In this document: positions 1 through 10,402 of the stretch, in pieces
Position numbering within the stretch: position 1 is the first letter of the stretch
How the letters are laid out: the number at the start of each line of letters is the position of its first letter
Source of the DNA: a virus
DNA: 10,402 nucleotides
Virus genome (UHGV): UHGV-0126656
Direction: 5' to 3' (one strand)
Notes under the pieces: model-generated
The model's input: only the letters and a program-made list of their open reading frames with translations
What the model was told of the DNA's origin: nothing
Database searches by the model: none
Made by a program: the position numbers and the translations under genes

Positions 1-148
1 TTTTGGCGGATCGGTTGTGCCGGTGACGGTGAAATCACTCGCATTTCCTTCCTGAATACGGTAGTTATCAGGCGTGGCGCGGTGTGGCGGGGCGGTGGCG
101 GGAATATATCCGGCTGTGTATCCGGTGAAAGTGAATGGCCTGTATAGC

Positions 149-170
149 AAAAACCCGTCGCGGGGACGGG
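149..170 (-). terminator. Rho-independent terminator downstream of the 222-aa gene
   Basis: On the minus strand, a GC hairpin (stem CCCGTC/GACGGG, 5-nt loop; plus 154..170) is followed by TTTTT (plus AAAAA 149..153), about 24 nt past the stop at 194. Part of conserved motif copy 1. Confidence 0.5.
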
Positions 171-193
171 CTTCGTTTGATGGCGGGTTTTCG

Positions 194-862
194 TTACCCG
201 TTCACATGAATATCCATCCCGGCGCGTCCGTGCTGCGTGATGGTTATCAGGCCATCTTCTTTGAGTTGTTTCAACAATGCCAGAAAAGTATTGCGGCCCG
301 GTGCACCAATAGGCCAGATCGCCTTAATCAGTCCGGCATGATTGACGCCATGTAGCGGCGCGTTTGCCTTCAGATAATCCAGTACAGTGTCAGCCTTAAA
401 GCGTACAGGCTTTTTAAACTCCTTATTCGTACCAGTTACGACCGTTTCATGTGGTTCTGTACCTTTCGTCTTGCCTGCGTCCGGTACGGCGCTTTCCGGT
501 ACTGTTTCAACTTCCTGCGCGGCTTTTGTACTGATTGCCATCAGACGTGCTTCCAGTTCCCGGATCTGTGCGTCCTTGTCTGCAATGATGCCTTTCAGTT
601 CGCTGTTAGCCGCTTCCAGTTCTTCTACGGCCTCGCTAACTTCCCCAGCGTACAGGAAGCCGATAACCCCACGACCGCAATTAAGCTCATTCACGACCTT
701 CACAAAGACCTCCCATTTTGGCGTCTTCTGGCGCTTGAATACGGCCTTTATTTCATCGCTGGCGACACCTAACACCCCAGCCATATTGCTATGGATGTGA
801 CCGCGTTTATCACGGTATTTGTCATCGGCCCGCTGTTGTAGCATTTTGATTAAATCGTTCAT
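194..862 (-). CDS. Hypothetical protein (222 aa), central coiled-coil, possible C-terminal winged-helix-like region
   Basis: The ORF track gives 194..973 from a GTG start, but that extension overlaps the upstream terminator at 974..995. The internal ATG at 860..862 (MNDLIKMLQQ...) has an AAGGGG Shine-Dalgarno 8 nt upstream and is preferred. Heptad-like acidic segment (EVSEAVEELEAANSELKGIIADKDAQIRELEARL). No family recognised. Confidence 0.55.
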   Translation of the reverse strand: MNDLIKMLQQRADDKYRDKRGHIHSNMAGVLGVASDEIKAVFKRQKTPKWEVFVKVVNELNCGRGVIGFLYAGEVSEAVEELEAANSELKGIIADKDAQIRELEARLMAISTKAAQEVETVPESAVPDAGKTKGTEPHETVVTGTNKEFKKPVRFKADTVLDYLKANAPLHGVNHAGLIKAIWPIGAPGRNTFLALLKQLKEDGLITITQHGRAGMDIHVNG

Positions 863-973
863 CCTTTGCCCCTTAATTAATCCAGAAACATTGTAATTAC
901 TCGCTATTGGTACGATAACAGGCGCGGCGGCTGGTGGATAAGTGTAATAGGTGGGAATGTTGACGCAGATCAC

Positions 974-995
974 AAAAACCCGGCGCTGGGCCGGG
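974..995 (-). terminator. Rho-independent terminator after the 62-aa/AlpA-like operon
   Basis: Minus strand: stem CCCGGC/GCCGGG (plus 979..995) followed by TTTTT (plus AAAAA 974..978), 19 nt downstream of the stop at 1014. Confidence 0.6.
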
Positions 996-1013
996 TCTTA
1001 GCAAGTTAGATGA

Positions 1014-1250
1014 TTATTGGTTATCGCTGTCAGAAAGTAGTCCAATTGATTTAAAGAATTTCATCACATCCTGATAGCGATACAAGAAACCTCCGTGCTT
1101 CAGTGCTGGCATTCCCTCAACCGGATCCGGAAAAGGAGTTCCAGCATCTTTCCACTTCCTGACCAGTTTGAAAAATGAGGACTTACTAAGCCCGCCTAAC
1201 ATTTTTTGCACTTGCTCACGATTAATAAGTATTGTTGCTGTCTTATCCAT
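1014..1250 (-). CDS. Small DNA-binding protein, AlpA/Vis (excisionase-like) family candidate (78 aa)
   Basis: Translation has the short HTH layout of phage AlpA/Vis regulators (LGGLSKSSFFKLVRK ... FPDPVEG ... LYRYQDVMKFF). Tightly coupled to the upstream 62-aa gene (19 nt gap). Assignment is by motif resemblance only. Confidence 0.55.
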   Translation of the reverse strand: MDKTATILINREQVQKMLGGLSKSSFFKLVRKWKDAGTPFPDPVEGMPALKHGGFLYRYQDVMKFFKSIGLLSDSDNQ

Positions 1251-1269
1251 TATTTAATCTCCCGTGTGT

Positions 1270-1458
1270 TTATTTTGCGTACATTAAGGTAAACGCTCTT
1301 TTGGCTTTGCTTAGTTCATATTCGCGTTTTTCCATGATTGCCAACAATTCTTGCGCAGTGGCTGGCACGCCCGCTCTTATCAGCGCAATCTTAGTATCCA
1401 TAGCGCACACTCTTTCACGCGCCATATCGAAGATAATTTCCGCTCTATTGTGTGTCAT
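1270..1458 (-). CDS. Hypothetical small protein (62 aa)
   Basis: ATG at 1458 is preceded by a strong Shine-Dalgarno (AAGGAGG, 5 nt spacer). First gene of a two-gene operon ending at the 974..995 terminator. Confidence 0.55.
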   Translation of the reverse strand: MTHNRAEIIFDMARERVCAMDTKIALIRAGVPATAQELLAIMEKREYELSKAKRAFTLMYAK

Positions 1459-1883
1459 AACATCCTCCTTTTAACATTCAATCAATGCACATAACGAACA
1501 TCATGACCATCAGTAAAATCACTTCCCAGCGTTTCATTCTGCACCCAATTTCAGTCCATTTACTGCTGTATTCCTTGTTTCTGGCTTCTTTATACCCAGG
1601 TGGGCGGCGGGAAAACGTGACATAGATCCCGGTTTCGTTAATCGGTACAATTACGTCTGATTTTTGCGAAAATGGATTTATTGCAGTTGTAGTGCCAGCG
1701 GGGATTGTGAGAAAGGCCCGGGTAGGTTGCTAACTGCTTGGGCCTTTGTTTGGCGCGTGTACGTGAAAAATAGAAATTTGGCAGGGTAGTTGTAGGGATT
1801 TTTCGCGTATGGGCGTTTAAGGCGGGAAGGTTAATTCTAACGCGCGATTATAATTAAGAATAATCAATAGCTTATATTAAAGA

Positions 1884-1917
1884 GTGATTGGTCTGTATAG
1901 CAAAACCCGGCGCGGGT
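1884..1917 (-). terminator. Conserved motif copy 2 with weak hairpin and U-run (possible terminator or element boundary)
   Basis: Plus GTGATTGGTCTGTATAGCAAAACCCGGCGCGGG matches 131..164 (GTGAATGGCCTGTATAGCAAAAACCCGTCGCGGG) with 2 mismatches and 1 indel. On the minus strand a short hairpin (5-bp stem, 3-nt loop) is followed by TTTT. Confidence 0.35.
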
Positions 1918-1927
1918 CCTGGTGGAG

Positions 1928-2023
1928 TTAACCAAAGAGCATCAGACAGATCAGCATTGTGATAAAAATTATGGCTTGCCCGATAGCAAATAGCATAAAT
2001 ACCAGGTATATAAGCCTTCTCAT
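1928..2023 (-). CDS. Possible small hydrophobic peptide (31 aa, MRRLIYLVFMLFAIGQAIIFITMLICLMLFG)
   Basis: Internal ATG of ORF 1928..2110 with a weak GGGGAAG Shine-Dalgarno-like sequence about 10 nt upstream. A single predicted transmembrane helix, sitting between the tape-measure stop and the motif-2 terminator. May be a translation artefact of T-rich sequence. Confidence 0.25.
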   Translation of the reverse strand: MRRLIYLVFMLFAIGQAIIFITMLICLMLFG

Positions 2024-2193
2024 TTGTTTTTCTTCCCCAAAAACACAGCAACACGCGAAACAGGTGAAAAACTGCCACGCCAACTCTAACGGCTGCAATA
2101 ATAAGAGCAAGCAAAAAACAATAAATTATGTTAAACACGGTGTGCGACCGTCTTTGAAGGTCCGCCAGTCTATCCCCCTGGCGTGGGATTTGG

Positions 2194-4398
2194 TTAACGC
2201 CGCCGTGGTTGTAACATGCCTCCAGGTCTTTGCGACTCGCGCTGCATCAGGCGCATTGCTGTGTTTTCTATAGTCTGTTGCAACGCTTTTGAGTCGTCTT
2301 CAGTCCAGCCGTTTGTCGCCTGGATGTTGTTTGTTACGTTCAGTGTGATGCCGCCACCACTGCCAACCAGATCGCGGCCCGGTGTAACTCGTCCACCCTC
2401 GCCGGGGATCATGTACTGTTTCCCGCCAGTAGAGGTAAATAACTCAGGGACACCGTGCTCACCAACCCTGTAAAGATTGCCACCGTTAACCGCGCCGCCG
2501 TTGTAGCGACCACCGCCAAACAAGCCAGTAATGCCAGCCATCAAGGCGCTGATAGCTGACATTGCGACCATCGGGGCCGTCCCCATTGTCGCGGTAGCTG
2601 TCGCCGCTGCTGCCGGGGCCATTGATGATGCGATTGATGCGCCTGTTGCCGCTGCTGTTGCCGCTTGTCCGCTCATTGCGCTGGCGCTGGCTGCCTCGCT
2701 TAAGATCATTTGTTTGACGTATTCAGCGCCCATCTCAGCGATACTTCCCACCACTTTTCCGAGAATGGTAGTCCCGATATTGGCGAAAGCGGTTTCCAGG
2801 TTCTGCGTACCATTAAGCAGGCCGACAACGGCATTTGTAGCGCCACCACTCAGGCCATCAGCCATGTCACCAATCAGGCCATTAATCCCACCTTGCGCCC
2901 GGAATTGTTCCCACTGCGAGGCAAGCAATTCTTCTGCGTGCTGTTGTTTAAGCGCGTTTAGCGTTTCCTCGTTAATCATCTGTTTGTTGAATAGCTCATC
3001 AGCCTGTTGCATTTCAAGGGCATGGCGTTGTTTGAGCGCATCAACGGGATTAAATTGCTCATTAAGCTGTTTTGCTTTTTCTTCCAGTTCGATTTGATGC
3101 TCACGCGCGGCGTTTGTTTCGTAAATCAGGTGCGCAAGGTTTTTCATCTCACTAACCTGTTTTGCCGTTGCGTTAGCGCCCATTTCCTGAACGGCGTCCC
3201 ACATTTCAGCCTCTTTGCTACCCTCAGCAAAGCCCTGGTTAAGTCGTTCCAGTTCTGCGCGTTTCCGTTTCAGCGCTTCTTCTGCCGGATCTTTCTGCGC
3301 GCGTTTCGGTTTATTGCCACCTCCACCGCCATTGTCTTTCAGCTTAATATCAGTGGTGGCCTGCTGTGTCGGTAGCGTTGACACAAAACCCGTAGATTGA
3401 TTGTCTGGCGCTGCGCCTAAGAAGTCGGTTTGTTTGGCTTGAGCGCGGAATAAATCAAGGCCCGGCACAAACGGCTCAAAGGCTGCGGCAAGTGTCCATA
3501 ACTTATCAGCCAATGACGCAGAATCAGATTTCAGCGTTTTAAACCAGCCGGATAGCTCGCGGCAATAATCAGCCAGCGTTTTAATACCGCGACCGACCAG
3601 TTCAGTAACATGCAGCGTCTGGTCGATGGTTTCCAGTAACAGGCTAAAATTTGTTGATAGCTCTGTCATTGCCTGTTCCGTGGTTGTCGGCAGCTTGTTA
3701 AATTCTTTTTCGATTTCGCCTGATCCTTTCAGGATTGCATTTACTACATCCTCAGCCGTCAGTTTGCCATCCAACATGCGGCGACGTAGCTCACCCATTG
3801 AGATCCCCATCTGACTTGCTACGCGCCGCCATAGCTCCGGCATACCCTCCAGGATGCTGTTAAATTCCTCAGCACGGACAATACCGCCGTTAATAGATTG
3901 CCCTAACTGTCGCAAGGCGTTTGCGGCTTCTTCGGATGAACTACCACCAATACGCCCGATCTGCTGTAGTGTCTCTGTCAACTGTAAGATCTGGCCCCCG
4001 GTAGCGTTTGCATCAGACAAAGCTGAAGTAAGGCTTTCCCATAACTTAGTAGTATCCTCAATCTTCATGCCAGTTCGCTTGCTGATCTCAAGAATGCCGC
4101 TAAAATTAGCCTTAGCTTCAACCAGACTACCGGATAGCCGGGATACACGGGCGCGTAGTAGTTTTACGTTGTCCGCGATTTCAATAAAGCGTTTAGCCGC
4201 CATCATTAGCAGGCCAACGTTAACCGCCGCCGCCAGTTTGCTGATTGTCGTATTCAGTTTGTTGATTGAGTTATCAGCGCGCTTTGCGCCGCGTTCAATG
4301 CGATCGAATGCGTCGTCAGCTTGTTTCCCTGCGGTTAATAGCTTCCCTGTGCGCGCATCAACCTCATAATAAATTCTACCTACGTTTGTGTTACTCAT
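2194..4398 (-). CDS. Phage tail tape-measure-like protein (734 aa)
   Basis: Long, mostly helical protein with an N-terminal region typical of tape-measure domains (GMPELWRRVASQMGISMGELRRRMLDGKLTAEDVVNAI), a Gly run (GGGGGNKPKR), a coiled-coil middle, a C-terminal Ala/Gly/Thr/Ser-rich hydrophobic stretch and a Gly-rich tail (LYRVGEHGVPELFTSTGGKQYMIPGEGG). Classification is by resemblance; no search was run. Confidence 0.75.
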   Translation of the reverse strand: MSNTNVGRIYYEVDARTGKLLTAGKQADDAFDRIERGAKRADNSINKLNTTISKLAAAVNVGLLMMAAKRFIEIADNVKLLRARVSRLSGSLVEAKANFSGILEISKRTGMKIEDTTKLWESLTSALSDANATGGQILQLTETLQQIGRIGGSSSEEAANALRQLGQSINGGIVRAEEFNSILEGMPELWRRVASQMGISMGELRRRMLDGKLTAEDVVNAILKGSGEIEKEFNKLPTTTEQAMTELSTNFSLLLETIDQTLHVTELVGRGIKTLADYCRELSGWFKTLKSDSASLADKLWTLAAAFEPFVPGLDLFRAQAKQTDFLGAAPDNQSTGFVSTLPTQQATTDIKLKDNGGGGGNKPKRAQKDPAEEALKRKRAELERLNQGFAEGSKEAEMWDAVQEMGANATAKQVSEMKNLAHLIYETNAAREHQIELEEKAKQLNEQFNPVDALKQRHALEMQQADELFNKQMINEETLNALKQQHAEELLASQWEQFRAQGGINGLIGDMADGLSGGATNAVVGLLNGTQNLETAFANIGTTILGKVVGSIAEMGAEYVKQMILSEAASASAMSGQAATAAATGASIASSMAPAAAATATATMGTAPMVAMSAISALMAGITGLFGGGRYNGGAVNGGNLYRVGEHGVPELFTSTGGKQYMIPGEGGRVTPGRDLVGSGGGITLNVTNNIQATNGWTEDDSKALQQTIENTAMRLMQRESQRPGGMLQPRRR

Positions 4399-4640
4399 GT
4401 CCTGTATATCCGCGTTGTGCGGATACCTCCGATTGTTCTTTACTCTAATAATTCCGCCATGAAACAGTTTATTGCCGCTTCAGTGACTTCGTGTTCAGGT
4501 TTGCTTCAACCAATCACAAAAAACATCGTTTAATAGAATCAATGGCTTATAAAGCTGTATCAGCTATGCTTCTTTGTCAAAGCCACTGAAAATCAAGTTT
4601 TCCCAATGAAATCAATGCTGATATACATCCATATCGTTTT

Positions 4641-4657
4641 TAACGTAATGTACGTTA
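4641..4657. promoter_or_regulatory. Perfect 7-3-7 palindrome TAACGTA-ATG-TACGTTA (candidate operator)
   Basis: Read directly in the 290 bp gap between the 76-aa gene and the tape-measure-like gene; shape fits a dimeric HTH regulator binding site. Confidence 0.35.
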
Positions 4658-4687
4658 TGCGCACTGCGGGAAACGTACTGGATTTAT

Positions 4688-4918
4688 TTACTGGTCGCCG
4701 TTCAGTTCATGCAGAGTCTGTTCTGGCAATGAATCCAGCCAGTTTTCTGCATCCTCCCTGTAACACTCCAGGATGCAACGGTTTGTGAAGTTGATGAAAG
4801 CGGTCAGTGATTCTGCTTCGTAGTTCCTGTGCGCTCTTCTGGCCTGCTTACGTAGTTGTTTCGCTTCTGCCCGCTGGCCTTCGAGTATCTCCAGCCTGTC
4901 TGCAATATCTTGCTTCAT
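4688..4918 (-). CDS. Hypothetical small protein (76 aa)
   Basis: ATG at 4918 with a GAGGAG Shine-Dalgarno 6 nt upstream; 38 nt from the stop of the upstream gene. Charged, helical; no family recognised. Confidence 0.55.
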   Translation of the reverse strand: MKQDIADRLEILEGQRAEAKQLRKQARRAHRNYEAESLTAFINFTNRCILECYREDAENWLDSLPEQTLHELNGDQ

Positions 4919-4956
4919 GTTCAGCTCCTCGCGCGCGCATAGTACTTGTCCGAAAA

Positions 4957-5331
4957 TTAATCGCCCGTCCCATCATTAATATCGATTCCCACGCTGTGCA
5001 ACTGGCTATGAATGTCTCTGCGAATGAGAATTAAACGCCTGATGAACTCCATTTCCTCCGCGATCTGGTTGCTCGGCCCCGATTTCATGTCGATGATTTT
5101 ATTGATAGTTCCAAGCGAATATTCAGCCCACAGACGAAGCGTTTGGCGCTTCATGGCCTGTTTGCTCAGTGGCGAATGTTTCAGGTCTAAGACATGTTCT
5201 GCGAGGGTCTTAGCGATGCCCTGCATGATGCGTAGTGCCAACATGATGATTTTCTCCGGACTTGTGCTAATATAGTTCCCGAACATTGTTCCGAGACTGC
5301 TTATCCTGTTTGTCTTGTCCGATTTGTTCAT
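4957..5331 (-). CDS. Hypothetical protein (124 aa)
   Basis: ORF in the operon on the same strand; ATG at 5331 with a weak Shine-Dalgarno, preceded by an intergenic hairpin at 5350..5369. No family recognised. Confidence 0.5.
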   Translation of the reverse strand: MNKSDKTNRISSLGTMFGNYISTSPEKIIMLALRIMQGIAKTLAEHVLDLKHSPLSKQAMKRQTLRLWAEYSLGTINKIIDMKSGPSNQIAEEMEFIRRLILIRRDIHSQLHSVGIDINDGTGD

Positions 5332-5382
5332 TGGTCACATTGTTAAGTCAGCCGGGGTAATTCCCGGCTTTCTTTTATCCGA

Positions 5383-5925
5383 TCAGTACCGAATCCCTAT
5401 CGCATTGAATACGCGTTTCCGTTGCTCAGCTTCAGGATCGGCGGCCATTTCTGGTTCTGGCTCCGGCATAGACGGGGCGGCATCAAAATGCTCAATTTCA
5501 CGACCGAAATACGAGTTCAGGACAATACCTGCCGAACTATCCACTCCATCAAAATAGCGACGCTGTTCCTCGGTGAGACAGCTACCCAGACGTTCCTCAA
5601 CCTGCGCCATAAACTCAGCATCCGGTGAGAAGTACTCATCCGGAGTCGGAGCACCGCTCTGTTTGTGCATCTCCATTTTCTCTGCGTTCGTTTTCAGCCC
5701 GGCAATGCGTTTCTCCAGTCCGGCGGCTTTAATAGCGTCAGCAACGATTTGTGGGATCTGCGGTTTAATTGTTTCGATAACTTCATTGCTGATTAATTTA
5801 AACTGGGCCATACGGATCGCTTTAATCTGCTTATTTAACAGTGCGCGTTCCCCTTCGTTGGCGGTTTTATCACGCTGTGCTACCAGTTCATCGCCTTTGT
5901 TTGTCAGTACATCAAATGCGTCCAT
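5383..5925 (-). CDS. Hypothetical acidic protein (180 aa)
   Basis: ATG at 5925 with a GGAGGAG Shine-Dalgarno and 8 nt spacer; starts 17 nt after the stop of the upstream gene. Acidic, Pro/Glu-rich C-terminal segment (MPEPEPEMAADPEAEQ). A tail assembly chaperone or scaffold-like role is speculation only. Confidence 0.6.
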   Translation of the reverse strand: MDAFDVLTNKGDELVAQRDKTANEGERALLNKQIKAIRMAQFKLISNEVIETIKPQIPQIVADAIKAAGLEKRIAGLKTNAEKMEMHKQSGAPTPDEYFSPDAEFMAQVEERLGSCLTEEQRRYFDGVDSSAGIVLNSYFGREIEHFDAAPSMPEPEPEMAADPEAEQRKRVFNAIGIRY

Positions 5926-5942
5926 TGTCTTTTCTCCTCCGA

Positions 5943-6269
5943 TTATTTAAAAGTGCTTATTGACACGCCGAAACGACGACTTAATTCAAAAAGGAGTCGC
6001 GCCTTTGCAGTGCCTTCCATGTCTTCCGGCATTTCAGACTGAAGTTTATCAGCTACTTCATCAACAAGTGGCCGAACCGTTTCCACGAACTTGTCCGCAA
6101 TATAATCAGCAGAACGCATCACTTTTTCCTGGAATTCCTCACGGCGTTCCTGGGCGGCTGATTTAGGGGCTGTCGTGCGCTGAAAATAACTGTCTAATGA
6201 ATGCATGGCATCTGCTCCTTTTACTTTGATTGATGTTATTTCTTTAATTGTGTTTGCTTTGATTTTCAT
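5943..6269 (-). CDS. Hypothetical small protein (108 aa; alternative 87-aa form starting at 6206)
   Basis: ORF directly downstream of alpA on the same strand. The internal ATG at 6204..6206 has the better Shine-Dalgarno (AAGGAG, 8 nt spacer), so the true start may be 6206. Confidence 0.55.
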   Translation of the reverse strand: MKIKANTIKEITSIKVKGADAMHSLDSYFQRTTAPKSAAQERREEFQEKVMRSADYIADKFVETVRPLVDEVADKLQSEMPEDMEGTAKARLLFELSRRFGVSISTFK

Positions 6270-6345
6270 GCTGCCTATTCCTTCAGAAATTGCGGTAGCT
6301 AGCTTTTTAAATCAATAGGTTATTTGATAATCTCAGTAGCTGTTT

Positions 6346-6537
6346 TCATTGGTGGCGAGCGCCTTTGTTTTTATAGAATTCCAAAATCTCAGATCGGATA
6401 AACTTAATTCGTGCACCGACCGGAGTAACCGGAACGGGCCAACCTTTAATCTTGTTAATCCAGCGGAATATAGTGCGTCGGGTAACGCCGAATAAAGCGG
6501 CTACCTCGTTCACCGTCATTAATTCGCTATCATTCAT
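6346..6537 (-). CDS. alpA: AlpA-family prophage regulatory protein / excisionase-like HTH (63 aa)
   Basis: Translation MTVNEVAALFGVTRRTIFRWI... is a typical AlpA/Xis-type helix-turn-helix. GAGGTGA Shine-Dalgarno 4 nt before the ATG. Sits where AlpA-like regulators are usually found in P4-integrase islands. Confidence 0.8.
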   Translation of the reverse strand: MNDSELMTVNEVAALFGVTRRTIFRWINKIKGWPVPVTPVGARIKFIRSEILEFYKNKGARHQ

Positions 6538-6556
6538 GTTCTCACCTCAAAAAGTA

Positions 6557-6590
6557 GCGGTGAGGAAAAATATGGGAAAACCCTCACCGC
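6557..6590 (-). promoter_or_regulatory. alpA leader stem-loop (9-bp stem) with U-run, overlapping anti-SD/SD logic
   Basis: Minus strand reads GCGGUGAGG-16 nt loop-CCUCACCGC-UACUUUUU, then the SD GAGGUGAG and AUG. The CCUCACC arm can pair with either the upstream arm or the alpA Shine-Dalgarno. Confidence 0.35.
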
Positions 6591-6729
6591 GCCCTGAATG
6601 AAATTAAAGACCAACATTACTGTTGATACTTAATATTATATTCCTCATGTCCCTGTTTCACATCTTTTACCATATAGGGAAAGGGGATATTCTGTAATGT
6701 TTACAAAACTTTTAATTAGCAAAAAATAA

Positions 6730-6758
6730 TTGCGCATCTCACGTAATACAGGGATAAT
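6730..6758 (+). promoter_or_regulatory. Candidate sigma70 promoter (TTGCGC-17 nt-GATAAT)
   Basis: -35-like TTGCGC (6730..6735) and -10 GATAAT (6753..6758) with 17 nt spacing, pointing toward the plus-strand terminator at 6825..6851. Confidence 0.3.
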
Positions 6759-6764
6759 ATTACT

Positions 6765-6851
6765 CAAGGGCTGGTAACCCTTACTCAAAATGTGATCTAT
6801 AACTACAACGATTGATTTCACTTCCCCGCTCTCTCCGGCGGGATTTTTTTT
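6765..6851 (+). ncRNA. Candidate small RNA (~85 nt), divergent from alpA
   Basis: Bounded by the candidate promoter and a strong intrinsic terminator. No ORF (ATG TGA only). Has a 5-prime stem-loop (AAGGG-CUGGUAA-CCCUU) and an AU-rich linker before the terminator. Confidence 0.3.
6825..6851 (+). terminator. Rho-independent terminator (plus strand)
   Basis: GC hairpin (CCCGC ... GCGGG, 6825..6842) followed by eight T (6844..6851). No plus-strand CDS lies upstream. Confidence 0.6.
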
Positions 6852-7971
6852 GCCTGCAATCACCACATCAAAACTAATTAAAATTAGATGCCGTTTAAAC
6901 GCAATATAACGCATTCTGACGGCCTTAATTTTTGGCAATGCATTTGCTCAGGTGTGATTAGATTGATTCGTCTGGCGTGGAATGGTGCGGCGGTAATATC
7001 AGATCTCAGCGTTCTGTGTGGCGATTCCTCAGCTCTGAGGAGTGGGCGTCCGTCATTCAGTCTCAGCACCTTGCTCAAACGAGATCGGCTGCGATGGCGT
7101 TGTAGGCCGCATTCTGTCGTTTAATGAGACGTGCCTGATTGGACAATCTGAAATCTGGTTGGTGAGACTATTCAGGCGAGACTGTTCAGCGGGGAAAGCG
7201 GCGCATGTCGATGAATCCATTCCTGGATTAATCGGCGTTGTTCCGGTGTCTGGTGAAAATTTAATGAAATCGCATCAATTATAATGCGTCTAAATCGCTC
7301 TGTGGCGACGTGAAGTTTTCAGGTAAGCAAGTGCGGTTATATGTGTTCATCGCGTTACAGGCACCATTCCGTTCGAATTTGGCACGGTCAGGATGGTTTG
7401 CGGTGGTCGGCGGCGGGGATAAACTTGCTTGAGTGGTCACCTCAGCCTGCTGTGCGTCGTGTGATGGTACTGTCTGCACCTGGCTATACGCTGCTTTGCT
7501 GCTGTTTCCTGTCTGGTCTGTATACGCGATAAAACCCATCGGCTTTACAGTGAGTGAGTTTTTTGCGCTTTGCTTTCCATTCGGTTTGCTTACTGCTGCT
7601 GTGTGTCTGTGCGGTAGCTCAGAAAGCTGTTGACGATAACCATCACTGCTAAGCCCGTCTTTTAAGCTGGCAATTGCTCGAAGCCTTCCGAAGGCCCACC
7701 AATAAGAAATCACCCTTTGAGATATACCGCGCTCCCCATGAACGAATGCCATGATGGTTTGTTGGTCTGCTGTTCAGGTTGTACGTGAGTGAATGGGCGT
7801 TTCCAGCTTGCTGGAAATGATTGCGCTAATCAGCATGGTTAATGCTCGCAACCAGCCGACCTATCAGGCGGCGAAATAATTCTTCTGTTTAACTCTAGGC
7901 GACTCTCTATGACCGACCGGGAGGCTAAAAAACTCCCGTCGCCTAGAATTCTTAATAGTAGAATTCTTACT

Positions 7972-8082
7972 CGGCAACTTTTGACCCACCCTAACGGCAA
8001 CTTTTGACCCACCAATAACGGCAACTTTTGACCCACCTGAAGGCATAAATTGACCCACCCTAACGGCAACTTTTTACCCACC
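7972..8082. repeat. Iteron array (about 5 direct repeats, 23-24 bp period), putative replication origin
   Basis: AACGGCAACTTTTGACCCACC repeats beginning 7972, 7993, 8017 and 8062, with a degenerate copy at 8041..8059. Flanked at 7944..7969 by two TAGAATTCTTA repeats and at 7918..7938 by a hairpin. Lies just downstream of the Rep-like gene and its terminator. Confidence 0.7.
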
Positions 8083-8102
8083 TGAATTCATGGAATTAAG
8101 GC

Positions 8103-8129
8103 AAAGAAAAGGCGGGAACATTGCCCGCC
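8103..8129 (-). terminator. Rho-independent terminator after the Rep-like gene
   Basis: Minus strand: hairpin GGCGGG/CCCGCC (plus 8111..8129) followed by TTTTCTTT (plus 8103..8110), immediately after the stop at 8138. Confidence 0.5.
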
Positions 8130-8137
8130 TGATTCCG

Positions 8138-8665
8138 TTATTTCATGTTGTACGGCTTGAATAATAACTGGTATTCGTTGCACTCCCTTTCTGCCGATCC
8201 TGGTATATAGCCTTCAGTACGCTCAACAAGTTTGAAGTGGTTGACCAGACGATCGAGGCATTTTTTAACCGTGTTTTTTGATAGCCTGGCTCGTTTGTCG
8301 ATTGTTCCCCTACCAACCCTGCACCATCCCAACGGTGAGTTTTTGCCAGTACCAGCGAAGTAACAAAGAGCACGTAGCACAGCCTCGTCGTTGACTGTAT
8401 GTTCTTTCTCCCATCTTTCGTACAGTTTGCGGGGCAATACTTCATCAAGTCGGTTCAATGTGTCCAGGTAGCGCAGGTTGCCACGCCAGGCTTGCTCCTG
8501 CTGTTTTGCCTCGTGATGATCTGTTTCCTCGTGATTATCTGGCGTGTGTTCTTCGTGTTTAGTCTCTTCGTTTTTGGGTGCTTTATTCCGTAACTCGTTA
8601 ATTTTATTTAAAAATTGACGAACATCATTGTTTGTTTCTTGTTCTACTGCTAGCATATCAGACAT
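8138..8665 (-). CDS. Putative iteron-binding replication initiator, winged-helix (phage O N-terminal-like), 175 aa
   Basis: The ORF track starts at 8779, but the ATG at 8663..8665 (MSDMLAVEQ...) has an AAGGAG Shine-Dalgarno 8 nt upstream and is preferred. C-terminal segment (AVLRALCYFAGTGKNSPLGWCRVGRGTIDKRARLSKNTVKKCLDRLVNHF) resembles winged-HTH replication initiator domains; acidic His/Glu-rich N-terminal region. Function inferred from fold-like motif plus the adjacent iterons. Confidence 0.5.
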   Translation of the reverse strand: MSDMLAVEQETNNDVRQFLNKINELRNKAPKNEETKHEEHTPDNHEETDHHEAKQQEQAWRGNLRYLDTLNRLDEVLPRKLYERWEKEHTVNDEAVLRALCYFAGTGKNSPLGWCRVGRGTIDKRARLSKNTVKKCLDRLVNHFKLVERTEGYIPGSAERECNEYQLLFKPYNMK

Positions 8666-8839
8666 GAGAAATTCTCCTTTAGCTTGTTTCTCATACCGCC
8701 CCCGGAATGTTGCAGCATGCCGGGGGCTTTTATTTGTGTTGATCCTATTTTCGAACTCTGGATCTTTCGTTGCAAACATGGATTTAAGTTCTTGATATTG
8801 AATAATTTATTCCACTTAATTGGAATAATGGAATAATTA

Positions 8840-8868
8840 GCGAAAAAGAAAAGCCGGACGAATCCGGC
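8840..8868 (-). terminator. Rho-independent terminator downstream of the integrase gene
   Basis: Minus strand: hairpin GCCGGA-UUCG-UCCGGC (plus 8853..8868) followed by TTTTCTTTTT (plus 8840..8852), about 100 nt past the int stop. Confidence 0.5.
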
Positions 8869-8969
8869 AAATTGAATACAGGTTTCTTATCAGGTGATAG
8901 TTAAACCACACAAAACAAATGCTTATACAAAATGCAAAATTGCGCTTTGCAAAAAAGCCGCTTAATTAT

Positions 8970-10178
8970 TCATTCCGGTTCTAGAGGATTGCCGTTACCT
9001 GCCAATATTGAATCAATAGCGTCGGCGTAATCCTGCATCATTGCTCGCCGTTGCTTCAGGTAGGCCGCCTGGTTATAAATCGCCCTGATTCCCTTTGGAA
9101 CATGGGCCAATTGGATTTCGACCCAATCAGGGTTATACCTGCCGGATTCGTTAAGCGCCGTGCTGAATGTTGTGCGCCAGCCGTGGCCTGTAACCGTCGA
9201 TTTGAATCCGATACGCTCCAGGGCTTTAAGGATGGCACTGGCTGAAAGTGGCTTATCCATGAATCGACCAGGGAACACAAAAGCACTGTATCCGCTGCGG
9301 GTAAACTGGTCCTGTAATAGCTCGACCGCCTGCCGGGATAGCGGGACCACATGCGGGCGGCGGGCCTTCATGACTTCAGCGGGTAGGGTGATGGTTGCCG
9401 ATTCCAGATCTACCCACTCCCAGCGCATTAAACGCAGTTCTGCGGTCCTTAGGGCGCTTAATATAAGCAAACGTATTGCCGTCTGAATCTGAACGCTCCC
9501 GGCTCTCTCAAGGGCTTTGTAGAAGGCCGGGATTTCACTAATTTGCAGCCATGCGTTATGACCTGGGCGTCTGGCTTTCAATGCCGTGTCCAGATCTGCA
9601 ACCGGATTTCTGCTAACCAGTTCGGTGATAACGGCAAATTTGAAGATCTCCCCGATACGCTGGCGTAATTTCCTGGCCTGTTCCGGTGCGGTGCGCTCTT
9701 TCTTCTGAAGCAATGCCAGTACGTCACGGGCGGTTATATCAACGATTGAACGTTTTCCCAGCACGGTGTAAACATCTTTCTCTAGTGCCGATCTGACCTG
9801 CTTTGTATAGCTCTCACTCCAACCGCTCACTCTGGTAGCAAACCAGTCTTCCGCTACCGTCTTAAAACTTGCCGCCATGTTGAGCGCATCAATGGCTTTC
9901 TCCTTGCGCGCTTCTTCCATTGGGTCAATTCCCTGGGCGATGAGTAAACGGCTCTCTGTGGCGCGTTTACGTGCTTCCTTCAAGGTAATCAGCGGATATA
10001 CCCCAATAGCCTGTAACCGCTCTTTCTTGTCTATCCAGTACCGGAATCGCCAGTATTTGCTGCCATTGGGATGCACCAGCAAGAACAGGCCAGGTGTCTG
10101 TGAATCGGTGAGTTTGTAGGGCTTGTCCTTCGGCTGGGCGGCCTCTATGCCCTTTGCTGTCAGTGGTGTCTTGCTCAA
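8970..10178 (-). CDS. int: Tyrosine recombinase, P4-type phage integrase (402 aa)
   Basis: N-terminal arm-binding signature (PYKLTDSQTPGLFLLVHPNGSKYWRFRYW) and C-terminal catalytic region (HGWRTTFSTALNESG ... VEIQLAHVPKGIRAIYNQAAYLKQRRAMMQDYAD) characteristic of P4-family integrases. Start codon is TTG at 10176..10178 with a GAGGT Shine-Dalgarno 8 nt upstream. Confidence 0.9.
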   Translation of the reverse strand: MSKTPLTAKGIEAAQPKDKPYKLTDSQTPGLFLLVHPNGSKYWRFRYWIDKKERLQAIGVYPLITLKEARKRATESRLLIAQGIDPMEEARKEKAIDALNMAASFKTVAEDWFATRVSGWSESYTKQVRSALEKDVYTVLGKRSIVDITARDVLALLQKKERTAPEQARKLRQRIGEIFKFAVITELVSRNPVADLDTALKARRPGHNAWLQISEIPAFYKALERAGSVQIQTAIRLLILSALRTAELRLMRWEWVDLESATITLPAEVMKARRPHVVPLSRQAVELLQDQFTRSGYSAFVFPGRFMDKPLSASAILKALERIGFKSTVTGHGWRTTFSTALNESGRYNPDWVEIQLAHVPKGIRAIYNQAAYLKQRRAMMQDYADAIDSILAGNGNPLEPE

Positions 10179-10366
10179 AACCGGATACCTCGATCTAACG
10201 ACTCGATAACCCCGCTCATGTATCCGGCGCGTTCGGTTGCGTTCGGCAGGATAAGTAACGGGCGTATTAAGGGGAACACCTTACAGCACAAGGGCTAACG
10301 ATGAAATAGAATTGTTCGAATGCTGGAAGAAATGTTACTCATCACTTCTTCCTGAGGGAACGACTT

Positions 10367-10402
10367 ATGAAACTAAAGACCACATTGTTCGGCAATGTAT
10401 AT
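10367..10402 (+). CDS. Partial CDS, 5-prime end only (MKLKTTLFGNVY...), unknown product
   Basis: ATG at 10367 preceded by a GAGGGAA Shine-Dalgarno with 6 nt spacer; ORF runs off the window. Divergent from int. Confidence 0.35.
   Translation, partial: MKLKTTLFGNVY

Follow-up and report, generated by a model that had tools for sequence, protein, structure and literature searches.

Near one end of the stretch of DNA analysed here (10,402 nt, hereafter the window), a sequence of 33 bp, referred to below as M, occurs twice in direct orientation at a distance of 1.75 kb, which raises the question of whether the two copies delimit a mobile segment, mark the junction of two islands or serve a function of their own. 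Local alignment of copy 1 (M1, 130-164) with copy 2 (M2, 1883-1916) yields 31/34 identities with one 1-nt gap. The pattern GTGAWTGGYCTGTATAGCAAAA has exactly two exact matches in the window, compared with a shuffle expectation of 0 (n=200), and no shuffle reproduced the similarity of M1 and M2. The first-pass annotation, which had placed the motif at 131..164 and 1884..1916, was thus correct, as was its view that three sites for the 10-mer GGYCTGTATA (137, 1890 and 7515; 0.01 expected) are unlikely to arise by chance. It had further listed two related fragments. One of them stands as a third, partial copy (GGTCTGTATAcgcgatAAAACCC, 7515..7537, plus strand) which comprises the exact 10-mer plus AAAACCC, while the other, at 4399, matches with one mismatch, overlaps the tape-measure gene's start codon and ribosome-binding site, and is probably due to chance. 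The stretch around 7515-7537 is conserved in two related loci (L003 and L006), shows no codon-position bias and has broken reading frames. A 157-aa ORF (7279-7752) was rejected as a gene holding the third copy, given that substitutions fall 12/16/17 by codon position and that the frames are also broken in both relatives.

The window consists of the end of eutA, a 10.3-kb island of the CPZ-55 family (56-10355) and the start of eutB (10367). The chromosomal eutA 3' end (1..55, plus strand; TGA stop at 53-55, according to the RefSeq annotation of the 99%-identical locus L001) is matched in 5404/5426 E. coli genomes. All island genes lie on the minus strand, among them the IntZ tyrosine integrase (8970..10178; PF13356, PF22022 and PF00589; annotated intZ in L001 and K-12), a P4-type enzyme with an arm-binding domain and the only integrase in the window. 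The IntZ core CTTCCTGA is located at the eutA stop codon (attL, 48..55, plus strand) and repeated at 10348-10355 (attR), and the same core is found at a secondary site in yghO. The empty site, i.e., window positions 1-55 joined to 10356-10402, contains CTTCCTGA without the motif and is 100% identical in 4962/5426 E. coli genomes. For CPZ-55, the same 8-bp duplication, TCAGGAAG, has been reported (PMC6379469). The int-distal att arm (56..130, plus strand) carries candidate arm-type sites TRTATCCGG at 105-113 and 117-125, and the int-proximal arm, which includes the attR core (10179..10355, plus strand), shows TGTATCCGG at 10219-10227. TRTATCCGG occurs three times in the window, confined to the two att arms (0.1 expected), and may represent integrase-binding sites. 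The int-distal arm is conserved in 15/15 eutA-site loci sampled and is near-identical between L001 and the window.

An att pair is expected to show the same core at both ends and once in the empty site, and M shows a different distribution: M1 lies 75 bp inside the island, and the motif is missing from the int-proximal end (10179-10402). As the real IntZ core at the island ends is CTTCCTGA, confirmed by the empty site, M is not the att site. The proposal that its copies are att-like repeats for the neighbouring integrase is therefore not supported, and the empty-site comparison together with the published duplication (PMC6379469) rules M out as the IntZ att core.

Instead, the anatomy of M is that of an intrinsic terminator. 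RNA folding agrees with the earlier observation that both copies form, on the minus strand, a hairpin followed by 4-5 U, and then by GCTATACAGRCCAWTCAC. M1 (131..170, minus strand; repeat families D9/D2) comprises an 18-nt tail (131-148), an A/U-run (149-153) and a hairpin (154-170), and M2 (1884..1916, minus strand; identified as a repeat and by pattern match) comprises the 18-nt tail (1884-1901) followed by an A/U-run and a truncated hairpin. M1 folds into a 10-bp stem followed by UUUUU (-17.2 kcal/mol for a 66-nt test segment) and M2 into a 9-bp stem with 4-5 GC pairs which includes the UUUU (-16.2 kcal/mol for a 66-nt test segment, z -2.3). A terminator scan rated 154-170 as terminator-like, and M1 was also found to be terminator-like on the plus strand. 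The M1 hairpin begins 23 nt past the stop codon (194-196) of a 222-aa gene, with the hairpin end at 170, and the M2 hairpin (~1902-1922) lies about 5-11 nt past the stop codon (1928-1930) of a peptide gene. A covariation test on M1 alleles found 96.7% of cells across 10 alleles to be paired, compared with 25-56% for slid controls; 2/6 pairs are compensatory, with 5 compensatory cells, a value that 0/500 shuffles reach. The stem alleles are CCCGTC/GACGGG, CCCGGC/GCCGGG and CCCAGC/GCTGGG. M2 is nearly invariant and consequently gives no covariation information, and its strength as a terminator is uncertain owing to its short hairpin, a 4-5 bp GC stem lengthened by weak pairs. M thus combines a GC stem-loop and U-run, a position 3' of a co-oriented stop codon and, in copy 1, a compensatory stem; together with its island-restricted distribution, these features support the conserved-terminator reading that the first-pass annotation had offered as one of its options. 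Judged from sequence and folding, M would be a Rho-independent terminator joined to 18 conserved nucleotides, and it is predicted to terminate transcription in vivo. Rfam contains no family near the motif, with two sub-threshold hits only. A sigma-70 promoter over M2 (TTGCTA, 18 nt, TAATAT) was rejected with 8/12 matches, a value under the scan threshold, and is missing from M1.

The hairpin half of M (AAAACCCGGCGC..GGG) belongs to a common terminator type. Similar sequences are found in annotated terminators of mEp phages and in a third island terminator 3' of a 78-aa gene (973..995, minus strand; repeat family D2 and terminator scan; -18.7 kcal/mol for a 53-nt test segment), in line with the idea that two ordinary terminators are alike by chance or that M is a generic, REP-like chromosomal repeat. 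However, the terminator at 973..995 has only the hairpin half and lacks the 18-nt tail, whereas in M1 and M2 this tail directly adjoins the hairpin and is identical at 16/18 positions, and two matches were obtained in 0/200 shuffles. M occurs in 112/5426 E. coli genomes, in at most two places each and never on plasmids, and every M locus examined lies inside a CPZ-55-type island. The wide occurrence at unrelated chromosomal terminators which would characterize a REP- or BIME-like dispersed repeat is thus not observed. Shuffles and island-restricted distribution refute this explanation, to which we assign almost no probability. Neither the GTDB species representatives nor IMG/VR contained the exact motif pattern (0 hits), and tape-measure relatives among GTDB representatives amounted to one remote Brenneria match; the family was therefore studied within E. 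coli only.

The segment between the copies encodes a 222-aa YffS-family protein with an N-terminal HTH and a coiled coil (194..862, minus strand; ORF list), a variable allele whose positional homologues in other strains match HTH_3, a predicted 78-aa small DNA-binding protein (1014..1250, minus strand; PHROG 4745, E 1.9e-5) without a Pfam match, whose homologue adjoins int in phage mEp013 (a DNA homologue), and a 62-aa protein (1270..1458, minus strand; ORF list and relatives) conserved jointly with the 78-aa gene. Profile searches found no recombinase gene within 165-1883. The gene content first described for this segment, including the absence of an integrase, is therefore accurate, although the label “AlpA/Vis-like” corresponds to a weak PHROG match to a DNA-binding protein and to the mEp013 homologue, with no Pfam counterpart. 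The segment is not a free-standing module: the 62-aa, 78-aa and YffS-family genes form the usual terminal module of the island family. A role as a defence cassette was also rejected: PADLOC returned no match for the window's own proteins, no defence model passes 1e-4, and weak RmrA-like scores were obtained for two alleles only.

The module is followed by a non-coding region (1459..1861) with a stem-loop at 1715-1744; BLAST against K-12, L007 and L009-L014 showed its part 1690-1815 to be conserved in CPZ-55 of K-12 and in other islands. A search of 50,697 phage records for this region, considered as a candidate cos site of a helper phage, found no match; its GGGCGGCGGG run (1602-1611) presumably resembles lambda or P2 cos only loosely, and the idea was dropped. 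A C element (AATCAATAGCTTAT..., 1862..1883, minus strand) abuts M2. Similar elements, each preceding an operon, lie at 4537, 6310 and 2117-2137, the last of which departs from the 14-nt core at 3 positions. The second C element (2117-2137) forms part of a stretch (2117..2183, minus strand) which also contains a small hairpin (2136-2152) and a stem-loop, CGCCAG..CTGGCG (2163-2183), directly past the tape-measure stop codon. Beyond M2 lies a gene for a 31-aa hydrophobic peptide (MRRLIYLVFMLFAIGQAIIFITMLICLMLFG, 1928..2023, minus strand; from translation), which is intact in L006 where longer overlapping ORFs are broken by indels, and the peptide is probably expressed. An 88-aa ORF through M2 was rejected, its C-terminus varying with the sequence beyond M and its frame being disrupted by indels in L006. 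The adjoining gene codes for a tape measure protein of 734 aa (2194..4398, minus strand; PF20155, E 1e-53; TIGR02675, E 1.5e-19). Besides its integrase and this genuine tape measure gene, the island contains a replication-initiator-like gene with iterons but no capsid genes, and its relatives carry TerS-like or HNH genes. A literature search did not find the island described as a satellite.

These features can be arranged into a model in which M closes the transcribed part of CPZ-55-family islands. The 3' region of the island would consist of transcription units, each with a C element at its start and an M-type terminator at its end, and two such units in series in the window would account for the two direct copies of M. 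M1, 75 bp from the attL core, is the predicted terminator of the last island gene, the YffS-family regulator, and probably isolates the island from its neighbour eutA and, once the element has excised as a circle, from int; on the plus strand, it may in addition counter read-through from the eut operon. M2 is the putative terminator of the unit formed by the tape-measure gene and the 31-aa peptide gene. In addition, the copies would behave as short module-boundary homologies, with recombination within or at M generating one-copy strains without the module, strains with swapped modules and hybrid M alleles. We consider it fairly probable that M is such a duplicated terminator and module boundary of a mosaic island and that it serves as a substrate for recombination. 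Recombination may proceed through RecA or a phage recombinase, and an earlier event would have duplicated M in the first place.

Comparison of strains bears out the expectation that presence or absence of the segment varies exactly at the motif. The locus of strain 14EC029 (L005) has the order eutA, 75 nt, a single M, peptide gene and tape-measure gene, and is colinear with that of 13TMH22 (L007) except for 2272 bp between the two M copies of the latter, the overlap of the two alignments being the 33-nt M. The right flank of 14EC029 is 95% identical to L007, while its arm allele differs just before M, and the strain has not recently arisen by deletion from any of the two-copy islands sampled. 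In 13TMH22 and PI6, yffQ/R/S-type genes are located between two M copies, and four further loci (L010, L011, L013 and L018) have an additional terminal gene with M on one side and an M-like terminator on the other. The 18-nt tail is fixed 75-76 bp from the eutA stop codon in 12/12 other eutA-site loci with an uninterrupted motif, and K-12 is among the loci with a tail at +75/76, where it has diverged. M stands before at least five different last genes, with its hairpin kept in these and truncated in the peptide-gene version, and on its left side adjoins four unrelated contexts (att arm, C element, 40-nt int 3'-end remnant and AT-rich stretch), as expected of a module boundary. In 67 genomes, alignments end precisely at 1884 where the left neighbour is a different one. 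Furthermore, the tail exists as two alleles, and tail and hairpin alleles are found in different combinations, as expected if crossovers fall inside M.

Other observations fit this model less readily. Simple homologous recombination does not account for how the C element and copy 2 first came to adjoin each other (1883|1884), and the left edge of the 18 nt, constant within 1-2 nt in the four contexts, looks more precise than random breakpoints, which counts against our preferred explanation. The first-pass annotation had suggested the junction of two related islands in tandem, and the locus may go back to a tandem integration of two islands at eutA/eutB, with copy 2 as a remnant of the left end of the right-hand one. 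In that case, the end of the left island would have consisted of the non-coding region, regulatory module, M and arm, and that of the right one of arm, M, peptide gene and tape-measure gene; a later deletion would have taken the left body with its integrase, the internal attP and the arm of the right island. Both island types exist, as 14EC029 and about four others end in arm, M, peptide gene and tape-measure gene, and L009-L014 and K-12 have the other arrangement without copy 2; the window equals their concatenation. Moreover, copy 2 includes the 18 nt that abut the att arm in every eutA-site island, and ychJ-site relatives have the 40-nt int 3'-end remnant fused to M, which resembles a deletion scar. 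In the window, however, no remnant of the core CTTCCTGA or of the arm sites TRTATCCGG adjoins copy 2, and both endpoints of the deletion would have had to be exact, one at the arm|M boundary and the other directly after the C element. The loci sampled showed no tandem array, and the occurrence of the two-copy architecture with at least two different modules calls for later exchange in any case. Tandem integration thus survives as a possible historical origin of copy 2, and we regard it as rather unlikely.

The precision of the breakpoints could also indicate that site-specific recombination takes place at M or at its 18-nt tail, and that units extending from C to M are cassettes inserted and excised by IntZ, acting at a secondary site, or by another putative recombinase, which corresponds to the “hitchhiking element” of the earlier annotation. 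Breakpoints fall at the same nucleotide in four contexts, the 18 nt of 33 genomes are interrupted after GGTCTG by an insertion of 345 bp, and M or M-like copies flank at least three different modules. A circle of C, cargo and M recombining at M or C would yield the architecture of the window exactly. Yet the module lacks a recombinase gene, M is unlike the IntZ core and, by inspection, is neither dif-like nor equipped with attC features. Sites of the dif type have an 11-6-11 architecture with XerC and XerD binding arms; in M, compared by eye with the E. coli dif sequence, only the TGTATA centre matches, and the flanking 11-mers agree at ~3/11 and 0-2/11 positions. An integron cassette was likewise rejected, as the window contains no IntI and inspection of the motif revealed no GTTRRRY. 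There are at most two copies per genome, without multi-cassette arrays beyond M, M-like and M2, and the modules represent allelic forms of a single set of regulatory genes, not unrelated cargo. DNA present or absent at the repeats (L005 compared with L007 and with the window) is equally expected from homologous recombination of direct repeats. Site-specific movement at M is therefore judged improbable. We give equally little credence to the broader proposal that the tail is a recombination or protein-recognition site defining cassette-like C-cargo-M units gained, lost and shuffled by a dedicated mechanism without RecA, in an unrecognised E. coli family of phage-satellite-like islands with their own tape measure protein, of which K-12 CPZ-55 would be a degraded member.

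Taken as a duplicated terminator at a module boundary, M shares features with several known systems. It has the GC hairpin and U-run after a stop codon and the compensatory stem of intrinsic terminators near att sites, and M1, which is predicted to be bidirectional, likewise lies at the last transcription unit before an attachment site. Unlike usual intrinsic terminators, M possesses a conserved 18-nt tail 3' of the U-run, which is not needed for termination as usually understood, and a near-identical second copy 1.75 kb away. Like the attL/attR repeats of CPZ-55/IntZ, the copies are direct repeats around a strain-variable segment, but IntZ has a different 8-mer core, located at the ends of the island, and no recombinase is tied to M. 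According to the modular theory of Susskind and Botstein, short conserved intergenic sequences at phage module junctions reportedly serve homologous exchange, and “boundary sequences” have been described for lambdoid phages such as HK620. M similarly flanks dissimilar or absent modules, with recombinant junctions and hybrid alleles. In contrast to phage boundary sequences, it is a predicted functional terminator and is directly repeated within one element, so that a module can be deleted, and its host element is a 10-kb island instead of a full phage. Phage satellites and P2-like prophages have been described to carry hotspots of variable cargo at their ends (Rousset et al., 2022, cited in PMC11364771). 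The locus studied here resembles these hotspots in its hypervariable gene set at a fixed place by the att end of a small, integrase-bearing island, and differs from them in its cargo, HTH/coiled-coil regulators and small DNA-binding proteins, and in its boundaries, a repeated terminator instead of conserved genes.

A duplicated end-terminator in a mosaic island is ordinary in kind. Nevertheless, what appeared to be an att-like repeat leads to a defined anatomy of the CPZ-55 family, with a true core, arms, a constant end-terminator and a variable module. A regulatory module can be lost or swapped at a 33-bp repeat, and this repeat-based variation accounts for strain differences of 1.75-2.3 kb at the locus. 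The island thereby illustrates how the mosaic structure of small integrative elements is shaped by short homologies linked to terminators, and its wider gene context may matter more than the repeat itself.

The interval between eutA, whose 3' end occupies positions 1-55 of the window (stop codon at 53-55), and eutB, which starts at 10367, is filled by a 10.3-kb island at the position taken in E. coli K-12 by the cryptic prophage CPZ-55. Of 5426 complete E. coli genomes, 4962 contain window 1-55 joined to 10356-10402 as a continuous, 100% identical sequence, which sets the limits of the island at 56-10355. Its attachment core, CTTCCTGA, is present on both sides as an 8-bp direct repeat (48-55 and 10348-10355), and the same duplication, written TCAGGAAG, has been published for CPZ-55 (PMC6379469). 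An IntZ-type island in yghO (L021) has the same core at its insertion site. At the eutA locus, PCP06101 matches window 1-2520 at ~99% identity and the sequence farther in more patchily, and its annotation runs eutA, hypothetical genes, intZ, eutB. The window has three TRTATCCGG sequences (105, 117 and 10219; 0.1 expected), all of them within the two arms, and we infer that these are candidate arm-type integrase sites. A third CTTCCTGA in direct orientation (1155-1162, within a 78-aa gene; about 0.16-0.3 expected) is probably due to chance.

All island genes lie on the minus strand. The IntZ integrase (8970-10178) has arm-binding, central and catalytic domains, and a YffL homologue (8138-8779) shows weak PHROG matches to DnaD-like loader and replication-initiator families. 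Five 23-bp direct repeats (..AACGGCAACTTTTGACCCACC; spacing 22-24 bp) at 7958-8082, just downstream of the latter, form an iteron array that is probably a replication origin. A four-gene operon is listed between an HTH_17/AlpA-type gene (6346-6537) and the gene for a genuine tape measure protein of 734 aa (2194-4398; PF20155, E 1e-53; TIGR02675). The terminal module, comprising a 62-aa gene, the 78-aa gene and a 222-aa gene, is the usual terminal set of this island family, in which the third member is variable and encodes an HTH/coiled-coil protein of the YffS family. A defence-model search with the window's own proteins gave no matches.

This module is bracketed by two copies of a motif, M (M1, 131-170; M2, 1884-1916), and the duplication reported by the first-pass annotation is real: 130-164 and 1883-1916 share 31 of 34 positions with one gap, and a 22-nt degenerate pattern has two exact matches in the window and none in shuffles. 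The threefold occurrence of GGYCTGTATA, against 0.01 expected, likewise exceeds chance. Of the two related fragments proposed in addition, the one at 7515-7537 (GGTCTGTATAcgcgatAAAACCC) holds as the third GGYCTGTATA site; the one at 4399, on the start of the tape measure gene, has one mismatch and is probably fortuitous. The stretch around the former (6870-7752) is 77-88% conserved in islands at the ychJ site, with substitutions distributed 12/16/17 by codon position, that is, unbiased, and with broken reading frames; a 157-aa ORF within it (7279-7752) is, on these grounds, probably not a gene.

On the minus strand, either copy of M reads as a hairpin, 4-5 U and GCTATACAGRCCAWTCAC. M1 starts 23 nt past the stop codon of the 222-aa gene, and M2 follows the stop codon of a gene for a 31-aa hydrophobic peptide (1928-2023) downstream of the tape measure gene. 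The six-pair stem of M1 is kept in 10 alleles from other strains (CCCGTC/GACGGG, CCCGGC/GCCGGG, CCCAGC/GCTGGG): 96.7% of the cells are paired, compared with 25-56% after sliding of the partner strand, changes on both sides affect two pairs, and no shuffle reached the count of compensatory cells. M has the tested features of an intrinsic terminator, and M1 was scored as one on the plus strand as well. Its hairpin half resembles annotated mEp-phage terminators and the island's internal terminator at 973-995, and the 18-nt tail has no match beyond the island family. A 48-nt query around M2 found 112 of 5426 genomes, with one or two places in each and none on plasmids, and a query around M1 found 77; neither GTDB species representatives nor IMG/VR contain an exact match to the pattern. 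This restricted distribution indicates that M is specific to the island family and is not a REP-like element. Together with the hairpin and U-run after stop codons and the stem covariation, it supports the earlier suggestion of a conserved terminator module. The alternative suggestion of att-like repeats is not supported, as M lacks the features of an IntZ attachment site, whose true core lies at the island ends; those of attC and dif-like sites are lacking too.

The tail begins 75-76 nt past the eutA stop codon, right after the arm, in all 12 of the other eutA-site loci whose motif is uninterrupted, among them K-12 with its diverged version, and two further loci (L002, L016) have its first 12 nt at that position, followed by an insertion. 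The adjoining hairpin is retained, though truncated in the peptide-gene version, whether it is preceded by yffS, the peptide gene, a gene of the 222-aa type or one of two genes of 552 and 570 nt. With this fixed position and retained hairpin, M forms the unvarying end of the transcribed part of the island.

Read from the tape measure gene toward the island end, the sampled islands fall into several architectures. In (a), found in the window, PCP06101, 13TMH22, PI6 and ES5, the order is tape measure gene, C element (a short recurring sequence), peptide gene, M2, C element, a non-coding region (NCR; 1459-1861 in the window), three-gene module, M1, arm. In (b), 14EC029 and about four others, the tape measure gene is followed by C element, peptide gene, a single M and the arm, and by nothing else. 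In (c), USMARC-49610, NCTC9967, Ceylon31, PEC145 and FDAARGOS_1249, it is followed by hairpins, C element, NCR, module, M and arm, without peptide gene or M2. In EM20-18-50 one XRE-type gene replaces the module, and K-12 and K99B lack the tape measure gene while keeping NCR, module, M and arm. The comparison of strains proposed by the first-pass annotation shows variation exactly at M: 13TMH22 departs from the otherwise colinear 14EC029 by the 2272 bp between its two M copies, and the stretch in which the two alignments overlap is precisely the 33-nt M. Sixty-seven genomes contain the peptide gene together with M2, 20 of them with the NCR abutting M2; in the remainder the alignment breaks off precisely at window position 1884, or at 1895 if M is split by a 345-bp AT/purine-rich insertion. 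Insertions of this kind, 345-390 bp long, interrupt the motif after GGTCTG in 33 genomes, which represent several architectures (e.g., L016 3164-3508; L002 6143-6530; L018 2686-3068), and six plasmids, including that of E2348/69, carry partial relatives (87% over about 190 nt). Four islands have an extra terminal gene, again between M and an M-like terminator.

The simplest account is that M is a module boundary containing a terminator. The window would then consist of two transcription units in series, each with a C element at its start and M at its end, and recombination between or within M copies would cause units to be lost or exchanged: (a) could give rise to (b) by a crossover between M copies and to (c) by one between C elements. 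The two tail alleles, GTGAATGGCC and GTGATTGGTC, are paired with differing hairpin alleles, as expected if crossovers occur inside M. M resembles in its behaviour the linker, or boundary, sequences that have been postulated for temperate phages with mosaic genomes. The account does not cover the first formation of the junction between C element and M2, and a serious rival for the origin is that two tandem islands fused and a deletion followed, which would yield the arrangement of the window. Nor does it cover the left edge of the 18 nt, which is constant to within 1-2 nt in all four of its settings, next to the arm, to the C element, to a 40-nt int 3'-end remnant (ychJ-site B4103-1 and 14EC001) and to an AT-rich stretch (RM13745). 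A dedicated site-specific mechanism acting at M is considered the least likely explanation. The sampled ychJ-site relatives (L003, L006, L020) differ in their integrase and have their genes rearranged, and in two of the three (L003, L006) the 40-nt IntZ-like remnant is fused to the motif.

Other sequence features were observed. The C element, AATCAATRGNTTAT (minus strand: ATAAnCyATTGATT), is found upstream of every minus-strand operon (1862-1883, 2117-2137, 4537-4550, 6310-6323) and may be a shared promoter or operator; a similar string is present at the int 3' end (9011), and PEC145 has three C elements in succession after the tape measure gene. A stem-loop, CGCCAG...CTGGCG (2163-2183), directly follows the tape measure stop codon and, in K-12 (L004), L013 and L002, the yffP stop codon. 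It is a second shared 3' boundary sequence, and its presence at both 3' ends suggests that the tape measure gene, too, is a module that is optional and was inserted after yffP. Variable tandem arrays of ~20-nt hairpins, each followed by TTT, lie between the tape measure stop codon and the NCR (e.g., GTTCTGAATCGGAAC, GCCCTGAATCGGGGC and GTCGTGAAACGCGAC; L009 4800-4860, L011 5640-5720, L012 4940-5170). The NCR of some islands (L002 6575-6625; L013 5975-6005) contains extra GTATCCGG-type sites like those of the att arms, falling between window-equivalent positions 1751 and 1752; the window retains just a degenerate GGCGCGTGTACGTGAAA (1751-1768) resembling arm sequence 113-130. In a conserved part of the NCR, GGGCGGCGGG (1602-1611; also conserved in L003) is loosely reminiscent of lambda or P2 cos ends; the region has no phage match, and no cos claim is made.

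The island combines integrase, AlpA-type HTH and tape measure genes with a replication-initiator-like gene and iterons, and no capsid, portal or large terminase gene was found between 56 and 10355. HNH or yffO-like ("terminase small subunit-like") genes are present in relatives (L003, L011, L013, L016, L018). The literature search found no paper describing this E. coli island family, and according to a recent preprint, satellites with tape measure proteins are almost unknown (PMC12822802). The island looks like a phage satellite encoding its own tape measure, and CPZ-55 of K-12 is a relative without one.

Follow-up and report, generated by a model that had tools for sequence, protein, structure and literature searches.

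What are three small genes doing at one end of this stretch of DNA, and to which element do they belong? The window (the whole stretch of 10,402 nucleotides that we analysed) is a segment of an Escherichia coli chromosome in which eutA ends at about position 55 and eutB starts at about 10368. The interval between eutA and eutB is an inserted island, and all island genes lie on the minus strand. The original prediction described a regulator module of a 62-aa protein, a second excisionase-like small HTH protein and a coiled-coil protein, and proposed that it might be the control region of a second element at the same integration site, or else accessory cargo. The genes and their expression signals are as follows.

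1270-1458, minus strand: gene for the 62-aa protein, with ribosome-binding site AAGGAGG
1014-1250, minus strand: gene for the 78-aa protein, with ribosome-binding site GGGAG; a 19-nt spacer separates it from the stop of the 62-aa gene
973-1000, minus strand: strong intrinsic terminator at the end of the 62/78 operon (-18.7 kcal/mol, z -4.45, U5 tail)
890-918, minus strand: candidate sigma-70 promoter (TTATCG, 17 nt, TACAAT) for the 222-aa gene, read from the sequence
194-862, minus strand: gene for the 222-aa protein
148-175, minus strand: intrinsic terminator 3' of the 222-aa gene (hairpin plus U5, -14.7 kcal/mol, z -2.3), of repeat family D2

The identical three coding sequences were annotated by RefSeq in a 99.7%-identical genome. 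Comparison of island alleles gave the HTH gene a pN/pS of 0.13-0.24 and the 62-aa gene one of 0.12-0.40, values low enough to indicate that both are real coding genes. Purifying selection and the strong terminators thus bore out the three predicted minus-strand genes, and the 62/78 pair, ending at the terminator at 973-1000, indeed forms an operon of its own. The putative promoter of the 222-aa gene was not flagged in a consensus promoter scan. A weak dyad, TTATCGTACCAATA, overlaps this promoter and recurs at 1640-1653, but the match was picked post hoc and is not significant. The dyad common to the leader and the 222-aa promoter, TWATYGTACCRATW, was set aside on these grounds: chance alone would give about 10/14 identity, and shuffling gave p=0.07. 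Of 5426 complete E. coli genomes, 45 contained the 62/78 pair and nine contained the 222-aa allele. Searches of Pfam, NCBIfam and PADLOC returned zero matches for the three proteins, a PDB sequence search gave nothing useful for any of them, and a literature search found no experimental data on them.

To place the module within the island, we compared the two island ends, which located an 8-bp att core. The following features define the island around the module.

48-55, eutA 3' end: attR copy of the att core CTTCCTGA, an exact 8-mer common to both island ends
130-155, minus strand: conserved boundary motif of 26 nt, AGTGAATGGCCTGTATAGCAAAAACC, repeated at 1883-1908
2194-4398, minus strand: tape measure protein gene (PF20155 at 9.6e-54), directly upstream of the cargo hotspot described below
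6346-6537: AlpA-type regulator gene (HTH_17)
7958-8082: iterons
10348-10355, directly ahead of eutB: repeat of the att core CTTCCTGA

The island therefore spans about 56-10347, or about 10.3 kb. Its terminal 123 nt (48-170) matched the end of a yghO-site island at 90% identity; this match and the att core positions place the module about 140 nt inside the attR end. The island carries int, att repeats, an AlpA-type regulator and a replication module, and we found no capsid or lysis genes in it. A YffL-like island protein had weak replication-initiator matches; we found no relation between this 213-aa protein and the 222-aa protein. No Rfam families were found in the window.

Comparison with other islands showed that the module travels with its neighbors. 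The gene order int, AlpA, small ORFs, tape measure gene, 62-aa gene, 78-aa gene and YffS-family gene (the family of the 222-aa protein) recurred at three chromosomal sites: eutA/eutB, ychJ/rssA and yghO. The order from the tape measure gene to the YffS-family gene was present in all six annotated loci among the pair-carrying related islands examined, and in 9 out of 10 places recovered by exact-protein look-up, the tenth being interrupted by insertion sequences. The integrase of the ychJ-type islands is only 30% identical to IntZ. These islands are circularly permuted, yet their module remains linked to the replication region.

These data bear directly on the proposal that a second element, degraded or without an integrase, lies in tandem at this site and has the module as its control region. 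Such an element would account for a 40-nt direct repeat (130-170 and 1883-1922), consisting of the terminator and the 26-nt boundary motif, that brackets the module, and for the terminators that the module has of its own. However, the repeat is not an att copy, because the sequence at 1883-1922 differs from the core CTTCCTGA; it is single-copy in most related islands, and no internal att copy was seen in the comparison of the two ends. Moreover, the module occupies the same position at three different att sites and, in the permuted ychJ-type islands, stays with the replication region. The original prediction held that homologous islands always carrying both modules as one conserved unit with known functions would speak against a second element. 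The conserved unit is what we found, and the constancy of gene order across sites and integrases contradicts a second element; known functions for that unit were not found. We regard a tandem element as extremely unlikely: the three genes are the attR-proximal end of a single satellite-like island.

The boundary motif itself marks where islands of this kind diverge. In islands with different integrases, the shared sequence ends at AGTGAATGGCCTGTATAGCAAAAACC, which is present in L001-L004, L049, L050, L055, L057 and L060-L062, and position 131 is the exact start of homology with the ychJ-type islands.

Upstream of the 62/78 pair, on the side of the tape measure gene, we identified three further features.

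1681-1827, minus strand: conserved non-coding block upstream of the hotspot, with invariant columns in six islands
1538-1680, minus strand: leader segment of variable sequence (here family 1) that joins the conserved block to the mini-ORF, a candidate promoter/operator region
1478-1537, minus strand: hydrophobic mini-ORF of 19 aa, MKRWEVILLMVMMFVMCID, with which the operon begins

The conserved block was found in 300 out of 5426 genomes, and its portion at 1690-1815 is 89% identical in the cryptic prophage CPZ-55 of E. coli K-12, where it lies upstream of yffQ. The mini-ORF (19-20 aa) is conserved at the amino-acid level directly ahead of every cassette type, K-12 yffQ included. What follows it differs between islands: the 62/78 pair (with two HTH alleles), yffQ-yffR in CPZ-55 and yffQ-yffR-like pairs, genes for 121- and 140-aa proteins in island L066, and genes for 175- and 114-aa proteins in island L067. 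No family matches were found for the proteins of the 121+140-aa and 175+114-aa cassettes. Every cassette is preceded by this conserved block and mini-ORF and followed by the terminator region. Because different gene pairs lie between these constant flanks, the 62/78 pair belongs to a set of at least three two-gene cassettes that can replace one another in a cargo hotspot. The accessory-cargo alternative, which had named derepression or interference functions, thus fits the 62/78 pair as a swappable cassette, one whose HTH protein comes from a gene in the Xis position of the probable helper phages. No phage DNA matched the intergenic leader. A sigma-54-like sequence in the leader (TGGCAC-N5-CTGCA) was rejected, as it is not conserved in other islands.

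We then examined the 78-aa protein. Profile and structure searches, which had been suggested for the module proteins, supported the prediction of a second excisionase-like protein: the 78-aa protein has an AlpA/excisionase fold, a small winged HTH of the MerR/Xis type, with a long insertion at residues 36-55. It did not match Phage_AlpA (PF05930), HTH_17 (PF12728) or TIGR01764 in Pfam/NCBIfam searches (E<=0.1 or 0.01). Its weak match to phrog_4745, annotated as "DNA binding protein" (1.9e-5), was the sole PHROGs match of the three proteins.

Phage relatives of the 78-aa protein were restricted to 10 out of 50,697 phage records: mEp013, mEp010, mEp044, MagusPhagus, mEp021, mEp515, mEp554, Salmonella phage Oslo (two records) and Proteus phage Pm34. 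For nine of these records, the match lies over an annotated integrase. In the phages, the early-left operon ends with this homologue, which overlaps a convergent int gene at the 3' end of the latter. Among IMG/VR prophage loci with enough sequence, the homologue abuts a convergent int in 28 out of 28, and its type matches the Int type in 28 out of 28 (18, 7 and 3 loci). This correspondence agrees with the typing of mEp integrases in PMC11893012; that paper describes these temperate phages, the mEpimmI group, and types their integrases with no mention of an excisionase. By its position and its co-variation with the integrase, the phage homologue would thus behave as a recombination directionality factor (RDF) does.

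The island copies come in two alleles. Residues 1-50 of allele A (78 aa, the allele in this window) are 82-88% identical to the protein of phages with type II integrases, among them mEp013, and residues 1-50 of allele B (76 aa) are 84-92% identical to the mEp021-type protein; mEp021 has a type I integrase. The last ~25 residues are common to both alleles, and the DNA 3' of about codon 56 is nearly identical between them, indicating an intragenic recombination breakpoint near codon 56; the common C-terminal tail may be due to a DNA backbone that the islands share and not to selection. The 78-aa protein is of phage origin, captured from the Xis-position gene of mEpimmI-type phages, and its predicted DNA-binding part tracks the candidate helpers. 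We did not find coupling of the HTH allele to the type of tape measure protein. A search of the islands for att-arm repeats of mEp013 and mEp021 (CACATCGT-, ATCCGTTC- and GTGTACCAAAT-type) found nothing above chance.

Could the 78-aa protein instead be the island's own RDF, acting with the 62-aa protein as cofactor and with IntZ at the nearby attR arm, and the 63-aa AlpA protein be only a transcriptional activator? The excisionase fold fits this idea, as do the position of the gene about 1 kb from attR, a circular form that would read 62, 78, 222, attP, int, and the conserved 26-nt motif near attR in many islands. The island protein, however, is neither linked to nor co-evolving with the cognate integrase in the way that its phage homologues are. 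Island integrases that are 30% identical, with differing att arms, go with HTH proteins that are 99-100% identical, whereas integrases that are 93-94% identical go with HTH alleles that are only 58-61% identical. The gene is also absent from K-12 and from L066 and L067, related islands that have other cassettes. Furthermore, the distance from AGTGAATGGCCTGTATAGCAAAAACC to the att core is about 75 bp in eut islands and about 1.9 kb in ychJ islands, and we rejected the motif as an RDF site because of this variation of about 1.8 kb between island types. Since the HTH protein is uncoupled from the island integrase, a role as the island's cognate RDF is unlikely.

The same genomic contexts speak to packaging. 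A winged helix of the gpNu1 type might also serve as a small-terminase-like specificity factor that steers the helper terminase to the island. All phage homologues, however, adjoin int, far from the packaging genes; a separate phage TerS-like gene (mEp013, ~26.4-26.9 kb) matches the islands' own TerS-like proteins; and a Sf6-type TerS is already present in many islands. We therefore consider a packaging role very unlikely.

The 62-aa protein always adjoins the HTH gene and is specific to the islands, with no relatives found in phages, in the PDB or outside E. coli. Searches of phage genomes, IMG/VR and the GTDB species representatives yielded no relatives of it or of the 222-aa protein. Its allele is independent of the HTH allele.

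Cargo of this kind raises the question of whether the pair serves in anti-phage defence, abortive infection or as a toxin-antitoxin system, with the HTH protein as autoregulator or antitoxin, the 62-aa protein as effector, and no connection to helper excision. Alternative cassettes in a hotspot are what P4-like and PICI satellites have, such cargo is the usual content of satellite hotspots, the pair forms a small two-gene operon with tight spacing, and YffQ and YffR resemble signal-peptide or membrane proteins by inspection. Against this, PADLOC, Pfam and NCBIfam gave no match for either protein and no toxin-like features were identified in the 62-aa protein, and a defence role leaves unexplained why the DNA-binding part of the HTH protein tracks two helper Xis-type alleles. 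Defence or toxin-antitoxin cargo thus strikes us as an unlikely reading.

The product of the third gene belongs to a family that includes K-12 YffS. The AF2 model of the 222-aa protein was weak overall (pLDDT 61), with a confident long helix at 74-119 followed by a disordered linker. Its C-terminal domain superposed on the winged helices of MarR, BlaI, Fur and H1 in Foldseek searches, so both the coiled coil and the possible winged-helix C-terminus that had been predicted found support. Although the 222-aa protein itself has no Pfam HTH_3 match, proteins at the same position in other islands (232-269 aa) include some whose N-termini reach the Pfam HTH_3 gathering score, and the 252-, 236- and 232-aa members of the profile scored 23.0-25.7 bits against a cutoff of 23. 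An hhalign comparison aligned residues 27-218 of the 222-aa family with the 252-aa/YffS alignment (95.6% probability, E 1.2e-8). From this alignment and the HTH_3-scoring homologues, we infer the following architecture.

Residues ~25-60: XRE-type HTH
Residues 74-119: coiled-coil helix
Between the coiled coil and the winged helix: disordered linker
Residues 157-220: winged helix, in which a GAPGR motif is invariant

Within the YffS family, shuffling has brought together different N- and C-terminal domains. The family of the 222-aa protein is very small: an exhaustive profile search against 1.84 billion representative proteins gave only 15 hits, mostly coiled-coil noise.

The leader segment between the conserved block and the mini-ORF (~150 nt) falls into three sequence families. 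Leader family and type of third gene agreed in all 18 informative loci out of 20, whatever cassette lay between them; this set spans allele A, allele B, yffQR-like and 175+114-aa cassettes. Part of this agreement could stem from physical linkage, since the islands are related. A 1.3-kb stretch in family 2 holds eight copies of a 12-nt motif, TTTGTTGNTAAA, compared with 0.12 expected; two of these copies are arranged as an inverted repeat a short way upstream of the regulator gene. The stretch common to the leader and the region upstream of the regulator was significant in families 2 and 3 (p=0.01; 0/300 shuffles). In family 1, to which the window belongs, the motif that the leader has in common with the 222-aa upstream region was not significant in shuffles (p=0.07). 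Together, these patterns suggest that the YffS-family protein may regulate both the cassette leader and itself. In the literature, yffS appears only in a list of genes essential by TraDIS alone, an essentiality that may reflect H-NS occlusion.

Several lines of evidence pointed to the candidate helpers. The best phage match of the island tape measure protein was in mEp013, at ~50% identity over nearly its full length (50.2% over 731 residues; 50.6%), and the best tape measure matches fall in the same set of phages as the relatives of the 78-aa protein. TerS-like and gpI-like proteins of sister islands also match mEp013. On these matches, the mEpimmI phages, such as mEp013 and mEp021, would most likely be the helpers.

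Our preferred reading, held tentatively but as a serious possibility, is that of a satellite-like island with a swappable 62/78 cassette, a helper-derived excisionase-type protein and a YffS-family regulator. The cassette is inserted between the tape measure gene and the island regulator, and is transcribed behind the conserved block and the 19-aa mini-ORF up to the strong terminator. Because the phage homologue is linked to its integrase and the island copy is uncoupled from one, the 78-aa protein would be expected to act on helper-type excisionase sites. There its effect could be to stimulate or inhibit excision or integration of the helper, or helper Xis-dependent transcription, by analogy with P2 Cox. 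P2 Cox has dual roles: it is the Xis-type protein of a helper and in addition a regulator of a satellite. The 62-aa protein would be an island-specific partner of the 78-aa protein, and the 222-aa protein would repress the cassette by controlling the promoter of its leader, and would probably control the promoter of its own gene as well.

A more specific form of this reading is excisionase mimicry. The DNA-binding domain of the helper Xis, kept in two alleles matched to two helper Int/Xis types and joined to a C-terminal tail of the island's own, would act with the 62-aa partner to force excision or induction of a resident helper prophage or to prevent lysogenisation by the helper, under the control of a fast-evolving YffS-type repressor. 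We put this forward as speculation and think it unlikely to hold as a whole. To our knowledge, no satellite that targets its helper's site-specific recombination step has been described.

The module combines elements of known kinds, namely a satellite accessory hotspot, an excisionase-fold regulator and an XRE repressor. What is unusual is the apparent retention of a helper-type excisionase domain as satellite cargo. An excisionase-type protein that is separated from its own integrase and yet tracks two helper alleles would represent a testable new kind of interaction between satellite and helper, one that concerns excision and integration. The work also links an island family that carries tape measure genes to the recently defined mEpimmI gut coliphages and identifies a cargo hotspot whose contents have no known-defence match. 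In addition, it offers a concrete explanation for a cryptic prophage of K-12 that has long lacked one: CPZ-55 would be a phage satellite in decay, with YffS as its regulator. The literature that we searched contained no description of these E. coli islands.

Among known elements, CPZ-55 (intZ, yffL-yffS) is the closest. It occupies the same eutA/eutB site with a match to IntZ, and its YffL is 98.6% identical to the 213-aa protein of the window. YffM, YffN, YffO and YffP are homologous to small ORFs of the island, the TerS-like protein included; the conserved block is shared (89%), and a YffS-family gene adjoins eutA. By contrast, the tape measure gene has been deleted from CPZ-55, yffQ-yffR takes the place of the 62/78 pair, and the C-terminal domain of YffS differs from that of the 222-aa protein. 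On these comparisons, CPZ-55 is a decayed member of the island family.

The 78-aa protein resembles RDFs such as lambda Xis, P4 Vis, P2 Cox, GIsul2 Xis (8c3t) and RdfS in being a small winged-HTH protein of the MerR/Xis fold with phage homologues that adjoin, and co-vary with, an integrase. It differs from them in having no Pfam AlpA/HTH_17 match, in its insertion at 36-55, and in its uncoupling from the integrase within the island, where it lies in a cargo hotspot with a 62-aa partner. The hotspot itself is like those of P4-like satellites and PICIs, with alternative cassettes between conserved flanks near the end of a small element that lacks capsid and lysis genes. Its cargo, however, has no known-defence match and includes a DNA-binding protein of apparent helper origin, and the island carries a tape measure gene; such genes are described as essentially unknown in satellites (December 2025 preprint, PMC12822802).

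Finally, the 222-aa family can be compared with lambda CI and SaPI Stl, with which it would have in common a predicted N-terminal HTH_3-type domain, along with a dimerisation region and a variable C-terminal domain; domains are shuffled within the YffS family, and the type of regulator co-varies with the upstream non-coding segment. Unlike those repressors, the 222-aa protein is encoded downstream of, and in the same direction as, its presumed target, its operator is a putative one, and its C-terminal domain is a winged helix rather than a peptidase or oligomerisation domain.

At least four types of tape measure protein (TMP) were found among the islands compared, namely the window (2194-4398, minus strand) and the related islands L004, L050, L054-L058 and L066. 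For the TMP type of the window, full-length identity to the mEp013 TMP was about 50%. In the other island TMP types, similarity to phage TMPs was confined to the N-terminal ~80 and C-terminal ~107 residues, and this restriction to the two termini suggests that their central rulers have been replaced. Some islands carried a further gene directly after the TMP gene:

L062 (related island), 8664-9197: 177-aa protein related to tail assembly protein I of mEp013 (55% identity).

This gpI-like protein gene is a second tail gene within a satellite-like island.

In the window, two small hydrophobic ORFs were located downstream of the TMP gene, towards and at the head of the cassette:

Window about 1927-2022, minus strand: 31-aa very hydrophobic ORF MRRLIYLVFMLFAIGQAIIFITMLICLMLFG, just downstream of the TMP gene.
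Window 1900-1922, minus strand: terminator belonging to the 31-aa ORF.
Window 1478-1537, minus strand: 19-aa hydrophobic mini-ORF MKRWEVILLMVMMFVMCID, with amino-acid conservation.

The 31-aa ORF was limited to the lineage that comprises the window, L001 and L049, and its likeness to small membrane toxins is one of composition alone. Every cassette type, including K-12 yffQ, was preceded by the 19-aa mini-ORF with conservation at the amino-acid level, and in the window 20 nt separated its end from the start of the 62-aa gene. The mini-ORF product could act as a leader peptide, or it could be a small membrane protein.

Three further features were identified in the replication and regulatory region:

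Window 6887-6970, minus strand: 28-residue coding stretch, sharing 64% identity with the C-terminal tail of P0065.
Window 7958-8082, minus strand: five iterons of ~23 nt each, adjoining the gene for the 213-aa protein.
Window 8138-8779, minus strand: 213-aa protein, 98.6% identical to K-12 YffL.

P0065 is a 142-aa protein with the same type of winged helix as the 222-aa protein, and the coding stretch upstream of alpA looks like the remnant of a paralogous gene. The YffL-like protein gave weak PHROG matches (DnaD-like and replication-initiator); together with the iterons, it probably constitutes the island's initiator and origin. Comparison of L002/L003 (about 12150-14000) with window 6870-8861 indicated that ychJ-site and eut-site islands are related by circular permutation. 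The replication/regulatory region lies after the third gene in the former but beside int in the latter; the two thus share one circular map and differ in where the int-attP unit is placed on it.

At the genome ends of mEp013 and mEp021 (L051-L053 and L048), each of the two phage types had a conserved GTGTACCAAAT-N-GTGACCAAA sequence in both of its att arms, with allele-specific direct repeats between it and the att core. This element is probably an arm-type site for the phage integrases, a reading consistent with the conserved N-terminal domain of mEpimmI phage integrases (PMC11893012).

The cryptic prophage CPZ-55 (L065, E. coli K-12 MG1655 2558691-2565480) is a decayed member of the island family that lacks a TMP. 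Its TerS-like protein is YffO and its third-gene regulator is YffS, which appears in a list of genes 'essential only by TraDIS' (PMC5821084).

Follow-up and report, generated by a model that had tools for sequence, protein, structure and literature searches.

A lone tape measure gene in an integrative island of the CPZ-55 family suggests a possible satellite of temperate siphoviruses

What is a complete tape measure protein (TMP) gene doing in a small integrase-bearing element that carries no other tail gene? The question is raised by UHGV virus genome UHGV-0126656, which was analyzed here over its whole stretch of 10,402 nt (hereafter the window). The original prediction, made from the sequence alone, described a 734-aa protein of tape measure character at the end of a compact operon led by alpA. 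This character was first considered. The gene (a class A allele, see below) is a single uninterrupted ORF of 734 aa on the minus strand at 2194-4398, in agreement with the intact 2.2 kb ORF that had been claimed. Its product matches Pfam TMP_3 (9.6e-54, 182 bits for a cut-off of 41), PHROG 1538 over its full length (2e-110, residues 4-728), NCBIfam tape_meas_nterm (1.5e-19) and PDB 9occ_M, the TMP gp18 of Shigella phage Sf11 (3.7e-111, residues 28-700). These four matches bear out the tape measure character, and the profile searches, which could have pointed to a generic coiled coil or an SMC-like protein, relate the protein to TMPs instead. As usual for TMPs, the C-terminal third is hydrophobic and rich in Ala and Gly. 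Two hydrophobic segments are present (residues 50-75 and 601-630), and reading of the N-terminal sequence by eye gave no indication of a signal peptide or lipobox. The protein is a genuine, intact TMP homologue.

The window is a whole integrative island of about 10.3 kb, of the CPZ-55 family, located between eutA and eutB. The 3' end of eutA occupies 1-55 of the plus strand (it matches eutA in the related loci L001 and L002) and the 5' end of eutB occupies 10367-10402 of the same strand, where it reads MKLKTTLFGNVY and where eutB is annotated in relatives. Two copies of an 8-bp att core, CTTCCTGA, mark the eutA-side junction (48-55) and the eutB-side junction (10348-10355). No longer exact match was found when the two window ends (1-150 and 10251-10402) were compared. 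The eutA-side copy includes the eutA stop codon TGA at 53-55, and the eutA-side junction is the same in integrated eut-site loci whose sequence extends to that end. The island would have been inserted at this core by its own IntZ. Because the window is bounded by eutA, eutB and the att cores, there is no neighbouring tail or head cluster, and inspection of the flanks of relatives revealed eut genes only. Neither the ORFs of the window nor Pfam and PHROG profile searches disclosed another virion gene, so that the TMP gene stands alone in the complete element, as had been proposed. The window island contains no recognizable TerS-like gene, pac/cos site, capsid-size factor or tail assembly chaperone, which counts against the satellite reading developed below. 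PADLOC returned zero matches for it.

The integrase gene (8970-10178, minus strand) encodes a tyrosine integrase with the P4-type domain set (Pfam Arm-DNA-bind_3, Phage_int_M and Phage_integrase), 91% identical to IntZ of K-12. Next on this strand comes a gene for a 213-aa homologue of K-12 YffL (8138-8779, 98% identity). The label Rep given to this protein was retained in part: its DnaD/Rep matches are weak (PHROG 186 and 270, 3e-4 and 1e-3) and make it a possible replication initiator, but they do not justify the plain name. Five iterons of about 23 bp with the core TTGACCCACC (repeat family D1, 7958-8082) adjoin the gene and form a putative origin.

All ORFs of the original prediction exist on the minus strand where it had placed them, although the picture of the operon has to be modified. 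The 63-aa protein called AlpA (6346-6537) is instead an HTH_17/excisionase-type regulator: it matches Pfam HTH_17 (4.4e-9) and PHROG 66 (2.9e-9), and TIGR01764 at 26.4 bits, under the cut-off of 28.8, while the AlpA model of Pfam itself gives E = 0.086 only. We refer to its gene as alpA-like. Downstream are found a 108-aa protein of a core family, as defined by comparison with sister islands (5943-6269), a 180-aa helical protein with homologues in E. coli and Shigella only (5383-5925), a 124-aa ORF (4957-5331) and a 76-aa protein (4688-4918) whose slot holds TerS-like and X genes in sister islands. The conserved 95-aa core of the 124-aa ORF (4957-5244) belongs to the yffM family of K-12, which is common to all island variants compared. 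Its product is a predicted three-helix bundle (pLDDT 88), with which a fold search returned nothing informative. These genes, described as coupled, are close (17-76 nt) yet do not overlap. Nor is the TMP gene the last one, since three genes follow on the same strand: a 62-aa cargo protein (1270-1458), which is conserved at this place after the TMP in many sister islands, a 78-aa HTH DNA-binding cargo protein (1014-1250, PHROG 4745 at 1.9e-5), and a terminal cargo gene in the yffS position (194-973). The latter has a maximal ORF of 259 aa (about 222 from the probable start, the ATG at 862), an N-terminal HTH-like region, a coiled coil, and 85% identity to its homologue in L001. A repeat with a terminator-like hairpin lies 3' of the TMP gene (1883-1922, minus strand) and is a copy of an element at 130-170 (repeat families D2 and D9).

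The gap of some 290 bp noted before the TMP gene is real (289 bp, 4399-4687) and corresponds to a conserved non-coding leader on the minus strand. Across 13 loci this leader is 79-99% identical, whereas the TMPs of the same loci are just 31-41% identical. It contains a Shine-Dalgarno sequence and a hairpin, TATCCGC-N5-GCGGATA, immediately 5' of the ATG. Covariation was detected for one pair only, and no phage counterpart of the leader was found. In view of the strong conservation of this non-coding gap, the TMP gene may form its own transcription unit. The leader also includes a 14-mer, ATAAGCCATTGATT (4537-4550, minus strand), with further copies at 1862-1875 and 6310-6323; three matches are observed for 0.10 expected, and none of 200 shuffles reaches three.

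Survey of other genomes showed that the leader and TMP form a cassette which recurs in a mosaic family of E. coli islands. The leader (~280 bp) is present in 78 of 5,426 complete E. coli genomes, in single copy and always on the chromosome, and a large TMP-like gene follows it wherever examined. All 11 TMP ORFs of the fetched E. coli loci are intact (726-790 aa), and in metagenome loci the TMP alignments are full length wherever the contig permits. TMP dN/dS is 0.07-0.17 at dS of 0.2-0.5 and is low in every protein segment: the gene is under purifying selection. At least three allele classes exist, 31-41% identical, which have in common the leader and the two ends of the protein (~45 aa at the N-terminus, ~100 aa at the C-terminus). 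In phage 80alpha the corresponding TMP ends contact the tail completion protein (N-terminal) and the tail tip (C-terminal) (PMC11661146). Alleles reassort freely with two types of upstream module and two integrase/att sites; TOK-001, for instance, has a 99.8%-identical TMP allele in a different backbone. The island variants are all about 10 kb long and include, in other members, AIPR, toxin-antitoxin and further cargo genes. The integrase is damaged or absent in some copies. Most E. coli carriers of the module that runs from the alpA-like gene to the 76-aa gene have an IS1-associated replacement and have lost the TMP. This loss, together with its absence from CPZ-55 of K-12, indicates that the TMP is dispensable for persistence in the chromosome.

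Sister islands provide genes that are missing from the window. Some contain an Sf6-type TerS-like gene (PF20901, 2e-13) and HNH endonucleases. A tail completion gene also occurs directly between leader and TMP (PF04883, 27.7 bits for a cut-off of 21.4; PHROG 5, 1.8e-12), and a gpI-like tail assembly gene is found in place of the TMP in its slot (PHROG 32, 3.5e-34). The TerS-like proteins match TerS of an mEpimmI-like prophage (E of 1e-8 to 1e-10), and the closest phage TMPs are those of mEpimmI siphoviruses, the same group. Homology of both TMP and TerS to one phage group strengthens the satellite idea. The closest TMP of an isolated phage, that of mEp013 (735 aa compared to 734 aa), is only 53% identical, which counts against the satellite reading. 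Zero genomes are shared between the 60 listed leader-bearing genomes and the 35 with an mEpimmI-like TerL, for about 0.5 expected by chance, a number too low for the absence to be informative. Concerning mobility, an attP junction (left arm, core and right arm) was found in a single metagenome contig (L019), where a tandem array could equally give it, and searches of IMG/VR and JGI metagenome contigs did not recover the attP sequence. The leader has just one short fragment in IMG/VR, and no virome evidence for the island was obtained.

The interpretation we favor, to which we give about an even chance, is that the island is a satellite, or a recently active one, of mEpimmI-like temperate siphoviruses and that its TMP is a replacement tape measure. 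While a helper replicates, the island would excise by means of IntZ and the HTH/excisionase-type protein, replicate through the YffL-like protein and the iterons, and express the TMP from the conserved leader. The TMP would be helper-compatible at its ends, of which, in siphoviruses, the N-terminal ~45 residues meet the tail completion protein at the neck and the C-terminal ~100 sit in the tail tip, and divergent in the middle. It would nucleate tube polymerization on helper tip complexes; with tube, chaperone and terminator proteins supplied by the helper, a chimeric tail of about 110-117 nm would result, and DNA delivery by such particles would rely on a "pilot" protein encoded by the island itself. 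The island could then evade TMP-directed blocks (inhibitors of the Tab/Rta type, superinfection exclusion) and divert helper tail parts. Helper dependence, tail incorporation, expression timing and selective benefit are what we infer; the satellite idea is supported comparatively by the TerS-like, HNH, tail completion and gpI-like genes of sister islands, by attP and by selection.

The main rival of a replacement tape measure is sabotage of tail assembly as a population-level defence, which we consider possible but rather unlikely. The TMP would act as a decoy or poison subunit protecting neighbouring cells, with or without island transfer: its helper-like ends would enter the tails of infecting mEpimmI-like or related siphoviruses and its divergent middle would yield dead-end or non-infectious tails. 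Tail assembly is already the target of Tai (PMC11364771), of Tab, which recognizes the TMP (PMC10884400), and of Rta of PLE11, but these known blockers are small dedicated proteins and not TMP homologues. The TMP occupies the variable, cargo-like end of the island, other variants hold AIPR, toxin-antitoxin and further cargo genes, and diverse alleles with conserved ends resemble an arms race; yet PADLOC recovered nothing, and a poison subunit need not keep everything, whereas this protein is full length, phage-sized and under purifying selection throughout. The window island lacks packaging genes, which speaks for sabotage, although the TerS-like and tail completion partners in sister islands fit particle building and not wrecking alone.

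Little credence is given to a co-opted role outside the virion, for example as a membrane-active effector or an exclusion protein that stops the DNA of related phages at the inner membrane. According to work cited in PMC11364771 and PMC10884400, TMPs contribute to passage through the membrane and contact host factors of the inner membrane, as established for HK97 and lambda, and the two hydrophobic segments would suit such a role. However, the conserved TMP architecture, in its length and at the two ends that contact the virion, exceeds what an exclusion protein would need. The N-terminal sequence as read by eye showed neither signal peptide nor lipobox, and the tail completion and gpI-like genes of sister islands indicate tail assembly. 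An inert relic, left over from the decayed tail module of a complete prophage and now devoid of function, is disfavoured and holds very little probability. In its favour, the K-12 annotation calls CPZ-55 a cryptic prophage, the TMP has disappeared from many members of the family, and some integrases are damaged or missing. Against decay, dN/dS stays at 0.07-0.17 at dS up to 0.5, the complete copies examined are all intact, zero head or tail gene fragments lie beside the TMP, and the cassette with its conserved leader is met again in other backbones and at two att sites. All variants moreover keep to ~10 kb, and their replication and regulation genes are laid out differently from those of a 50-kb mEpimmI phage.

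The replacement tape measure can be compared to several known systems. TMPs of the mEpimmI coliphages mEp013 and mEp021 and gp18 of Sf11 (PDB 9OCC) are homologous over nearly the full length, similar in size, and share with the window TMP the N-terminal motif NVG.I.Y.VDA.T. The phage TMP genes belong to a tail module, with tube or DUF6246 genes on one side and the M/L/K/I/J tip genes on the other, whereas the window gene has no tail genes around it in its 10-kb island and follows a leader without phage counterpart. CPZ-55 of E. coli K-12 (intZ, yffL-yffS) has the same insertion site and att, with intZ and yffL 91% and 98% identical; its yffM belongs to the 95-aa core family, yffO to the TerS-like family and yffP to the X family. 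It lacks the block of alpA-like, 108-aa and 180-aa genes, the leader and the TMP. The K-12 sequence immediately after yffP aligns with 1690-1815 of the window, 3' of the TMP, so that exactly the leader and TMP cassette is missing there. Tai, Tab and Rta, too, are encoded on prophages or satellites and interfere with the tail assembly of a helper or invader, in the case of Tab and Rta via the TMP, but they are small unrelated blockers whereas the window gene is itself a TMP; Pfam, PHROG and PADLOC detected none of their homologues in the window.

The original prediction of a satellite factor acting on helper tails holds as regards an intact, lone TMP in a small integrase-bearing island. Its statement that nothing was established for such an architecture does not hold, as satellite TMPs are documented in PLE and putative ones in cf-PICIs (PMC12987554, Extended Data Fig. 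10) and mycobacterial EPIPs, whose particles have an altered tail length (10.64898/2025.12.02.691453). The two latter are satellites outside Vibrio for which a predicted TMP gene is reported; they also encode capsid, connector or terminase, whereas the window island has no other recognizable virion protein. In Vibrio cholerae, the TMP of PLE (phage-inducible chromosomal island-like element) enters PLE virions and chimeric tails of the helper ICP1; it is essential for PLE transduction, which its deletion cuts by ~99.9% (Nature 2026, PMC12987554). PLE and the window island are both small integrative satellites, the latter in our reading, without a tail of their own, and the PLE TMP is only distantly related to that of the helper. 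The PLE TMP is paired with a tail assembly chaperone and a baseplate hub, neither of which was found in the window island, and it is 95 aa shorter than that of its helper, compared to 734 and 735 aa for the window and mEp013. The PLE helper is a lytic myovirus, whereas the likely helpers here are temperate siphoviruses. The two TMPs are likened by their descriptions. Tail takeover with a satellite's own TMP has so far been demonstrated in cholera-phage satellites alone, where the PLE TMP supplants that of the helper in chimeric tails, and this is the mechanism proposed for the window island.

The DNA stretch corresponds to the interval between eutA and eutB of E. coli, which in K-12 is the home of the "cryptic prophage" CPZ-55 (intZ, yffL-yffS). 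The 3' end of eutA occupies positions 1-55, and eutB begins at 10367. Two exact copies of an att core of 8 bp, CTTCCTGA on the plus strand, are located at 48-55 and 10348-10355. The presence of eut flanks and of the repeated core at both ends implies that the entire element of ~10.3 kb lies within the window, and the same att junctions were found in integrated eut-site loci wherever the sequence extends to them. The island has an IntZ integrase and att sites but no full virion gene set. It had been predicted that no other virion genes lie near the tape measure gene. This holds, as the element is complete in the window and its neighbours are solely eut genes; a tail or head gene cluster located just beyond the window is thus ruled out.

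On the minus strand, the order begins with the integrase (8970-10178), a YffL homologue 98% identical to K-12 YffL (8138-8779), five iterons of ~23 bp with a TTGACCCACC core adjoining it (7958-8082), and ~1.4 kb without annotated genes (6538-7957). This last region contains a putative ORF of 157 aa (7279-7752), which is 87% conserved in locus L001, where it is unannotated. [quoted passage not shown] The YffL-like protein gives weak Rep/DnaD matches. Replication modules, of YffL type or others, are swapped between islands, and identity at the YffL position falls to 28-31% in L001 and L002. Direct repeats of ~40 nt, each with a terminator-like hairpin, are present at 130-170 and 1883-1922 (also 973-995) and flank the cargo block of three genes (62 aa, 78-aa HTH, ~222-259 aa). 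In TOK-001 the same TMP allele is not followed by this block, which suggests that the block may be an optional cassette.

The ORF list bears out the gene set of the original prediction, all on the minus strand: the 63-aa HTH protein (6346-6537), p108 (108 aa, 5943-6269), p180 (180 aa, 5383-5925), p124 (124 aa, 4957-5331), p76 (76 aa, 4688-4918), a gap of 289 bp corresponding to the leader (4399-4687), and an uninterrupted ORF of 734 aa (2194-4398). The tape-measure character proposed for the latter was confirmed by Pfam, PHROG, NCBIfam and PDB matches. Pfam TMP_3 matches at 9.6e-54 (182 bits, cut-off 41), PHROG 1538 covers residues 4-728 at 2e-110, NCBIfam tape_meas_nterm gives 1.5e-19 and TIGR02675 gives 70 bits (cut-off 21.35). 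The PDB match, 9occ_M (3.7e-111, residues 28-700), is TMP gp18 of the Shigella siphophage Sf11, from a solved tail structure. A generic coiled-coil or SMC-like protein is ruled out by these profile and PDB matches. The protein has hydrophobic segments at residues 50-75 and 601-630, its C-terminal third is rich in Ala and Gly, and A+G+S+T account for 46-66% of the composition across residues 501-650. Pfam and PHROG searches of the window revealed no tail, chaperone or tip gene, and the TMP gene therefore stands outside any tail module.

The HTH protein is of the HTH_17/excisionase type, with a weak AlpA match (0.086); its resemblance to PADLOC mad1 (9.3e-11) is a generic HTH match. No meaningful match was obtained for p108, p180, p124 or p76 in Pfam, PHROGs, NCBIfam, PADLOC or PDB, and searches of Pfam, PHROG, NCBIfam and PDB revealed no recognisable tail assembly chaperone among the upstream genes. 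For the 95-aa core of p124, AlphaFold gave a confident model, a three-helix bundle of a generic kind (best Foldseek E = 0.22); the model of p180 is of low confidence (pLDDT 69). PADLOC defence models matched neither the TMP nor the small window proteins.

The distribution of the island was analyzed in 5,426 complete E. coli genomes. The module running from the HTH gene to p76 was present in 251 of them, and the leader in 78, always chromosomal and in a single copy. At every locus examined in this survey the leader was followed by a large TMP-like gene. The TMP ORF was intact (726-790 aa) in the 11 E. coli loci fetched, and in the 13 metagenome loci retrieved with the leader pattern TMP alignments were full-length wherever the contig permits. 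Outside E. coli, the 95-aa core family used as query identified one Citrobacter MAG locus among 100,044 species genomes; the p180 family was found solely in E. coli and Shigella, with one partial Salmonella fragment.

At least three classes of TMP alleles can be distinguished. Class A, to which the window TMP belongs, includes 7 loci (732-735 aa, 94-99% mutual identity). Class B (726 aa; PHROG 1538 at 9e-103) includes the ATCC 8739 locus and is ~31-38% identical to class A, while class C (790 aa, L007) is ~41% identical to both A and B; L041 may represent a fourth type. The classes have ~45 N-terminal and ~100 C-terminal residues in common and diverge in the intervening part. Values of dN/dS are 0.07-0.17 in class A (dS 0.2-0.33) and 0.11-0.14 in class B (dS 0.35-0.50), with constraint in every segment of the protein, which argues strongly against a decaying relic.

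The leader is 79-99% identical in 13 loci whose TMPs are merely 31-41% identical, and its conservation exceeds that of the genes on either side. A hairpin, TATCCGC-N5-GCGGATA, separates its SD sequence from the ATG. A pac site or promoter of phage origin was rejected, as blastn gave no match in 50,697 phage records, and the leader does not resemble the regions upstream of the TMP gene in phage mEp013 or in the mEpimmI-like prophage L014. A structured RNA was likewise rejected: the fold z is -3.1, but no more than one covarying pair was found among 12 sequences, and no Rfam family reached threshold. A consensus scan detected no sigma-70 promoter. Together, these negative results suggest that the leader is a control element acting at the DNA level. 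In L028 it precedes a tail completion gene instead of the TMP gene, suggesting that it serves the whole cassette. Three copies of a 14-mer, ATAAGCCATTGATT (up to 2 mismatches), lie on the minus strand, each of them intergenic and preceding a gene block: one in the leader (4537-4550), one 41 nt upstream of p108 (6310-6323) and one downstream of the TMP terminator (1862-1875). Three matches compare with 0.10 expected, and none of 200 shuffles reached three; the 14-mer may be a shared regulatory site marking co-regulated transcription units.

Comparison of loci indicates a mosaic organization. The class A allele is found behind the window-type module p108-p180-p124-p76, behind a second module ending in an Sf6-type TerS-like gene (PF20901, 2e-13) and a gene of family X (109-197 aa), and in islands with a different integrase at ychJ/rssA; TOK-001 carries a 99.8%-identical copy in yet another backbone. 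Several different pairings of TMP classes and upstream modules were observed in the metagenome loci. Such pairings are consistent with a recombination joint formed by the leader together with the conserved 5' end of tmp. The X proteins have no meaningful match in Pfam, PHROG or PDB, and hhalign found no similarity between the X family and a phage DUF6246 protein (probability 0.1). Other tail genes also occur behind the leader. L028 carries an HK97-gp10-like tail completion protein between leader and TMP (4672-5115; PF04883, 27.7 bits, cut-off 21.4; PHROG 5, 1.8e-12), and in L030 a lambda gpI-like tail assembly protein occupies the TMP slot (5327-5863; PHROG 32, 3.5e-34).

This organization extends to K-12 CPZ-55 (L046), where yffM belongs to the 95-aa core family, yffP to family X, and yffO encodes an Sf6-type TerS-like protein that shares 48% identity with its island counterpart. 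The leader and TMP cassette is missing exactly after yffP; as judged from these homologies, CPZ-55 is a reduced sibling of the TMP-bearing islands. In the commonest E. coli island variant (L009/L010, 2800-6700) the TMP region is exchanged for an IS1-associated block consisting of IS1, a murI-like gene, a gadC-like gene and a decarboxylase pseudogene, and the junction cuts the 76-aa gene short. Other variants contain a YafO-family toxin pair or an AIPR family protein, including L012 (14688-15537) of O157:H7 PV15-279, so the island family also moves toxin-antitoxin and AIPR-type cargo. One metagenome contig contains a complete TMP island and, beyond it, part of an integrase and a yffL-like gene (L040, 6972-8541), which suggests that islands at the eut site can be arranged in tandem or accrete.

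Among phage TMPs, the closest come from the mEpimmI coliphages, temperate siphoviruses with tails of ~130 nm in whose virions the TMP was detected (PMC11893012). The TMP of mEp013 (735 aa, against 734 aa in the window) is 53% identical, and the other mEpimmI TMPs show 43-44% identity along their entire length, with 57-65% in the C-terminal part. In the prophage L014 the TMP lies in a normal context, from TerS through to the J protein, and its TerS matches the island TerS-like proteins with E values of 1e-8 to 1e-10. Two independent island genes, TMP and TerS-like, thus match the mEpimmI group, which indicates the same phage lineage. None of the 60 leader-bearing genomes listed is among the 35 genomes with an mEpimmI-like TerL, but chance alone predicts ~0.5 co-occurrences, and this absence carries no weight. 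In phage 80alpha, the tail completion protein at the neck is the partner of TMP residues 1-37, and the tip protein that of the TMP C-termini (PMC11661146); by analogy, the ends conserved among island alleles would be those expected to contact helper parts. In mEpimmI phages, opposite-strand moron genes separate the TMP gene from the upstream tail genes (L003, 8900-8970; L014, 11900-11960), and a conserved inverted repeat, TATACAAAATGG...CCATTTTGTATA, precedes it; the phage TMP may also have its own control region.

A sign of possible mobility comes from a sister island. In a metagenome contig of 10.6 kb (L019, Logan SRR23253227) that carries HNH, TerS-like, X and class B TMP genes, the island arm on the eutA side is joined through the core TCAGGAAG to the arm on the int side, at positions 150-300. 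This junction is an attP and would stem from an excised circle or from a tandem array; it belongs to the sister element and not to the window island. No attP was found in IMG/VR and JGI metagenome contigs.

All V. cholerae PLEs encode a TMP, PLE virions contain it without the TMP of the phage ICP1, and transduction drops by ~99.9% when it is deleted (PMC12987554). Putative tmp genes were also noted in cf-PICIs (PMC12987554), and mycobacterial EPIPs carry a predicted one (10.64898/2025.12.02.691453). On the experimental precedent of PLE, we propose that the window gene encodes a replacement TMP built into helper tails, and we give this even chances. Against it, neither a TerS-like gene nor a chaperone was recognised in the window island, the analysis pinpointed no helper, the virome collections searched gave no support, and the TMP has been lost in many lineages. 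The same protein could be a defence that sabotages the tails of incoming phages, in analogy with Tai, Tab and Rta. We regard sabotage as rather unlikely: the TMP is conserved over its full length, and sister islands carry companion TerS-like and tail completion genes. If it nevertheless operates, it would be the first defence with a structural homologue as its weapon. A non-virion role, in the membrane or in exclusion, seems very improbable, and so does an inert relic; the relic is contradicted both by selection on the TMP and by the recurrence of its cassette.

More tentatively, CPZ-55-type islands may form a previously unrecognised family of E. coli satellites defined by a swappable tail-gene slot under a conserved control region of ~280 bp. 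If so, the slot would take TMP alleles, a tail completion protein with a TMP, or a gpI-like protein; the cassette would determine the helpers whose tails the island takes over, and would give island DNA access to cells with protection against the TMP of the helper itself. K-12 CPZ-55 would then be a cassette-less remnant, giving an old "cryptic prophage" a new interpretation. If the islands act like PLE, the natural allele series, with conserved ends, a variable middle and a common leader, would map the TMP parts that must match a helper. The system would be tractable, as K-12 is a plating host for mEpimmI phages and ATCC 8739 carries an island of class B.

Satellite TMPs are already a known kind. 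What is new here is an E. coli island family in which a TMP can be the sole virion-related gene, the exchangeable TMP alleles and alternative tail parts behind a common leader, the link to mEpimmI siphoviruses and the reinterpretation of CPZ-55; our literature searches found no paper describing CPZ-55-type islands as satellites. The window island resembles P4-like satellites solely in the domain set of its integrase, and the P4 hallmarks psu/delta/sid, alpha primase-helicase and cos have no match in the window. Pfam and PHROG searches of the window likewise gave no match to the head genes of cf-PICIs (capsid, portal, protease, connectors), and no packaging determinant (TerS/Rpp-like gene, helper pac/cos site) was recognised there. 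The companions of the PLE type, a tail assembly chaperone and a baseplate hub, were matched by no window protein in Pfam, PHROG or NCBIfam. To our knowledge, until 2025-26 satellites were held to remodel capsids and packaging yet to take tails unchanged, a view that PLE reportedly overturned for one lytic myovirus in Vibrio. If CPZ-55-type islands act like PLE, temperate E. coli siphoviruses would join the phages whose tails satellites reprogram, and the minimal version of such reprogramming would be a single gene.

Follow-up and report, generated by a model that had tools for sequence, protein, structure and literature searches.

A predicted hairpin-bridged ribosome-binding site at the 3' end of a conserved leader-tape-measure cassette in Escherichia coli islands

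To our knowledge, split ribosome-binding sites are textbook rarities that are known mainly from genes 25 and 38 of phage T4. As summarised in PMC3014915 from Nivinskas et al. (1999) and Malys and Nivinskas (2009), a hairpin in the split initiation region of T4 gene 25 shortens the distance between the Shine-Dalgarno sequence (SD) and the AUG from 27 to 11 nt. At T4 gene 38, where a hairpin is required for efficient initiation, folding reduces the 22 nt to 5 nt (PMC3014915). For both genes, the summary in that article reports that mutations that destabilise the hairpin reduce initiation. Here, we focused on the region upstream of a tape-measure protein (TMP) gene in a window of 10,402 nt, by which we mean the whole stretch of viral DNA that was analysed (UHGV-0126656). 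The TMP site, as predicted from its sequence, resembles that of T4 gene 25 in that the linear SD-AUG distance is 27 nt, with a stem-loop wholly between the two, and in that the spacing after folding falls in a functional range (about 8 nt, versus 11 nt in T4). In both cases, close relatives share the structure, which precedes a virion tail or baseplate gene. Unlike the T4 site, which lies at the intercistronic junction of genes 26 and 25 in a virulent phage, the TMP site ends a 270-nt non-coding leader in a small E. coli integrative island, and the two sequences are unrelated. The hairpin between SD and AUG would shorten their distance as at T4 gene 38, although there is no homology, the distances differ and the function of the TMP site is predicted.

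The features of the locus are listed in Table 1. The TMP gene product matches Pfam TMP_3 (E = 9.6e-54) and, over its full length (residues 4-728), PHROG 1538 (E = 2e-110). The N-termini of the TMPs from other versions of the island and from phage mEp013 align with the window's TMP from Met1, which argues that the ATG at 4398 is the real start. Single-base length differences just 5' of this ATG in L009/L042 and in L012 rule out an earlier start. As judged from these alignments, the ATG at 4398-4396 is the correct TMP start codon. The TMP of Escherichia phage mEp013 is 50.6% identical to that of the island and homologous from the first residues, but its gene has a canonical GGAG-8 nt-ATG arrangement, with neither the hairpin nor the conserved leader. 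As this homologue uses a canonical SD, the split site is a feature of the island cassette rather than a general one of TMP genes. Upstream of the TMP gene, the first-pass annotation had reported a gap of about 290 bp, which we measured as 289 nt (4399-4687). It had named the gene on the other side of the gap alpA. This name is wrong, as the 76-aa product has no HTH or AlpA domain, nor any Pfam or PHROG match, and the HTH_17 gene lies further upstream. The 76-aa ORF is missing where the leader follows other genes. When read on the minus strand, the sequence features that the annotation had described in the gap are all present where it placed them; of these, only the arrangement of SD, hairpin and ATG is clearly beyond chance.

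Table 1. Coordinates of features at the TMP locus, in positions of the window.
Feature	Coordinates	Strand	Remarks
TMP gene, 734 aa	2194..4398	-	ATG = 4398-4396
Unpaired 8-nt spacer UACAGGAC	4399..4406	-	Between hairpin and AUG
RNA hairpin UAUCCGC-ACAAC-GCGGAUA	4425-4407	-	Stem 4425-4419 with 4413-4407, loop 4418-4414
SD, GGAGG	4430-4426	-	27 nt to ATG in linear sequence
Mini-ORF AUG GCG GAA UUA UUA GAG UAA (MAELLE*)	4440..4460	-	Ends 9 nt before SD
Candidate extended -10	4448..4456	-	CGG-AATTAT in window, TGn-AATTAT in most versions
Most conserved block, dyad/hairpin UGAAGCGG-CAAUAAA-CUGUUUCA	4461..4483	-	Diversity 0.03-0.05 per site
Highly conserved 3' part of leader	4407..4545	-	Diversity 0.10; 0.117 in genomes only
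Match to IHF core consensus WATCAANNNNTTR (AATCAATGGCTTA)	4537..4549	+	Candidate site
TTGACA (4580-4575), 17-nt spacer, CAGCTT (4557-4552)	4552..4580	-	Version-specific promoter-like site
Palindrome TAACGTA-N3-TACGTTA	4641-4657	.	Perfect in window
5' boundary of leader-TMP cassette	4664..4670, about 4667	.	Homology onset
Hypothetical 76-aa ORF, WP_000806590.1 in RefSeq	4688..4918	-	Annotated in homologous islands
AlpA-type HTH_17 protein gene	6346..6537		Four genes away

That the TMP ATG lacks a properly spaced SD was already noticed in the first-pass annotation, and we found the same: GGAGG lies exactly 27 nt away, and close to the ATG the sole sequence resembling an SD is AGGA (4403-4400), which is 1 nt from it and is not conserved. 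As a split ribosome-binding site we regarded a strong SD more than about 15 nt from the start, with none usable at 4-12 nt, and a folded SD-AUG spacing of about 5-11 nt; here, GGAGG is 27 nt upstream of the TMP ATG and the folded spacing in the window is 8 nt. The GGAGG extends to GGAGGU or GGAGGUG, which is complementary to the 3' end of 16S rRNA, where the anti-SD is located. The hairpin, with a stem of 7-8 bp and a loop of 5 nt, lies wholly between SD and AUG, and has an optional closing pair, G4426·U4406. Folded in context it reaches -12.4 kcal/mol (z = -3.0), and two of 200 shuffled sequences were as stable. The GGAG core of the SD is predicted to be mostly unpaired; the final G of GGAGG has an unpaired probability of 0.04 in the window's version. 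In this version the final G can pair with U4406, by which the hairpin could mask the SD slightly. A covariance-model scan of the whole window with Rfam 15 (E <= 1) gave no match in the gap.

The comparison covered 40 homologous sequences from E. coli and metagenomes, in which nine distinct versions of the region from SD to AUG occur. Complete genomes that were positive number 105, and E. coli ATCC 8739 carries the island in its L026 version. GGAGG is invariant in all 40 sequences. In every one of the nine versions, a hairpin of 6-8 bp begins 0-1 nt 3' of GGAGG and is followed by 7-11 unpaired nt before the ATG, and the linear SD-AUG distance ranges from 25 to 28 nt. The hairpin is part of the minimum-energy fold of each version (-8.8 to -12.6 kcal/mol) and always leaves the AUG and the spacer unsequestered. 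Across the alignment, 96.8% of the stem cells are paired. Two stem pairs carry two-sided compensatory changes in the L012/L035 version (GCCCGA-AGCGA-UCGGGU), which occurs in one metagenome contig and one complete genome. Stem switches from A-U to G-U and from U-A to U-G preserve pairing only in the RNA of the coding strand, and another version has a loop shortened to AAAC and has dropped one base, with the design retained. In a covariation test of the stem, four of 500 shuffles reached the observed value, where the compensatory pairs come from one lineage and the other versions are close relatives. These substitutions preserve the pairs of a conserved structure, with modest support, as the compensatory changes are found in one lineage. 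The diversity (pi) of the spacer is 0.43, the same as that of third codon positions of the TMP gene; the spacer sequence drifts as if neutral, while the SD and the stem are conserved. The proposal of the first-pass annotation that the hairpin could bring the distant GGAGG close to the ATG is thus supported, as SD, hairpin position, ATG and spacer length are kept in nine out of nine versions.

According to this model, the ribosome would bind GGAGG(U), 27 nt from the TMP AUG in the linear mRNA. The hairpin, which starts directly after the SD, would loop out 19 nt, so that SD and AUG are separated by about 8 unpaired nt, a distance at which an SD normally works. Most likely, given its conservation and the analogy with T4, the hairpin raises initiation. 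The locus would then represent a natural split ribosome-binding site that is conserved over several versions in chromosomal islands of E. coli, including one with a wholly different stem, and it may offer a ready-made system for testing what distance between SD and AUG a hairpin can span. Gene callers and predictors of ribosome-binding sites would rate the TMP start as lacking an SD.

Two other readings of the same region have to be weighed against bridging. The hairpin could be a negative or protective element that restricts access of the ribosome, offers a site for a translational regulator or serves to stabilise or process the mRNA, with initiation at AUG 4398 being weak or SD-independent. 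Its stability (about -10 to -12 kcal/mol) would suit such a role, as would the ability of the last SD base to enter the stem in the window's version, and a TMP from a resident island may need low expression. We nevertheless consider this reading unlikely, because the GGAG core is mostly unpaired and both AUG and spacer are free in every version. As the loop varies between versions (ACAAC, ACAAU, AAAC and AGCGA), sequence-specific recognition by a protein is unlikely too. Moreover, bridging predicts an invariant, strong SD that abuts the stem and is followed, after the stem, by 7-11 nt up to the AUG in all versions, neither of which is required of a stabiliser. Coupling of TMP translation to a short upstream frame, either the mini-ORF at 4460-4440 or a frame from an AUG in the hairpin loop of the commonest version, seems very improbable. 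All versions, even the rearranged and differently flanked L036 and L021, retain a short frame that consists of an AUG or GUG start, 3-5 sense codons and an in-frame UAA (at 4442-4440), and the L002-type version (14 of the 40 sequences) reads GGAGG-N10-AUG CGG AUA AAG AUA UUA UGA, a frame that overlaps the TMP AUG (AUGA). However, no SD precedes the mini-ORF, whose end is 41 nt upstream of the TMP AUG, and the loop AUG is missing from the window, which has ACG, and from seven of the nine versions. By itself, the change from C to U in the loop also lengthens the stem by an A-U pair. In the L002-type version, the loop AUG is found 10 nt after GGAGG.

The split site forms the 3' end of the non-coding leader (about 4667-4399), and this leader is inherited together with the TMP gene as one cassette. 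Islands with other upstream genes are homologous to the window from CAGTGCGCAT onward, and the K-12-like variant L033 diverges directly after CCCGC at 4668. From about 4667, the leader travels with the TMP gene as a unit, whatever gene is upstream: an intact TMP gene with its leader is found behind divergent genes (L019), IS1 (L031), an ISNCY transposase gene (L039) and an AIPR gene (L029). The TMP gene is also intact in L036, where nearly the whole leader is missing, and in L021, which has kept only about 50 nt of it. The block of about 50 nt that is shared in L021 would have the size of a promoter, but this argument is weakened by its 5' edge, which coincides with CTGAACAYGAAG, a stretch of microhomology with the region where the 76-aa ORF starts, and may simply represent a deletion junction.

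With its small size and its AlpA-type HTH gene, the window's island is presumably akin to CPZ-55, PICIs and P4-like satellites. It shares with CPZ-55, a cryptic prophage of E. coli K-12, the site between eutA and eutB, the intZ integrase and yffL- and yffS-like genes, whereas K-12-like variants are without the leader-TMP cassette. As in PICIs and P4-like satellites, sister islands have HNH and terminase-small-subunit-like genes. Our literature searches for CPZ-55 with a tape measure or a satellite turned up no described satellite family that carries a lone tape-measure gene. IMG/VR contained a single copy of the cassette, and no relatives were found among species-representative genomes with peptide patterns and a 22-mer from the conserved core. 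The cassette thus appears confined to Escherichia in the collections examined. The long gap, being a conserved cassette on a solitary tape-measure gene, points to unexplored regulation in islands of the CPZ-55 family.

The leader is strongly conserved towards its 3' end. Its last ~140 nt are less diverse than the codon positions of the TMP gene (0.24, 0.21 and 0.43 for positions 1, 2 and 3, respectively). For the most conserved block, the diversity of 0.049 among genomes only is the fair value, as the metagenome loci were picked with a 22-mer from this block. RNAalifold proposed a hairpin of UGAAGCGG and CUGUUUCA at 4483-4461, which we rejected because substitutions in the L025-type version and in L032 break pairs and none are compensatory. 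A long-range pairing of 11 bp between 4590-4580 and 4489-4479 is not retained in other versions. Leader RNA structure other than the SD hairpin is without covariation support. Further open reading frames in the gap were rejected as well: changes in a plus-strand frame of 24 codons (4460-4534) are mostly non-synonymous and it has no SD, and in many versions a stop codon interrupts a minus-strand frame of 20 codons that starts with TTG. The gap shares no 9-mers beyond chance with other intergenic regions of the window.

The leader probably holds weak or factor-dependent signals for the expression of the TMP gene. The hexamer AATTAT is invariant, and in 11 of 14 distinct versions it is preceded by TG 1 nt upstream (TGG, TGA or TGC); the window has CGG. 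We took as an extended -10 a TG 1 nt upstream of a hexamer that has A as its second and T as its sixth base. The sequence shared with the other versions ends at AATTAT in L021 and begins there in L036. TGnAATTAT could thus be a candidate extended -10, which would imply a transcription start near 4441. The TG bases before AATTAT are equally readable as part of the mini-ORF start codon. No -35 is recognisable for this candidate, and a scan of the gap for consensus promoters found none. The first-pass annotation had also pointed to a TTGACA hexamer. It is present on the coding strand and, combined with CAGCTT, reaches a position-weight score of 9.8, nearly all of which comes from the -35; this is at the 99.99th percentile for the window. 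As a regulatory element, however, TTGACA is not borne out: CAGCTT is a poor partner that matches the -10 consensus at two of six positions (A2 and T6), and TTGACA is found in about six of 28 versions, with mostly CAGACA, CGGACG, ATCCCA or AAACA elsewhere. We rejected a sigma-70 promoter on TTGACA, whose two hexamers should both be recognisable, 16-18 nt apart and shared by relatives, for these reasons and because the promoter scan gave no match in the gap. Reading the sequence for P2/P4 late promoters (TGT-N12-ACA), sigma-54, sigma-28 and T4 late motifs gave nothing convincing.

Taken together, we favour with moderate confidence that translation starts at ATG 4398 by way of a hairpin-bridged SD, and that leader and TMP gene form a cassette that probably has its own expression signals. 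A tentative alternative, to which we give appreciable but lesser weight, is that the gap lacks a promoter, that the TMP gene is expressed only by read-through from a promoter 5' of the AlpA-like gene and that the leader acts purely as RNA, in an untranslated region between cistrons. Between 6537 and 2194, every gene is on the minus strand, and we found no terminator (a GC-rich stem with a U tract) on this strand in that interval, which makes read-through from the upstream genes possible; within the gap, the sole terminator-like match is on the plus strand, where the stem is weak and has 5 bp. A perfect TATAAT 5' of the AlpA-like gene (6640-6635) and the lack of a consensus sigma-70 promoter in the gap agree with this alternative. 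On the other hand, the cassette is intact behind divergently oriented genes and IS elements, where read-through from the island is impossible, TGnAATTAT recurs in three upstream contexts that are unrelated to each other, and no covariation supports a leader RNA structure besides the SD hairpin. Control of the TMP gene separate from the upstream small genes, as the first-pass annotation had suggested, is hence plausible in that the leader moves with the gene, but it draws no support from the palindrome or TTGACA, and no terminator separates the genes. It is improbable that the conserved leader serves a phage satellite as a DNA site (cos/pac or a replication origin, recognised by proteins of the helper or the island) rather than as an expression signal of the TMP gene. 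This would fit the conservation of the leader above that of coding DNA, its IHF-consensus site and its TTGATT-type repeats 73 nt apart, and also the sister islands, in which a 'terminase small subunit-like' gene and one further ORF immediately precede the leader, with an HNH endonuclease gene nearby. However, BLAST of the gap against 50,697 phage records and plasmids (up to E <= 10) found no similarity and no cos/pac match, although very short shared motifs could escape such a search; L036 and L021 keep intact TMP genes with little leader, and the parts close to the ribosome-binding site are the most constant. Returning to the cassette with its own expression signals, a more far-reaching version, which we regard as speculative and improbable, is that it is an expression switch of an undescribed type of satellite, whose only virion gene is the TMP gene and whose TMP replaces the tape measure of a helper. 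If this were true, the leader of 270-330 nt would contain a promoter that depends on a helper or on IHF, or some other site that responds to the helper, and the hairpin-bridged ribosome-binding site would tie TMP synthesis to a helper or IHF signal.

A palindrome in the gap, to which the first-pass annotation had also given a possible regulatory role, is perfect in the window, but such a role is not upheld, as the palindrome is at chance level and broken in most homologues. Among simulated sequences of 292 nt with matching composition, 19% had at least one 7-bp palindrome. The perfect form of the palindrome is seen in two of about 30 versions, the window and L006, and most read TAACGTACATTATGTGA or TTAGATNCATTA... 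instead. As the dyad is not maintained among homologous leaders, we rejected the palindrome as an operator. Candidate leads for the function of the leader are TGnAATTAT (4456-4448), the conserved block (4483-4461), the mini-ORF and the perfect IHF-consensus match (4537-4549). The window has four matches to this consensus, where 0.58 are expected and none of 200 shuffled sequences reached four. All four are intergenic, and the match at 4537-4549 sits at the same place in homologous leaders.

The window corresponds to a small E. coli island that is integrated between eutA and eutB, the site of the cryptic prophage CPZ-55, and that also carries yffL- and yffS-like genes. As the minus strand holds every island gene, the start region of the tape-measure protein (TMP) gene must be read on that strand, where the GGAGG Shine-Dalgarno (SD), hairpin, ATG, palindrome and TTGACA of the first-pass annotation are all present. 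The TMP gene matches Pfam TMP_3 (E 9.6e-54) and, over its full length, the PHROG tape-measure family; its closest phage kin are mEp013 (50.6% identity), mEp021-type and Salmonella Oslo-type siphophages. The upstream neighbour had been mislabelled 'alpA', since it is a 76-aa ORF lacking any recognisable domain and the AlpA-type gene lies elsewhere.

Features of the island and of the region upstream of the TMP gene (window coordinates; L numbers are homologous loci)
Feature	Position	Strand	Remark
GGAGG	4430-4426	minus	
Stem-loop UAUCCGC-ACAAC-GCGGAUA	4425-4407	minus	
Unpaired spacer, 8 nt	4406-4399	minus	
ATG of TMP gene	4398	minus	
Tape-measure-like gene, 734 aa	2194..4398	minus	Pfam TMP_3, PHROG
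ORF adjoining TMP gene upstream, 76 aa	4688..4918	minus	no recognisable domain
AlpA-type HTH_17 protein	6346..6537	minus	four genes upstream of TMP gene
intZ-type integrase	8970..10178	minus	
Hexamer AATTAT, candidate extended -10	4453-4448	minus	invariant
TTGACA	4580-4575	minus	
Palindrome TAACGTA-N3-TACGTTA	4641-4657		
Motif TTTTCGGACA...(T)ACG/CGCGCGC	4956-4919; L004 4937; L005 4939; L032 1230; L021 around 5705	minus	
Perfect IHF core consensus WATCAANNNNTTR	1862-1874, 4537-4549, 6310-6322	plus	
Perfect IHF core consensus WATCAANNNNTTR	8785-8797	minus	

An in-frame stop lies at 4482-4480, and the first ATG, GTG or TTG after it is ATG 4398. The hairpin-to-ATG length differs by one base in loci L009 and L042 and the spacer is longer in L012 and L035, which rules out coding, and thus a TMP start, upstream of this ATG. 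Conservation of the protein begins at Met1, both among the islands and in comparison with phage mEp013, and the second in-frame Met comes about 65 residues later, beyond conserved sequence. The TMP gene of mEp013, unlike that of the island, begins with a canonical GGAG-8 nt-ATG and lacks a hairpin. Together, these observations indicate that ATG 4398 is the correct start and that the odd initiation region is a property of the island cassette (leader plus TMP gene), not of TMP genes generally. Decay has thus begun in some copies of the TMP gene: that of E. coli PEC145 (L040 671-1126) is annotated as frameshifted, with its leader and its split ribosome-binding site (SD, hairpin, spacer and ATG) intact.

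In the window, GGAGG lies exactly 27 nt from the ATG. The intervening hairpin folds at -12.4 kcal/mol (z = -3.0), equalled by only 2 of 200 shuffles, and a perfect 7-bp stem within one given 27-nt interval is estimated to arise by chance in ~0.3% of random sequences. Relatives of the gap (4399-4687) were found in 105 of 5,426 complete E. coli genomes, every one chromosomal, and none in phage collections, plasmid collections or species-representative genomes. Our alignment of 40 sequences combined the window with 24 loci from genomes, 14 contigs from metagenomes and a single IMG/VR contig; it comprises nine distinct SD-to-ATG versions. All nine keep GGAGG, followed after 0-1 nt by a hairpin of 6-8 bp (-8.8 to -12.6 kcal/mol) and an unpaired stretch of 7-11 nt; the linear SD-ATG distance is 25-28 nt. 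Stem substitutions change A-U to G-U and U-A to U-G, switches that keep pairing only in coding-strand RNA. The version of L012 and L035, found in one metagenome contig and one complete genome, has a different stem at the same position (GCCCGA-AGCGA-UCGGGU), with two pairs changed on both sides, and in another version the loop is shortened to AAAC and one base is lost between SD and stem. Pairing holds in 96.8% of cells on the named structure, against 24-51% with partners shifted by 1-3 columns, and the observed values were reached in just 4 of 500 shuffles. The 8-nt spacer, within which the window's AGGA falls, drifts freely (pi 0.43, equal to TMP third codon positions). Partition-function folding of each version in a 105-nt context retained the hairpin and left the GGAG core mostly unpaired. 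In the commonest version (L002-type loci, e.g., L002 7094-7130, minus strand), a loop C to U change creates an AUG 10 nt after GGAGG that opens a 6-codon frame; the same change gives the stem an extra A-U pair.

What the sequences show of the split site is its geometry, stability, conservation and pair-preserving changes. On folding, the hairpin would bring GGAGG from 27 to about 8 nt of the AUG, much as in phage T4, where hairpins cut this distance from 27 to 11 nt in gene 25 and from 22 to 5 nt in gene 38, and where hairpin-destabilising mutations lower initiation of both genes (reviewed in PMC3014915). Given this match, we consider a hairpin-bridged SD to be probably the best explanation for the initiation region; the bridging first proposed from the window alone now has comparative support and a precise precedent in T4. 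A hairpin that instead masks the site, stabilises the message or binds a protein is possible, but this is a weaker explanation in view of a loop whose sequence varies and an SD that is left free. Similarly weaker, though possible, is coupling of TMP translation to a short upstream frame: the loop AUG frame of the commonest version does end in a UGA overlapping the TMP AUG (AUGA), but that AUG is missing from the window and most versions. Read as a bridged SD, the region adds to a known, rare kind and closes a conserved leader in a poorly studied island family.

Judging by its homologues, the gap behaves as one unit. Homology starts at ~4667 (CAGTGCGCAT...) in islands whose upstream genes differ entirely, among them a terminase-small-subunit-like gene plus an ORF, an AIPR (abortive-infection) gene (L029 1-1311), IS1 (L031 586-1283), an ISNCY transposase (L039 1-282) or, in L019, three large divergently oriented ORFs (5919-10222). 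This suggests that the slot upstream of the cassette is a site of variable cargo or of insertion. K-12-like variants also carry the 76-aa ORF but diverge exactly at ~4667. Islands without this ORF have a non-coding stretch of ~331 nt that opens with TTTTCGGACA...CGCGCGC directly after the preceding stop codon and directly 5' of the TMP leader; in the window this motif precedes the 76-aa ORF instead, which gives the ORF the appearance of an optional insert. The motif begins at once after the stop codon of several upstream genes that differ from one another, and has the look of a module junction or a regulatory site. Diversity is 0.10 (0.117 for genome-derived sequences alone) over the 3'-terminal 140 nt of the leader (4545-4407), against 0.24/0.21/0.43 at TMP codon positions 1/2/3.

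The two other elements picked out earlier fared less well. A 7-bp palindrome arises somewhere in a 292-nt gap in 19% of simulations, and this one, whose symmetry is complete in the window and L006 alone, reads TAACGTACATTATGTGA or TTAGATNCATTA... in most sequences; its regulatory role is not borne out. The TTGACA hexamer (expected ~0.07 times per strand in the gap) sits in the gap's most variable stretch, is replaced in most versions and has a poor -10 partner at 17 nt, CAGCTT, which retains only A2 and T6. It could be a weak promoter peculiar to a few versions but cannot account for the conservation of the gap.

The leader matched no Rfam family and resembled no phage sequence; a conserved sigma-70 consensus promoter was present on neither strand, the coding strand had no terminator, RNA structure was supported for the SD hairpin alone, and no small ORF was convincing. 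The leads that remain on its role are a candidate extended -10, a mini-ORF and a putative IHF site (4537-4549). AATTAT is the sole element common to two rearranged islands: L021 retains the core only as far as this hexamer, before a different gene with an ordinary SD, and L036 has a 107-nt gap retained only from it onward. TGn (TGG, TGA or TGC) precedes AATTAT in 11 of 14 distinct versions, the window having CGG. As an extended -10 promoter, TGn-AATTAT would start transcription near 4441, giving a 42-nt 5' untranslated region bearing the split site. The TG bases also form the start codon of the mini-ORF (MAELLE* in the window), which ends at UAA 4442-4440 and whose frame is retained in every version. 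The four perfect IHF-consensus matches in the window (0.58 expected; reached by none of 200 shuffles) are all intergenic, and AATCAATRGNTTA occurs in three of them, in the same orientation and between AT-rich flanks. An internal promoter in the gap is a tentative reading, to which we give somewhat less than even weight, and pure read-through from the promoter of the AlpA-like gene is about equally probable; a packaging or replication site, possible but unsupported, is improbable. Separate control of the TMP gene, as first suggested, is plausible because of the cassette structure rather than the palindrome or TTGACA.

In the eutA/eutB island family (the window, L003-L006, L030 and L035) no virion gene other than that for the tape measure is recognisable, chaperone and further tail genes being absent; sister islands additionally carry a 'terminase small subunit-like' gene and one for an HNH endonuclease. 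This gene content resembles that of a phage satellite, whose helpers may be siphophages of the mEp013/mEp021 or Oslo type. The ~730 nt (1459-2193) that follow the TMP stop codon hold no convincing gene but contain one IHF-consensus site and a promoter-like TTGCTA-18-TAATAT. On the plus strand, a promoter-like site (6700-6727) precedes a strong terminator-like hairpin with an 8-T tail (6825-6842), and 6700-6852 gives a sub-threshold GcvB-like Rfam match; outside the terminator, its folding does not surpass that of shuffled sequence (z = -0.67). This stretch could encode a small RNA of ~120 nt, divergent from the promoter region of the AlpA-like gene. A further plus-strand hairpin (5350-5369; 8 bp, GC-rich, with a T tract) lies within the 51 nt separating two minus-strand genes and would stop antisense transcription, not the operon.

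Follow-up and report, generated by a model that had tools for sequence, protein, structure and literature searches.

The island and its insertion site

The window (the whole stretch of 10,402 nucleotides that was analysed) holds one complete CPZ-55-type island of 10.3 kb, located between the E. coli genes eutA and eutB. Both ends carry the 8-bp direct repeat CTTCCTGA (Table 1). The first island base (56) directly follows the left copy, and the right copy lies 12 nt upstream of the eutB start codon (ATG at 10367). An empty-site genome reads ...GCATTTCCTTCCTGAGGGAACGACTTATG, and matches in empty-site genomes start at position 169 of the query, corresponding to 10348 in the window. The region from the alpA-like gene to the integrase gene represents the backbone conserved in the CPZ-55 "cryptic prophage" family of E. 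coli; that it belongs to this long-known family had been missed when this DNA was read from its letters (the sequence-only reading). Every listed part of this region was present, all on the minus strand.

Table 1. Features of the island (window positions; a dot marks features without strand).
Feature	Position	Strand	Remarks
Left 8-bp direct repeat (att core)	48..55	+	contains the eutA stop codon
AlpA-like HTH protein, 63 aa	6346..6537	-	HTH_17/excisionase type; Pfam, phrog_66
Small ORF, 97 aa	6645..6938	-	low-GC stretch; 89 aa annotated in a related genome
Conserved non-coding block 2	7221..7527	.	78-91% identical among chromosomal loci
Conserved non-coding block 1	7679..7971	.	includes inverted repeat I12 (7891-7903/7938-7950)
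Short AT-rich stretch	7941..7971	.	71% A+T; two AGAATTCT palindromes; adjoins last iteron
Iteron array, five 19-bp direct repeats	7972..8082	-	22-24 bp period; copies 8064-8082, 8041-8059 (degenerate), 8019-8037, 7995-8013, 7972-7990
Intrinsic terminator	8110..8130	-	directly 3' of yffL; 7-bp stem, 6 GC pairs, T run
yffL, candidate origin-binding initiator	8138..8668	-	176 aa from ATG with Shine-Dalgarno
30-bp palindrome	8698..8727	.	between annotated (8779) and likely (8668) yffL starts
Terminator-like hairpin	8853..8868	-	3' of int
IntZ-type tyrosine integrase, 402 aa	8970..10178	-	P4-type architecture; Pfam, phrog_1, motifs
Right 8-bp direct repeat (att core)	10348..10355	+	chromosomal homology restarts here

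The integrase had been called P4-type, and this was borne out by Pfam matches to Arm-DNA-bind_3 (2e-24), Phage_int_M (1.8e-28) and Phage_integrase (3e-22), by phrog_1 (1.5e-68) and by the catalytic motifs LRTAEL, HGWR, LAHV and AIYN. The protein is 91% identical to K-12 IntZ. Excision of CPZ-55 was detected in K-12 at low frequency (PMC3105296), indicating that the integrase works. The product of the alpA-like gene matched HTH_17 (Pfam, 4.4e-9) as well as phrog_66 (2.9e-9), a family named 'excisionase and transcriptional regulator', but not the Phage_AlpA model itself, and its score against TIGR01764 'excise' was 26.4 bits, just below the 28.8-bit cut-off. The small ORF had no family hits in Pfam or PHROG and is 100% identical to a hypothetical protein of a related locus (L001).

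When the main ORFs from across the island were scanned with Pfam, PHROGs and NCBIfam, no primase or helicase came up, as the sequence-only reading had stated. The window's own island is also without a terminase gene. The suggested lack of a repressor/cro pair holds in that all genes are co-oriented and no divergent pair was found, but a YffS-like protein at 194-973, whose relatives are annotated as XRE regulators, may be a regulator. The island also carries a lone tape-measure homologue and an Xis-like gene related to mEp021-group phages.

YffL is related to replication initiators

The RefSeq-style yffL ORF spans 8138-8779 (213 aa). The ATG at 8668 is preceded by the Shine-Dalgarno sequence AAGGAG and is the start of several homologues; it is probably the real start, and the resulting length agrees with the 'about 175 aa' given earlier. 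The palindrome between the two starts (inverted repeat I8, 87% complementary; conserved in loci L001 and L002) may be an operator or attenuator.

The N-terminal part of YffL is charged and helical, and the C-terminal half is a winged helix. YffL itself fell below the Pfam thresholds; its PHROG matches were to a DnaD-like loader family (phrog_186, 3.3e-4) and a replication initiation family (phrog_270, 9.7e-4). A search of 1.84 billion proteins gave a sole distant homologue, P0014 (E 9.4e-9), which passes Pfam HTH_36 and matched nine PHROG families (best 2e-8), eight of them replication initiators or DnaD-like helicase loaders and the ninth an HTH DNA-binding protein; all of these alignments are to the families' N-terminal DNA-binding part. 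The AF2 model of the C-terminal 118 aa was confident (pLDDT 83.9), and the BFVD fold search with it gave 30 matches at E<=1e-3. Those with names are mostly HTH-domain phage proteins (HTH_36 and O-like among them) and include protein O of Min27 as well as the replication protein of a Tenacibaculum phage; just above the cut-off of E 1e-3 lay a protein with a GpO N-terminal domain and one named 'replicon initiation'. Through its winged helix, these profile and viral-fold searches link YffL to replication initiators alone, of the O-like phage type and the DnaD-like type. The earlier description of the small protein as Rep-like came through the homology and structure searches well: PHROG, P0014 and BFVD relate it to initiator families and not to a transcription-factor family.

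For yffL as a whole, dN/dS is 0.06-0.18, and for the part encoding the winged helix it is about 0.05, with dS up to saturation; the gene is therefore maintained by selection, and by these ratios it is under strong purifying selection.

The iteron array and the conserved non-coding DNA

The iterons of the sequence-only reading were confirmed as a five-copy array with spacings of 23, 24, 22 and 23 bp (TRF score 150). Three of the copies are identical to GGTGGGTCAAAAGTTGCCG and a fourth differs from it by a single mismatch. No match to this motif appeared in 200 shuffles or elsewhere in the window. In each of the five loci studied, the iterons lie about 55-70 bp 3' of the stop codon of yffL. Relatives have between 2 and 5 copies, and every locus retains the core GGTCAAAAGTTGCC at least twice; in K-12, four perfect iterons occupy the corresponding position. 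The terminator is invariant in the four loci of alignment A3. The AT-rich stretch, kept with one or two substitutions in five compared loci, may be where the DNA unwinds or a protein binds. It is only about 30 bp long, and neither DnaA boxes nor an IHF consensus nor clustered GATC sites were found. There was no sigma-70-like promoter in or after the array.

YffL could instead be a transcription repressor or activator, with the repeats as operators for a transcript toward alpA and no role in replication. The fold is a generic winged helix whose PDB matches are themselves generic, Crp/Fnr and MarR regulators outranking plasmid RepA; the 30-bp palindrome and the two AGAATTCT palindromes flank the module, DnaA boxes were not found, and the co-orientation of the genes makes a regulator upstream of alpA plausible. 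We nevertheless regard this explanation as unlikely: the named profile and viral-fold matches point to replication initiators, the array has no promoter, and five phased direct repeats behind a terminator would be an unusual operator. The relatives described below also speak against it, with a primase-helicase at the position of yffL in one of them and no other replicon in the plasmid forms.

About 750 bp of non-coding DNA are conserved between the iterons and the alpA side of the region. Block 1 is 92-96% identical between loci whose yffL dS is 0.6-1.6. Part of block 2 recurs in the 9-kb circular plasmid record CP057168.1, with 86% identity to positions 2323-2515 of the plasmid relative L008, and indels of 1-2 nt break all of its reading frames. 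ORF157 (7279..7752, minus strand) is probably not a gene; it has no family hits, its frame is lost in L001, L004, L005 and L008, and it overlies the conserved non-coding blocks. That this readable frame is conserved non-coding DNA had also been missed earlier. The stretch 7150-8140 had no match in 50,697 phage records.

Exchange of the yffL slot among relatives

Relatives share one layout, namely a small DNA-binding gene, an iteron array, non-coding DNA and alpA, while the proteins and repeats differ; in all relatives that were looked at, iterons come after the gene. L008 and L011 have other small winged-helix proteins in the yffL slot, each with its own repeats (3x26 bp and 4.9x22 bp respectively), and in L012 the slot is occupied by a primase-helicase homologue of the DUF5906 type (phrog_1156, 4e-25), with 3x11 bp repeats after it. 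Across these syntenic relatives the position appears to behave as a replication slot.

Six E. coli records of 8.0-9.7 kb are plasmid forms, in which a resolvase-type recombinase replaces the integrase; the three REHAB records examined are annotated as circular. MOB-suite typing, seen for four of the six, gave no replicon type, and a chromosomal copy of L008, the one plasmid relative tested, was not found in 5,426 genomes. The proteins scanned in these relatives include no other recognisable replication gene, and the slot module is therefore their only replicon candidate. YffL has no detectable homology to their slot proteins (hhalign probability 3%), which counts against reading it as an initiator.

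Many relatives encode a small terminase, often with an HNH nuclease, and K-12 YffO is a small terminase; no capsid or lysis genes were found in their annotations and scans. The judgement that the gene set resembles a satellite or island more than a full prophage is supported by the integration-plus-replication backbone and by these relatives of 8-10 kb with packaging genes, and the CPZ-55 family looks satellite-like from its gene content.

Since packaging signals must exist somewhere in relatives with terminase and HNH genes, the repeats might serve packaging, as a pac/cos-type site, or partition, with YffL as a site-specific DNA-binding adaptor resembling a small terminase or centromere-binding protein. 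TubR and other segregation proteins are among the PDB fold matches of YffL, and the highly conserved non-coding DNA beside the repeats could be a cos region. This is very unlikely in our judgement: YffL resembles no terminase or partition family in Pfam, PHROG or NCBIfam, a ParA/ParM-type partner is missing, the repeats differ between relatives with similar terminase genes, and a cos copied from a helper should have matched the phage records.

The classical 'cryptic prophage' view of CPZ-55, under which it is annotated, would make the module a decaying temperate-phage remnant, with YffL a truncated O-like initiator and the repeats a dead, functionless origin. The tape-measure and Xis-like genes fit such a history, as do the variable iteron number with one degenerate copy, the broken ORFs that fill the DNA neighbouring the yffL-iteron module, and the existence of deletion and fusion variants. 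Mobilome sequencing of K-12 under stress found no circular CPZ-55 DNA (bioRxiv 10.1101/2024.07.17.603846), which favours a remnant and also counts against the initiator reading. A remnant is nonetheless improbable given the selection on yffL, the near-identity of the post-iteron DNA despite the synonymous divergence, and the recurrence of the compact gene order with different integrases, at different insertion sites and as plasmids; moreover, truncation of an O-like protein would not leave a C-terminal winged helix.

Comparison with known systems

K-12 CPZ-55 (intZ, yffL ... yffS) has the same insertion site; window positions 7635-10402, which cover int, yffL, the iterons and some 340 bp beyond them, are 90.6% identical to it and YffL is 98.6% identical. 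The cargo differs: the window has the AlpA-like gene, the tape-measure homologue and others, whereas K-12 has yffM-yffR, including YffO, in 6.8 kb.

In SaPIs, the iteron origin lies directly after the replication gene. With yffL as the candidate replication gene, the island shares this order with PICIs (SaPIs, EcCICFT073; family criteria from PMC10085698), together with a size of about 10 kb, a terminal integrase, an AlpA-type regulator, the lack of a capsid/tail/lysis set and, in its relatives, a small terminase. It differs from them in that PICI replication proteins are of primase/helicase types, which it lacks, and genes for capsid morphogenesis, ppi or rpp did not turn up in it. The Vibrionaceae minimalist satellites (PICMI) are likewise very small islands with int and alpA, no capsid-remodelling genes and large non-coding stretches with broken ORFs (PMC10803314). 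Their core includes a primase needed for replication (PMC10803314), whereas the window has only the winged-helix protein; host family and insertion site also differ.

P4-like satellites resemble the island in integrase architecture, AlpA-like HTH protein, size (about 10 kb), enterobacterial host and family members able to exist as plasmids, but neither alpha (primase-helicase) nor another recognisable P4-specific gene appeared in scans of the island. A P2-type cos site was not recognised by eye in the window.

YffL shares with lambda O and HTH_36 initiators a related winged-helix DNA-binding domain, and its four to five 19-bp repeats with a period of about 23 bp, next to an AT-rich stretch and an inverted repeat, resemble the layout of ori-lambda. 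Unlike in lambda, the candidate origin lies outside the gene, YffL has no P-binding C-terminal domain, and no P/DnaC-type loader is encoded. With iteron plasmids (Rep_3/RepA_N) the island shares 19-bp direct repeats at about two helical turns, a winged-helix protein that would bind them as Rep does, RepA among the fold matches, and relatives that occur as small plasmids; it differs in that YffL has a single winged helix without Rep_3 or RepA_N match, and in having no DnaA boxes.

A candidate initiator-only replicon

We consider it fairly probable, from the sequence comparisons above, that YffL and the repeats form a stripped-down origin, an initiator-only replicon on a satellite-like and probably phage-dependent element. 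Counting against this reading are the C-terminal position of the winged helix (N-terminal in phage initiators), the generic PDB matches, the sub-threshold Pfam scores and the missing DnaA box, and likewise the absence of a YffL relative in IMG/VR viral contigs, of a terminase in the window island and of a known helicase-recruiting domain in YffL.

The element is already known as CPZ-55, and its functional reading appears to be new. IntZ would excise and integrate the island at the 8-bp core, probably with help from the AlpA-like HTH protein. YffL would act as a minimal initiator whose C-terminal winged helix binds the five iterons; together with the AT-rich stretch beside them and the conserved non-coding blocks, this complex would constitute the origin of the excised circle. 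With no helicase, loader or primase of its own, the island would need YffL to pass on the opened origin, perhaps by way of the protein's charged N-terminal part, either to proteins of the host or to replication proteins from a helper phage. Such reliance on host or helper proteins would make replication of the island conditional, as in a phage satellite.

The island and its insertion site

The island interrupts the ethanolamine operon of E. coli, with window bases 1-55 being the 3' end of eutA and eutB beginning at 10367. The sequence of a genome that lacks the island is ...GCATTTCCTTCCTGAGGGAACGACTTATG, and this empty-site sequence fixes the limits of a complete element (see table). The insertion site is that of the K-12 'cryptic prophage' CPZ-55 (intZ, yffL to yffS), and the position between eutA and eutB, together with intZ and yffL beside eutB, places the island in the CPZ-55 family. 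Window 7635-10402 is 90.6% identical to K-12, while the remaining island is other cargo. The yffL core was found in 273 of 5,426 complete E. coli genomes, the majority of them K-12 derivatives. CPZ-55 itself is already known; the functional reading of the module appears to be new. Searches of the literature on CPZ-55, yffL, yffO/yffP/yffS/yffM and satellites with tape-measure or terS/HNH genes revealed no functional description of the module, nor any account of YffL function, of the repeats or of CPZ-55 as a satellite.

Features of the eutA-eutB island in window coordinates
Feature	Position	Strand	Remarks
Island	56-10347		10.3 kb
8-bp direct repeat CTTCCTGA	48-55 and 10348-10355		flanks island; includes eutA stop codon
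Terminator-like hairpin, three copies	130-170, 973-995, 1883-1922		shared flanks; each after a minus-strand gene group
78-aa HTH protein	1014-1250	-	phrog_4745
Tape-measure homologue, 734 aa	2194-4398	-	intact; TMP_3, 1e-53
180-aa protein	5383-5925		
AlpA-like gene, 63 aa	6346-6537	-	HTH_17 and excisionase-type PHROG matches
Conserved block 2	7221-7527		non-coding; 78-91% identity; part common to the 9-kb plasmid L008
Conserved block 1	7679-7971		non-coding; 92-96% identity between loci
Five 19-bp repeats (iterons)	7972-8082	-	22-24 bp period; TRF score 150
Terminator after yffL	8110-8130	-	
yffL ORF, 213 aa	8138-8779	-	likely start at 8668
30-bp palindrome GCCCCCGG ... CCGGGGGC	8698-8727		between annotated and likely yffL starts
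Integrase, 402 aa	8970-10178	-	Arm-DNA-bind_3, Phage_int_M, Phage_integrase; catalytic motifs

All genes are on the minus strand. The island is placed exactly at the stop codon of eutA, which is left intact, and the eutA-eutB gap consists of 10.3 kb of opposite-strand genes and terminators; polarity on eutBCLKR should be expected. The three hairpin copies, two of which share 88% identity across 26 nt, may mark the limits of modules or places of recombination. An entire CPZ-55 of the K-12 type (int to yffS) was also present on a conjugative Klebsiella pneumoniae IncFIA/IncR plasmid (NZ_KY751926.1, 86570-93044), flanked by ISEc23 and the mphA resistance region.

Integrase and excision

The sequence-only reading had described a satellite-like module made up of a P4-type integrase, a Rep-like protein of about 175 aa, iterons and an AlpA-like gene, with no primase or helicase. 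Every one of these features was recovered, and comparison of the island's main ORFs with protein families revealed neither primase nor helicase. The integrase is a P4-type tyrosine integrase, whose N-terminal arm-binding domain precedes a central and a catalytic domain, the latter with R..HxxR..Y; it scored 244.7 bits against NCBIfam PRK09692, under the 434-bit cut-off. The 63-aa protein had no match to the Phage_AlpA model (PF05930), its best match being the related HTH_17 (PF12728, 4.4e-9), and it would act like an AlpA or excisionase-type HTH protein.

Excision of CPZ-55 has been measured in K-12 at low frequency (PMC3105296), and no circular CPZ-55 DNA was seen in stressed K-12 (bioRxiv 10.1101/2024.07.17.603846). 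The missing circular DNA fits helper-dependent conditional replication and, equally, inactivity. In a relative at another chromosomal site (L005), whose integrase is just 31% identical, yffL and the repeats stand at the far end of the island. This is a circular permutation of the window order, as a circular intermediate would lead one to expect.

Probable relationship of YffL to the DNA-binding part of replication initiators

The yffL product is probably 176 aa, because AAGGAG precedes the ATG at 8668, several homologues start at the same place, and the extension upstream of it shows no conservation at the protein level; this is the size first proposed for the Rep-like protein. The palindrome upstream of the likely start is kept in K-12 and in L001, a close relative of the island that occupies the same insertion site.

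The family proved tiny: two word-index searches and an exhaustive HMMER search (1.84 billion representatives) recovered E. coli-type sequences and, beyond these, a single distant homologue, P0014 (33% identity, E 9.4e-9). Relatives were found in E. coli only among GTDB species genomes, none was found in IMG/VR viral contigs, and a Pfam scan of YffL gave no match. The contig of P0014 also encodes a P4-type integrase and an HTH_17 gene. P0014 was above the Pfam HTH_36 threshold (26.5 bits vs. a cut-off of 25) and matched nine PHROG families (best 2e-8, phrog_270), of which eight are replication initiators or a DnaD-like helicase loader and the ninth is an HTH DNA-binding protein. In all nine, its C-terminal domain aligned with the N-terminal DNA-binding part of the PHROG proteins. 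YffL itself matched two of these families (3e-4 and 1e-3).

The AF2 model of full-length YffL was unusable (pLDDT 44, 6-sequence alignment), and that of the C-terminal 118 residues was a confident winged helix (pLDDT 83.9, pTM 0.81). The winged helix takes up the C-terminal part (residues about 96-213), after a charged helical region. YffL has no second domain for helicase or loader recruitment, and the initiator domain order (N-terminal DNA-binding, C-terminal recruiting) is not found in YffL. Matches of the model to solved structures were generic, with Crp and MarR regulators first and plasmid RepA lower. Predicted viral structures gave 30 matches at E<=1e-3 (best 4e-5); those with names were mostly HTH-domain phage proteins and include protein O of Min27 and a replication protein of a Tenacibaculum phage. 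A protein with a GpO N-terminal domain and one named 'replicon initiation' lay just above E 1e-3. Assignment of YffL to a transcription-factor family that lacks a replication role had been named in advance as counting against an initiator. The matches give no such assignment, but the predicted fold alone cannot decide the function.

Selection maintains yffL: dN/dS between variants was 0.06-0.18, with about 0.05 for the winged helix and 0.4-0.7 for the charged N-terminal region. Two fusion proteins (P0008/P0009) join the N-part of YffL to the C-part of the 180-aa protein or to EutB, and indicate deletions or rearrangements within such islands.

Iterons and adjoining non-coding DNA

Every yffL examined is followed by a terminator and then by the same repeats. 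Five copies are present in the window, four in K-12, three each in L001 and L004 (another chromosomal relative) and two, with first bases changed, in L005; the repeat core GGTCAAAAGTTGCC is retained in at least two copies per locus. Three copies in the window are perfect and one has 1 mismatch (zero in 200 shuffles), and the motif is absent from the remainder of the window. The array has the form of an iteron origin (at least three direct repeats of 17-22 bp, spaced by about two helical turns, beside an initiator gene). A role of the repeats as integrase arm sites was considered and rejected: 2.2 kb separate the array from the closer end of the island, and the array stays beside yffL where the integrase differs.

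The non-coding DNA adjoining the iterons (7221-7971, containing blocks 1 and 2) is far better conserved than yffL synonymous sites, which diverged by 0.6 to more than 1 between the loci compared for block 1. Block 1 contains an inverted repeat and starts with a 31-bp stretch (71% A+T) with two AGAATTCT palindromes. This stretch was the only candidate for an AT-rich unwinding element beside the iterons, and searches for DnaA boxes, the IHF consensus and GATC near the iterons or in the conserved non-coding DNA were negative. Rfam gave no match at gathering score and none within the conserved blocks, RNAalifold revealed no covariation support in this DNA, and it had no match in the phage record collection. 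An ORF in this region (ORF157, 7279-7752) was rejected as a gene, its frame being disrupted by 1-2 nt indels in every relative. The conserved DNA may extend the origin, serve in packaging or act in regulation.

Plasmid relatives share a proposed replication slot

The gene order of the island recurs in E. coli plasmid records of 8.0-9.7 kb: CP057168.1 (L008), CP057337.1 (L010), CP057350.1, CP058022.1 (L012) and two 8-kb records, one of them deposited as linear. A YffS-like gene is followed by a small DNA-binding gene, a repeat array, 1-1.8 kb without genes, an AlpA-like HTH gene, HNH (present in two of four examined records), small genes, an Sf6-type small terminase and a YffP-like gene. A resolvase-type serine recombinase replaces the tyrosine integrase of the chromosomal islands. 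The proteins held in the slot between the YffS-like gene and the array, and the repeats themselves, are unlike the chromosomal ones (3x26 bp in L008 and L010, 4.9x22 bp in L011, NZ_CP062904.1); an hhalign comparison of YffL with the L008 slot protein showed no significant similarity. The L012 slot is occupied by a DUF5906 primase-helicase homologue of 538 aa (phrog_1156, 4e-25), with 3x11 bp repeats after it.

Replicon typing assigned no replicon in the four plasmid records examined, the plasmid-relative proteins scanned included no other recognisable replication gene, and no chromosomal copy of L008 was found in 5,426 genomes. By elimination, slot and repeats would consequently form the plasmid replicon. 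The corresponding module of the integrated islands would, by synteny, be yffL with the iterons.

Comparison with known satellites

Several traits of the island and its relatives are satellite-like, namely a size of 8-10 kb, no capsid or lysis genes seen, an AlpA-type regulator, two genes related to mEp021-group temperate phages, and relatives, including K-12 with YffO, that carry a small terminase and HNH. YffO (7112-7528 of the K-12 locus) is a small-terminase homologue above threshold (Pfam Sf6_terminase, 2.6e-9), and homologous genes are present in L004, L005, L008, L010 and L012; those of L004, L005 and L008 were, like YffO, recognised as Sf6-type small terminases. Against a satellite stand the lack of a terminase in the window's own island and the absence of YffL from IMG/VR.

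Under published criteria (PMC10085698), the integrase and AlpA-type regulator of PICIs are both present in the window. No pri-rep primase/replicase was found there, L012 being the sole relative with one, and terS, ppi, rpp and capsid morphogenesis genes were likewise not found in the window. Among the seven P4-like core genes, psu, delta, sid, epsilon and alpha were unmatched, leaving only int and the AlpA-like HTH. By the published criteria the island is thus neither P4-like nor a type A or B PICI. PICMIs (PMC10803314) require a primase, and the window island has none. A satellite lifestyle nevertheless appears plausible from its gene content.

The tape-measure homologue is the sole tail gene of the island. 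Among phages it is closest to those of mEp013 (50.6% aa identity), Salmonella phage 29485 and the mEp021 group, and related islands have versions of 726-729 aa. The DNA of the 78-aa HTH gene is 80-83% identical to a stretch within the integrase region of mEp013 and mEp010; this gene may be Xis-like and shared with a candidate helper group. Gene similarity alone suggests mEp021-group temperate phages as candidate helpers. In L001 (4487-6193), an AIPR-family (abortive infection) gene is inserted beside the tape-measure homologue, so that this spot may be a hotspot for cargo or defence genes; the PADLOC scan of the window was negative for defence systems.

Proposed mechanism and implications

Within the sequence-only reading, the initiator-plus-iteron part is retained as the best explanation, one that we hold to be rather probable, while the satellite part goes no further than plausibility. 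IntZ, with the help of the AlpA-like protein, would cut the island out at the 8-bp core. YffL would then bind the phased iterons and organise the adjoining DNA as an origin, and helicase, loader and primase would be supplied by the host or a helper phage, since none is encoded on the island.

The module recalls the arrangements of lambda O with ori-lambda and of the SaPI rep-ori module. It departs from them in three respects: YffL has its winged helix at the C-terminus, shows no recognisable recruiting domain, and would be served by an origin located outside its gene. The yffL-iteron module would be a rep-ori module cut down to its DNA-binding initiator.

More tentatively, and at less than even confidence, we propose that CPZ-55 and its relatives are an unrecognised E. 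coli satellite family with integrated (tyrosine integrase) and plasmid (resolvase) lifestyles. Its replication slot would be exchangeable, the YffL branch having pared it down to an origin-binding protein of 176 aa which takes helicase, loader and primase from the helper phage or the host, and the 300-bp ultra-conserved non-coding element beside the iterons would be a shared replication/packaging cis site. K-12 would carry a remnant, which would make the system directly testable.

YffL is among the remaining uncharacterised E. coli K-12 proteins, and CPZ-55 is regarded as inert prophage debris. If the initiator-only replicon is true, a K-12 orphan gene would gain a function, and the element would be a very small model of a mobile element dependent on foreign helicase loading. 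The satellite-like family would be one that current satellite finders miss because it has no primase-helicase, and its plasmid-form relatives would account for a class of small E. coli plasmids without a typed replicon. The value of the finding would lie mainly in a testable function for a K-12 orphan gene and in a possible unrecognised family with integrated and plasmid forms.

Follow-up and report, generated by a model that had tools for sequence, protein, structure and literature searches.

Several described systems place a terminator between a promoter and the genes behind it, and the leader analysed here resembles each of them in part. In the PR'-tR' region of lambda (6S RNA, Q), a promoter, a short leader and an intrinsic terminator give a short default RNA, and the packaging and tail genes follow the terminator in a long one-directional operon; the present locus has the same order of elements, with a putative promoter. 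In P4, the CI RNA drives premature termination in the PLE leader, next to an alpA/vis homolog, and the block is relieved when kil/eta is translated. The likeness to P4 immunity consists in a satellite-type element that would be silenced by termination upstream of its main operon, near an AlpA/Vis-like gene, and in a leader ORF that crosses the termination region. The trp, pyrBI, T-box and riboswitch platforms likewise have their intrinsic terminator placed after the promoter and ahead of the first ribosome-binding site (RBS), but none of their further features, a mutually exclusive antiterminator helix, a sensing leader peptide or an aptamer, was found in the present leader.

Two further systems come closer by the name of a gene. 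The PalpB-tB region of P. aeruginosa has a weak intrinsic terminator in the leader directly before the first operon ORF, as here (PMC7969949, PMC9371919); tB needs NusA (PMC9371919), and the P. aeruginosa AlpA protein is eight-helix and Q-like, with DNA-contact residues at positions 128-142 (PMC7969949, PMC9371919). In the phage-inducible island (PICI) EcCICFT073, an integrase gene is followed by a small HTH gene heading a one-directional operon that needs a trigger, again as here; its int-alpA region shows AlpA autoactivation and helper-induced alpA transcription, and helper phages switch on alpA by an inducer reported as unidentified (PMC6092414). Unlike EcCICFT073, the family described below has small terminase, HNH and tape-measure genes instead of pri-rep.

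A terminator-type hairpin ahead of a small HTH gene

The window, that is the whole 10,402-nucleotide stretch of virus genome UHGV-0126656 that was analysed, carries the following features, all on the minus strand; leader types A, B and C are defined in the next section.

6621..6676, minus: promoter-like block TATATGGTAAAAGATGTGAAACAGGGACATGAGGAATATAATATTAAGTATCAAC, common to leader types A and B
6640-6635, minus: -10-like TATAAT inside the promoter-like block
6612..6625, minus: small 5'-proximal hairpin HP1 (CAACA, loop GUAA, UGUUG), in the MFE and centroid structures
6591..6611, minus: A/U-rich single-stranded linker GUCUUUAAUUUCAUUCAGGGC between HP1 and the terminator hairpin
6557..6590, minus: terminator-type hairpin with a pyrimidine-rich 14-nt loop (sequence, fold and scan)
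6590-6582, minus: 5' arm of 9 nt, GCGGTGAGG, as read from the sequence
6590-6581, minus: 5' arm of 10 nt, GCGGUGAGGG (GCGGUGAGG plus G)
6581-6566, minus: loop, 16 nt with the 9-bp stem
6565-6557, minus: 3' arm of 9 nt, CCTCACCGC
6566-6557, minus: 3' arm of 10 nt, UCCUCACCGC (U plus CCUCACCGC)
6556-6549, minus: U-run UACUUUUU (DNA TACTTTTT), on the 3' side of the hairpin only
6548-6541, minus: Shine-Dalgarno (SD) sequence GAGGUGAG (DNA GAGGTGAG), directly after the U-run
6535..6548, minus: SD, spacer AAC and start codon AUG (6537-6535)
6534..6617, minus: 27-codon upstream ORF across the hairpin, ending in an AUGA overlap with the start of the HTH gene
6346..6537, minus: 63-aa excisionase/AlpA-like HTH gene, first gene of the operon
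2194-4398, minus: 734-aa tape-measure homolog at the operon end, with several small ORFs in between

The stem consists of nine perfect pairs, seven of them G-C, or of ten if a terminal G.U is counted, in which case the loop has 14 nt. It is followed by a U-run with six U in eight positions, broken by AC (UAC ahead of UUUUU), and no promoter-sized space separates this run from the SD. A 9-bp GC stem, a 16-nt loop, a U-run and then the SD had been reported in the preliminary description, and the minus-strand sequence and its fold agree exactly. The U-run is one-sided, since the plus strand has no T-run after the same palindrome. In RNAfold the MFE and centroid structures both contain the hairpin, with an energy of about -17 to -21 kcal/mol in the leader context and a probability of 1.0 for all stem pairs in the ensemble of the read-through RNA.

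Typical intrinsic terminators have a loop of 3-8 nt and a GC-rich stem of about 5-14 bp; the leader hairpin has the GC stem and the one-sided U-tract, and its loop of 14-16 nt is longer. A standard terminator scan, limited to loops of 3-8 nt, for this reason does not list it. A relaxed scan of both strands of the whole window (at least eight perfect pairs, a loop of 3-25 nt and at least five T in the next nine nt) finds two sites including the leader hairpin, against 0.19 expected by chance, the chance level being the mean number of sites per window over 100 dinucleotide-preserving shuffles. Because of the large loop and the interrupted U-run, termination efficiency may be low. An Rfam search with the leader in the window and in four related loci gave no match at E <= 1. 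Judged from the sequence, the hairpin and its U-run are a genuine conserved terminator-type element in the operon leader.

The candidate -10 element TATAAT that had been proposed upstream is present and lies in the promoter-like block, which is common to two of the three leader versions; two metagenome copies read TATAAC there, and every other variant TATAAT or TAAAAT. The block has no good or recognisable -35, and owing to this poor -35 a sigma-70 scan of the window does not call the leader promoter; the block is a putative one. A conserved TATCAA/TATCAC follows, 11-12 bp from where the -10 starts, and is without the final T (T6), and the window promoter has GGGAC (GGGACA) between -35 and -10, where relatives have GTGAC, GGGAA or GAAAA. 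Further down, the stem of HP1 is kept in type A variants and its loop changes from AGTAAT to TGTGAT. Type B has a different HP1 in the same place, with one compensatory change from C-G to U-A and one from G.U to G-C, although 154 of 500 shuffles do as well as this compensatory pair; the linker GUCUUUAAUUUCAUUCAGGGC is absent in type B.

The protein encoded directly behind the leader matches Pfam HTH_17 (E = 4.4e-9) and PHROG 66 ('excisionase and transcriptional regulator'), scores just under the cut-off of NCBIfam TIGR01764 ('excise'), and is annotated in RefSeq as a helix-turn-helix transcriptional regulator. The name alpA previously given to its gene is loose: the protein is HTH_17/excisionase-like and corresponds neither to the PICI AlpA (BLASTP) nor to the AlpA of P. 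aeruginosa, which differs in size and architecture, and it has no match among the PDB AlpA entries. That P. aeruginosa AlpA shares the name is a coincidence. As 'AlpA' spans at least three unrelated proteins, a mechanism is not transferable by name. The statement that the operon downstream of the leader carries a tape-measure gene was borne out, and in relatives the operon comprises a small terminase, an HNH endonuclease and the tape-measure gene. Since intZ and yffL have canonical short-loop terminators of their own, at 8868-8853 and 8130-8110, the leader hairpin is not simply their terminator.

The neighbouring region also holds a second, divergently oriented sRNA-like gene, a plus-strand candidate of about 120 nt (6733-6851). 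As a regulator targeting the leader this candidate was rejected, given that 193 of 300 shuffles are at least as good in duplex energy; the only target that the window offers its conserved seeds is their own antisense, and they have no phage match.

Three leader types in one island family

Relatives of the HTH protein (72-92% aa identity) and a divergent 58-aa HTH ORF of O157:H7 share one leader layout, namely a GC stem, a large pyrimidine-rich loop, a U-run and then GAGGU and AUG. At the same position, three versions of the stem occur, with different arm sequences:

Type A (window): GCGGUGAGGG / UCCUCACCGC
Type B: CCGCCUCCAGG / CCUGGGGGCGG
Type C: CCACCAG / CUGGUGG or GCCGCUAGG / CCUGGUGGC

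All three keep the U-run (UUCUUUUU in type B, GAUCUUUUUUUU in type C) and the GAGGU with AUG 5-7 nt further on, and in all of them the loop is 78-96% pyrimidine; it measures 22-38 nt in types B and C, reaching 38 nt in type C. A block reaching from the promoter to +8 is conserved in types A and B, beyond which their leader sequences are entirely different. Types B and C agree in the loop 12-mer, UUCCUCUUUCUU, as well as in 3' arm, U-run and SD. In type C, a Phage_AlpA-type ORF ends 94 nt ahead of the HTH gene. The hairpin sits in this gap, and as there is no promoter space after it, the operon would be expressible only by read-through.

Within type A the stem is invariant in eight of nine distinct sequences and the loop takes 1-nt indels; in the ninth (L027), two stem changes, from A-U to G.U and from G.U to G-C, keep the pairing. 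Between types B and C, one stem pair shows a double change from U.G to A-U, as read from the sequences. G.U pairs occur in all types. On the other strand or in DNA they would become A.C mismatches, so they fit the sense RNA only, and it is this RNA that is constrained. The near-invariance of the stems within each leader type leaves formal covariation statistics weak. The compensatory pair in type B sits in HP1 and not in the terminator, and the three types represent few lineages of a single E. coli-restricted family. The comparison indicates that the hairpin architecture is evolutionarily maintained, with pair-preserving changes.

The window allele is found in about 140-190 of 5426 complete genomes. 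Carriers of the island include E. coli 2018-18.25PC (NZ_AP023286) with type A and O157:H7 with type B, and an upstream wHTH gene is intact in relatives. The family of E. coli integrative islands to which it belongs contains an integrase, the HTH gene, HNH, a small terminase and the tape-measure gene, and is inserted at the CPZ-55 site (eutA/eutB) and elsewhere. CPZ-55 of K-12 has in common with the island only int-yffL and the right end and lacks the module, which makes K-12 transcriptome data unusable here. A search of the genome contigs with the HTH protein returned only distant HTH proteins, presumably as the E. coli representative among them is K-12. The pattern scan of viral contigs gave chance matches only, the phage collection gave no DNA or protein match, and nothing was found in the literature on CP-933Y.

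Probable default termination and the alternatives

We favour, with a probability of roughly 0.6, a default-on leader terminator (attenuator) that holds the operon low. From the sequence of the leader we infer a transcript start, actual termination and regulated read-through in the following order. Transcription would probably begin a few bases past the conserved TATAAT (6640-6635), and the nascent leader would form the small 5' hairpin (6625-6612) and the A/U-rich linker, then the GC-rich hairpin (6590-6557) with UACUUUUU after it. The leader fold contains no upstream segment complementary to either arm, hence no antiterminator helix, and with no alternative fold able to hold either arm the hairpin is expected to form by default. 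A substantial fraction of polymerases would then release an RNA of about 80 nt that ends immediately before the SD, so that the ribosome-binding site would be carried by read-through transcripts only, with an SD predicted to be reasonably free in the window allele. The large pyrimidine-rich loop and the two non-U bases before the U-run point to a leaky or factor-assisted terminator and not to a strong one. The type of control is ordinary; the element it sits in is poorly studied.

Weak terminators are typical targets of antitermination systems, and an elaboration of the default terminator, not exclusive of it, is that a factor of the helper or the island is loaded onto RNA polymerase at the promoter, or binds the conserved loop, and lets polymerase pass the hairpin, which would switch on packaging and tail genes as in lambda PR'-tR'/6S RNA or P. 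aeruginosa PalpB-tB. This gate is possible though unlikely. The layout fits it: a short leader with a terminator links a weak but conserved promoter to a long one-directional operon. Also in line with it are the promoter-to-+8 block, which types A and B retain with the remaining leader replaced, and the identity of the loop 12-mer in types B and C despite different 5' arms. Against it stands the absence of a recognisable antiterminator gene in the island, of any nut/boxA, ops or Rfam signal in the leader and of similarity to any phage record. Unlike at lambda PR'-tR', no Q-binding element, convincing pause hexamer or Q gene was found, and here the promoter is weak, the loop has 14-16 nt and the terminator abuts the SD of a small HTH gene. 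A Q-binding element is recognisable only if the Q protein is known; the terminator is present, and the -10-like hexamer lacks T6. In Q-type late promoters (lambda, 21, 82) the sigma70-dependent pause element is a -10-like hexamer with A2 and T6 at about +1 to +6; the TATCAA/TATCAC motif of the initially transcribed region is without the critical final T of the lambda and PalpB pause elements.

A boxA-like stretch in the linker, GGUCUUUAA, differs from GCUCUUUAA by one mismatch, but five such sites in the window against 3.0 expected amount to chance, and types B and C lack it. The RfaH ops element GGCGGTAGnnTG has no match in the leader with up to two mismatches. The PalpB-tB promoter and that of the window share GGGAC between -35 and -10, which resembles the P. 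aeruginosa AlpA-binding element (ABE) but is unconserved among the relatives, and that AlpA is unrelated and larger; the P. aeruginosa system has a protein with an N-terminal ring segment and the element GGGACG-N5-GGTA between -35 and -10, against a 63-aa HTH_17 protein and an unconserved GGGACA here. The HTH protein as a self-acting antiterminator of the AlpA kind was therefore discarded, the P. aeruginosa protein being Q-like, of about 150 aa and unrelated, and GGGAC being unconserved. A P4-like CI RNA was discarded as well: there is no Rfam C4 match, and the region 4600-7400 contains no repeats of leader segments beyond short chance pairs. P4 immunity differs accordingly, in that the present locus has no C4/CI match and no seqA/seqB/seqC-type repeats, and its leader ORF has an unconserved frame and no SD; the island genes are moreover unrelated to P4 genes and include no primase. 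Nor is the hairpin a general PICI feature, for the AlpA of EcCICFT073 is dissimilar (BLASTP) and its leader has no hairpin or U-run before the RBS.

A more specific form of the gate, which we regard as quite unlikely, makes the hairpin the helper-sensing point of an undescribed E. coli satellite family, with a helper- or island-encoded factor that would recognise the promoter block or the loop UUCCUCUUUCUU. Just as doubtfully, the default 80-nt leader would on sensing give way to transcription of the full operon through a PR'/tR'-like or a loop-binding switch, and with the same low probability this switch would not be homologous to any of the Q, N, put, RfaH and P4 systems known so far.

That the pyrimidine-rich 3' arm or loop instead acts as an anti-SD that masks the RBS of read-through transcripts, and so as a translational switch, is improbable. 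The preliminary description had pointed out that the 3' arm is complementary to the SD, which is literally true for six nt (CUCACC with GGUGAG), and if the 5' arm is blocked the 3' arm does pair with the SD. To obtain this pairing, however, the 5' arm has to be forbidden artificially, which costs 8.5 kcal/mol (-26.6 vs -35.1), and the terminator stem prevails entirely in types A and B, with a probability of 1.0. The two mutually exclusive pairings that had been envisaged hence do not form a balanced switch in the window allele, and of the attenuation or translational control suggested for this operon, the terminator-type leader element is supported and the balanced terminator/SD switch is not. 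RBS masking is predicted to win in read-through RNA only in type C with its weak stem, where in the MFE structure the CU-rich loop and the 3' arm pair with the SD, the AUG and codons 2-3 and the probability of an unpaired SD is about 0. All loops can form duplexes of -5 to -12 kcal/mol with the purine-rich RBS, but the fraction of same-composition shuffled loops that do at least as well is 0.26-0.75, and covariation of a loop-RBS pseudoknot is likewise accounted for by base composition. Leader types also disagree on which arm mimics the SD: in the window it is the 5' arm, in types B and C the 3' arm. A translational switch would leave the conserved U-run unexplained.

Leader-peptide attenuation, in which a ribosome on the upstream ORF would cross the hairpin, prevent termination and pass on to the HTH gene, is distinctly improbable. 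Every type A and B leader contains an ATG-started ORF of 25-34 codons that spans the hairpin, begins a few bases after the putative start and ends either within the SD, at a UGA, or at the AUGA overlap; in P4, kil/eta translation provides a precedent for preventing premature termination (PMC10111431). However, the ORF is without an SD, its frame after the loop varies between near-identical relatives through 1-nt indels (it stops at the UGA inside the SD in L004, L005 and L032, and in L033 it continues in frame into the HTH gene), and in type C the hairpin is not crossed by any such ORF. By their composition alone, pyrimidine-rich loops and GC stems contain no stop codons, and two of the three frames run into a UGA at the SD or the AUGA, so that an ORF of this kind is expected by chance. 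A leader peptide was rejected on the unconserved frame and the absent SD, and the 27-codon upstream ORF is probably not functional.

Very improbable is a main product in the form of a trans-acting sRNA of about 80 nt, namely the terminated leader, with operon expression secondary. Type A leaders have the build of a typical Hfq-type sRNA and the locus is RNA-rich, with the divergently oriented sRNA-like gene nearby. Yet the RNA body is unconserved between types A and B, type C has no separate transcript, the hairpin following an ORF, and Rfam gives no match; conservation lies in where the hairpin sits, ahead of the RBS.

Scarcely credible, finally, is a DNA-level element (an operator bound by the HTH protein or by some other regulator) or a lack of function: a perfect 9-bp inverted repeat does adjoin the gene of a small DNA-binding protein, but its arms lie 25 bp apart from centre to centre, three unrelated arm sequences precede closely related proteins, the G.U pairs would be mismatches, the one-sided U-run is conserved, the chance expectation is 0.19 per window, and the repeat is not dispersed but occurs in one place per genome.

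Implications for Gram-negative satellites

If termination by the default-on leader terminator is confirmed, it would explain the silence of the operon in an unstudied and fairly common family of E. coli islands, and the leader would provide a compact, mutable 90-nt reporter for finding the signal by which the island is induced. The question of the induction signal concerns Gram-negative satellites generally, as illustrated by the inducer of alpA in EcCICFT073 (PMC6092414).

The island and the leader hairpin

The window represents an entire integrative island, located at CPZ-55 of E. coli between eutB and eutA, in which a terminator-type hairpin lies directly 5' of a gene for a 63-aa HTH protein, an excisionase-like member of HTH_17.

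Genes and short-loop terminators of the island, in gene order
8970-10178 (-): intZ
8868-8853: canonical short-loop terminator, 3' end of intZ
8138-8779 (-): yffL
8130-8110: canonical short-loop terminator, 3' end of yffL
Between yffL and the HTH gene (-): decayed gene
6346-6537 (-): 63-aa HTH gene
After the HTH gene (-): four small function-unassigned ORFs
2194-4398 (-): 734-aa full-length tape-measure homolog (Pfam TMP_3, PHROG 1538)

Since intZ and yffL each own a canonical terminator, the leader hairpin is not simply theirs.

Leader features placed by sequence reading
6640-6635 (-): -10-like TATAAT
6625-6612 (-): small 5' hairpin CAACA/UGUUG
Between the small 5' hairpin and the terminator hairpin (-): A/U-rich linker
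6590-6582 (-): terminator hairpin 5' arm GCGGTGAGG
6565-6557 (-): terminator hairpin 3' arm CCTCACCGC
6556-6549 (-): U-run TACTTTTT
6548-6541 (-): Shine-Dalgarno (SD) GAGGTGAG
6537 (-): ATG start of the HTH gene

The arms form nine perfect pairs around a 16-nt loop (ten pairs and a 14-nt loop with the terminal G.U), and the hairpin is present in both the MFE and centroid structures (RNAfold), with a stability of about -17 to -21 kcal/mol in the leader context. Because it is found in place and is stable in folding, the hairpin/U-run/SD layout of the preliminary description is accurate, sequence reading and RNAfold being in agreement. A relaxed terminator scan covering both strands of the 10.4-kb window (8 or more perfect pairs, loop of 3-25 nt, 5 or more T among the 9 nt that follow) returned two sites, one of them the leader hairpin, against 0.19 sites per window expected from dinucleotide shuffles. 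The hairpin is absent from the list of the built-in terminator scan because the latter accepts only loops of 3-8 nt.

The second relaxed-scan site, 8698-8727 (+), is the only other strong hairpin with a T-run in the window (GCCCCCGG..CCGGGGGC then TTTTATTTG); it lies antisense within the coding sequence of yffL, and this 30-bp segment is 93% identical to K-12 CPZ-55. In the 51-nt gap separating two minus-strand operon genes, a hairpin at 5350-5369 (AGCCGGGGTAATTCCCGGCT then TTCTTTTATC) is terminator-like on the plus strand alone, the operon strand being devoid of a U-run.

Leader types and the promoter block

Of 5426 complete E. coli genomes, 189-195 contain the 650 bp around the leader, about 140 of them over the whole region; it is a single copy per genome and chromosomal in every case. 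Leaders collected from HTH-protein homologues and their contigs, E. coli records and one metagenome pattern scan fall into three versions: type A (9 distinct sequences, window included), type B (6 distinct sequences, one from an O157:H7 island) and type C, located within the 94-nt gap directly 3' of a 60-66-aa Phage_AlpA-type ORF.

Stem arms of the three leader types
Type A: GCGGUGAGGG / UCCUCACCGC
Type B: CCGCCUCCAGG / CCUGGGGGCGG
Type C: CCACCAG / CUGGUGG; alternative possible 5' arm GCCGCUAGG

All types share one order of elements: a stem rich in GC, a large loop of 78-96% pyrimidine, a U-run, and GAGGU with AUG a few bases on. The type A stem is invariant save in the relative L027, whose two stem changes, A-U to G.U and G.U to G-C, leave the pairing intact; the type A loop, in contrast, has 1-nt indels. 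Homology between types B and C is clear from the 3' half of the loop (common UUCCUCUUUCUU) via the 3' arm and U-run to the SD, with one stem pair altered by a double change, U.G to A-U. Every leader type has G.U pairs, which would become A.C mismatches if read from the other strand or as double-stranded DNA, and the U-run is one-sided; the constraint is therefore on the sense RNA. Formal counts for type B are weak (one compensatory pair, in the small 5' hairpin, with 154 of 500 shuffles equally good) because the terminator core never varies; the argument is therefore that the architecture was kept while the sequence was replaced, not one of covariation statistics.

The O157:H7 type B leader precedes an unannotated, much more divergent 58-aa HTH ORF (MKAITLEQFAAMANISTRTLRRWL...; L006 2953-3129, E. 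coli O157:H7 PV15-279, NZ_AP018488), at a locus where no RefSeq gene separates the HNH endonuclease from the hypothetical protein upstream.

A roughly 55-bp block, TATATGGTAAAAGrTGTrAA..CAGGGA.AT..GGrATAwAATATT.A.TATCA, is common to types A and B, whose leaders show complete divergence immediately 3' of it. The TATAAT proposed earlier as a -10 recurs in this block as TATAAT/TAAAAT (TATAAC in two metagenome copies), but a promoter scan of the window did not call a leader promoter because there is no good -35. It is plausible that transcripts start about 45 nt 5' of the hairpin. Just after the -10, a conserved hexamer, TATCAA/TATCAC, is positioned like a sigma-dependent pause element and lacks the critical last T. 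In type C the block is absent and the hairpin-RBS interval is too short for a promoter, so that operon transcription must pass through the hairpin.

Termination, read-through and competing readings

The most economical reading, to which we assign a probability of roughly 60%, is that the leader is a default-on attenuator of the intrinsic-terminator type, directly before the RBS of the operon's first gene. A short RNA would then be the default product and the operon would sit behind the terminator, like in the lambda PR'-tR' module and the P4 leader; membership of either system is not supported. The long loop and interrupted U-run suggest that the terminator is leaky or factor-assisted.

That a dedicated trans-acting factor controls read-through appears rather unlikely. 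Known routes to relieve leader termination were tested one by one on the leader and none was supported. P. aeruginosa AlpA, a Q-like protein of about 150 aa (PMC9371919), targets a terminator in a leader and has its binding site, GGGACG, between -35 and -10 (PMC7969949); the 63-aa HTH protein is unrelated to it, and GGGAC in the window's promoter-like block is not conserved. EcCICFT073 AlpA is an activator of its own promoter, and helper phages induce it via an unidentified factor (PMC6092414); it has no BLASTP similarity to the 63-aa protein, and the EcCICFT073 leader is without such a hairpin. In the window's leader, a boxA-like GGUCUUUAA is at chance level only, ops elements and P4-like complementary repeats are absent, Rfam gave no family match (the C4/CI family of P4 and P1 included), and complementarity to the divergent plus-strand sRNA candidate is not beyond chance.

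The sRNA-like gene, 6700-6851 (+), divergent from the promoter-like block, combines TTTACA-16-AAAAAT, a promoter-like motif at 6700-6727, with a clean terminator (CCCGCTCTCTCCGGCGGG then T8, 6825-6850). Eleven sequence variants occur among relatives, with invariant blocks GATAATATTA and CAAAATGTGATCTATAACTACAACGATT and a middle hairpin with four unrelated stems (AAGGG/CCCTT in the window, 6768-6784; GAGGAT/ATCCTC, GAGG/CCTC and AACACTA/TAGTGTT elsewhere). No significant Rfam family was found (GcvB, E 0.7, below the gathering score), nor any targets in the window or phage records.

Smaller weight still is given to translational masking. For type C, with its weak stem, folding predicts that the RBS of the read-through RNA is masked by the CU-rich loop together with the 3' arm. 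The terminator fold always wins in types A and B. Loop-RBS pairing is no better than with shuffled loops of equal composition; an anti-RBS role of the loop, if any, would act via base composition and not a specific register. The two mutually exclusive pairings proposed earlier are not balanced in the window's leader, where each terminator stem pair has probability 1.0 in the read-through RNA and 3' arm-SD pairing arises only if the 5' arm is forbidden, the fold then being 8.5 kcal/mol poorer; upstream of the hairpin, no leader segment is complementary to either arm. As for the duplicated SD, GGUGAG is indeed common to the 5' arm and the SD, but the SD-mimicking arm flips between leader types.

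Leader-peptide coupling is similarly improbable: every leader of types A and B has an ORF of 25-34 codons running across the hairpin, with its UGA stop in the SD or AUGA overlap, but this ORF has no SD, its frame shifts between near-identical relatives, and in the relative L033 it forms an in-frame fusion with the HTH gene. Judged from composition, an open frame would be expected in so pyrimidine-rich a region. An sRNA function or a DNA-level role is likewise given little weight.

The island family

The window and K-12 CPZ-55 have only int-yffL and the right end in common. An iteron-like tandem array at 7972-8082 (23-bp unit CGGCAACTTTTGACCCACCCTAA, 4.8 copies), with the yffL terminator on one side and the decayed gene on the other, is also found in K-12 CPZ-55. 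Upstream of the control region, a gene at 7019-7931 (-) is frameshifted in the window's island type and annotated as a pseudogene in H1; intact copies in three relatives (L027 2902-3528, L028 1574-2455, L033 2870-3490) give sub-threshold winged-HTH matches, and the gene is a possible island regulator. In the closest complete-genome copy (L001, NZ_AP023286), two extra genes at 11758-14265, one for a hypothetical protein and the other for an AIPR-family abortive-infection-type protein, separate the tape-measure gene from the small ORFs; their absence from the window suggests a hotspot for cargo or defence genes.

The full-length tape-measure homolog (PHROG 1538 match over 3-805 of 811), noted for the window and for relatives L027-L034, sits on a 10-kb integrase island whose gene set includes no further tail gene and no capsid gene. 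Because relatives also encode an HNH endonuclease and an Sf6-type small terminase, the family looks satellite-like; the window copy is without the terminase gene. No description of the family was found in the literature searched, and it may represent an undescribed satellite type. The value of the leader hairpin is mainly as a handle on the regulation of this undescribed, satellite-like island family.

Follow-up and report, generated by a model that had tools for sequence, protein, structure and literature searches.

A candidate small regulatory RNA gene in prophage-like eut-operon islands of Escherichia coli and Shigella

The DNA analyzed here, UHGV virus genome UHGV-0126656 (10,402 nucleotides; "the window" hereafter means this whole stretch), is a CPZ-55-like integrative element located between eutA and eutB of E. 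coli. Copies approximately identical to the window (99.7%) lie between the same two genes in strains 13TMH22 and 14EC033, adjoining intZ. The credible genes of the window are encoded on the minus strand throughout:

8970-10178, minus strand: tyrosine integrase
8138-8779, minus strand: homologue of YffL
6346-6537, minus strand: alpA-like HTH protein (Pfam HTH_17; PHROG excisionase/regulator)
2194-4398, minus strand: 734-aa protein with a tape-measure domain
elsewhere in the window, minus strand: several further small proteins

The long minus-strand operon of these elements comes in two types. In type A, which includes the window, an alpA-like HTH gene stands first and there is no HNH gene; in type B, a 131-aa HNH endonuclease (Pfam HNH_3) is encoded first or directly after a 62-aa HTH gene. 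Across the family, the gene set comprises a tape-measure-domain protein, an Sf6-type small-terminase-like protein and an HNH nuclease (for example, 2194-4398 of the window on the minus strand, 101-517 of L006 and 1-558 of L079; L numbers denote related loci), and some variants add a 531-aa DUF5906 protein, which we read as primase-like. No capsid genes were seen in the element family. Overall, the gene set resembles that of a phage satellite, unlike the P4 set. Several variants further have, on their plus strand, a type II toxin-antitoxin pair of the YafO family that sits between the integrase and the RNA cassette described below (L003, 7548-8397; L006, 4204-4683); the window has no such pair. 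A weak, sub-threshold Rfam match to Salmonella STnc320 at 960-1004 of the window, plus strand (25.2 bits vs 50), corresponds to a terminator-like hairpin at the 5' end of a 259-aa minus-strand ORF (194-973).

On the opposite strand to these genes, upstream of the alpA-like gene, the following features were found:

6730-6735, plus strand: -35 element TTGCGC, directly preceded by an A-rich tract (6718-6729)
6753-6758, plus strand: -10 element GATAAT, separated from the -35 element by a 17-nt spacer
6765-6851, plus strand: predicted small RNA of ~87 nt, with both ends inferred
6766-6782, plus strand: 5' stem-loop AAGGG/CCCUU with loop CUGGUAA
6784-6796, plus strand: conserved unpaired block 1, CUCAAAAUGUGAU (CCUCAAAAUGUGAU in most alleles)
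6799-6810, plus strand: conserved unpaired block 2, AUAACUACAACG
6825-6851, plus strand: intrinsic terminator, consisting of a 6-bp stem CCCGCT/GGCGGG with a 6-nt loop (6825-6842), an A, and T8 (6844-6851)
6852-6985, no strand assigned: conserved, apparently non-coding block to the right of the terminator, present in 26 distinct alleles and in all variants

The start of the RNA was placed 6-8 nt past the -10 element and its end inside the T run, and ~40-45 unpaired bases separate the 5' hairpin from the terminator. A preliminary description of this DNA had pointed to the promoter TTGCGC-17-GATAAT and to a hairpin-plus-T8 terminator at which no plus-strand protein gene ends, and each of these elements was recovered where it had been placed. 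No plus-strand ORF of at least 40 aa ends at the 6825-6851 terminator; the only small plus-strand ORFs are a 24-aa TTG ORF before the promoter (6623-6697) and a 21-aa TTG ORF running through the terminator (6812-6877). Taken as a single sequence, the promoter and terminator are no more than expected by chance. The promoter scan did not flag TTGCGC-17-GATAAT, because its -35 element matches at 3 of 6 positions only; 15 terminator-like sites were counted in the window vs 13.5 expected from shuffles; and z is -1.3 for the fold of 6765-6851. TTTACA-16-AAAAAT (6700-6727), a second promoter-like site, lies in a stretch without a counterpart in other variants. The RNA gene is also flanked by a perfect 10-nt inverted repeat, TTTTAATTAG / CTAATTAAAA (6710-6719 and 6874-6883), which is A+T-rich, is only partly conserved in other variants and is probably due to chance.

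We next describe the distribution of the cassette. A 181-nt region is found in 188 of 5,426 complete E. coli genomes, in one copy each and at 73-100% identity. In E. coli ATCC 8739, which has an HNH-bearing variant, the position of the RNA is estimated as roughly 1,354,985-1,355,075 of NC_010468.1. An exact-pattern scan of species-representative genomes yielded true copies in E. coli and Shigella flexneri only, and a pattern scan of gut metagenomes yielded copies in 25 of 45 contigs among the matches listed. Phage records gave no match to the cassette; for the alpA-like protein, viral contigs contained distant matches only, none of which fits the RNA model. In every variant, the cassette and the gene that opens the long minus-strand operon point away from each other, and three variants have promoter-like sites with a TAAAAT -10 in the interval. 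The window and an O157:H7 variant are homologous over 6722-6974 only, with unrelated flanks on either side; thus, the promoter, the RNA, the terminator and ~130 nt to the right travel as one cassette of ~250 bp. The CPZ-55 element of K-12 MG1655 contains neither the terminator sequence nor a match to the covariance model. No Sakai record is found among the matches listed (60 of the 151 carrier entries), where O157:H7 is represented by two genomes, both of atypical strains; the cassette is apparently absent from O157 Sakai.

A diverged copy lies on the circular 9,003-bp record CP057168.1 (L065). This record, labeled a "plasmid" and originating from a pig-farm E. coli, carries the same kind of HTH/HNH operon, with a serine recombinase in place of the IntZ integrase, and could represent a relative of the element that is autonomous or has been excised. 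In L086, a natural internal deletion (~1450-1600, minus strand) leaves the -35 element of the RNA promoter fused to the terminator's 3' half, such that the RNA gene is lost and the HNH operon is intact.

Comparison of the alleles revealed which parts of the cassette are maintained. The -10 element GATAAT is invariant in all 14 promoter alleles, with variable sequence in the spacer and upstream, and the TTG of the -35 element is kept in 14/14, always 17 nt from the -10 (as TTGCGC, TTGCAC, TTGTAT, TTGTAC, TTGCGA or TTGCAA). The 5' stem reads GAGGAU/AUCCUC, CGAGGG/CCCUCG, UGAGG/CCUCA or AAGGAU/AUCCUU in other alleles, with pairing kept, and compensatory changes occur in three of its six pairs (GC 14 / AU 8; GC 8 / AU 6; UA 8 / CG 1, the last being a weaker closing pair, left open in 14 of 23 alleles). 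Similarly, the terminator stem shows a compensatory change from CCCGC/GCGGG to CCAGC/GCUGG in three alleles, its loop varies, and the U tail comprises 6-9 U in all alleles and U8 in nearly all. Two near-invariant stretches, CUCAAAAUGUGAUC and AUAACUACAACG, lie between the hairpins; the second, block 2, is invariant except for a U to C change in the plasmid copy (AUAACCACAACG). No small plus-strand ORF is conserved across the alleles.

The covariance analysis of homologous loci that the preliminary description had proposed as a check bore out its prediction of a structured RNA: when 21 distinct alleles were aligned with MAFFT, compensatory changes were seen at 5 of the 12 pairs, and both hairpins covary. 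The covariation score is 0.148 compared with 0.073 +/- 0.012 for shuffles, and 0 of 500 shuffles reach it, a control that overstates the significance because the sequences are closely related. When the 3' partners were slid by 1-3 columns, 0-1 compensatory pairs were obtained, and a model-fitted alignment of 30 loci agrees with the MAFFT result. The slid controls, together with several independent versions of the stem, argue that the hairpin structure is real. A covariance model built from the 21 alleles matches the window at 6764-6851 with 100.5 bits. Overall, the conservation of the promoter and the covariation of both hairpins point to an independently transcribed RNA of ~85-90 nt with a poly-U end, as had been supposed. 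Judging from these sequence comparisons, the small prophage-like islands that make up this family in the E. coli and Shigella eut operon very likely carry, at this locus, a gene for a small regulatory RNA that annotation has missed.

The conserved block at 6852-6985 is part of the same mobile cassette, because the homology to the O157 variant extends over it, ending at 6974. This block appears to be non-coding. The lengths of its indels are not divisible by three, it is delimited by a minus-strand terminator in six variants, its segment 6887-6976 resembles the C-terminal end of a 151-aa ORF of some variants, and inspection by eye found no convincing minus-strand promoter within it. The RNA gene is itself overlapped by a minus-strand ORF (6645-6938), annotated in some RefSeq genomes as the hypothetical protein WP_001268866.1. 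This ORF has no family match and its frame is disrupted by a 4-nt indel in half of the alleles; it is therefore probably a spurious call.

Given these minus-strand neighbors, we considered that the hairpin may serve mainly as a two-way terminator, or as a cis-antisense device, for minus-strand transcripts arriving from the integrase-side genes. The distance from the ends of these genes to the hairpin is 15-35 nt in some variants, and in the O157-type variants the 151-aa minus-strand ORF, for which no other terminator was found, ends just to the right of the hairpin. On the minus strand, an A8 run precedes the hairpin; however, what follows the hairpin on that strand is GAAGUGAAAUC, with no U tract, and six variants have a separate minus-strand terminator for the upstream module, ~150 nt away. 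The conserved promoter, the covariation of the 5' hairpin and the invariant unpaired blocks would also be left unexplained, and we regard this explanation as very improbable.

The sequence of block 1 is, as read in most alleles (CCUCAAAAUGUGAU), that of a putative anti-Shine-Dalgarno element. It is complementary over 13-14 nt to the Shine-Dalgarno region of the HNH gene, AUCACAUUU(U)GAGG; the target-side sequence opposite CCUCAAAAUGUGAU at the HNH ribosome-binding site is AUCACAUUUUGAGG. All 17 distinct HNH contexts examined share a start region composed of AUCACAUUU(U)GAGG, 9-11 nt, and AUG; in one of them the first A is replaced by G. In L035 and L070, block 1 and this site match perfectly over 14 nt, and in most others the match covers 13 bp with one bulged base. 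This site is kept despite divergence of the HNH protein to 70% identity and despite unrelated families of sequence just 5' of it. By our own estimate, a perfect 14-mer between ~45 unpaired bases and a 30-nt start region would occur by chance with a probability of ~5e-6. The simplest reading, which the complementarity suggests, is that the RNA represses HNH translation by covering its Shine-Dalgarno sequence.

The complementarity is not uniform across the family. The allele of L079-L081 has a UG to CA change in block 1, and its target has no compensating change; L065 (the plasmid copy) and L069 encode a different, longer HNH protein, and their genes show no such complementarity. Duplex energies computed for the whole RNA are not outliers and are uninformative, because the G+C-rich terminator arms dominate them. 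The HNH gene is found in 58 genomes vs 188 for the RNA, so that most copies of the RNA are without an HNH target; this may apply, as it does to the window, to ~70% of the carrier genomes. The window contains neither the HNH gene nor the target site, and the best match elsewhere in it has 3 mismatches, which is at chance level. A search for a helper phage through the HNH protein gave no close phage homologue, the best being at 30% identity in Caulobacter phages.

The pair of matching sites could also be read at the level of DNA, with the 14-mer CCTCAAAATGTGAT and the core binding a protein of the element (the HTH regulator, the integrase with an excisionase, or a packaging/replication protein) and with the promoter and terminator being incidental or insulating. 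Indeed, the two sites are direct repeats ~450 bp apart, in a cassette that sits in the control region between two gene modules, and ~130 bp of conserved non-coding DNA beside the terminator have no RNA explanation. Protein binding would not, however, predict compensatory changes that preserve two hairpins, nor an invariant -10 at a fixed distance from TTG, nor a U8 tail in nearly all alleles, and one copy of the repeat falls exactly on a Shine-Dalgarno sequence. We consider a DNA-level cause of the conservation improbable.

The preliminary description had further suggested that the RNA regulates the divergent alpA/tape-measure operon. For the sister elements this idea gains substance from the match to the HNH ribosome-binding site; for the window, which has no HNH gene and offers 7 bp at alpA, it is not supported. 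Two features of the alpA-like gene leader are relevant here:

6557-6590, minus strand: terminator-like hairpin within the alpA-like gene leader, with U5 (6549-6553) and GAGG (6545-6548) after it; fold z = -3.5
6546-6552, minus strand: UUUUGAG at the Shine-Dalgarno sequence of the alpA-like gene, the only place in the window that matches block 1 (over 7 bp)

The window copy of block 1 has ACUC in place of CCUC. The predicted duplex with the alpA start region, at -15.0 kcal/mol, is within the window background of -12.8 +/- 3.4, and the match is not kept in other HTH-first variants; on these grounds and given its 7 bp, we rejected the alpA ribosome-binding site as a conserved target. The leader hairpin is a separate matter. 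The same layout, with different covarying stems, precedes the HTH gene in L065, L069, L078, L082 and L084, and from this pattern the 6557-6590 hairpin looks like a conserved leader attenuator of the operon.

For block 2 (AUAACUACAACG), searches of the window, the related loci, the eut flanks and K-12 CPZ-55 returned only chance-level helices of 8-10 bp. This bears on an alternative in which the RNA is real and has its main job outside the element: block 2, and perhaps block 1, would pair with mRNAs of the host or of a helper phage, or sponge a host small RNA, and the HNH match would be secondary or ancestral. Block 2 is the most invariant part of the RNA and found no partner within the element, and most carriers, the window included, keep the RNA intact without the HNH target, both of which fit such a role. 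There are also precedents in AgvB and in SviR, the latter being reported to have separate seeds for satellite and phage targets (both RNAs are compared below). On the other hand, the searches of the window, related loci and eut flanks identified no target.

Comparison with known RNA families bears on the same alternative. No family of Rfam 15 was matched at threshold. The GcvB model (RF00022) scored 19.9 bits on the window (E = 0.7; threshold 42), in an alignment that rests on the terminator, and the AgvB model (RF02702) scored 22.8 bits (gathering score, 56) on the beta-type allele of L004, where the AgvB-like part consists of AUAAC-ACAAC-AUAU and the terminator. With scores so far below threshold, the RNA falls outside both the AgvB and the GcvB family. 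The weak AgvB match of the beta-type allele is nonetheless a point in favor of an outside role, and the fact that the window allele, scanned alone, has no Rfam match is a point against it. Since block 2 resembles the part of AgvB that mimics a GcvB target and pairs with the GcvB R1 seed, we tested pairing with GcvB using the K-12 sequence: the window allele reached -17.3 kcal/mol, which 73% of shuffles equaled, compared with -23.7 kcal/mol and 2% for the AgvB control. A GcvB sponge was thus rejected for the window allele. Taken together, we judge a main role outside the element to be possible, though unlikely.

Existing annotation and literature were searched as well. PGAP annotates no RNA at the locus, 11 sequence strings taken from the RNA matched none of the papers searched, and nothing relevant was found on CPZ-55 small RNAs or intZ satellites. 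As K-12 CPZ-55 lacks the cassette and no Sakai record is among the carriers listed, catalogues made from both strains (including Sakai EcOnc) probably do not contain it; Esr41/EcOnc14 was discarded as a candidate, being located in SpLE1 and hence at another locus. An antitoxin RNA of a type I toxin-antitoxin pair was likewise rejected, as there is no conserved small ORF and L086 lost the RNA gene yet keeps the operon, which argues against a toxin-antitoxin relationship.

Several known RNAs of mobile elements offer points of comparison. The c4 RNAs of P1/P7 and the CI RNA of P4 are cut from the leader of the operon that they control, in the same orientation, and keep lytic or late functions off; the complementarity of c4 includes a ribosome-binding site in its own operon. 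Like them, the present RNA is a short structured RNA of a mobile element with short complementarity to a site in the element's own operon. Unlike them, it has its own divergent promoter and an intrinsic terminator and shows no similarity in sequence or structure; searches for the C4/P4 CI family gave no match in the window (E <= 1) and none in L004 (E <= 5). The analogy with P4-type RNA-based immunity drawn in the preliminary description is therefore not borne out: the RNA is not processed from a leader, and no P4 hallmark genes are present among the window proteins scanned. In lambda OOP and P22 sar, the RNA overlaps the gene that it targets and is completely complementary to that gene. The present RNA resembles them as a small phage RNA with its own promoter and terminator, located in a control region and convergent with a neighboring gene. 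It differs in that its target lies ~400-450 bp away, on the other side of the promoter, with complementarity of 13-14 nt only, and it would therefore act in trans. The opposite-strand ORF that does overlap it is the one at 6645-6938, with no family match and a frame broken in half of the alleles.

AgvB and AsxR are anti-sRNAs of EHEC lambdoid prophages (PMC4104026). As in AgvB, we find a short, prophage-borne RNA of Hfq-type shape with a C/A-rich unpaired AUAAC(N)ACAAC(R)AUAU and a terminator; unlike AgvB, its gene occupies a place other than the moron site that follows PR', and the RNA itself is longer, with a hairpin at its 5' end. In the PLE satellite of Vibrio cholerae, SviR is a trans-acting small RNA conserved across all satellite variants, which is reported to use distinct seed regions to act on the satellite's own and on phage mRNAs (bioRxiv 10.1101/2022.04.08.487710). 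The two are alike in being small RNAs of small integrative elements, conserved across the variants of each; they differ in bacterium and element family. The closest functional analogies are c4 (P1/P7), CI (P4) and SviR (Vibrio PLE). As in Hfq-type small RNAs, a conserved promoter of its own is followed by no ORF and the terminator has a long U tail; a candidate seed of 13-14 nt is found in the sister elements, the window having no such site and 7 bp at alpA. From these features, the RNA is best described as belonging to the broad class of mobile-element Hfq-type small RNAs.

We favor, at somewhat better than even confidence, a sigma-70-driven gene for an RNA of ~87 nt that base-pairs through two blocks, of which block 1 silences the HNH gene. 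According to this model, the sigma-70 promoter would give rise to an RNA composed of a 5' hairpin, an unpaired stretch and a terminator with U8, of Hfq-type shape and presumably dependent on Hfq. The cassette adjoins, in divergent orientation, the promoter region from which the long minus-strand operon of CPZ-55-like elements starts. Block 1 (CCUCAAAAUGUGAU) would pair with the HNH Shine-Dalgarno sequence and block ribosome binding, and its physiological role would be to keep the HNH gene, and probably also the genes downstream, silent while the element is quiescent; the partner of block 2 (AUAACUACAACG) may reside in the host or in a helper phage. In the window, the HNH gene appears to have been replaced by the alpA-first gene set, and this copy would therefore keep the RNA and not its in-element target.

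A more speculative extension, to which we give little weight, is that the RNA is a two-seed maintenance or immunity factor of the eut-integrated satellite-like family (HTH regulator, HNH nuclease, small-terminase-like and tape-measure-like proteins), in which one seed silences the HNH packaging nuclease until induction and the other acts on a helper phage or the host. If true, this would make it an E. coli counterpart of SviR in Vibrio PLE.

Small RNAs of mobile elements are a known and growing class. To our knowledge, very few phage-satellite systems have a documented RNA regulator. Current annotation places a probably spurious hypothetical protein over the locus described here. If confirmed, the RNA would mean that ~3.5% of complete E. 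coli genomes, as well as Shigella, have a regulatory gene that is missing from their annotation, and would provide a first handle on how the HNH/terminase/tape-measure operon is controlled in the poorly understood CPZ-55-like eut elements.

Follow-up and report, generated by a model that had tools for sequence, protein, structure and literature searches.

A conserved array of phased direct repeats 3′ of yffL in CPZ-55-type islands of Escherichia coli: a candidate iteron origin

In the origin of phage lambda, the iterons precede an AT-rich segment and an inverted repeat; annotated with spacings of 20, 24 and 23 bp, these iterons lie inside the O gene, and O binds them by its N-terminal winged-helix domain, with its C-terminus recruiting P-DnaB. 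In the integrase-bearing SaPI/PICI islands the origin, made up of iterons and an AT-rich region, is found immediately 3′ of the initiator gene, and Rep and ori form allele-specific pairs. In SaPIs, iterons are present to either side of the AT-rich region, and Rep, a helicase that loads itself, works together with a primase. Iteron plasmids (the RepA_N plasmids pSK41/pTZ2162, and those with RepE, Pi or TrfA) display phased direct repeats of variable copy number with a winged-helix initiator encoded alongside. In Vibrio cholerae, the PLE has neither a helicase nor a primase, and its RepA binds iterons and drives replication only during phage infection (PMC7145576). The iterons of RepA_N proteins have been described as semi-palindromic around an A-tract (PMC7145576), and the RepA/ori pairs of PLEs are proven to be swappable cognate modules (PMC8263062).

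We uncovered a locus with a comparable layout in a viral genome, UHGV-0126656, of which the analysed stretch of 10,402 nucleotides is hereafter called the window. It contains one complete CPZ-55-type island of ~10.3 kb situated between eutA and eutB: the target duplication of CPZ-55 is the 8-bp sequence TCAGGAAG (PMC6379469), and its presence as a direct repeat at 48-55 and 10348-10355, i.e., at both island ends, indicates that the island is entire. Over positions 7700-8800, the identity with the E. coli K-12 yffL locus (in the cryptic prophage CPZ-55, at eutA/eutB) is 97%, and the exact mosaic of the window was found in no complete E. coli genome, the best match having 90% coverage and 93% identity. 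All the island genes are on the minus strand, with a long non-coding stretch between yffL and the AlpA-like gene in the gene order, and the gene set is more reminiscent of a phage satellite or interference element than of a decayed prophage. The small island is devoid of capsid and tail genes despite its tape-measure-like protein, and some relatives (L003, L004, L021 and L023) add genes for an Sf6-type small-terminase-like protein, an HNH endonuclease and an HK97 gp10-like protein. Near the eutA-side end, a ~40-bp unit, AGTGAWTGGYCTGTATAGCAAAA with a GC-rich hairpin after it, occurs three times (130-170, 973-995 and 1883-1922). Direct and inverted repeats of TTATTCCA / TGGAATAA between int and yffL (~8805-8850) are candidate regulatory or integrase arm-type sites; they recur near-identically (TGGAATAAATTATTCCAATAT) in the distant metagenomic element L007 (2560-2670), whose integrase is only 45% identical.

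Features of the CPZ-55-type island in the window, from the int side to the eutA side
Feature	Position	Strand	Remarks
P4-type tyrosine integrase (int)	8970-10178	-	
yffL, putative iteron-binding protein	8138-8779	-	annotated as 213 aa
Intrinsic-terminator-like hairpin of yffL	8100-8130	-	AGGCGGGCAATGTTCCCGCCT and T-run; identical in both module types
Candidate iteron closest to yffL	8064-8082	+	CGGCAACTTTTTACCCACC; one mismatch to consensus
Candidate iteron, class-B variant	8041-8059	+	AGGCATAAATTGACCCACC; conserved as its own class in other islands
Candidate iteron	8019-8037	+	exact CGGCAACTTTTGACCCACC
Candidate iteron	7995-8013	+	exact CGGCAACTTTTGACCCACC
Candidate iteron	7972-7990	+	exact CGGCAACTTTTGACCCACC; abuts the AT-rich element
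AT-rich element	7944-7969		two 11-bp direct repeats TAGAATTCTTA (7944-7954 and 7959-7969), 15 bp apart, each with an 8-bp palindrome AGAATTCT
Composite hairpin	7895-7946		outer inverted repeat CTAGGCGAC/GTCGCCTAG (7895-7903 and 7938-7946) enclosing an inner 6-bp stem CGGGAG/CTCCCG (7918-7923 and 7933-7938)
Conserved non-coding block past the hairpin	7690-7894		1-2-nt indels between islands
AlpA-like HTH gene	6346-6537	-	
Tape-measure-like gene	2194-4398	-	734 aa, PF20155
Several orphan ORFs, second small DNA-binding gene, 259-aa ORF		-	

The first-pass annotation had described an iteron array here, of a 21-bp unit at a period of 23-24 bp. Tandem repeats with this period are confirmed: Tandem Repeats Finder returns a single array at 7972-8082 (period 23, 4.8 copies, score 150), which resolves into five phased 19-bp repeats with start-to-start spacings of 23, 24, 22 and 23. 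The 19-mer CGGCAACTTTTGACCCACC has 4 matches with at most 3 mismatches, as against 0.01 expected, and none of 200 shuffles reached 4. The 21-bp unit itself holds only in part, as the first copy (7972) is without its ‘AA’. The copy that had been called degenerate is indeed divergent, but it is not a product of random decay, belonging instead to a second conserved repeat class (GGTCAATTTATGCCTTCA) seen in 6 of 13 distinct arrays. Two ORFs across the repeats (7839-8081 and 7864-8058), already suspected of being spurious, do exist and are artefacts, because the array length shifts by 23-bp steps between strains. The array is placed directly 3′ of the yffL terminator, a terminator-like hairpin (8130-8110 on the minus strand) separating it from the yffL stop codon. 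Its 19-bp tandem direct repeats, phased at ~2 helical turns (5 copies in the window, 2-8 in relatives), agree with iteron origins, whose repeats are of ~17-22 bp, and the repeat, GGTCAA-AAG-TTGCCG, is semi-palindromic and converges on an A-tract in the manner of RepA_N iterons.

We compared the homologous place in 26 loci drawn from complete E. coli genomes, metagenomes and Logan assemblies. In the collected loci the array always starts 29-40 nt past the yffL terminator and ends at the AT-rich pair, with 2, 3, 4 (K-12), 5 (window), 6 or 8 copies. A comparison of the iterons across related islands had been proposed as a check on the array, and it came out in its favor: in 46 units from 13 distinct arrays, conservation amounts to 96-100% at every position of the 18-nt core GTGGGTCAAAAGTTGCCG (minus strand), as opposed to 52-85% in the linkers. 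An extra exact copy of the core is present ~110 nt upstream of the yffL start in 9 of the loci fetched, where a 14-mer is very unlikely to occur by chance; it is missing from the window and K-12, in which the upstream region has been replaced. This upstream repeat is likely to be an operator of yffL. Searches of 50,697 phage records, of PLSDB plasmids and of IMG/VR recovered no similar array apart from a captured CPZ-55 copy on a plasmid, and mimicry of a helper-phage origin was rejected on account of this absence from phage, plasmid and viral-contig collections. The captured copy (L020; NZ_KY751926.1, 86570-93044) is borne by the Klebsiella pneumoniae IncFIA/IncR plasmid pHK02-026, extends from int to yffS directly between ISEc23 and mphA, and encodes proteins that do not differ from their K-12 counterparts; the plasmid may have acquired this copy during a stay in a K-12 host, or the copy may stem from an error of assembly. 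In L004-L006, the yffL-repeat module has 2 repeats with a GGTT core variant, and the island adjoins ychJ-purU, not the eut operon; yffL is near one element end there, indicating that the module occurs in islands with another integration site or another permutation.

A second version of the module occupies the place of yffL in ~30 E. coli genomes. This type-2 module codes for a 255-aa YffL homologue (29% identity over the C-terminal domain, E = 5e-10) and has the same terminator as type 1, which is followed by one or two copies (23 bp apart) of a different repeat, TCCCGAAAATCGGTA, then by ~100 bp of AT-rich DNA, longer than that of type 1, and finally by the conserved block shared with type-1 islands. 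The type-2 repeat, TCCCGA-AAA-TCGGTA, is again an imperfect dyad around an A-tract. The type-2 island L024 and the window share 92% identity in Int, 94% in the AlpA-like protein and 98-100% in p108 and p180; across the swap in general, Int remains 91-95% identical, unchanged by the repeat type, and type-1 islands with very different downstream genes have the same repeats. Given that Int, the AlpA-like protein, p108 and p180 are constant across the swap, the repeat type follows the YffL-like gene only; such a repeat specificity that follows the adjacent gene is the behavior of an iteron origin, here seen as co-variation of two module types (n = 2). Because the repeat type tracks the YffL-like gene alone, we argue that the repeats are the predicted binding sites of YffL, which we hold to be highly probable. 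The same co-variation excludes sites for the terminase, the AlpA-like protein and the integrase; arm sites of the integrase were further rejected as the array is ~2.3 kb from the att end. That the repeats of both types are imperfect dyads around an A-tract suggests that a dimer occupies each site.

The two AT-rich repeats and the hairpin with a 6-bp stem that had been reported beside the array are both present. The AT-rich element is a local minimum of duplex stability (30-mer dG -30.9 vs a window mean of -40.6, sd 3.5), with 28 bp (7944-7971) of ~75% AT, and is one of ~30 equally unstable spots in the window. It is kept in all type-1 islands and is a candidate DNA-unwinding element or second protein-binding site; its palindromes could simply be the site of another protein. 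The hairpin region, taken as single-stranded DNA, folds better than all 200 shuffles (z = -3.4), and in type-1 islands its stems are invariant, every change being in the loops. The block beyond it is not coding, since the islands differ there by 1-2-nt indels, and its portion from ~7690 to 7826 is common to both module types. As a whole, the ~300 nt after the repeats (7690-7971) are strongly conserved and non-coding, with several hairpins (e.g., TTTCCAGCAAGCTGGAAA); an Rfam scan of 6900-8900 recovered no relevant RNA family, the non-coding block included. Two further candidates in this region were discarded: a 157-aa ORF on the minus strand (7279-7752) as a real gene, as relatives carry 1-2-nt indels in its reading frame; and retention of the two-tier hairpin of the window (7823-7862) by covariation in the replaced block of L015, L021 and L022, for which folding yielded differing minimum-energy structures with z of -0.8 and -0.6.

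The gene preceding the array had been called Rep-like in the first pass. Its product probably starts not at 8779 but at 8665 (M39, 175 aa): a good Shine-Dalgarno sequence, AAGGAG, precedes this ATG, the homologues start there, and the 38 codons upstream (8663-8779) are not conserved as protein. YffL has no Pfam or NCBIfam match, and its own PHROG matches are weak, namely phrog_186 (DnaD-like helicase loader, 3e-4) and phrog_270 (replication initiation protein, 1e-3); in each case the match falls on the end of the replication protein that binds the origin. When 1.8 billion representatives were searched exhaustively with HMMER, the family proved to comprise just nine proteins, only one of which is distant (P0014, 33% identity to YffL). 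Word-index searches with the family profile or with P0014 alone added no further relatives, and scans of GTDB genomes and metagenomes recovered only E. coli-type loci, with none in IMG/VR. P0014, whose contig ends 79 bp after the gene and thus short of any repeats, matches Pfam HTH_36 (26.5 bits; cut-off 25) and nine PHROG replication-initiator families (2e-8 to 5e-4), two of them ‘O-like’. The PHROG and P0014 matches point to replication initiators and give the Rep-like label a coherent, though weak, footing. The type-2 protein has no Pfam or PHROG match; RepA_N (PF06970) matches neither it nor YffL nor P0014; and a profile comparison of YffL with lambda O by hhalign is not significant (E = 0.06).

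The full-length structure model of YffL is unusable (pLDDT 38.7). The N-terminal part of the protein is of low complexity; residues 95-213, modelled with P0014 in the alignment, give a classical winged helix at pLDDT 83. Foldseek searches against viral models retrieve HTH proteins of phages, 220-300 aa in length, several of which are annotated as replication protein O or simply as replication protein. Against the PDB they are not discriminating, with winged-helix matches that include MarR, CRP, CodY and TubR, the best structural match being the N-terminal domain of staphylococcal RepA (4PTA). Sequence searches of the PDB return only generic winged-helix regulators at non-significant E-values, and no recognisable recruitment or partner domain is seen in YffL, whose domain order, with DNA binding assigned to the C-terminus, is unusual. 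The evidence, weak but consistent, places the modelled winged helix nearest to the iteron-binding domains of replication initiators. The reading frame of yffL is intact in most islands, and the gene is transcribed in K-12 (PMC5811629). One Logan contig encodes a protein (P0008) in which the first part of YffL, up to GWCRVG, is joined with the C-terminal end of the 180-aa protein encoded at 5383-5925 of the window, implying a deletion that removed the winged helix, the repeats and ~2.5 kb.

Comparison with the described systems reveals parallels with each of them, PLE being the closest. As far as its sequence tells, the CPZ-55-type island resembles PLE in being a small integrative element that encodes only a putative initiator and no helicase or primase, in having semi-palindromic, A-tract-centered direct repeats in a non-coding region, and in its swappable initiator/origin module with a presumed dependence on a helper; moreover, the PLE authors cite the very domain (4PTA) that ranks first among the structural matches of the YffL domain. 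However, the repeats are of 18-19 bp at a 23-bp period rather than ~30 bp, the recombinase is a P4-type tyrosine and not a serine recombinase, and YffL, having no Pfam RepA_N match, carries its DNA-binding domain C-terminally, whereas that of RepA_N is N-terminal and accompanied by a host-specific C-terminal domain. The likeness to lambda lies in several ~18-19-bp iterons with internal dyad symmetry at 20-24-bp spacing, in the AT-rich segment and inverted repeat that come next, and in the winged helix, predicted in the case of YffL; unlike in lambda, the repeats are 3′ of the gene, past its terminator, the winged helix is not N-terminal, and the island has no gene for a P- or DnaC-like loader. 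With SaPI/PICI the island shares the integrase, the siting of the array and AT-rich region immediately 3′ of the putative initiator gene and the allele-specific pairing, but YffL (175-213 aa) is without an NTPase domain and the repeats are on one side only. Iteron plasmids are paralleled in the phased repeats beside a winged-helix gene, in the copy-number variation and in the likely autoregulation via an iteron-like operator; the island differs from them in its chromosomal integration, in the absence of a DnaA box and in its single winged-helix domain.

Taken together, we favor, with a confidence somewhat above even, the reading that the array, the AT-rich element and the hairpin constitute an iteron origin to which YffL binds, in an island that resembles a satellite and depends on a helper. 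Of the claim that this is a classic origin architecture after the terminator of an initiator gene, the repeats, AT-rich pair, hairpin and terminator stand; on the other side, the initiator matches are weak, and a DnaA box (TTWTNCACA) is absent from the whole window. Also speaking against an origin are the shortness of the AT-rich element and its lack of distinction among the ~30 equally unstable spots, the C-terminal position of the DNA-binding domain in a YffL that shows no recruitment domain, the 1-2 repeats of the type-2 module, and the limitation of the co-variation to two types. Both module types do have an AT-rich segment past the repeats. No helicase, primase, loader or partition genes are recognisable in the island or its relatives, and domain searches of all island ORFs, yffL included, revealed nothing of the NTPase, helicase or primase kind. 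CPZ-55 excises in <1 in 100,000 cells (PMC3105296), a mobilome-sequencing study recorded no CPZ-55 activity and no extrachromosomal signal, and the literature yielded no report of CPZ-55 replication beyond this low-frequency excision.

From these features we infer a course of binding, unwinding and replication with the aid of a helper. After excision, YffL dimers would bind each 15-18-bp semi-palindromic site (GGTCAA-AAG-TTGCCG) via the C-terminal winged helix. With the sites phased at about every two helical turns, the bound YffL would form a nucleoprotein complex, which could destabilise the adjoining AT-rich segment and bring about its opening. Loading of a replisome would follow. Since genes for a helicase, a primase and a loader are all missing from the island, this replisome would have to come from outside, from the host or, more probably, from a helper phage. 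In the many relatives with a single upstream iteron, YffL may additionally repress its own gene.

The main rival to the origin reading is that the array is an operator, with YffL being a winged-helix transcription regulator, e.g., an island repressor or activator, that controls int-yffL read-through or the downstream late genes, and the upstream copy serving self-regulation. The fold is indeed common to many regulators, such as MarR, CRP and CodY, and the array sits between a terminator and a ~300-nt conserved, leader-like non-coding block; the lack of replication genes in the island and the sufficiency of 1-2 repeats in the type-2 module would be as expected for an operator. The single repeat upstream of yffL in many relatives fits it too, but does not discriminate between operator and origin, because initiators commonly autoregulate as well. 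Against this stand the sequence-level family matches of YffL and P0014, all of which are to replication initiators and not to regulators, the up to 8 phased copies, unusual for an operator, the failure to find a sigma-70-like promoter beside the array, and the AT-rich segment after the repeats in both module types. We accordingly accord the operator a limited, though by no means negligible, probability.

Plasmid centromeres, too, can consist of phased direct repeats to which small winged-helix proteins bind, and TubR is among the Foldseek matches; hence, the array might alternatively be a centromere-like site or, given the Sf6 small-terminase-subunit-like genes in relatives of the island, a packaging-related site, bound by YffL or a terminase small subunit. 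Yet no NTPase of the ParA, ParM or TubZ type was found in the island, and the terminase-like genes vary or are absent (the window has none), with the repeats remaining constant and their type following the YffL-like gene only, so that we deem either version very improbable. A functionless relic, i.e., a tandem duplication passed on by inheritance within a cryptic prophage in decay, could be argued from the decayed state of the K-12-type islands, in which the region past the array is pseudogenised or non-coding, and from the drifting copy number and the loss of the upstream repeat in the window and K-12. Such a relic is hard to reconcile with a core far better conserved than the linkers over the 46 units, with the existence of a second conserved repeat class, with the parallel layout of different sequence in the type-2 module, and with a gene that is transcribed in K-12 (PMC5811629) and has kept its frame in most islands; it too appears quite unlikely.

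Neither these repeats nor a function of YffL came up in the literature searched, and the array has not been reported for the CPZ-55 element. The conceptual gain is modest, as modules of this kind are familiar, and the interest stems mainly from the location in E. coli K-12 and the direct testability, for which nature provides two specificity types that can be swapped and compared. More speculatively, and with considerable doubt on our part, the CPZ-55-type islands, including that of K-12, might represent an unrecognised family of phage satellites, in which a minimal, sequence-orphan winged-helix initiator, YffL, and a swappable iteron origin would fire only by hijacking the replisome of a helper phage; the two specificity types and the 2-8 copies might then reflect an arms race with origin-targeting counter-defences of helper phages. 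In K-12, yffL is a gene of unknown function and CPZ-55 passes for an inert cryptic prophage. If the origin reading is true, this y-gene would gain a function, YffL being an iteron-binding initiator and the yffL-yffM intergenic repeats its origin, and CPZ-55 would be a possibly mobilisable, helper-dependent replicon residing in the most used laboratory strain.

Follow-up and report, generated by a model that had tools for sequence, protein, structure and literature searches.

The window, the whole stretch of 10,402 nucleotides analysed here (UHGV virus genome UHGV-0126656), is recognizable from its sequence as a complete CPZ-55-type island inserted between eutA and eutB. CPZ-55 is one of the cryptic prophages of Escherichia coli K-12, and its family is a small, unstudied mobile element of E. 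coli: literature on CPZ-55 and the yff genes contained nothing concerning the DNA at 6860-7960. The element is 9-10 kb in size and combines a P4-type integrase, an AlpA-like HTH protein and a tape-measure gene; capsid genes are absent. YffL has weak PHROG matches to a DnaD-like loader and to a replication initiator. The order Rep, iterons, block D, block C, cassette slot, block A with the small-RNA gene, and early operon is common to the eut islands and two 9-kb plasmid types, and its Rep-to-A portion is retained at a second chromosomal site. The family is present in roughly 3-8% of complete E. coli genomes, and two scans of GTDB species genomes found relatives in E. coli and Shigella only. 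Judged by comparison with these relatives (L numbers below), 6860-7960 is a gene-free, mosaic, non-coding spacer conserved in the CPZ-55 family, and conserved gene-free DNA makes up about one tenth of the island. The features mapped in and beside it are as follows.

6730..6851, + strand: candidate small-RNA gene abutting 6860-7960 (promoter and terminator conservation, RNAalifold)
6881..6976, - strand: dead 3' tail of a winged-helix regulator cassette gene of about 150 amino acids (tblastn)
6955..7021, no strand: block B, conserved non-coding DNA in relatives without the 150-amino-acid gene (alignment)
7021..7250, no strand: variable cassette slot, empty here (BLAST breakpoints)
7164..7199, + strand: tandem 14-nt duplication GAGACTATTCAGGC / GAGACTGTTCAGCG running into GCGGGGAAAGC (cos comparison)
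7255..7545, no strand: block C, conserved non-coding core (alignment of 19 homologues)
7278..7306, - strand: candidate sigma-70 promoter Pc (consensus scan, conservation in relatives)
7546..7826, no strand: block D, conserved non-coding DNA (alignment of relatives)
7827..7957, no strand: origin flank specific to Rep type (conservation in relatives)
7958..8082, no strand: five iterons of about 23 nt (CGGCAACTTTTGACCCACCCTAA), outside 6860-7960 (repeat search)

An earlier note on this DNA had described 6860-7960 as lacking a convincing gene and as holding only short, overlapping ORFs on both strands, and both descriptions hold. The longest ORF (7279-7752, - strand) encodes 157 amino acids, a length that taken alone is borderline because 2.7% of dinucleotide shuffles of 6860-7960 contain an ORF as long. 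Relatives that are 82-97% identical are separated by many single-nucleotide indels, and among 20 homologues compared no ORF retains its frame or its ends; L021, L031 and L058 have no ORF of 60 amino acids or more. An excess of substitutions at third codon positions was sought in 7262-7545 and 7341-7532 and was absent, the variable columns being distributed by codon phase as 49/43/41 and 28/26/25, respectively. Six-frame translations had no match in either Pfam or PHROGs at E values up to 1. A + strand ORF of 63 amino acids that spans the conserved core (7341-7532) was rejected as a gene because single-nucleotide deletions in L026 and L005 break its frame and codon periodicity is lacking. Also rejected was a - strand frame that is open over 7261-7542 in many relatives, where stop codons are rare because the - strand is poor in T and G and where nearly all differences alter the protein; in the window and L002, about 13 of 58 residues differ (a hand count on the translations), which makes the majority of the nucleotide differences in that frame protein-altering. 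In most complete E. coli genomes, PGAP annotates nothing on the homologous DNA.

Frames, codon phases and the Pfam and PHROGs scans thus rule out a hidden or frameshifted gene, and the intact gene that a frameshift-corrected reading might have revealed does not exist in the ORFs compared across the 20 homologues. The same three lines of evidence leave no room for a primase or helicase remnant, for which the earlier note had proposed a translated search. The primase or replication gene that, according to the note, often occupies this position in comparable islands is found in none of the relatives examined, and the false lead of a hidden primase gene in 6860-7960 is removed.

The sole part of 6860-7960 that matches a protein is 6881-6976 on the - strand, about 95 nt that correspond to the end of a 150-amino-acid winged-helix regulator, the N-terminal ~115 codons of which are missing. 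The regulator is intact in L006, L007, L010 and L027, and in tblastn with the proteins of the first three (148-152 amino acids) only the last ~30 residues match, at 56-63% identity. The frame of the tail is broken in several relatives that lack the body of the gene. A decayed gene, one of three possibilities raised for the region, is therefore present in this short form, but it is neither a primase nor a helicase. Block B overlaps the tail and is near-invariant in the window, L001, L002, L005, L008, L009, L019, L021 and L022; ORFs of both strands are interrupted in several of those relatives.

To the right lies the cassette slot, bounded by BLAST breakpoints (7021 and 7250) that recur in many relatives. 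By sequence, relatives hold there one of at least three different HTH or winged-helix-like genes (75, 150 or 207 amino acids), always on the - strand and downstream of block C. Of 5426 complete E. coli genomes, 19 contain the whole 230-bp empty variant; one of them is ATCC 8739, which also carries block C. Comparison with homologous islands, which the earlier note proposed, shows that the occupant of the slot is either nothing or a small HTH/winged-helix-like gene and not a primase.

Block C is found only in Escherichia/Shigella. Of 5426 complete E. coli genomes, 186 have a single copy of it, and it is known as well from a second chromosomal site and from the 9-kb plasmid pRHB34-C15_2 (CP057168). 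Blocks C and D have together persisted in 170-186 genomes, two chromosomal sites and one plasmid, with swapped surroundings. The longest strictly invariant run in block C is 14 nt (7375-7388; permutation p = 0.003). Two anchor motifs are separated by 105 bp in 17 of 19 sequences, and in L006 a -1/+1 indel pair, 14 nt apart, restores this spacing. The block is 87-88% identical in L023, compared with 96% for the neighbouring genes, and 76% identical in L031; L010 is a remote homologue. It is retained without rep or iterons in L003/L024 and L007/L033, is mostly absent from the K-12 and O157 elements (K-12 retains rep and iterons), and in plasmid L030 is represented by weak partial copies of its left half only. 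Block D keeps no ORF in homologues, and recombination junctions in relatives lie at about 7545, 7635 (K-12), 7692 and 7826.

Searches of block C against known phages, plasmid oriT sequences and Rfam families gave no match, and a scan with Rfam 15 (cmscan, E up to 1) found nothing inside 6860-7960. RNAalifold gave no RNA structure signal for block C over column shuffles (z = -0.28 and +0.04), and single-sequence folding gave z = +0.75 and -1.06. The consensus fold of block D does beat column shuffles (z = -6.3 on the + strand, -3.6 on the - strand); that signal rests on a few local hairpins and two haplotypes only, and it failed the single-sequence tests, in which folding was no better than for dinucleotide shuffles (z = +0.80 and +1.45). 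The idea of a structured non-coding RNA locus inside 6860-7960 was abandoned on these results. A search of PLSDB for similarity to the oriT of a conjugative plasmid (blastn, E up to 10) returned only the related 9-kb plasmids and chance 24-mers, and a mimic of an oriT of known type was dismissed for want of a plasmid match. No relevant Chi or Fis-like motif was found, and no good dif/cer-like Xer site (XerC/XerD half-sites 6-8 bp apart) lies in the interval. Elsewhere in the window, a good Xer site is found at 4638-4665 (- strand).

Several other candidate signals were set aside. A sigma-54 promoter at TGGCACGG (7381-7388) lacks GC at the -12 position, a LexA box at TACTGT (7467-7472) lacks its second half-site, and the repeat CAKGATGGTTTG (7389 and 7750) is not significant in the window; partial copies of it recur in plasmid L030. 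The CTGTATA motif to which the earlier note drew attention is indeed present in the interval, as an exact copy at 7518-7524, but it occurs at chance frequency and is not meaningful: with up to one mismatch there are 29 matches where 20.0 +/- 4.7 are expected, and 29 or more occur in 10 of 200 shuffles. Two repeated - strand terminators have the exact copies at 140 and 1893 as their 3' flanks, and a further copy, at 4402, shortly precedes the start of the tape-measure gene; all three are unrelated to the copy in the interval.

The rightmost ~130 bp of the interval differ from the rest in their association with replication genes. In this part only, AT-rich repeats adjoin the iterons and, as the alignments indicate, change with the type of Rep. 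This DNA contains an inverted repeat (7891-7903 / 7938-7950) and a direct 11-mer that is AT-rich (TAGAATTCTTA, at 7944 and 7959), and 7827-7957 is conserved only where the YffL-type protein and the iterons are the same (L002, L004, which equals K-12, L006, L027 and L032) and is replaced in L001-type loci. The iterons reported beside the interval are real, and in relatives whose YffL-like protein is different, the tandem repeats at this position differ too: L008/L009 have four copies, and plasmids L005 and L030 have three copies of 26 nt. Neither DnaA boxes nor IHF sites were found in 6860-7957; the only DnaA box with a single mismatch in the origin region is at 8072-8080, inside the last iteron.

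On the other side, just outside 6860-7960, a small-RNA gene (6765-6851, + strand) is well supported as a prediction. Its promoter (TTGCGC-17-GATAAT, 6730-6758) and intrinsic terminator (6825-6851) are conserved across relatives, and the predicted RNA is about 85 nt long. In RNAalifold, three of its 11 base pairs change on both sides yet stay paired, including a C:G to A:U change in the terminator stem. This RNA, which contains CUCAAAAUGU, may mask the ribosome-binding site of the first early gene.

Directly upstream of the slot, block C carries at its left end a - strand -35/-10 pair that is sigma-70-like in sequence and conserved. In this candidate promoter, Pc, a -35 element GCCACA (GTCACA in most relatives) is followed after a 17-bp spacer by the -10 element TATAAT; in the window, the -35 element matches just three of the six consensus positions. 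The -10 pattern TAnnnT is kept in block C homologues, including L031, with A2 and T6 fixed across homologues and positions 3-5 and the spacer variable; it is not kept in the remote L010 or in plasmids L005 and L030. A separate promoter scan reported GTCACA-17-TAAAAT at the equivalent site of L006 and of L032, in both cases upstream of a - strand cassette gene. From its position, Pc is inferred to start near 7271 and to read toward the slot and alpA.

These features suggest that 6860-7960 is a non-coding backbone, mainly cis-acting control DNA, linking the Rep-iteron module with the early (HTH or HNH) operon; we hold this reading tentatively, at a probability of about 0.4. Pc would fire leftward from about 7271, and its normal role would be to express the swappable regulator. 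In the window it would yield only an untranslated, C-rich RNA that would meet the convergent small-RNA gene ahead of alpA. A promoter alone does not explain the conservation of blocks C and D, because most of both lies upstream of Pc; the ~250 bp upstream may be an array of binding sites at which a host, element or helper factor sets the activity of Pc, and 7827-7957 may serve as the unwinding flank of the iteron origin. In sum, 6860-7960 is probably an ordinary control and origin spacer. Of the roles first suggested for the region, a cis-acting one is the best reading for 7255-7957, but a packaging function survives only as a low-rated rival.

Blocks C and D might instead be accessory cis-acting DNA of an extended origin, for example a zone for priming or helicase loading or a stability locus resembling par of pSC101, which host factors would use irrespective of the Rep-iteron pair. 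Wherever iterons exist, the blocks adjoin them in the order rep, iterons, D, C; the two chromosomal sites and the autonomous 9-kb plasmids agree in this, and in the ychJ-purU elements they travel with rep, not alpA. In those elements (L008, L009 and L022), D, C, B and A lie at the island end and no element gene is downstream of Pc, so a replication-linked role fits better there. The + strand is G/T-rich (GC skew +0.16 to +0.18), and eleven CTG trinucleotides, CTG being the preferred start site of DnaG, are clustered in 7447-7518. An extended origin is nevertheless unlikely: besides lacking DnaA boxes and IHF sites, the blocks are not AT-rich (49-52% GC), in plasmid L030 only the left half of block C survives, in weak partial copies, L003/L024 and L007/L033 have block C but neither rep nor iterons, and K-12 has rep and iterons without block C.

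The interval could also act as an untranslated leader or insulator, in which C-rich, unstructured - strand transcripts from rep or Pc would be ended by Rho and the alpA operon would stay silent until induction, as in the P4 leader with its terminator timm. The - strand RNA of 6900-7650 has a C content of 0.285 and a G content of 0.213 (C/G about 1.3, with 1.17 for the whole interval and 0.86-0.94 for the flanking genes), and the block C consensus folds more weakly on that strand (-17 kcal/mol) than on the + strand (-35 kcal/mol). Between 7960 and alpA there is no - strand intrinsic terminator except a weak hairpin at 7288-7271, and the small-RNA gene is convergent with such transcripts, an arrangement in which an antisense RNA would assist Rho. 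We regard this leader as distinctly unlikely, since the excess of C is tied to the sequence of blocks C and D, C/G being near 1.0 in non-homologous counterparts (L030, 1.02; L031, 1.04), motif conservation and fixed spacing exceed what rut sites need, and little read-through is expected from Rep because it has a strong terminator of its own at 8130-8110.

A more speculative proposal, which we consider quite doubtful, is that the CPZ-55 type is an unrecognised helper-dependent Escherichia family of 9-kb plasmids and islands in which C-D is a cis site for a helper phage and the cassette sets specificity or immunity. If so, the ~570 bp of C-D would be either a promoter region that the helper activates or a new sequence type of packaging signal, and the swappable winged-helix cassette would set helper specificity or immunity. 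Its narrower form, that C and D or a cos-like motif at 7175-7199 are where a helper terminase or activator acts on a satellite-like element, would suit a 9-10 kb element with P4-type integrase, AlpA-like HTH and tape-measure gene and no capsid genes, and in some relatives an HNH endonuclease, a feature of cos-packaging systems, adjoins the HTH gene. The 11-mer GCGGGGAAAGC (7189-7199) equals positions 7-17 of the P2/P4 cohesive end, and GGCGAG (cos positions 1-6) lies 8 nt upstream of it, at 7175-7180. So short a match could suffice, because the cos sites of EcCICFT073 and lambda have only cosN in common (PMC6092414). Against this, the motif is interrupted and, like the duplication that runs into it, is limited to this one cassette variant. 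The contiguous 19-nt P2/P4 cohesive end GGCGAGGCGGGGAAAGCAC had no match with up to 3 mismatches, lambda cosN GGGCGGCGACCT is matched in the interval with 3 mismatches at best and about as often as chance predicts, and comparison with P4 ori, crr and cos yielded only the 11-mer and a 19-mer. The interval had no match in 50,697 phage genomes (E up to 10), which disposes of a cos or pac site common to known phages, and pattern scans of IMG/VR gave chance 17-21-mers only. We know of no helper phage for the CPZ-55-type family, and a packaging or helper site at this locus is very unlikely.

That 6860-7960 is decaying or neutral DNA, a wreck of lost genes with no present function, is highly improbable: it would accommodate the true gene remnant, slot variants that differ by deletions and replacements, the loss of most of block C from the K-12 and O157 elements, and the lower conservation of block C relative to its neighbouring genes, but not the retention of C and D amid swapped surroundings in 170-186 genomes, two chromosomal sites and a plasmid, a conservation uneven beyond chance (p = 0.003) with kept motif spacing, the conserved Pc elements, or the loss of protein similarity in every frame.

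Among known systems, phage P4 has an untranslated PLE leader with the CI RNA and the Rho-dependent terminator timm, as well as ori and crr. Like P4, the island has a P4-type integrase, an AlpA/Vis-like HTH protein, long untranslated DNA before the early genes, a small RNA that is likely to act in immunity, and an iteron origin that needs further DNA in cis. It differs in that sequence similarity is limited to the 11-mer and the 19-mer, Rfam detects no C4/CI-type RNA, the small RNA comes from the opposite strand, primase alpha, sid, delta and psu are absent, and block C has no Rep-binding repeats. In pSC101, par is protein-free cis-acting DNA of a few hundred bp beside the iteron origin and rep of a small plasmid, an arrangement that resembles the one here, but PLSDB shows no sequence similarity and block C occurs also in rep-less islands.

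Regulators are swapped in lambdoid immunity regions, and we know of no repressor-operator pair in the CPZ-55 type. The preferred reading, a control backbone, resembles in layout the stl-str region of SaPI/PICI elements and lambdoid immunity regions, in which non-coding control DNA lies beside integrase and replication genes, elements that are otherwise alike exchange a regulator gene, and the early operon begins with an AlpA-type HTH gene; the likeness to the PICI regulator module is drawn from PMC6092414. The slot here can be empty, unlike in those modules, and ~570 bp of conserved DNA is much more than the usual divergent promoter region; the genes that define PICIs (pri-rep, terS and capsid-size genes) are absent.

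In CPZ-55 of K-12 (intZ, yffL to yffS), 6860-7634 (blocks A, B, C and the slot) is missing, as are alpA, the small-RNA gene and the tape-measure gene, and the yffM ORF begins at the recombination junction. The eutA/eutB site, intZ, yffL and the iterons are common to both elements, which are 90.6% identical over window positions 7635-10402 and 97.5% identical over 7635-8900. The more interesting items adjoin the spacer, namely the candidate small RNA and the occurrence of the family as both plasmid and island. Within the spacer, the dead regulator tail, the empty slot, the likely promoter with its spacing-constrained upstream DNA and the origin flank are testable handles on the regulation and replication of CPZ-55-type elements, of which the island described here is a much fuller relative than that of K-12.

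The DNA between the alpA control region and the iterons (6860-7960) is probably a spacer with control and origin functions in a mobile element, a feature of an ordinary kind, and its central segment (7255-7545) is most likely a promoter, here called Pc, with its upstream control region. By BLAST against complete E. coli genomes, the window lies in the eutA-eutB interval, where the cryptic prophage CPZ-55 is inserted in K-12. Every gene of the window is on the - strand, and the island is laid out as follows:

8970-10178, - strand, intZ
8138-8779, - strand, yffL-type protein with weak PHROG matches to a DnaD-like loader and a replication initiator
7958-8082, iterons, five copies of 23 nt
6346-6537, - strand, "alpA", a 63-aa HTH_17/excisionase-like protein
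between alpA and the tape-measure gene, - strand, several small genes
2194-4398, - strand, tape-measure protein of 734 aa
194-973, - strand, yffS-like gene

The tape-measure gene is the sole recognisable virion gene of the 10-kb island, its product being a full-length tail tape-measure protein that matches Pfam TMP_3 (1e-53) and PHROG tape-measure families (~1e-110 to 1e-129). Upstream of it, an intergenic dif/cer-like XerC/XerD site (4638-4665, - strand; AGTGCGCATAA-CGTACA-TTACGTTAAAA) with three mismatches to dif, spacer excluded, is likely to be a multimer-resolution site of the circular form. A - strand terminator module is present in three copies (130-170, 973-995 and 1883-1922), of which the first and last are followed by GCTATACAG and supply two of the four exact + strand copies of CTGTATA. 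K-12 retains only 7635-10402 of this region, and its yffM (6767-7012 of the K-12 locus, L004) begins exactly where homology to the window starts (equivalent to ~7635-7646). Blocks A, B and C, alpA, a small-RNA gene and the tape-measure gene have been lost from its CPZ-55.

The earlier note had found only short overlapping ORFs and no convincing gene in 6860-7960, and the comparative data agree. The length of the 157-aa ORF at 7279-7752 (- strand) is not decisive by itself, because 2.7% of dinucleotide shuffles contain an equal or longer ORF. The core alignment comprises 19 homologues from E. coli chromosomes, gut-metagenome contigs (L018-L027) and one 9-kb plasmid; these are separated by many 1-nt indels, and their variable columns favour no codon phase (49/43/41). 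Neither the frame nor the ends of any ORF persist in the relatives, three of which lack any ORF of at least 60 aa. A - strand frame that is open over ~7261-7542 in many relatives was rejected as coding and is read as a composition artefact, because the window and its relative L002 disagree at about 13 of 58 residues (hand count on translations) and stop codons are rare on this strand, which is low in T and G. Six-frame Pfam and PHROGs scans of the gap gave no match, and so no trace of the primase or helicase remnant that had been proposed; the idea of a decayed gene holds only for the tail of a small winged-helix gene (6881-6976, - strand). The CTGTATA copy at 7518, also singled out previously, occurs at chance level; the other exact copies flank the repeated - strand terminators (140 and 1893) or lie just upstream of the tape-measure gene (4402).

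Breakpoints in BLAST alignments to 20-odd relatives mark out the modules of the gap:

6881-6976, - strand, gene tail, the final ~30 codons for a winged-helix protein of 148-152 aa, the remainder of the gene being missing in the window
6955-7021, block B, conserved in relatives without the winged-helix gene, with ORFs on both strands interrupted in several
7021-7250, variable slot, gene-free in the window
7255-7545, block C, one copy each in 186 of 5426 complete genomes (76-97% identity), mostly unannotated
7546-7826, block D, conserved in a subset of relatives, including K-12 from 7635 on
7827-7957, origin flank, kept only with the YffL and iteron type of the window

The winged-helix gene is intact in relatives L006, L007, L010 and L027. 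The slot is gene-free (40-230 bp) in the window, L001, L002, L003, L008, L009 and L019, and elsewhere holds a - strand cassette gene of 75 aa with an HTH domain (L010), 150 aa (L006, L007, L010, L027 and L033) or 207 aa with its own terminator (L032 and L026). Complete copies of the window's slot variant occur in 19 of 5426 genomes, ATCC 8739 among them. Limited to this variant is a stretch at 7164-7242 (+ strand) in which a tandem 14-nt duplication leads into GCGGGGAAAGC, positions 7-17 of the P2/P4 cos, with GGCGAG 8 nt upstream of GCGGGGAAAGC and an 18/19 match to P4 nt 264-282 located 25 nt downstream of the cos-like motif, in the order and orientation of P4; it may be a wrecked P4-like cos region. 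Block C is also found in the circular 9,003-bp plasmid pRHB34-C15_2, with weak partial copies in plasmid pRHB29-C22_2. The origin flank contains an inverted repeat and two AT-rich 11-mers beside the first iteron, and would act as the unwinding flank of an iteron origin.

Blocks C and D were rejected as coding DNA on the evidence of indels, even codon phases, unkept ORFs and the lack of Pfam or PHROGs matches. The structured non-coding RNA envisaged within 6860-7960 did not survive either: no Rfam family matched blocks C or D, column shuffles of block C fold as well as its real consensus (z = -0.28 and +0.04 on the two strands), and single-sequence folds gave z-scores of +0.75 and -1.06 (block C) and +0.80 and +1.45 (block D). 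For block D, the consensus fold does outperform column shuffles (z = -6.3), a score that rests on a few local hairpins varying as just two haplotypes; a known or structured RNA was rejected for both blocks on the Rfam and folding results together. The blocks share nothing with sequenced phages, IMG/VR contigs or other plasmids, contain no DnaA, IHF or Chi sites, and among 185,579 species genomes turned up in Escherichia/Shigella only. The lambda and P2 cos sequences are not present in them, and a Xer site was rejected, the good dif/cer-like site being elsewhere (4638-4665).

At the left end of block C, a sigma-70-type promoter match on the - strand (Pc) consists of a -35 GCCACA, a 17-bp spacer and a -10 TATAAT. 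Most relatives have GTCACA at -35, and TAAAAT, TAGAAT, TAGAGT or TAAATT occur elsewhere at -10; A2 and T6, the critical positions, persist even in L031, which is 76% identical and has a changed spacer sequence. A second promoter scan reported Pc at the corresponding position of L006 and L032, with a - strand cassette gene downstream in both. Conservation is widest in the 23 nt following the -10, which recur exactly in plasmid L030. Conservation upstream of Pc is uneven beyond chance (longest strictly invariant run 14 nt, p = 0.003), and 17 of 19 sequences keep a distance of 105 bp between GAATTTGGCACGGT and CTGGCTATACGCTG; L006 is among them, its -1/+1 indel pair restoring the distance between these two invariant motifs. 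Paired 1-nt indels, 13-14 nt apart, are present in homologues of 7375-7528 in L006 and in L003, L007 and L024. Uneven conservation and kept spacing fit phased protein-binding sites on DNA better than RNA or neutral DNA, and together with the promoter match they point to Pc and its upstream control region as the most likely identity of 7255-7545. Pc would drive a swappable regulator gene toward the early operon; in the window it would yield just an untranslated C-rich RNA in that direction.

Block C is also present in elements beside ychJ-purU (L008, L009, L022 and L034), which have the same backbone at a second chromosomal insertion site, a different Rep, different iterons and an apparently different integrase (partial match, 31% identity, L022). 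Their island end is equivalent to ~6851-6870 of the window, directly past the small-RNA terminator, so that it consists of the right part of block A, blocks B, C and D, and rep. Two small circular E. coli plasmids typed as non-mobilizable, L005 (CP057168, 9,003 bp) and L030 (CP057337, 9,653 bp; CP057350 is similar), have the layout of the island: rep, three 26-nt iterons, 1.1-1.8 kb of non-coding DNA, an HTH gene (followed in L005 by an HNH gene) and small early genes. A serine recombinase replaces IntZ in both, and L031 carries both recombinases. The shared layout indicates that the family exists both as plasmid and as integrated island. The tandem repeats change with the type of YffL-like protein, being 23 nt x 5 in the window (7958-8082), ~22 nt x 4 in L008/L009 (~3700-3800) and 26 nt x 3 in L005 (1942-2018) and L030 (872-948), which fits specific Rep-iteron pairs.

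The strongest competitor of a promoter with its control region is that blocks C and D are origin-accessory DNA: the order rep, iterons, D, C is constant, and in the ychJ-purU elements the blocks share the island end with rep, no element gene lying downstream. However, the usual origin motifs are missing, block C is present without rep in some relatives, and K-12 has rep without block C. A Rho-dependent leader would fit the excess of C over G in the - strand RNA, but this bias is tied to the block sequence itself and not to its position. A packaging role has only context and the P2/P4 cos-like motif in its favour, a motif that is interrupted and limited to a single slot variant. Retention of the blocks across contexts and the kept motif spacing make pure decay unlikely.

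Abutting the gap, a candidate small-RNA gene of ~85 nt (6730-6851, + strand), convincing as a gene from its sequence, runs from a conserved promoter (TTGCGC-17-GATAAT) through a 5' hairpin and a conserved single-stranded core to a terminator (6825-6851). Hairpin and terminator both show compensatory changes, three of 11 pairs being altered on both sides and still paired. The core, CUCAAAAUGU(GAUC), shows complementarity to the Shine-Dalgarno region of alpA (+ strand repeat 6546-6555 / 6784-6793); by eye, it extends further (10 + 4 bp) for the Shine-Dalgarno region of the HNH gene at the head of the operon in L002, L006 and L010. The small RNA may repress translation of the first early gene, and is probably the non-coding RNA suspected earlier, though it lies outside 6860-7960.

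The observation of a gene-free interval is thus confirmed and its interpretation partly right, a cis-acting region being plausible. The CPZ-55 literature contains nothing on the DNA of 6860-7960, and the sequence family of this spacer has not been described previously. At the sequence level it has none of the defining features of the PICI/SaPI, P4 or pSC101 par families; in layout, the gap resembles PICI/SaPI regulator modules and the P4 leader and immunity region, and its origin side resembles pSC101 par.

Follow-up and report, generated by a model that had tools for sequence, protein, structure and literature searches.

Which site does the integrase of this element recombine, and does the repeat-rich leader of its gene belong to that site? 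The window analysed here, by which we mean the whole stretch of 10,402 nt, had been read in an earlier note as carrying candidate arm or att sites at positions 10179-10366, directly upstream of a TTG-initiated int gene. We found that the window is a complete island of 10.3 kb with approximately 50 nt of bacterial flank on each side. Taking the evidence below together, we think it likely that positions 10179-10366 are the integrase-proximal arm and the core of a CPZ-55-family attachment site with arm sites for the integrase IntZ.

The window starts with the last 55 nt of eutA and closes with the first 36 nt of eutB. The features at the two junctions, and the sequences obtained by joining them, are as follows.

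1-55, plus strand: 3' end of eutA (...SLAFPS, followed by the stop TGA at 53-55), identical to the empty-site strain L001 and to L002 and L003.
48-55, plus strand: core repeat CTTCCTGA at the int-distal junction, including the eutA stop codon; the repeat is present once in the empty site and once at each island end.
10348-10355, plus strand: core repeat CTTCCTGA at the int-proximal junction; empty-site genomes align to the window from 10348 onward only.
10356-10402, plus strand: eutA-eutB spacer, eutB ribosome-binding site and eutB start (ATG 10367-10369), identical to the empty site.
Rejoined empty-site sequence: ...CATTTCCTTCCTGAGGGAACG...
Circle-junction sequence: ...CATCACTTCTTCCTGAATACGGTAG...

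The query was matched in 5372 of 5426 complete E. coli genomes, in most of them over window positions 10348-10402 only, and the int leader was contiguous with eutB in 408 of the 5426 (about 7.5%). In the empty site of L001, the stop codon of eutA is separated from the eutB start by a spacer of 11 nt (...TCACTCGCATTTCCTTCCTGAGGGAACGACTTATG), and this stretch, read as ...CATTTCCTTCCTGAGGGAACGACTTATG, contains a single copy of CTTCCTGA. In L002 and L003, eutB is annotated at the equivalent position. The left junction consists of bacterial sequence up to the core and the right junction of island sequence up to the core, which places strand exchange within the 8 bp. Both the eutA stop and the eutB ribosome-binding site were left intact by the insertion. 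The published CPZ-55 site lies between eutA and eutB and has an 8-bp duplication, TCAGGAAG (PMC6379469); in the window, too, the insertion lies between the eutA stop and eutB and is flanked by the TCAGGAAG repeat. The island interrupts the chromosome at the eutA stop codon, immediately before eutB. This is the CPZ-55 target, and integration site and core alike had been published previously.

The integration target, regarded as unknown in the earlier note, can therefore be named, because the window includes both junctions: it is the eutA stop and the eutA-eutB spacer. The observation that no tRNA was visible was correct; ARAGORN found neither tRNA nor tmRNA in the window, and there is no tRNA at the target. 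A tRNA or tmRNA target was discarded, given that ARAGORN and Rfam returned no match in the window and that the junctions lie in eutA and eutB. The earlier note had also proposed a comparison with an unoccupied site, and this comparison bore it out: the junction at 10348-10355 falls inside the flagged interval, which reaches the att core and the eutB ribosome-binding site, and lies 100-170 bp from the repeats, as expected for arm sites. The junction expected of an excised circle, attP (TCATCNNTTCTTCCTGANTNCNGTA), had no match in viral contigs, and the seven matches in metagenome contigs were unrelated sequences without arm similarity. Contiguous attP was likewise absent from the 5426 complete E. 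coli genomes. Excision of CPZ-55 in K-12 occurs at low frequency (PMC3105296).

Two other loci illustrate what can happen at this site. In L014 (NZ_CP121151.1, locus 1-20000), the eutB island is longer than 20 kb and carries two further site-specific integrase genes, a DUF3800 gene and an abortive-infection family gene, so that nested elements build up at the eutB site. In L020 (NZ_LT883142.1, approximately 12560-12600), a deletion fuses the second GCGTTCGG unit of the arm to an identical GCGTTCGG within eutB. With it go the att core and the 5' end of eutB, a gene annotated as shortened in this strain. The deletion looks like a microhomology event that would lock the island in place and inactivate eutB.

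The gene next to the repeats encodes the only recombinase among the scanned ORFs.

8970-10178, minus strand: intZ-type tyrosine integrase of 402 aa, starting at TTG 10178-10176, recognized by its domains and by 91% amino-acid identity to K-12 IntZ over the full length.

Near-identical loci are annotated intZ. The protein consists of the Arm-DNA-bind_3 (PF13356, residues 6-93, 2e-24), Phage_int_M (PF22022, 105-198) and Phage_integrase (PF00589, 210-373) domains. R244, K271, H332, R335, H359 and Y368 were invariant in an alignment with HK620 Int and two relatives, and from family motifs we take these columns to be the catalytic R-K-H-R-H-Y set. A protein search with IntZ yielded a tight E. coli clade and a group at 66-72% identity, followed by a gap down to 45%. 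Among species-representative genomes there was only the K-12 type (91%), all other integrases being less than 50% identical, which we judged too distant for comparison of sites. No phage with the same integrase and a contiguous attP was found, the best phage integrase being 43% identical.

The assignment of the int start to TTG in the earlier note holds. TTG 10178-10176 is the first canonical start after the in-frame stop, and a Shine-Dalgarno sequence, GAGG, lies at 10191-10188, 9 nt upstream. The next in-frame canonical start, as read by eye, is about 32 codons downstream and would delete the arm-binding domain, so TTG is the sole canonical start that retains it. RefSeq gives the same int start in L002 and K-12, and L029 has ATG at precisely this position. 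In L016 and L019, the start codon is TTA (locus 20029 in L016), and RefSeq has moved the start to an ATA 45 nt upstream, giving a protein of 416 aa. These copies may be inactive; the TTA probably reflects either integrase-defective copies or an annotation artefact.

The islands available for comparison form a mosaic family, and no complete genome holds at least 80% of the window. Two integrase variants next to eutB, L029 and L030, have an Int that is 66-67% identical; the L030 contig ends at the eutB start, and only the int-side copies of the motif described below are visible in these two. The most divergent variant, L031, extends past the 10-kb flank, which leaves its left arm outside the comparison. 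L032 (NZ_CP024245.1, strain B4103-1, 3866-14143) carries the cargo of window positions 131-7692 at 92.6% identity and is inserted in ychJ. It encodes a different, unrelated tyrosine integrase of 388 aa and an AlpA-type protein nearly identical to the HTH_17 protein of the window, and recombination modules have been swapped between L032 and the window element. The int-proximal arm of L032 has two copies of TTCATCCC at the int start, followed by two copies of GGAACAA with 10-bp spacing, a heptamer-plus-tandem layout that mirrors that of the window. The repeated heptamer of L032 itself, TCATCCC, is present at the int start and in the distal arm.

We then examined the repeats themselves. The coordinates given earlier for the inverted repeat and the tandem were exact, by the sequence and by a repeat finder: CCGGATAC at 10181-10188 and GTATCCGG at 10220-10227 are perfect inverted copies of 8 nt, separated by 31 nt. 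An 8-bp inverted repeat arises in about 16% of shuffles of 10179-10366, so this repeat by itself is not beyond chance. It becomes convincing because its heptamer, TATCCGG, is enriched in the window, because two copies are located at the far end of the island, and because all four arm copies are invariant. TATCCGG occurs six times in the window compared with 0.98 expected, and none of 200 shuffles reached six. The consensus RTATCCGGY is present in two copies per arm, as an inverted pair on the int side and as a direct pair on the int-distal side.

10181-10188, minus strand: R1, a candidate arm-type site that reads GTATCCGG in the sense of int, about -167 relative to the core centre.
10220-10227, plus strand: R2, a candidate arm-type site with the sequence GTATCCGG, about -128 relative to the core centre, invariant in all variants.
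106-113, plus strand: L1, a candidate arm-type site with the sequence ATATCCGG, about +58 relative to the core centre; its heptamer, 107-113, is invariant in eight of eight variants.
118-125, plus strand: L2, a candidate arm-type site with the sequence GTATCCGG, about +70 relative to the core centre, invariant in eight of eight variants (heptamer 119-125).

Across eight to nine variants including K-12, none of 28 motif columns varied, versus 93 of 226 other arm columns (Fisher p = 1e-6); the arms outside the motif were 34-42% variable across island variants. R1, which sits between the Shine-Dalgarno GAGG and the TTG start, was invariant in all ten E. coli variants and is also present in L029 and L030. 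Its conservation by itself could instead reflect its position in the ribosome-binding region. In L029 and L030 the arm is heavily diverged, yet GGTATCCGGTT and CCGGATA are retained, the heptamer of R2 being kept. TATCCGG is absent from the arms of L032, which has the same cargo with a different integrase, and the homology of L032 to the window begins at 131, just inside L2. The motif is kept with IntZ and missing from the L032 arms, indicating that it belongs to the IntZ module. Both arms thus carry a short motif that is unrelated to the core and lies tens to about 170 bp away from it, as in an att site, and from the pattern of conservation and the arm-binding domain of IntZ we infer that the four RTATCCGGY copies are very probably IntZ arm-type sites. 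The earlier proposal that the repeats are arm-type or Xis sites is therefore strengthened for the inverted repeat, whose predicted sites occupy both arms, are invariant and are specific to IntZ; for the tandem, an Xis role is only plausible. This arm-site set is the kind of feature to be expected here. It appears not to have been described previously in the searchable literature, in which no IntZ binding studies were found.

Several other sequences near the arms were considered. TATCCTG at 10247-10253 was rejected as a third int-side copy, having one mismatch and not being conserved, and TATCAGG at 66-72, if it has any role, more likely belongs to a core-type site, being 11 bp away from the core. 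The remaining TATCCGG copies, at 3548 and 4130, are inside the tape-measure gene and were treated as chance occurrences; L002, whose tape-measure-region gene is largely unrelated (9% of the window protein matches), has a single internal copy, and this copy is at neither of the corresponding positions. The exact IHF consensus, WATCARNNNNTTR, was found in neither arm, and a one-mismatch IHF site at 10196-10208 was set aside, as it varies between variants. The int-distal arm contains one further set of repeats.

74-102, plus strand: phased G-rich repeats, GTGGCGC at 74-80 and GTGGCGGG at 84-91 and 95-102.

These lie between the core and the left arm sites with 10-11-bp spacing, and the variants keep only a degenerate GTGG periodicity. 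A binding region for a host factor or an excisionase is possible.

Could the repeats serve something other than the integrase? The TATCCGG copies might be operators for another DNA-binding protein of the island, for example an HTH protein, that regulates int and the terminal genes. The island does encode several HTH proteins, and the inverted pair R1/R2 adjoins the int start; however, the half-sites are 31 bp apart, which is far for a dimeric operator, and the other pair is a direct repeat in non-coding DNA beside the core at the opposite end of the island. Moreover, L032 has nearly the same HTH_17 protein and cargo but arms without TATCCGG, while the motif survives in K-12, where most of the cargo including the HTH_17 gene is gone. 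We regard operators as quite unlikely, because the motif tracks the integrase and not the cargo. The inverted repeat might also act as RNA, with a leader hairpin formed by CCGGAUAC and GUAUCCGG sequestering the Shine-Dalgarno sequence, and a 14-codon upstream ORF possibly coupling translation. The 63-nt leader can indeed be folded with the arms paired (-17.2 kcal/mol), and the upstream ORF, from ATG 10219-10217 to TGA 10177-10175, overlaps the int TTG as TTTTGA. Yet the fold is no better than those of shuffled sequences (z = -0.82 for 63 nt and -1.9 for 151 nt), the arms do not pair with each other in the 151-nt fold, and they never vary, hence offer no compensatory changes. An RNA role would also leave the two far-end copies unexplained, and the leader matches no Rfam family; altogether we consider it very unlikely. 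The upstream ORF (10175-10219, minus strand) reads MSGVIESLDRGIRF. Its stop position is moved by a 1-bp deletion in L017, and its peptide is unlikely to matter, because all four K-12 substitutions, as read from the alignment, alter the amino acid.

A different origin of the junctions, in which a transposition-like event brought in the island, with CTTCCTGA as the duplicated target site and the int-side repeats irrelevant to insertion, is hardly credible. It would account for the 8-bp direct repeat that flanks the element, and the CPZ-55 repeat has been worded as a target duplication (PMC6379469). The scanned ORFs, however, contain no transposase family, the sole recombinase being a tyrosine integrase with an arm-binding domain, and the island ends are not inverted repeats (local alignment score 5 versus a shuffle mean of 5.8). 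The absence of terminal inverted repeats and of a transposase identifies CTTCCTGA as the crossover core of a tyrosine recombinase and not as a transposon footprint. The same int-side junction is present in the 408 genomes although the islands are mosaic, with int-proximal arms 81-99% identical to that of the window. In addition, 14 of 21 positions, read by eye, agree between the eutA 3' end and the island side of the core, which is expected if the eutA end and the island side are both core-type half-sites. IntZ arm sites around a tyrosine-recombinase core remain the reading that we prefer for the inverted repeat and its far-end counterparts.

The second repeat of the leader, the tandem, is less easily assigned. 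It abuts R2 on the core side, and the candidate protein for it is encoded within the cargo.

10229-10246, plus strand: tandem GCGTTCGG-TT-GCGTTCGG with a 10-bp period (units at 10229-10236 and 10239-10246), candidate excisionase (RDF) site.
6346-6537, minus strand: 63-aa protein of the HTH_17/excisionase family, candidate recombination directionality factor.

The 63-aa protein matched Pfam HTH_17 (4.4e-09) and the PHROG family 'excisionase and transcriptional regulator' (2.9e-09), and its score for the NCBIfam 'excise' domain, 26.4 bits, was under the cut-off of 28.8. Its gene is present in every variant examined except K-12. In KplE1/HK620, TorI binds GTTCG-type pentamers in blocks that are 2 nt apart (PMC2951348). 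Comparison with the HK620 sequence revealed that the tandem has this phased GTTCG layout, with the pentamer on the opposite strand relative to int. The 63-aa protein itself is no TorI homologue (BLASTP against HK620 HkaC/TorI, E = 0.10).

An excisionase site, most simply for the 63-aa protein, is a tentative reading of the tandem that we would not call probable, and we place it level with an inherited duplication or a leader element. In the latter case, the tandem would be a neutral 10-bp duplication or a part of the int promoter or leader, with no role in recombination directionality. Some of the observations fit such a neutral origin: K-12 has a single GCGTTCGG unit, L029 and L030 lack the tandem though they keep R1 and R2, the int-distal arm contains no copy, and an 8-bp tandem at an offset of 8-12 arises in about 1% of shuffles of 10179-10366, so that an ancestral duplication inherited by related variants would look conserved. 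Others argue for a function. The tandem is identical in eight of nine close variants, although of the columns that separate it from the core 40% are variable. Variants with the tandem have two alleles of the HTH_17 protein, about 50% identical overall, that share the HTH recognition segment (R/K)RTI(F/L)RW, whereas this segment is PQTLRRW in the 66%-identity lineage without the tandem; K-12 has lost both one repeat unit and the HTH_17 gene. This co-presence across lineages is suggestive, the lineages being few. In lambda, the Xis sites abut P2, and here the tandem adjoins an arm site in the same manner. The 10-bp phasing of the GTTCG pentamers is that of TorI sites, and L032 has the comparable GGAACAA pair beside its own repeated heptamer.

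In the mechanism that we propose, the N-terminal Arm-DNA-bind_3 domain of IntZ would bind R1, R2, L1 and L2, and the core-binding and catalytic domains would act on the CTTCCTGA core. The bent arms would bridge to the core and form an intasome for integration (attP x attB) and for excision, as in lambda. An excisionase-like protein, if bound beside R2, would bias the reaction towards excision, and bound IntZ would hold int expression down, as for IntS of KplE1. The core is located 170 bp upstream of the int start, with R1, R2 and the tandem all between them. IntZ is expected to limit int expression because the leader consists entirely of att-arm DNA and R1 falls between the Shine-Dalgarno sequence and the start codon. 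Both the int promoter and this autoregulation are what we infer from the layout, and the autoregulation is the weakest step of the mechanism, because no promoter was identified. At the threshold of the scan, no sigma-70 promoter was detected in 10000-10402 on either strand, and the weak candidates picked by hand for an int promoter and for an outward eutB promoter were unconvincing.

At the int-distal end, just inside the left arm sites, a structure was found that may bear on transcription across the junction.

149-170, plus-strand scan match: GC-rich hairpin with stem 154-170, preceded by an A-run and followed by a T-rich stretch.

On the minus strand, TTTTTGCT comes directly after the stem. 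In K-12, L015 and L017, the stem carries a compensatory change from T:A to G:C. The hairpin is likely a bidirectional terminator, and on the plus strand it would block eut-operon transcription entering the island, which fits the loss of eutB induction reported for K-12 strains (PMC7617246).

The cargo between the two arms, 194-8779, has all its predicted genes on one strand, and one of them is of particular note.

2194-4398, minus strand: tape-measure homologue of 734 aa (TMP_3, 9.6e-54; PHROG tape-measure families down to 1e-128).

A scan of 17 ORFs revealed no capsid, portal or terminase family and no further tail family, PADLOC matched no defence system in the cargo, and Rfam families had no matches in the window. 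The 10-12-kb variants (L015, L016, L017, L019 and L032) keep a tape-measure gene of 730-790 aa and add an HNH endonuclease and a small-terminase-like gene. In L018 and L020, at approximately 2700-6700, IS1, murI-like and gadC-like genes and a decarboxylase pseudogene replace the tape-measure region; chromosomal-type genes have been captured by these islands. By its gene content, the island looks more like a phage satellite than a decayed prophage; tape-measure genes are unmentioned in the phage-satellite literature that we retrieved. One could go further and place the island in an undescribed family of phage satellites of about 10-12 kb, whose cargo (an excisionase-like HTH protein, an HNH endonuclease, in some members the small-terminase-like gene, and the tape-measure homologue) swaps recombination modules, the leader and arm controlling active excision as a reversible eut switch. 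We consider this larger reading improbable. If it were true, excision would rejoin eutA and eutB and restore ethanolamine use.

The eutA-eutB junction is a recognized prophage hot spot, and with the insertion, K-12 strains no longer induce eutB or form microcompartments (PMC7617246, PMC6652756). The map of the recombination site presented here, in which a candidate excisionase site and four arm sites predicted for IntZ are placed around the core, allows the design of clean excision or curing of such islands, and it allows one to ask whether carriers recover ethanolamine use through excision. With it, IntZ could be added to the integrases that have a defined attP; the understanding of site-specific recombination is unchanged. 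The cargo of the island is more unusual than its attachment arm.

Among known systems, the closest is CPZ-55 of K-12 (intZ, yffL-yffS), and the window island is a member of the CPZ-55 family. The two share the insertion point, the 8-bp repeat, the four TATCCGG copies and the IntZ type, and the yffL-like gene is 99% identical to that of the window. The K-12 copy differs in that it is 6.8 kb long, is missing most of the cargo, the tape-measure and HTH_17 genes included, and has one GCGTTCGG unit in an int-proximal arm that is about 81-87% identical. The gene content of K-12 yffL-yffS is accordingly not that of the window: an 80-aa gene (81%) and one fragment match are all that correspond, apart from the yffL-like gene. 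P4 Int/Vis is more distant. The integrase belongs to the same broad domain family as CP4-like integrases, judging from solved N-domain entries, and no P4-type replication or capsid-size genes were detected among the scanned ORFs of the window. P4 targets a tRNA gene and has a longer core. Both Int and Vis reportedly repress P4 int (Piazzolla et al. 2006).

KplE1 (CPS-53)/HK620 provides the nearest parallel for the leader. There, as here, int lies beside the core and is read away from it, so that the leader is att-arm DNA, and the HK620 core is about 160 bp from the int start compared with about 170 bp here. IntS-type integrases are the best phage matches to IntZ (41-43% identity), and the RDF sites, with their 10-bp-phased GTTCG-type pentamers, resemble the tandem. 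On the other hand, KplE1/HK620 targets the tRNA gene argW with a 16-bp core, whereas the island has an 8-bp core and sits where a protein gene ends; the motif in the arms of KplE1/HK620 contains TAAA instead of TATCCGG; and its RDF, TorI, has no detectable relation to the HTH_17 protein and recognizes pentamers of the opposite orientation with respect to int. The att arm over the int leader is thus shared, and the TorI-family RDF and the argW target are not. Autoregulation of int has been demonstrated in KplE1, where the int promoter and the att arm overlap and where int is repressed by IntS and TorI (PMC2951348); here it would follow from the layout.

Lambda attP consists of P1, P2, X1/X2, the core and P'1-P'3. 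The attachment site of the island is alike in having predicted arm sites on both sides of a short core for a heterobivalent integrase; in lambda and here, two or three sites follow one another in tandem at about +55 to +80 on one arm, and on the other arm two sites stand apart, farther out than -100. The island also has three integrase domains, the presumed catalytic set, and the core at both junctions and in the empty site. The direct repeat abuts the inner of the separated sites, where lambda has its Xis sites. The differences are that int lies beside the arm with the separated sites, whereas lambda int is beside the P' arm, that there is no exact IHF consensus, that the N-domain is of the DUF4102 type (Arm-DNA-bind_3), and that the sequences are unrelated. 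The overall extent is about 240 bp in lambda (PMC4880445) and about -171 to +74 here. The layout of this attachment site is an ordinary lambda-style one and not a new mechanism.
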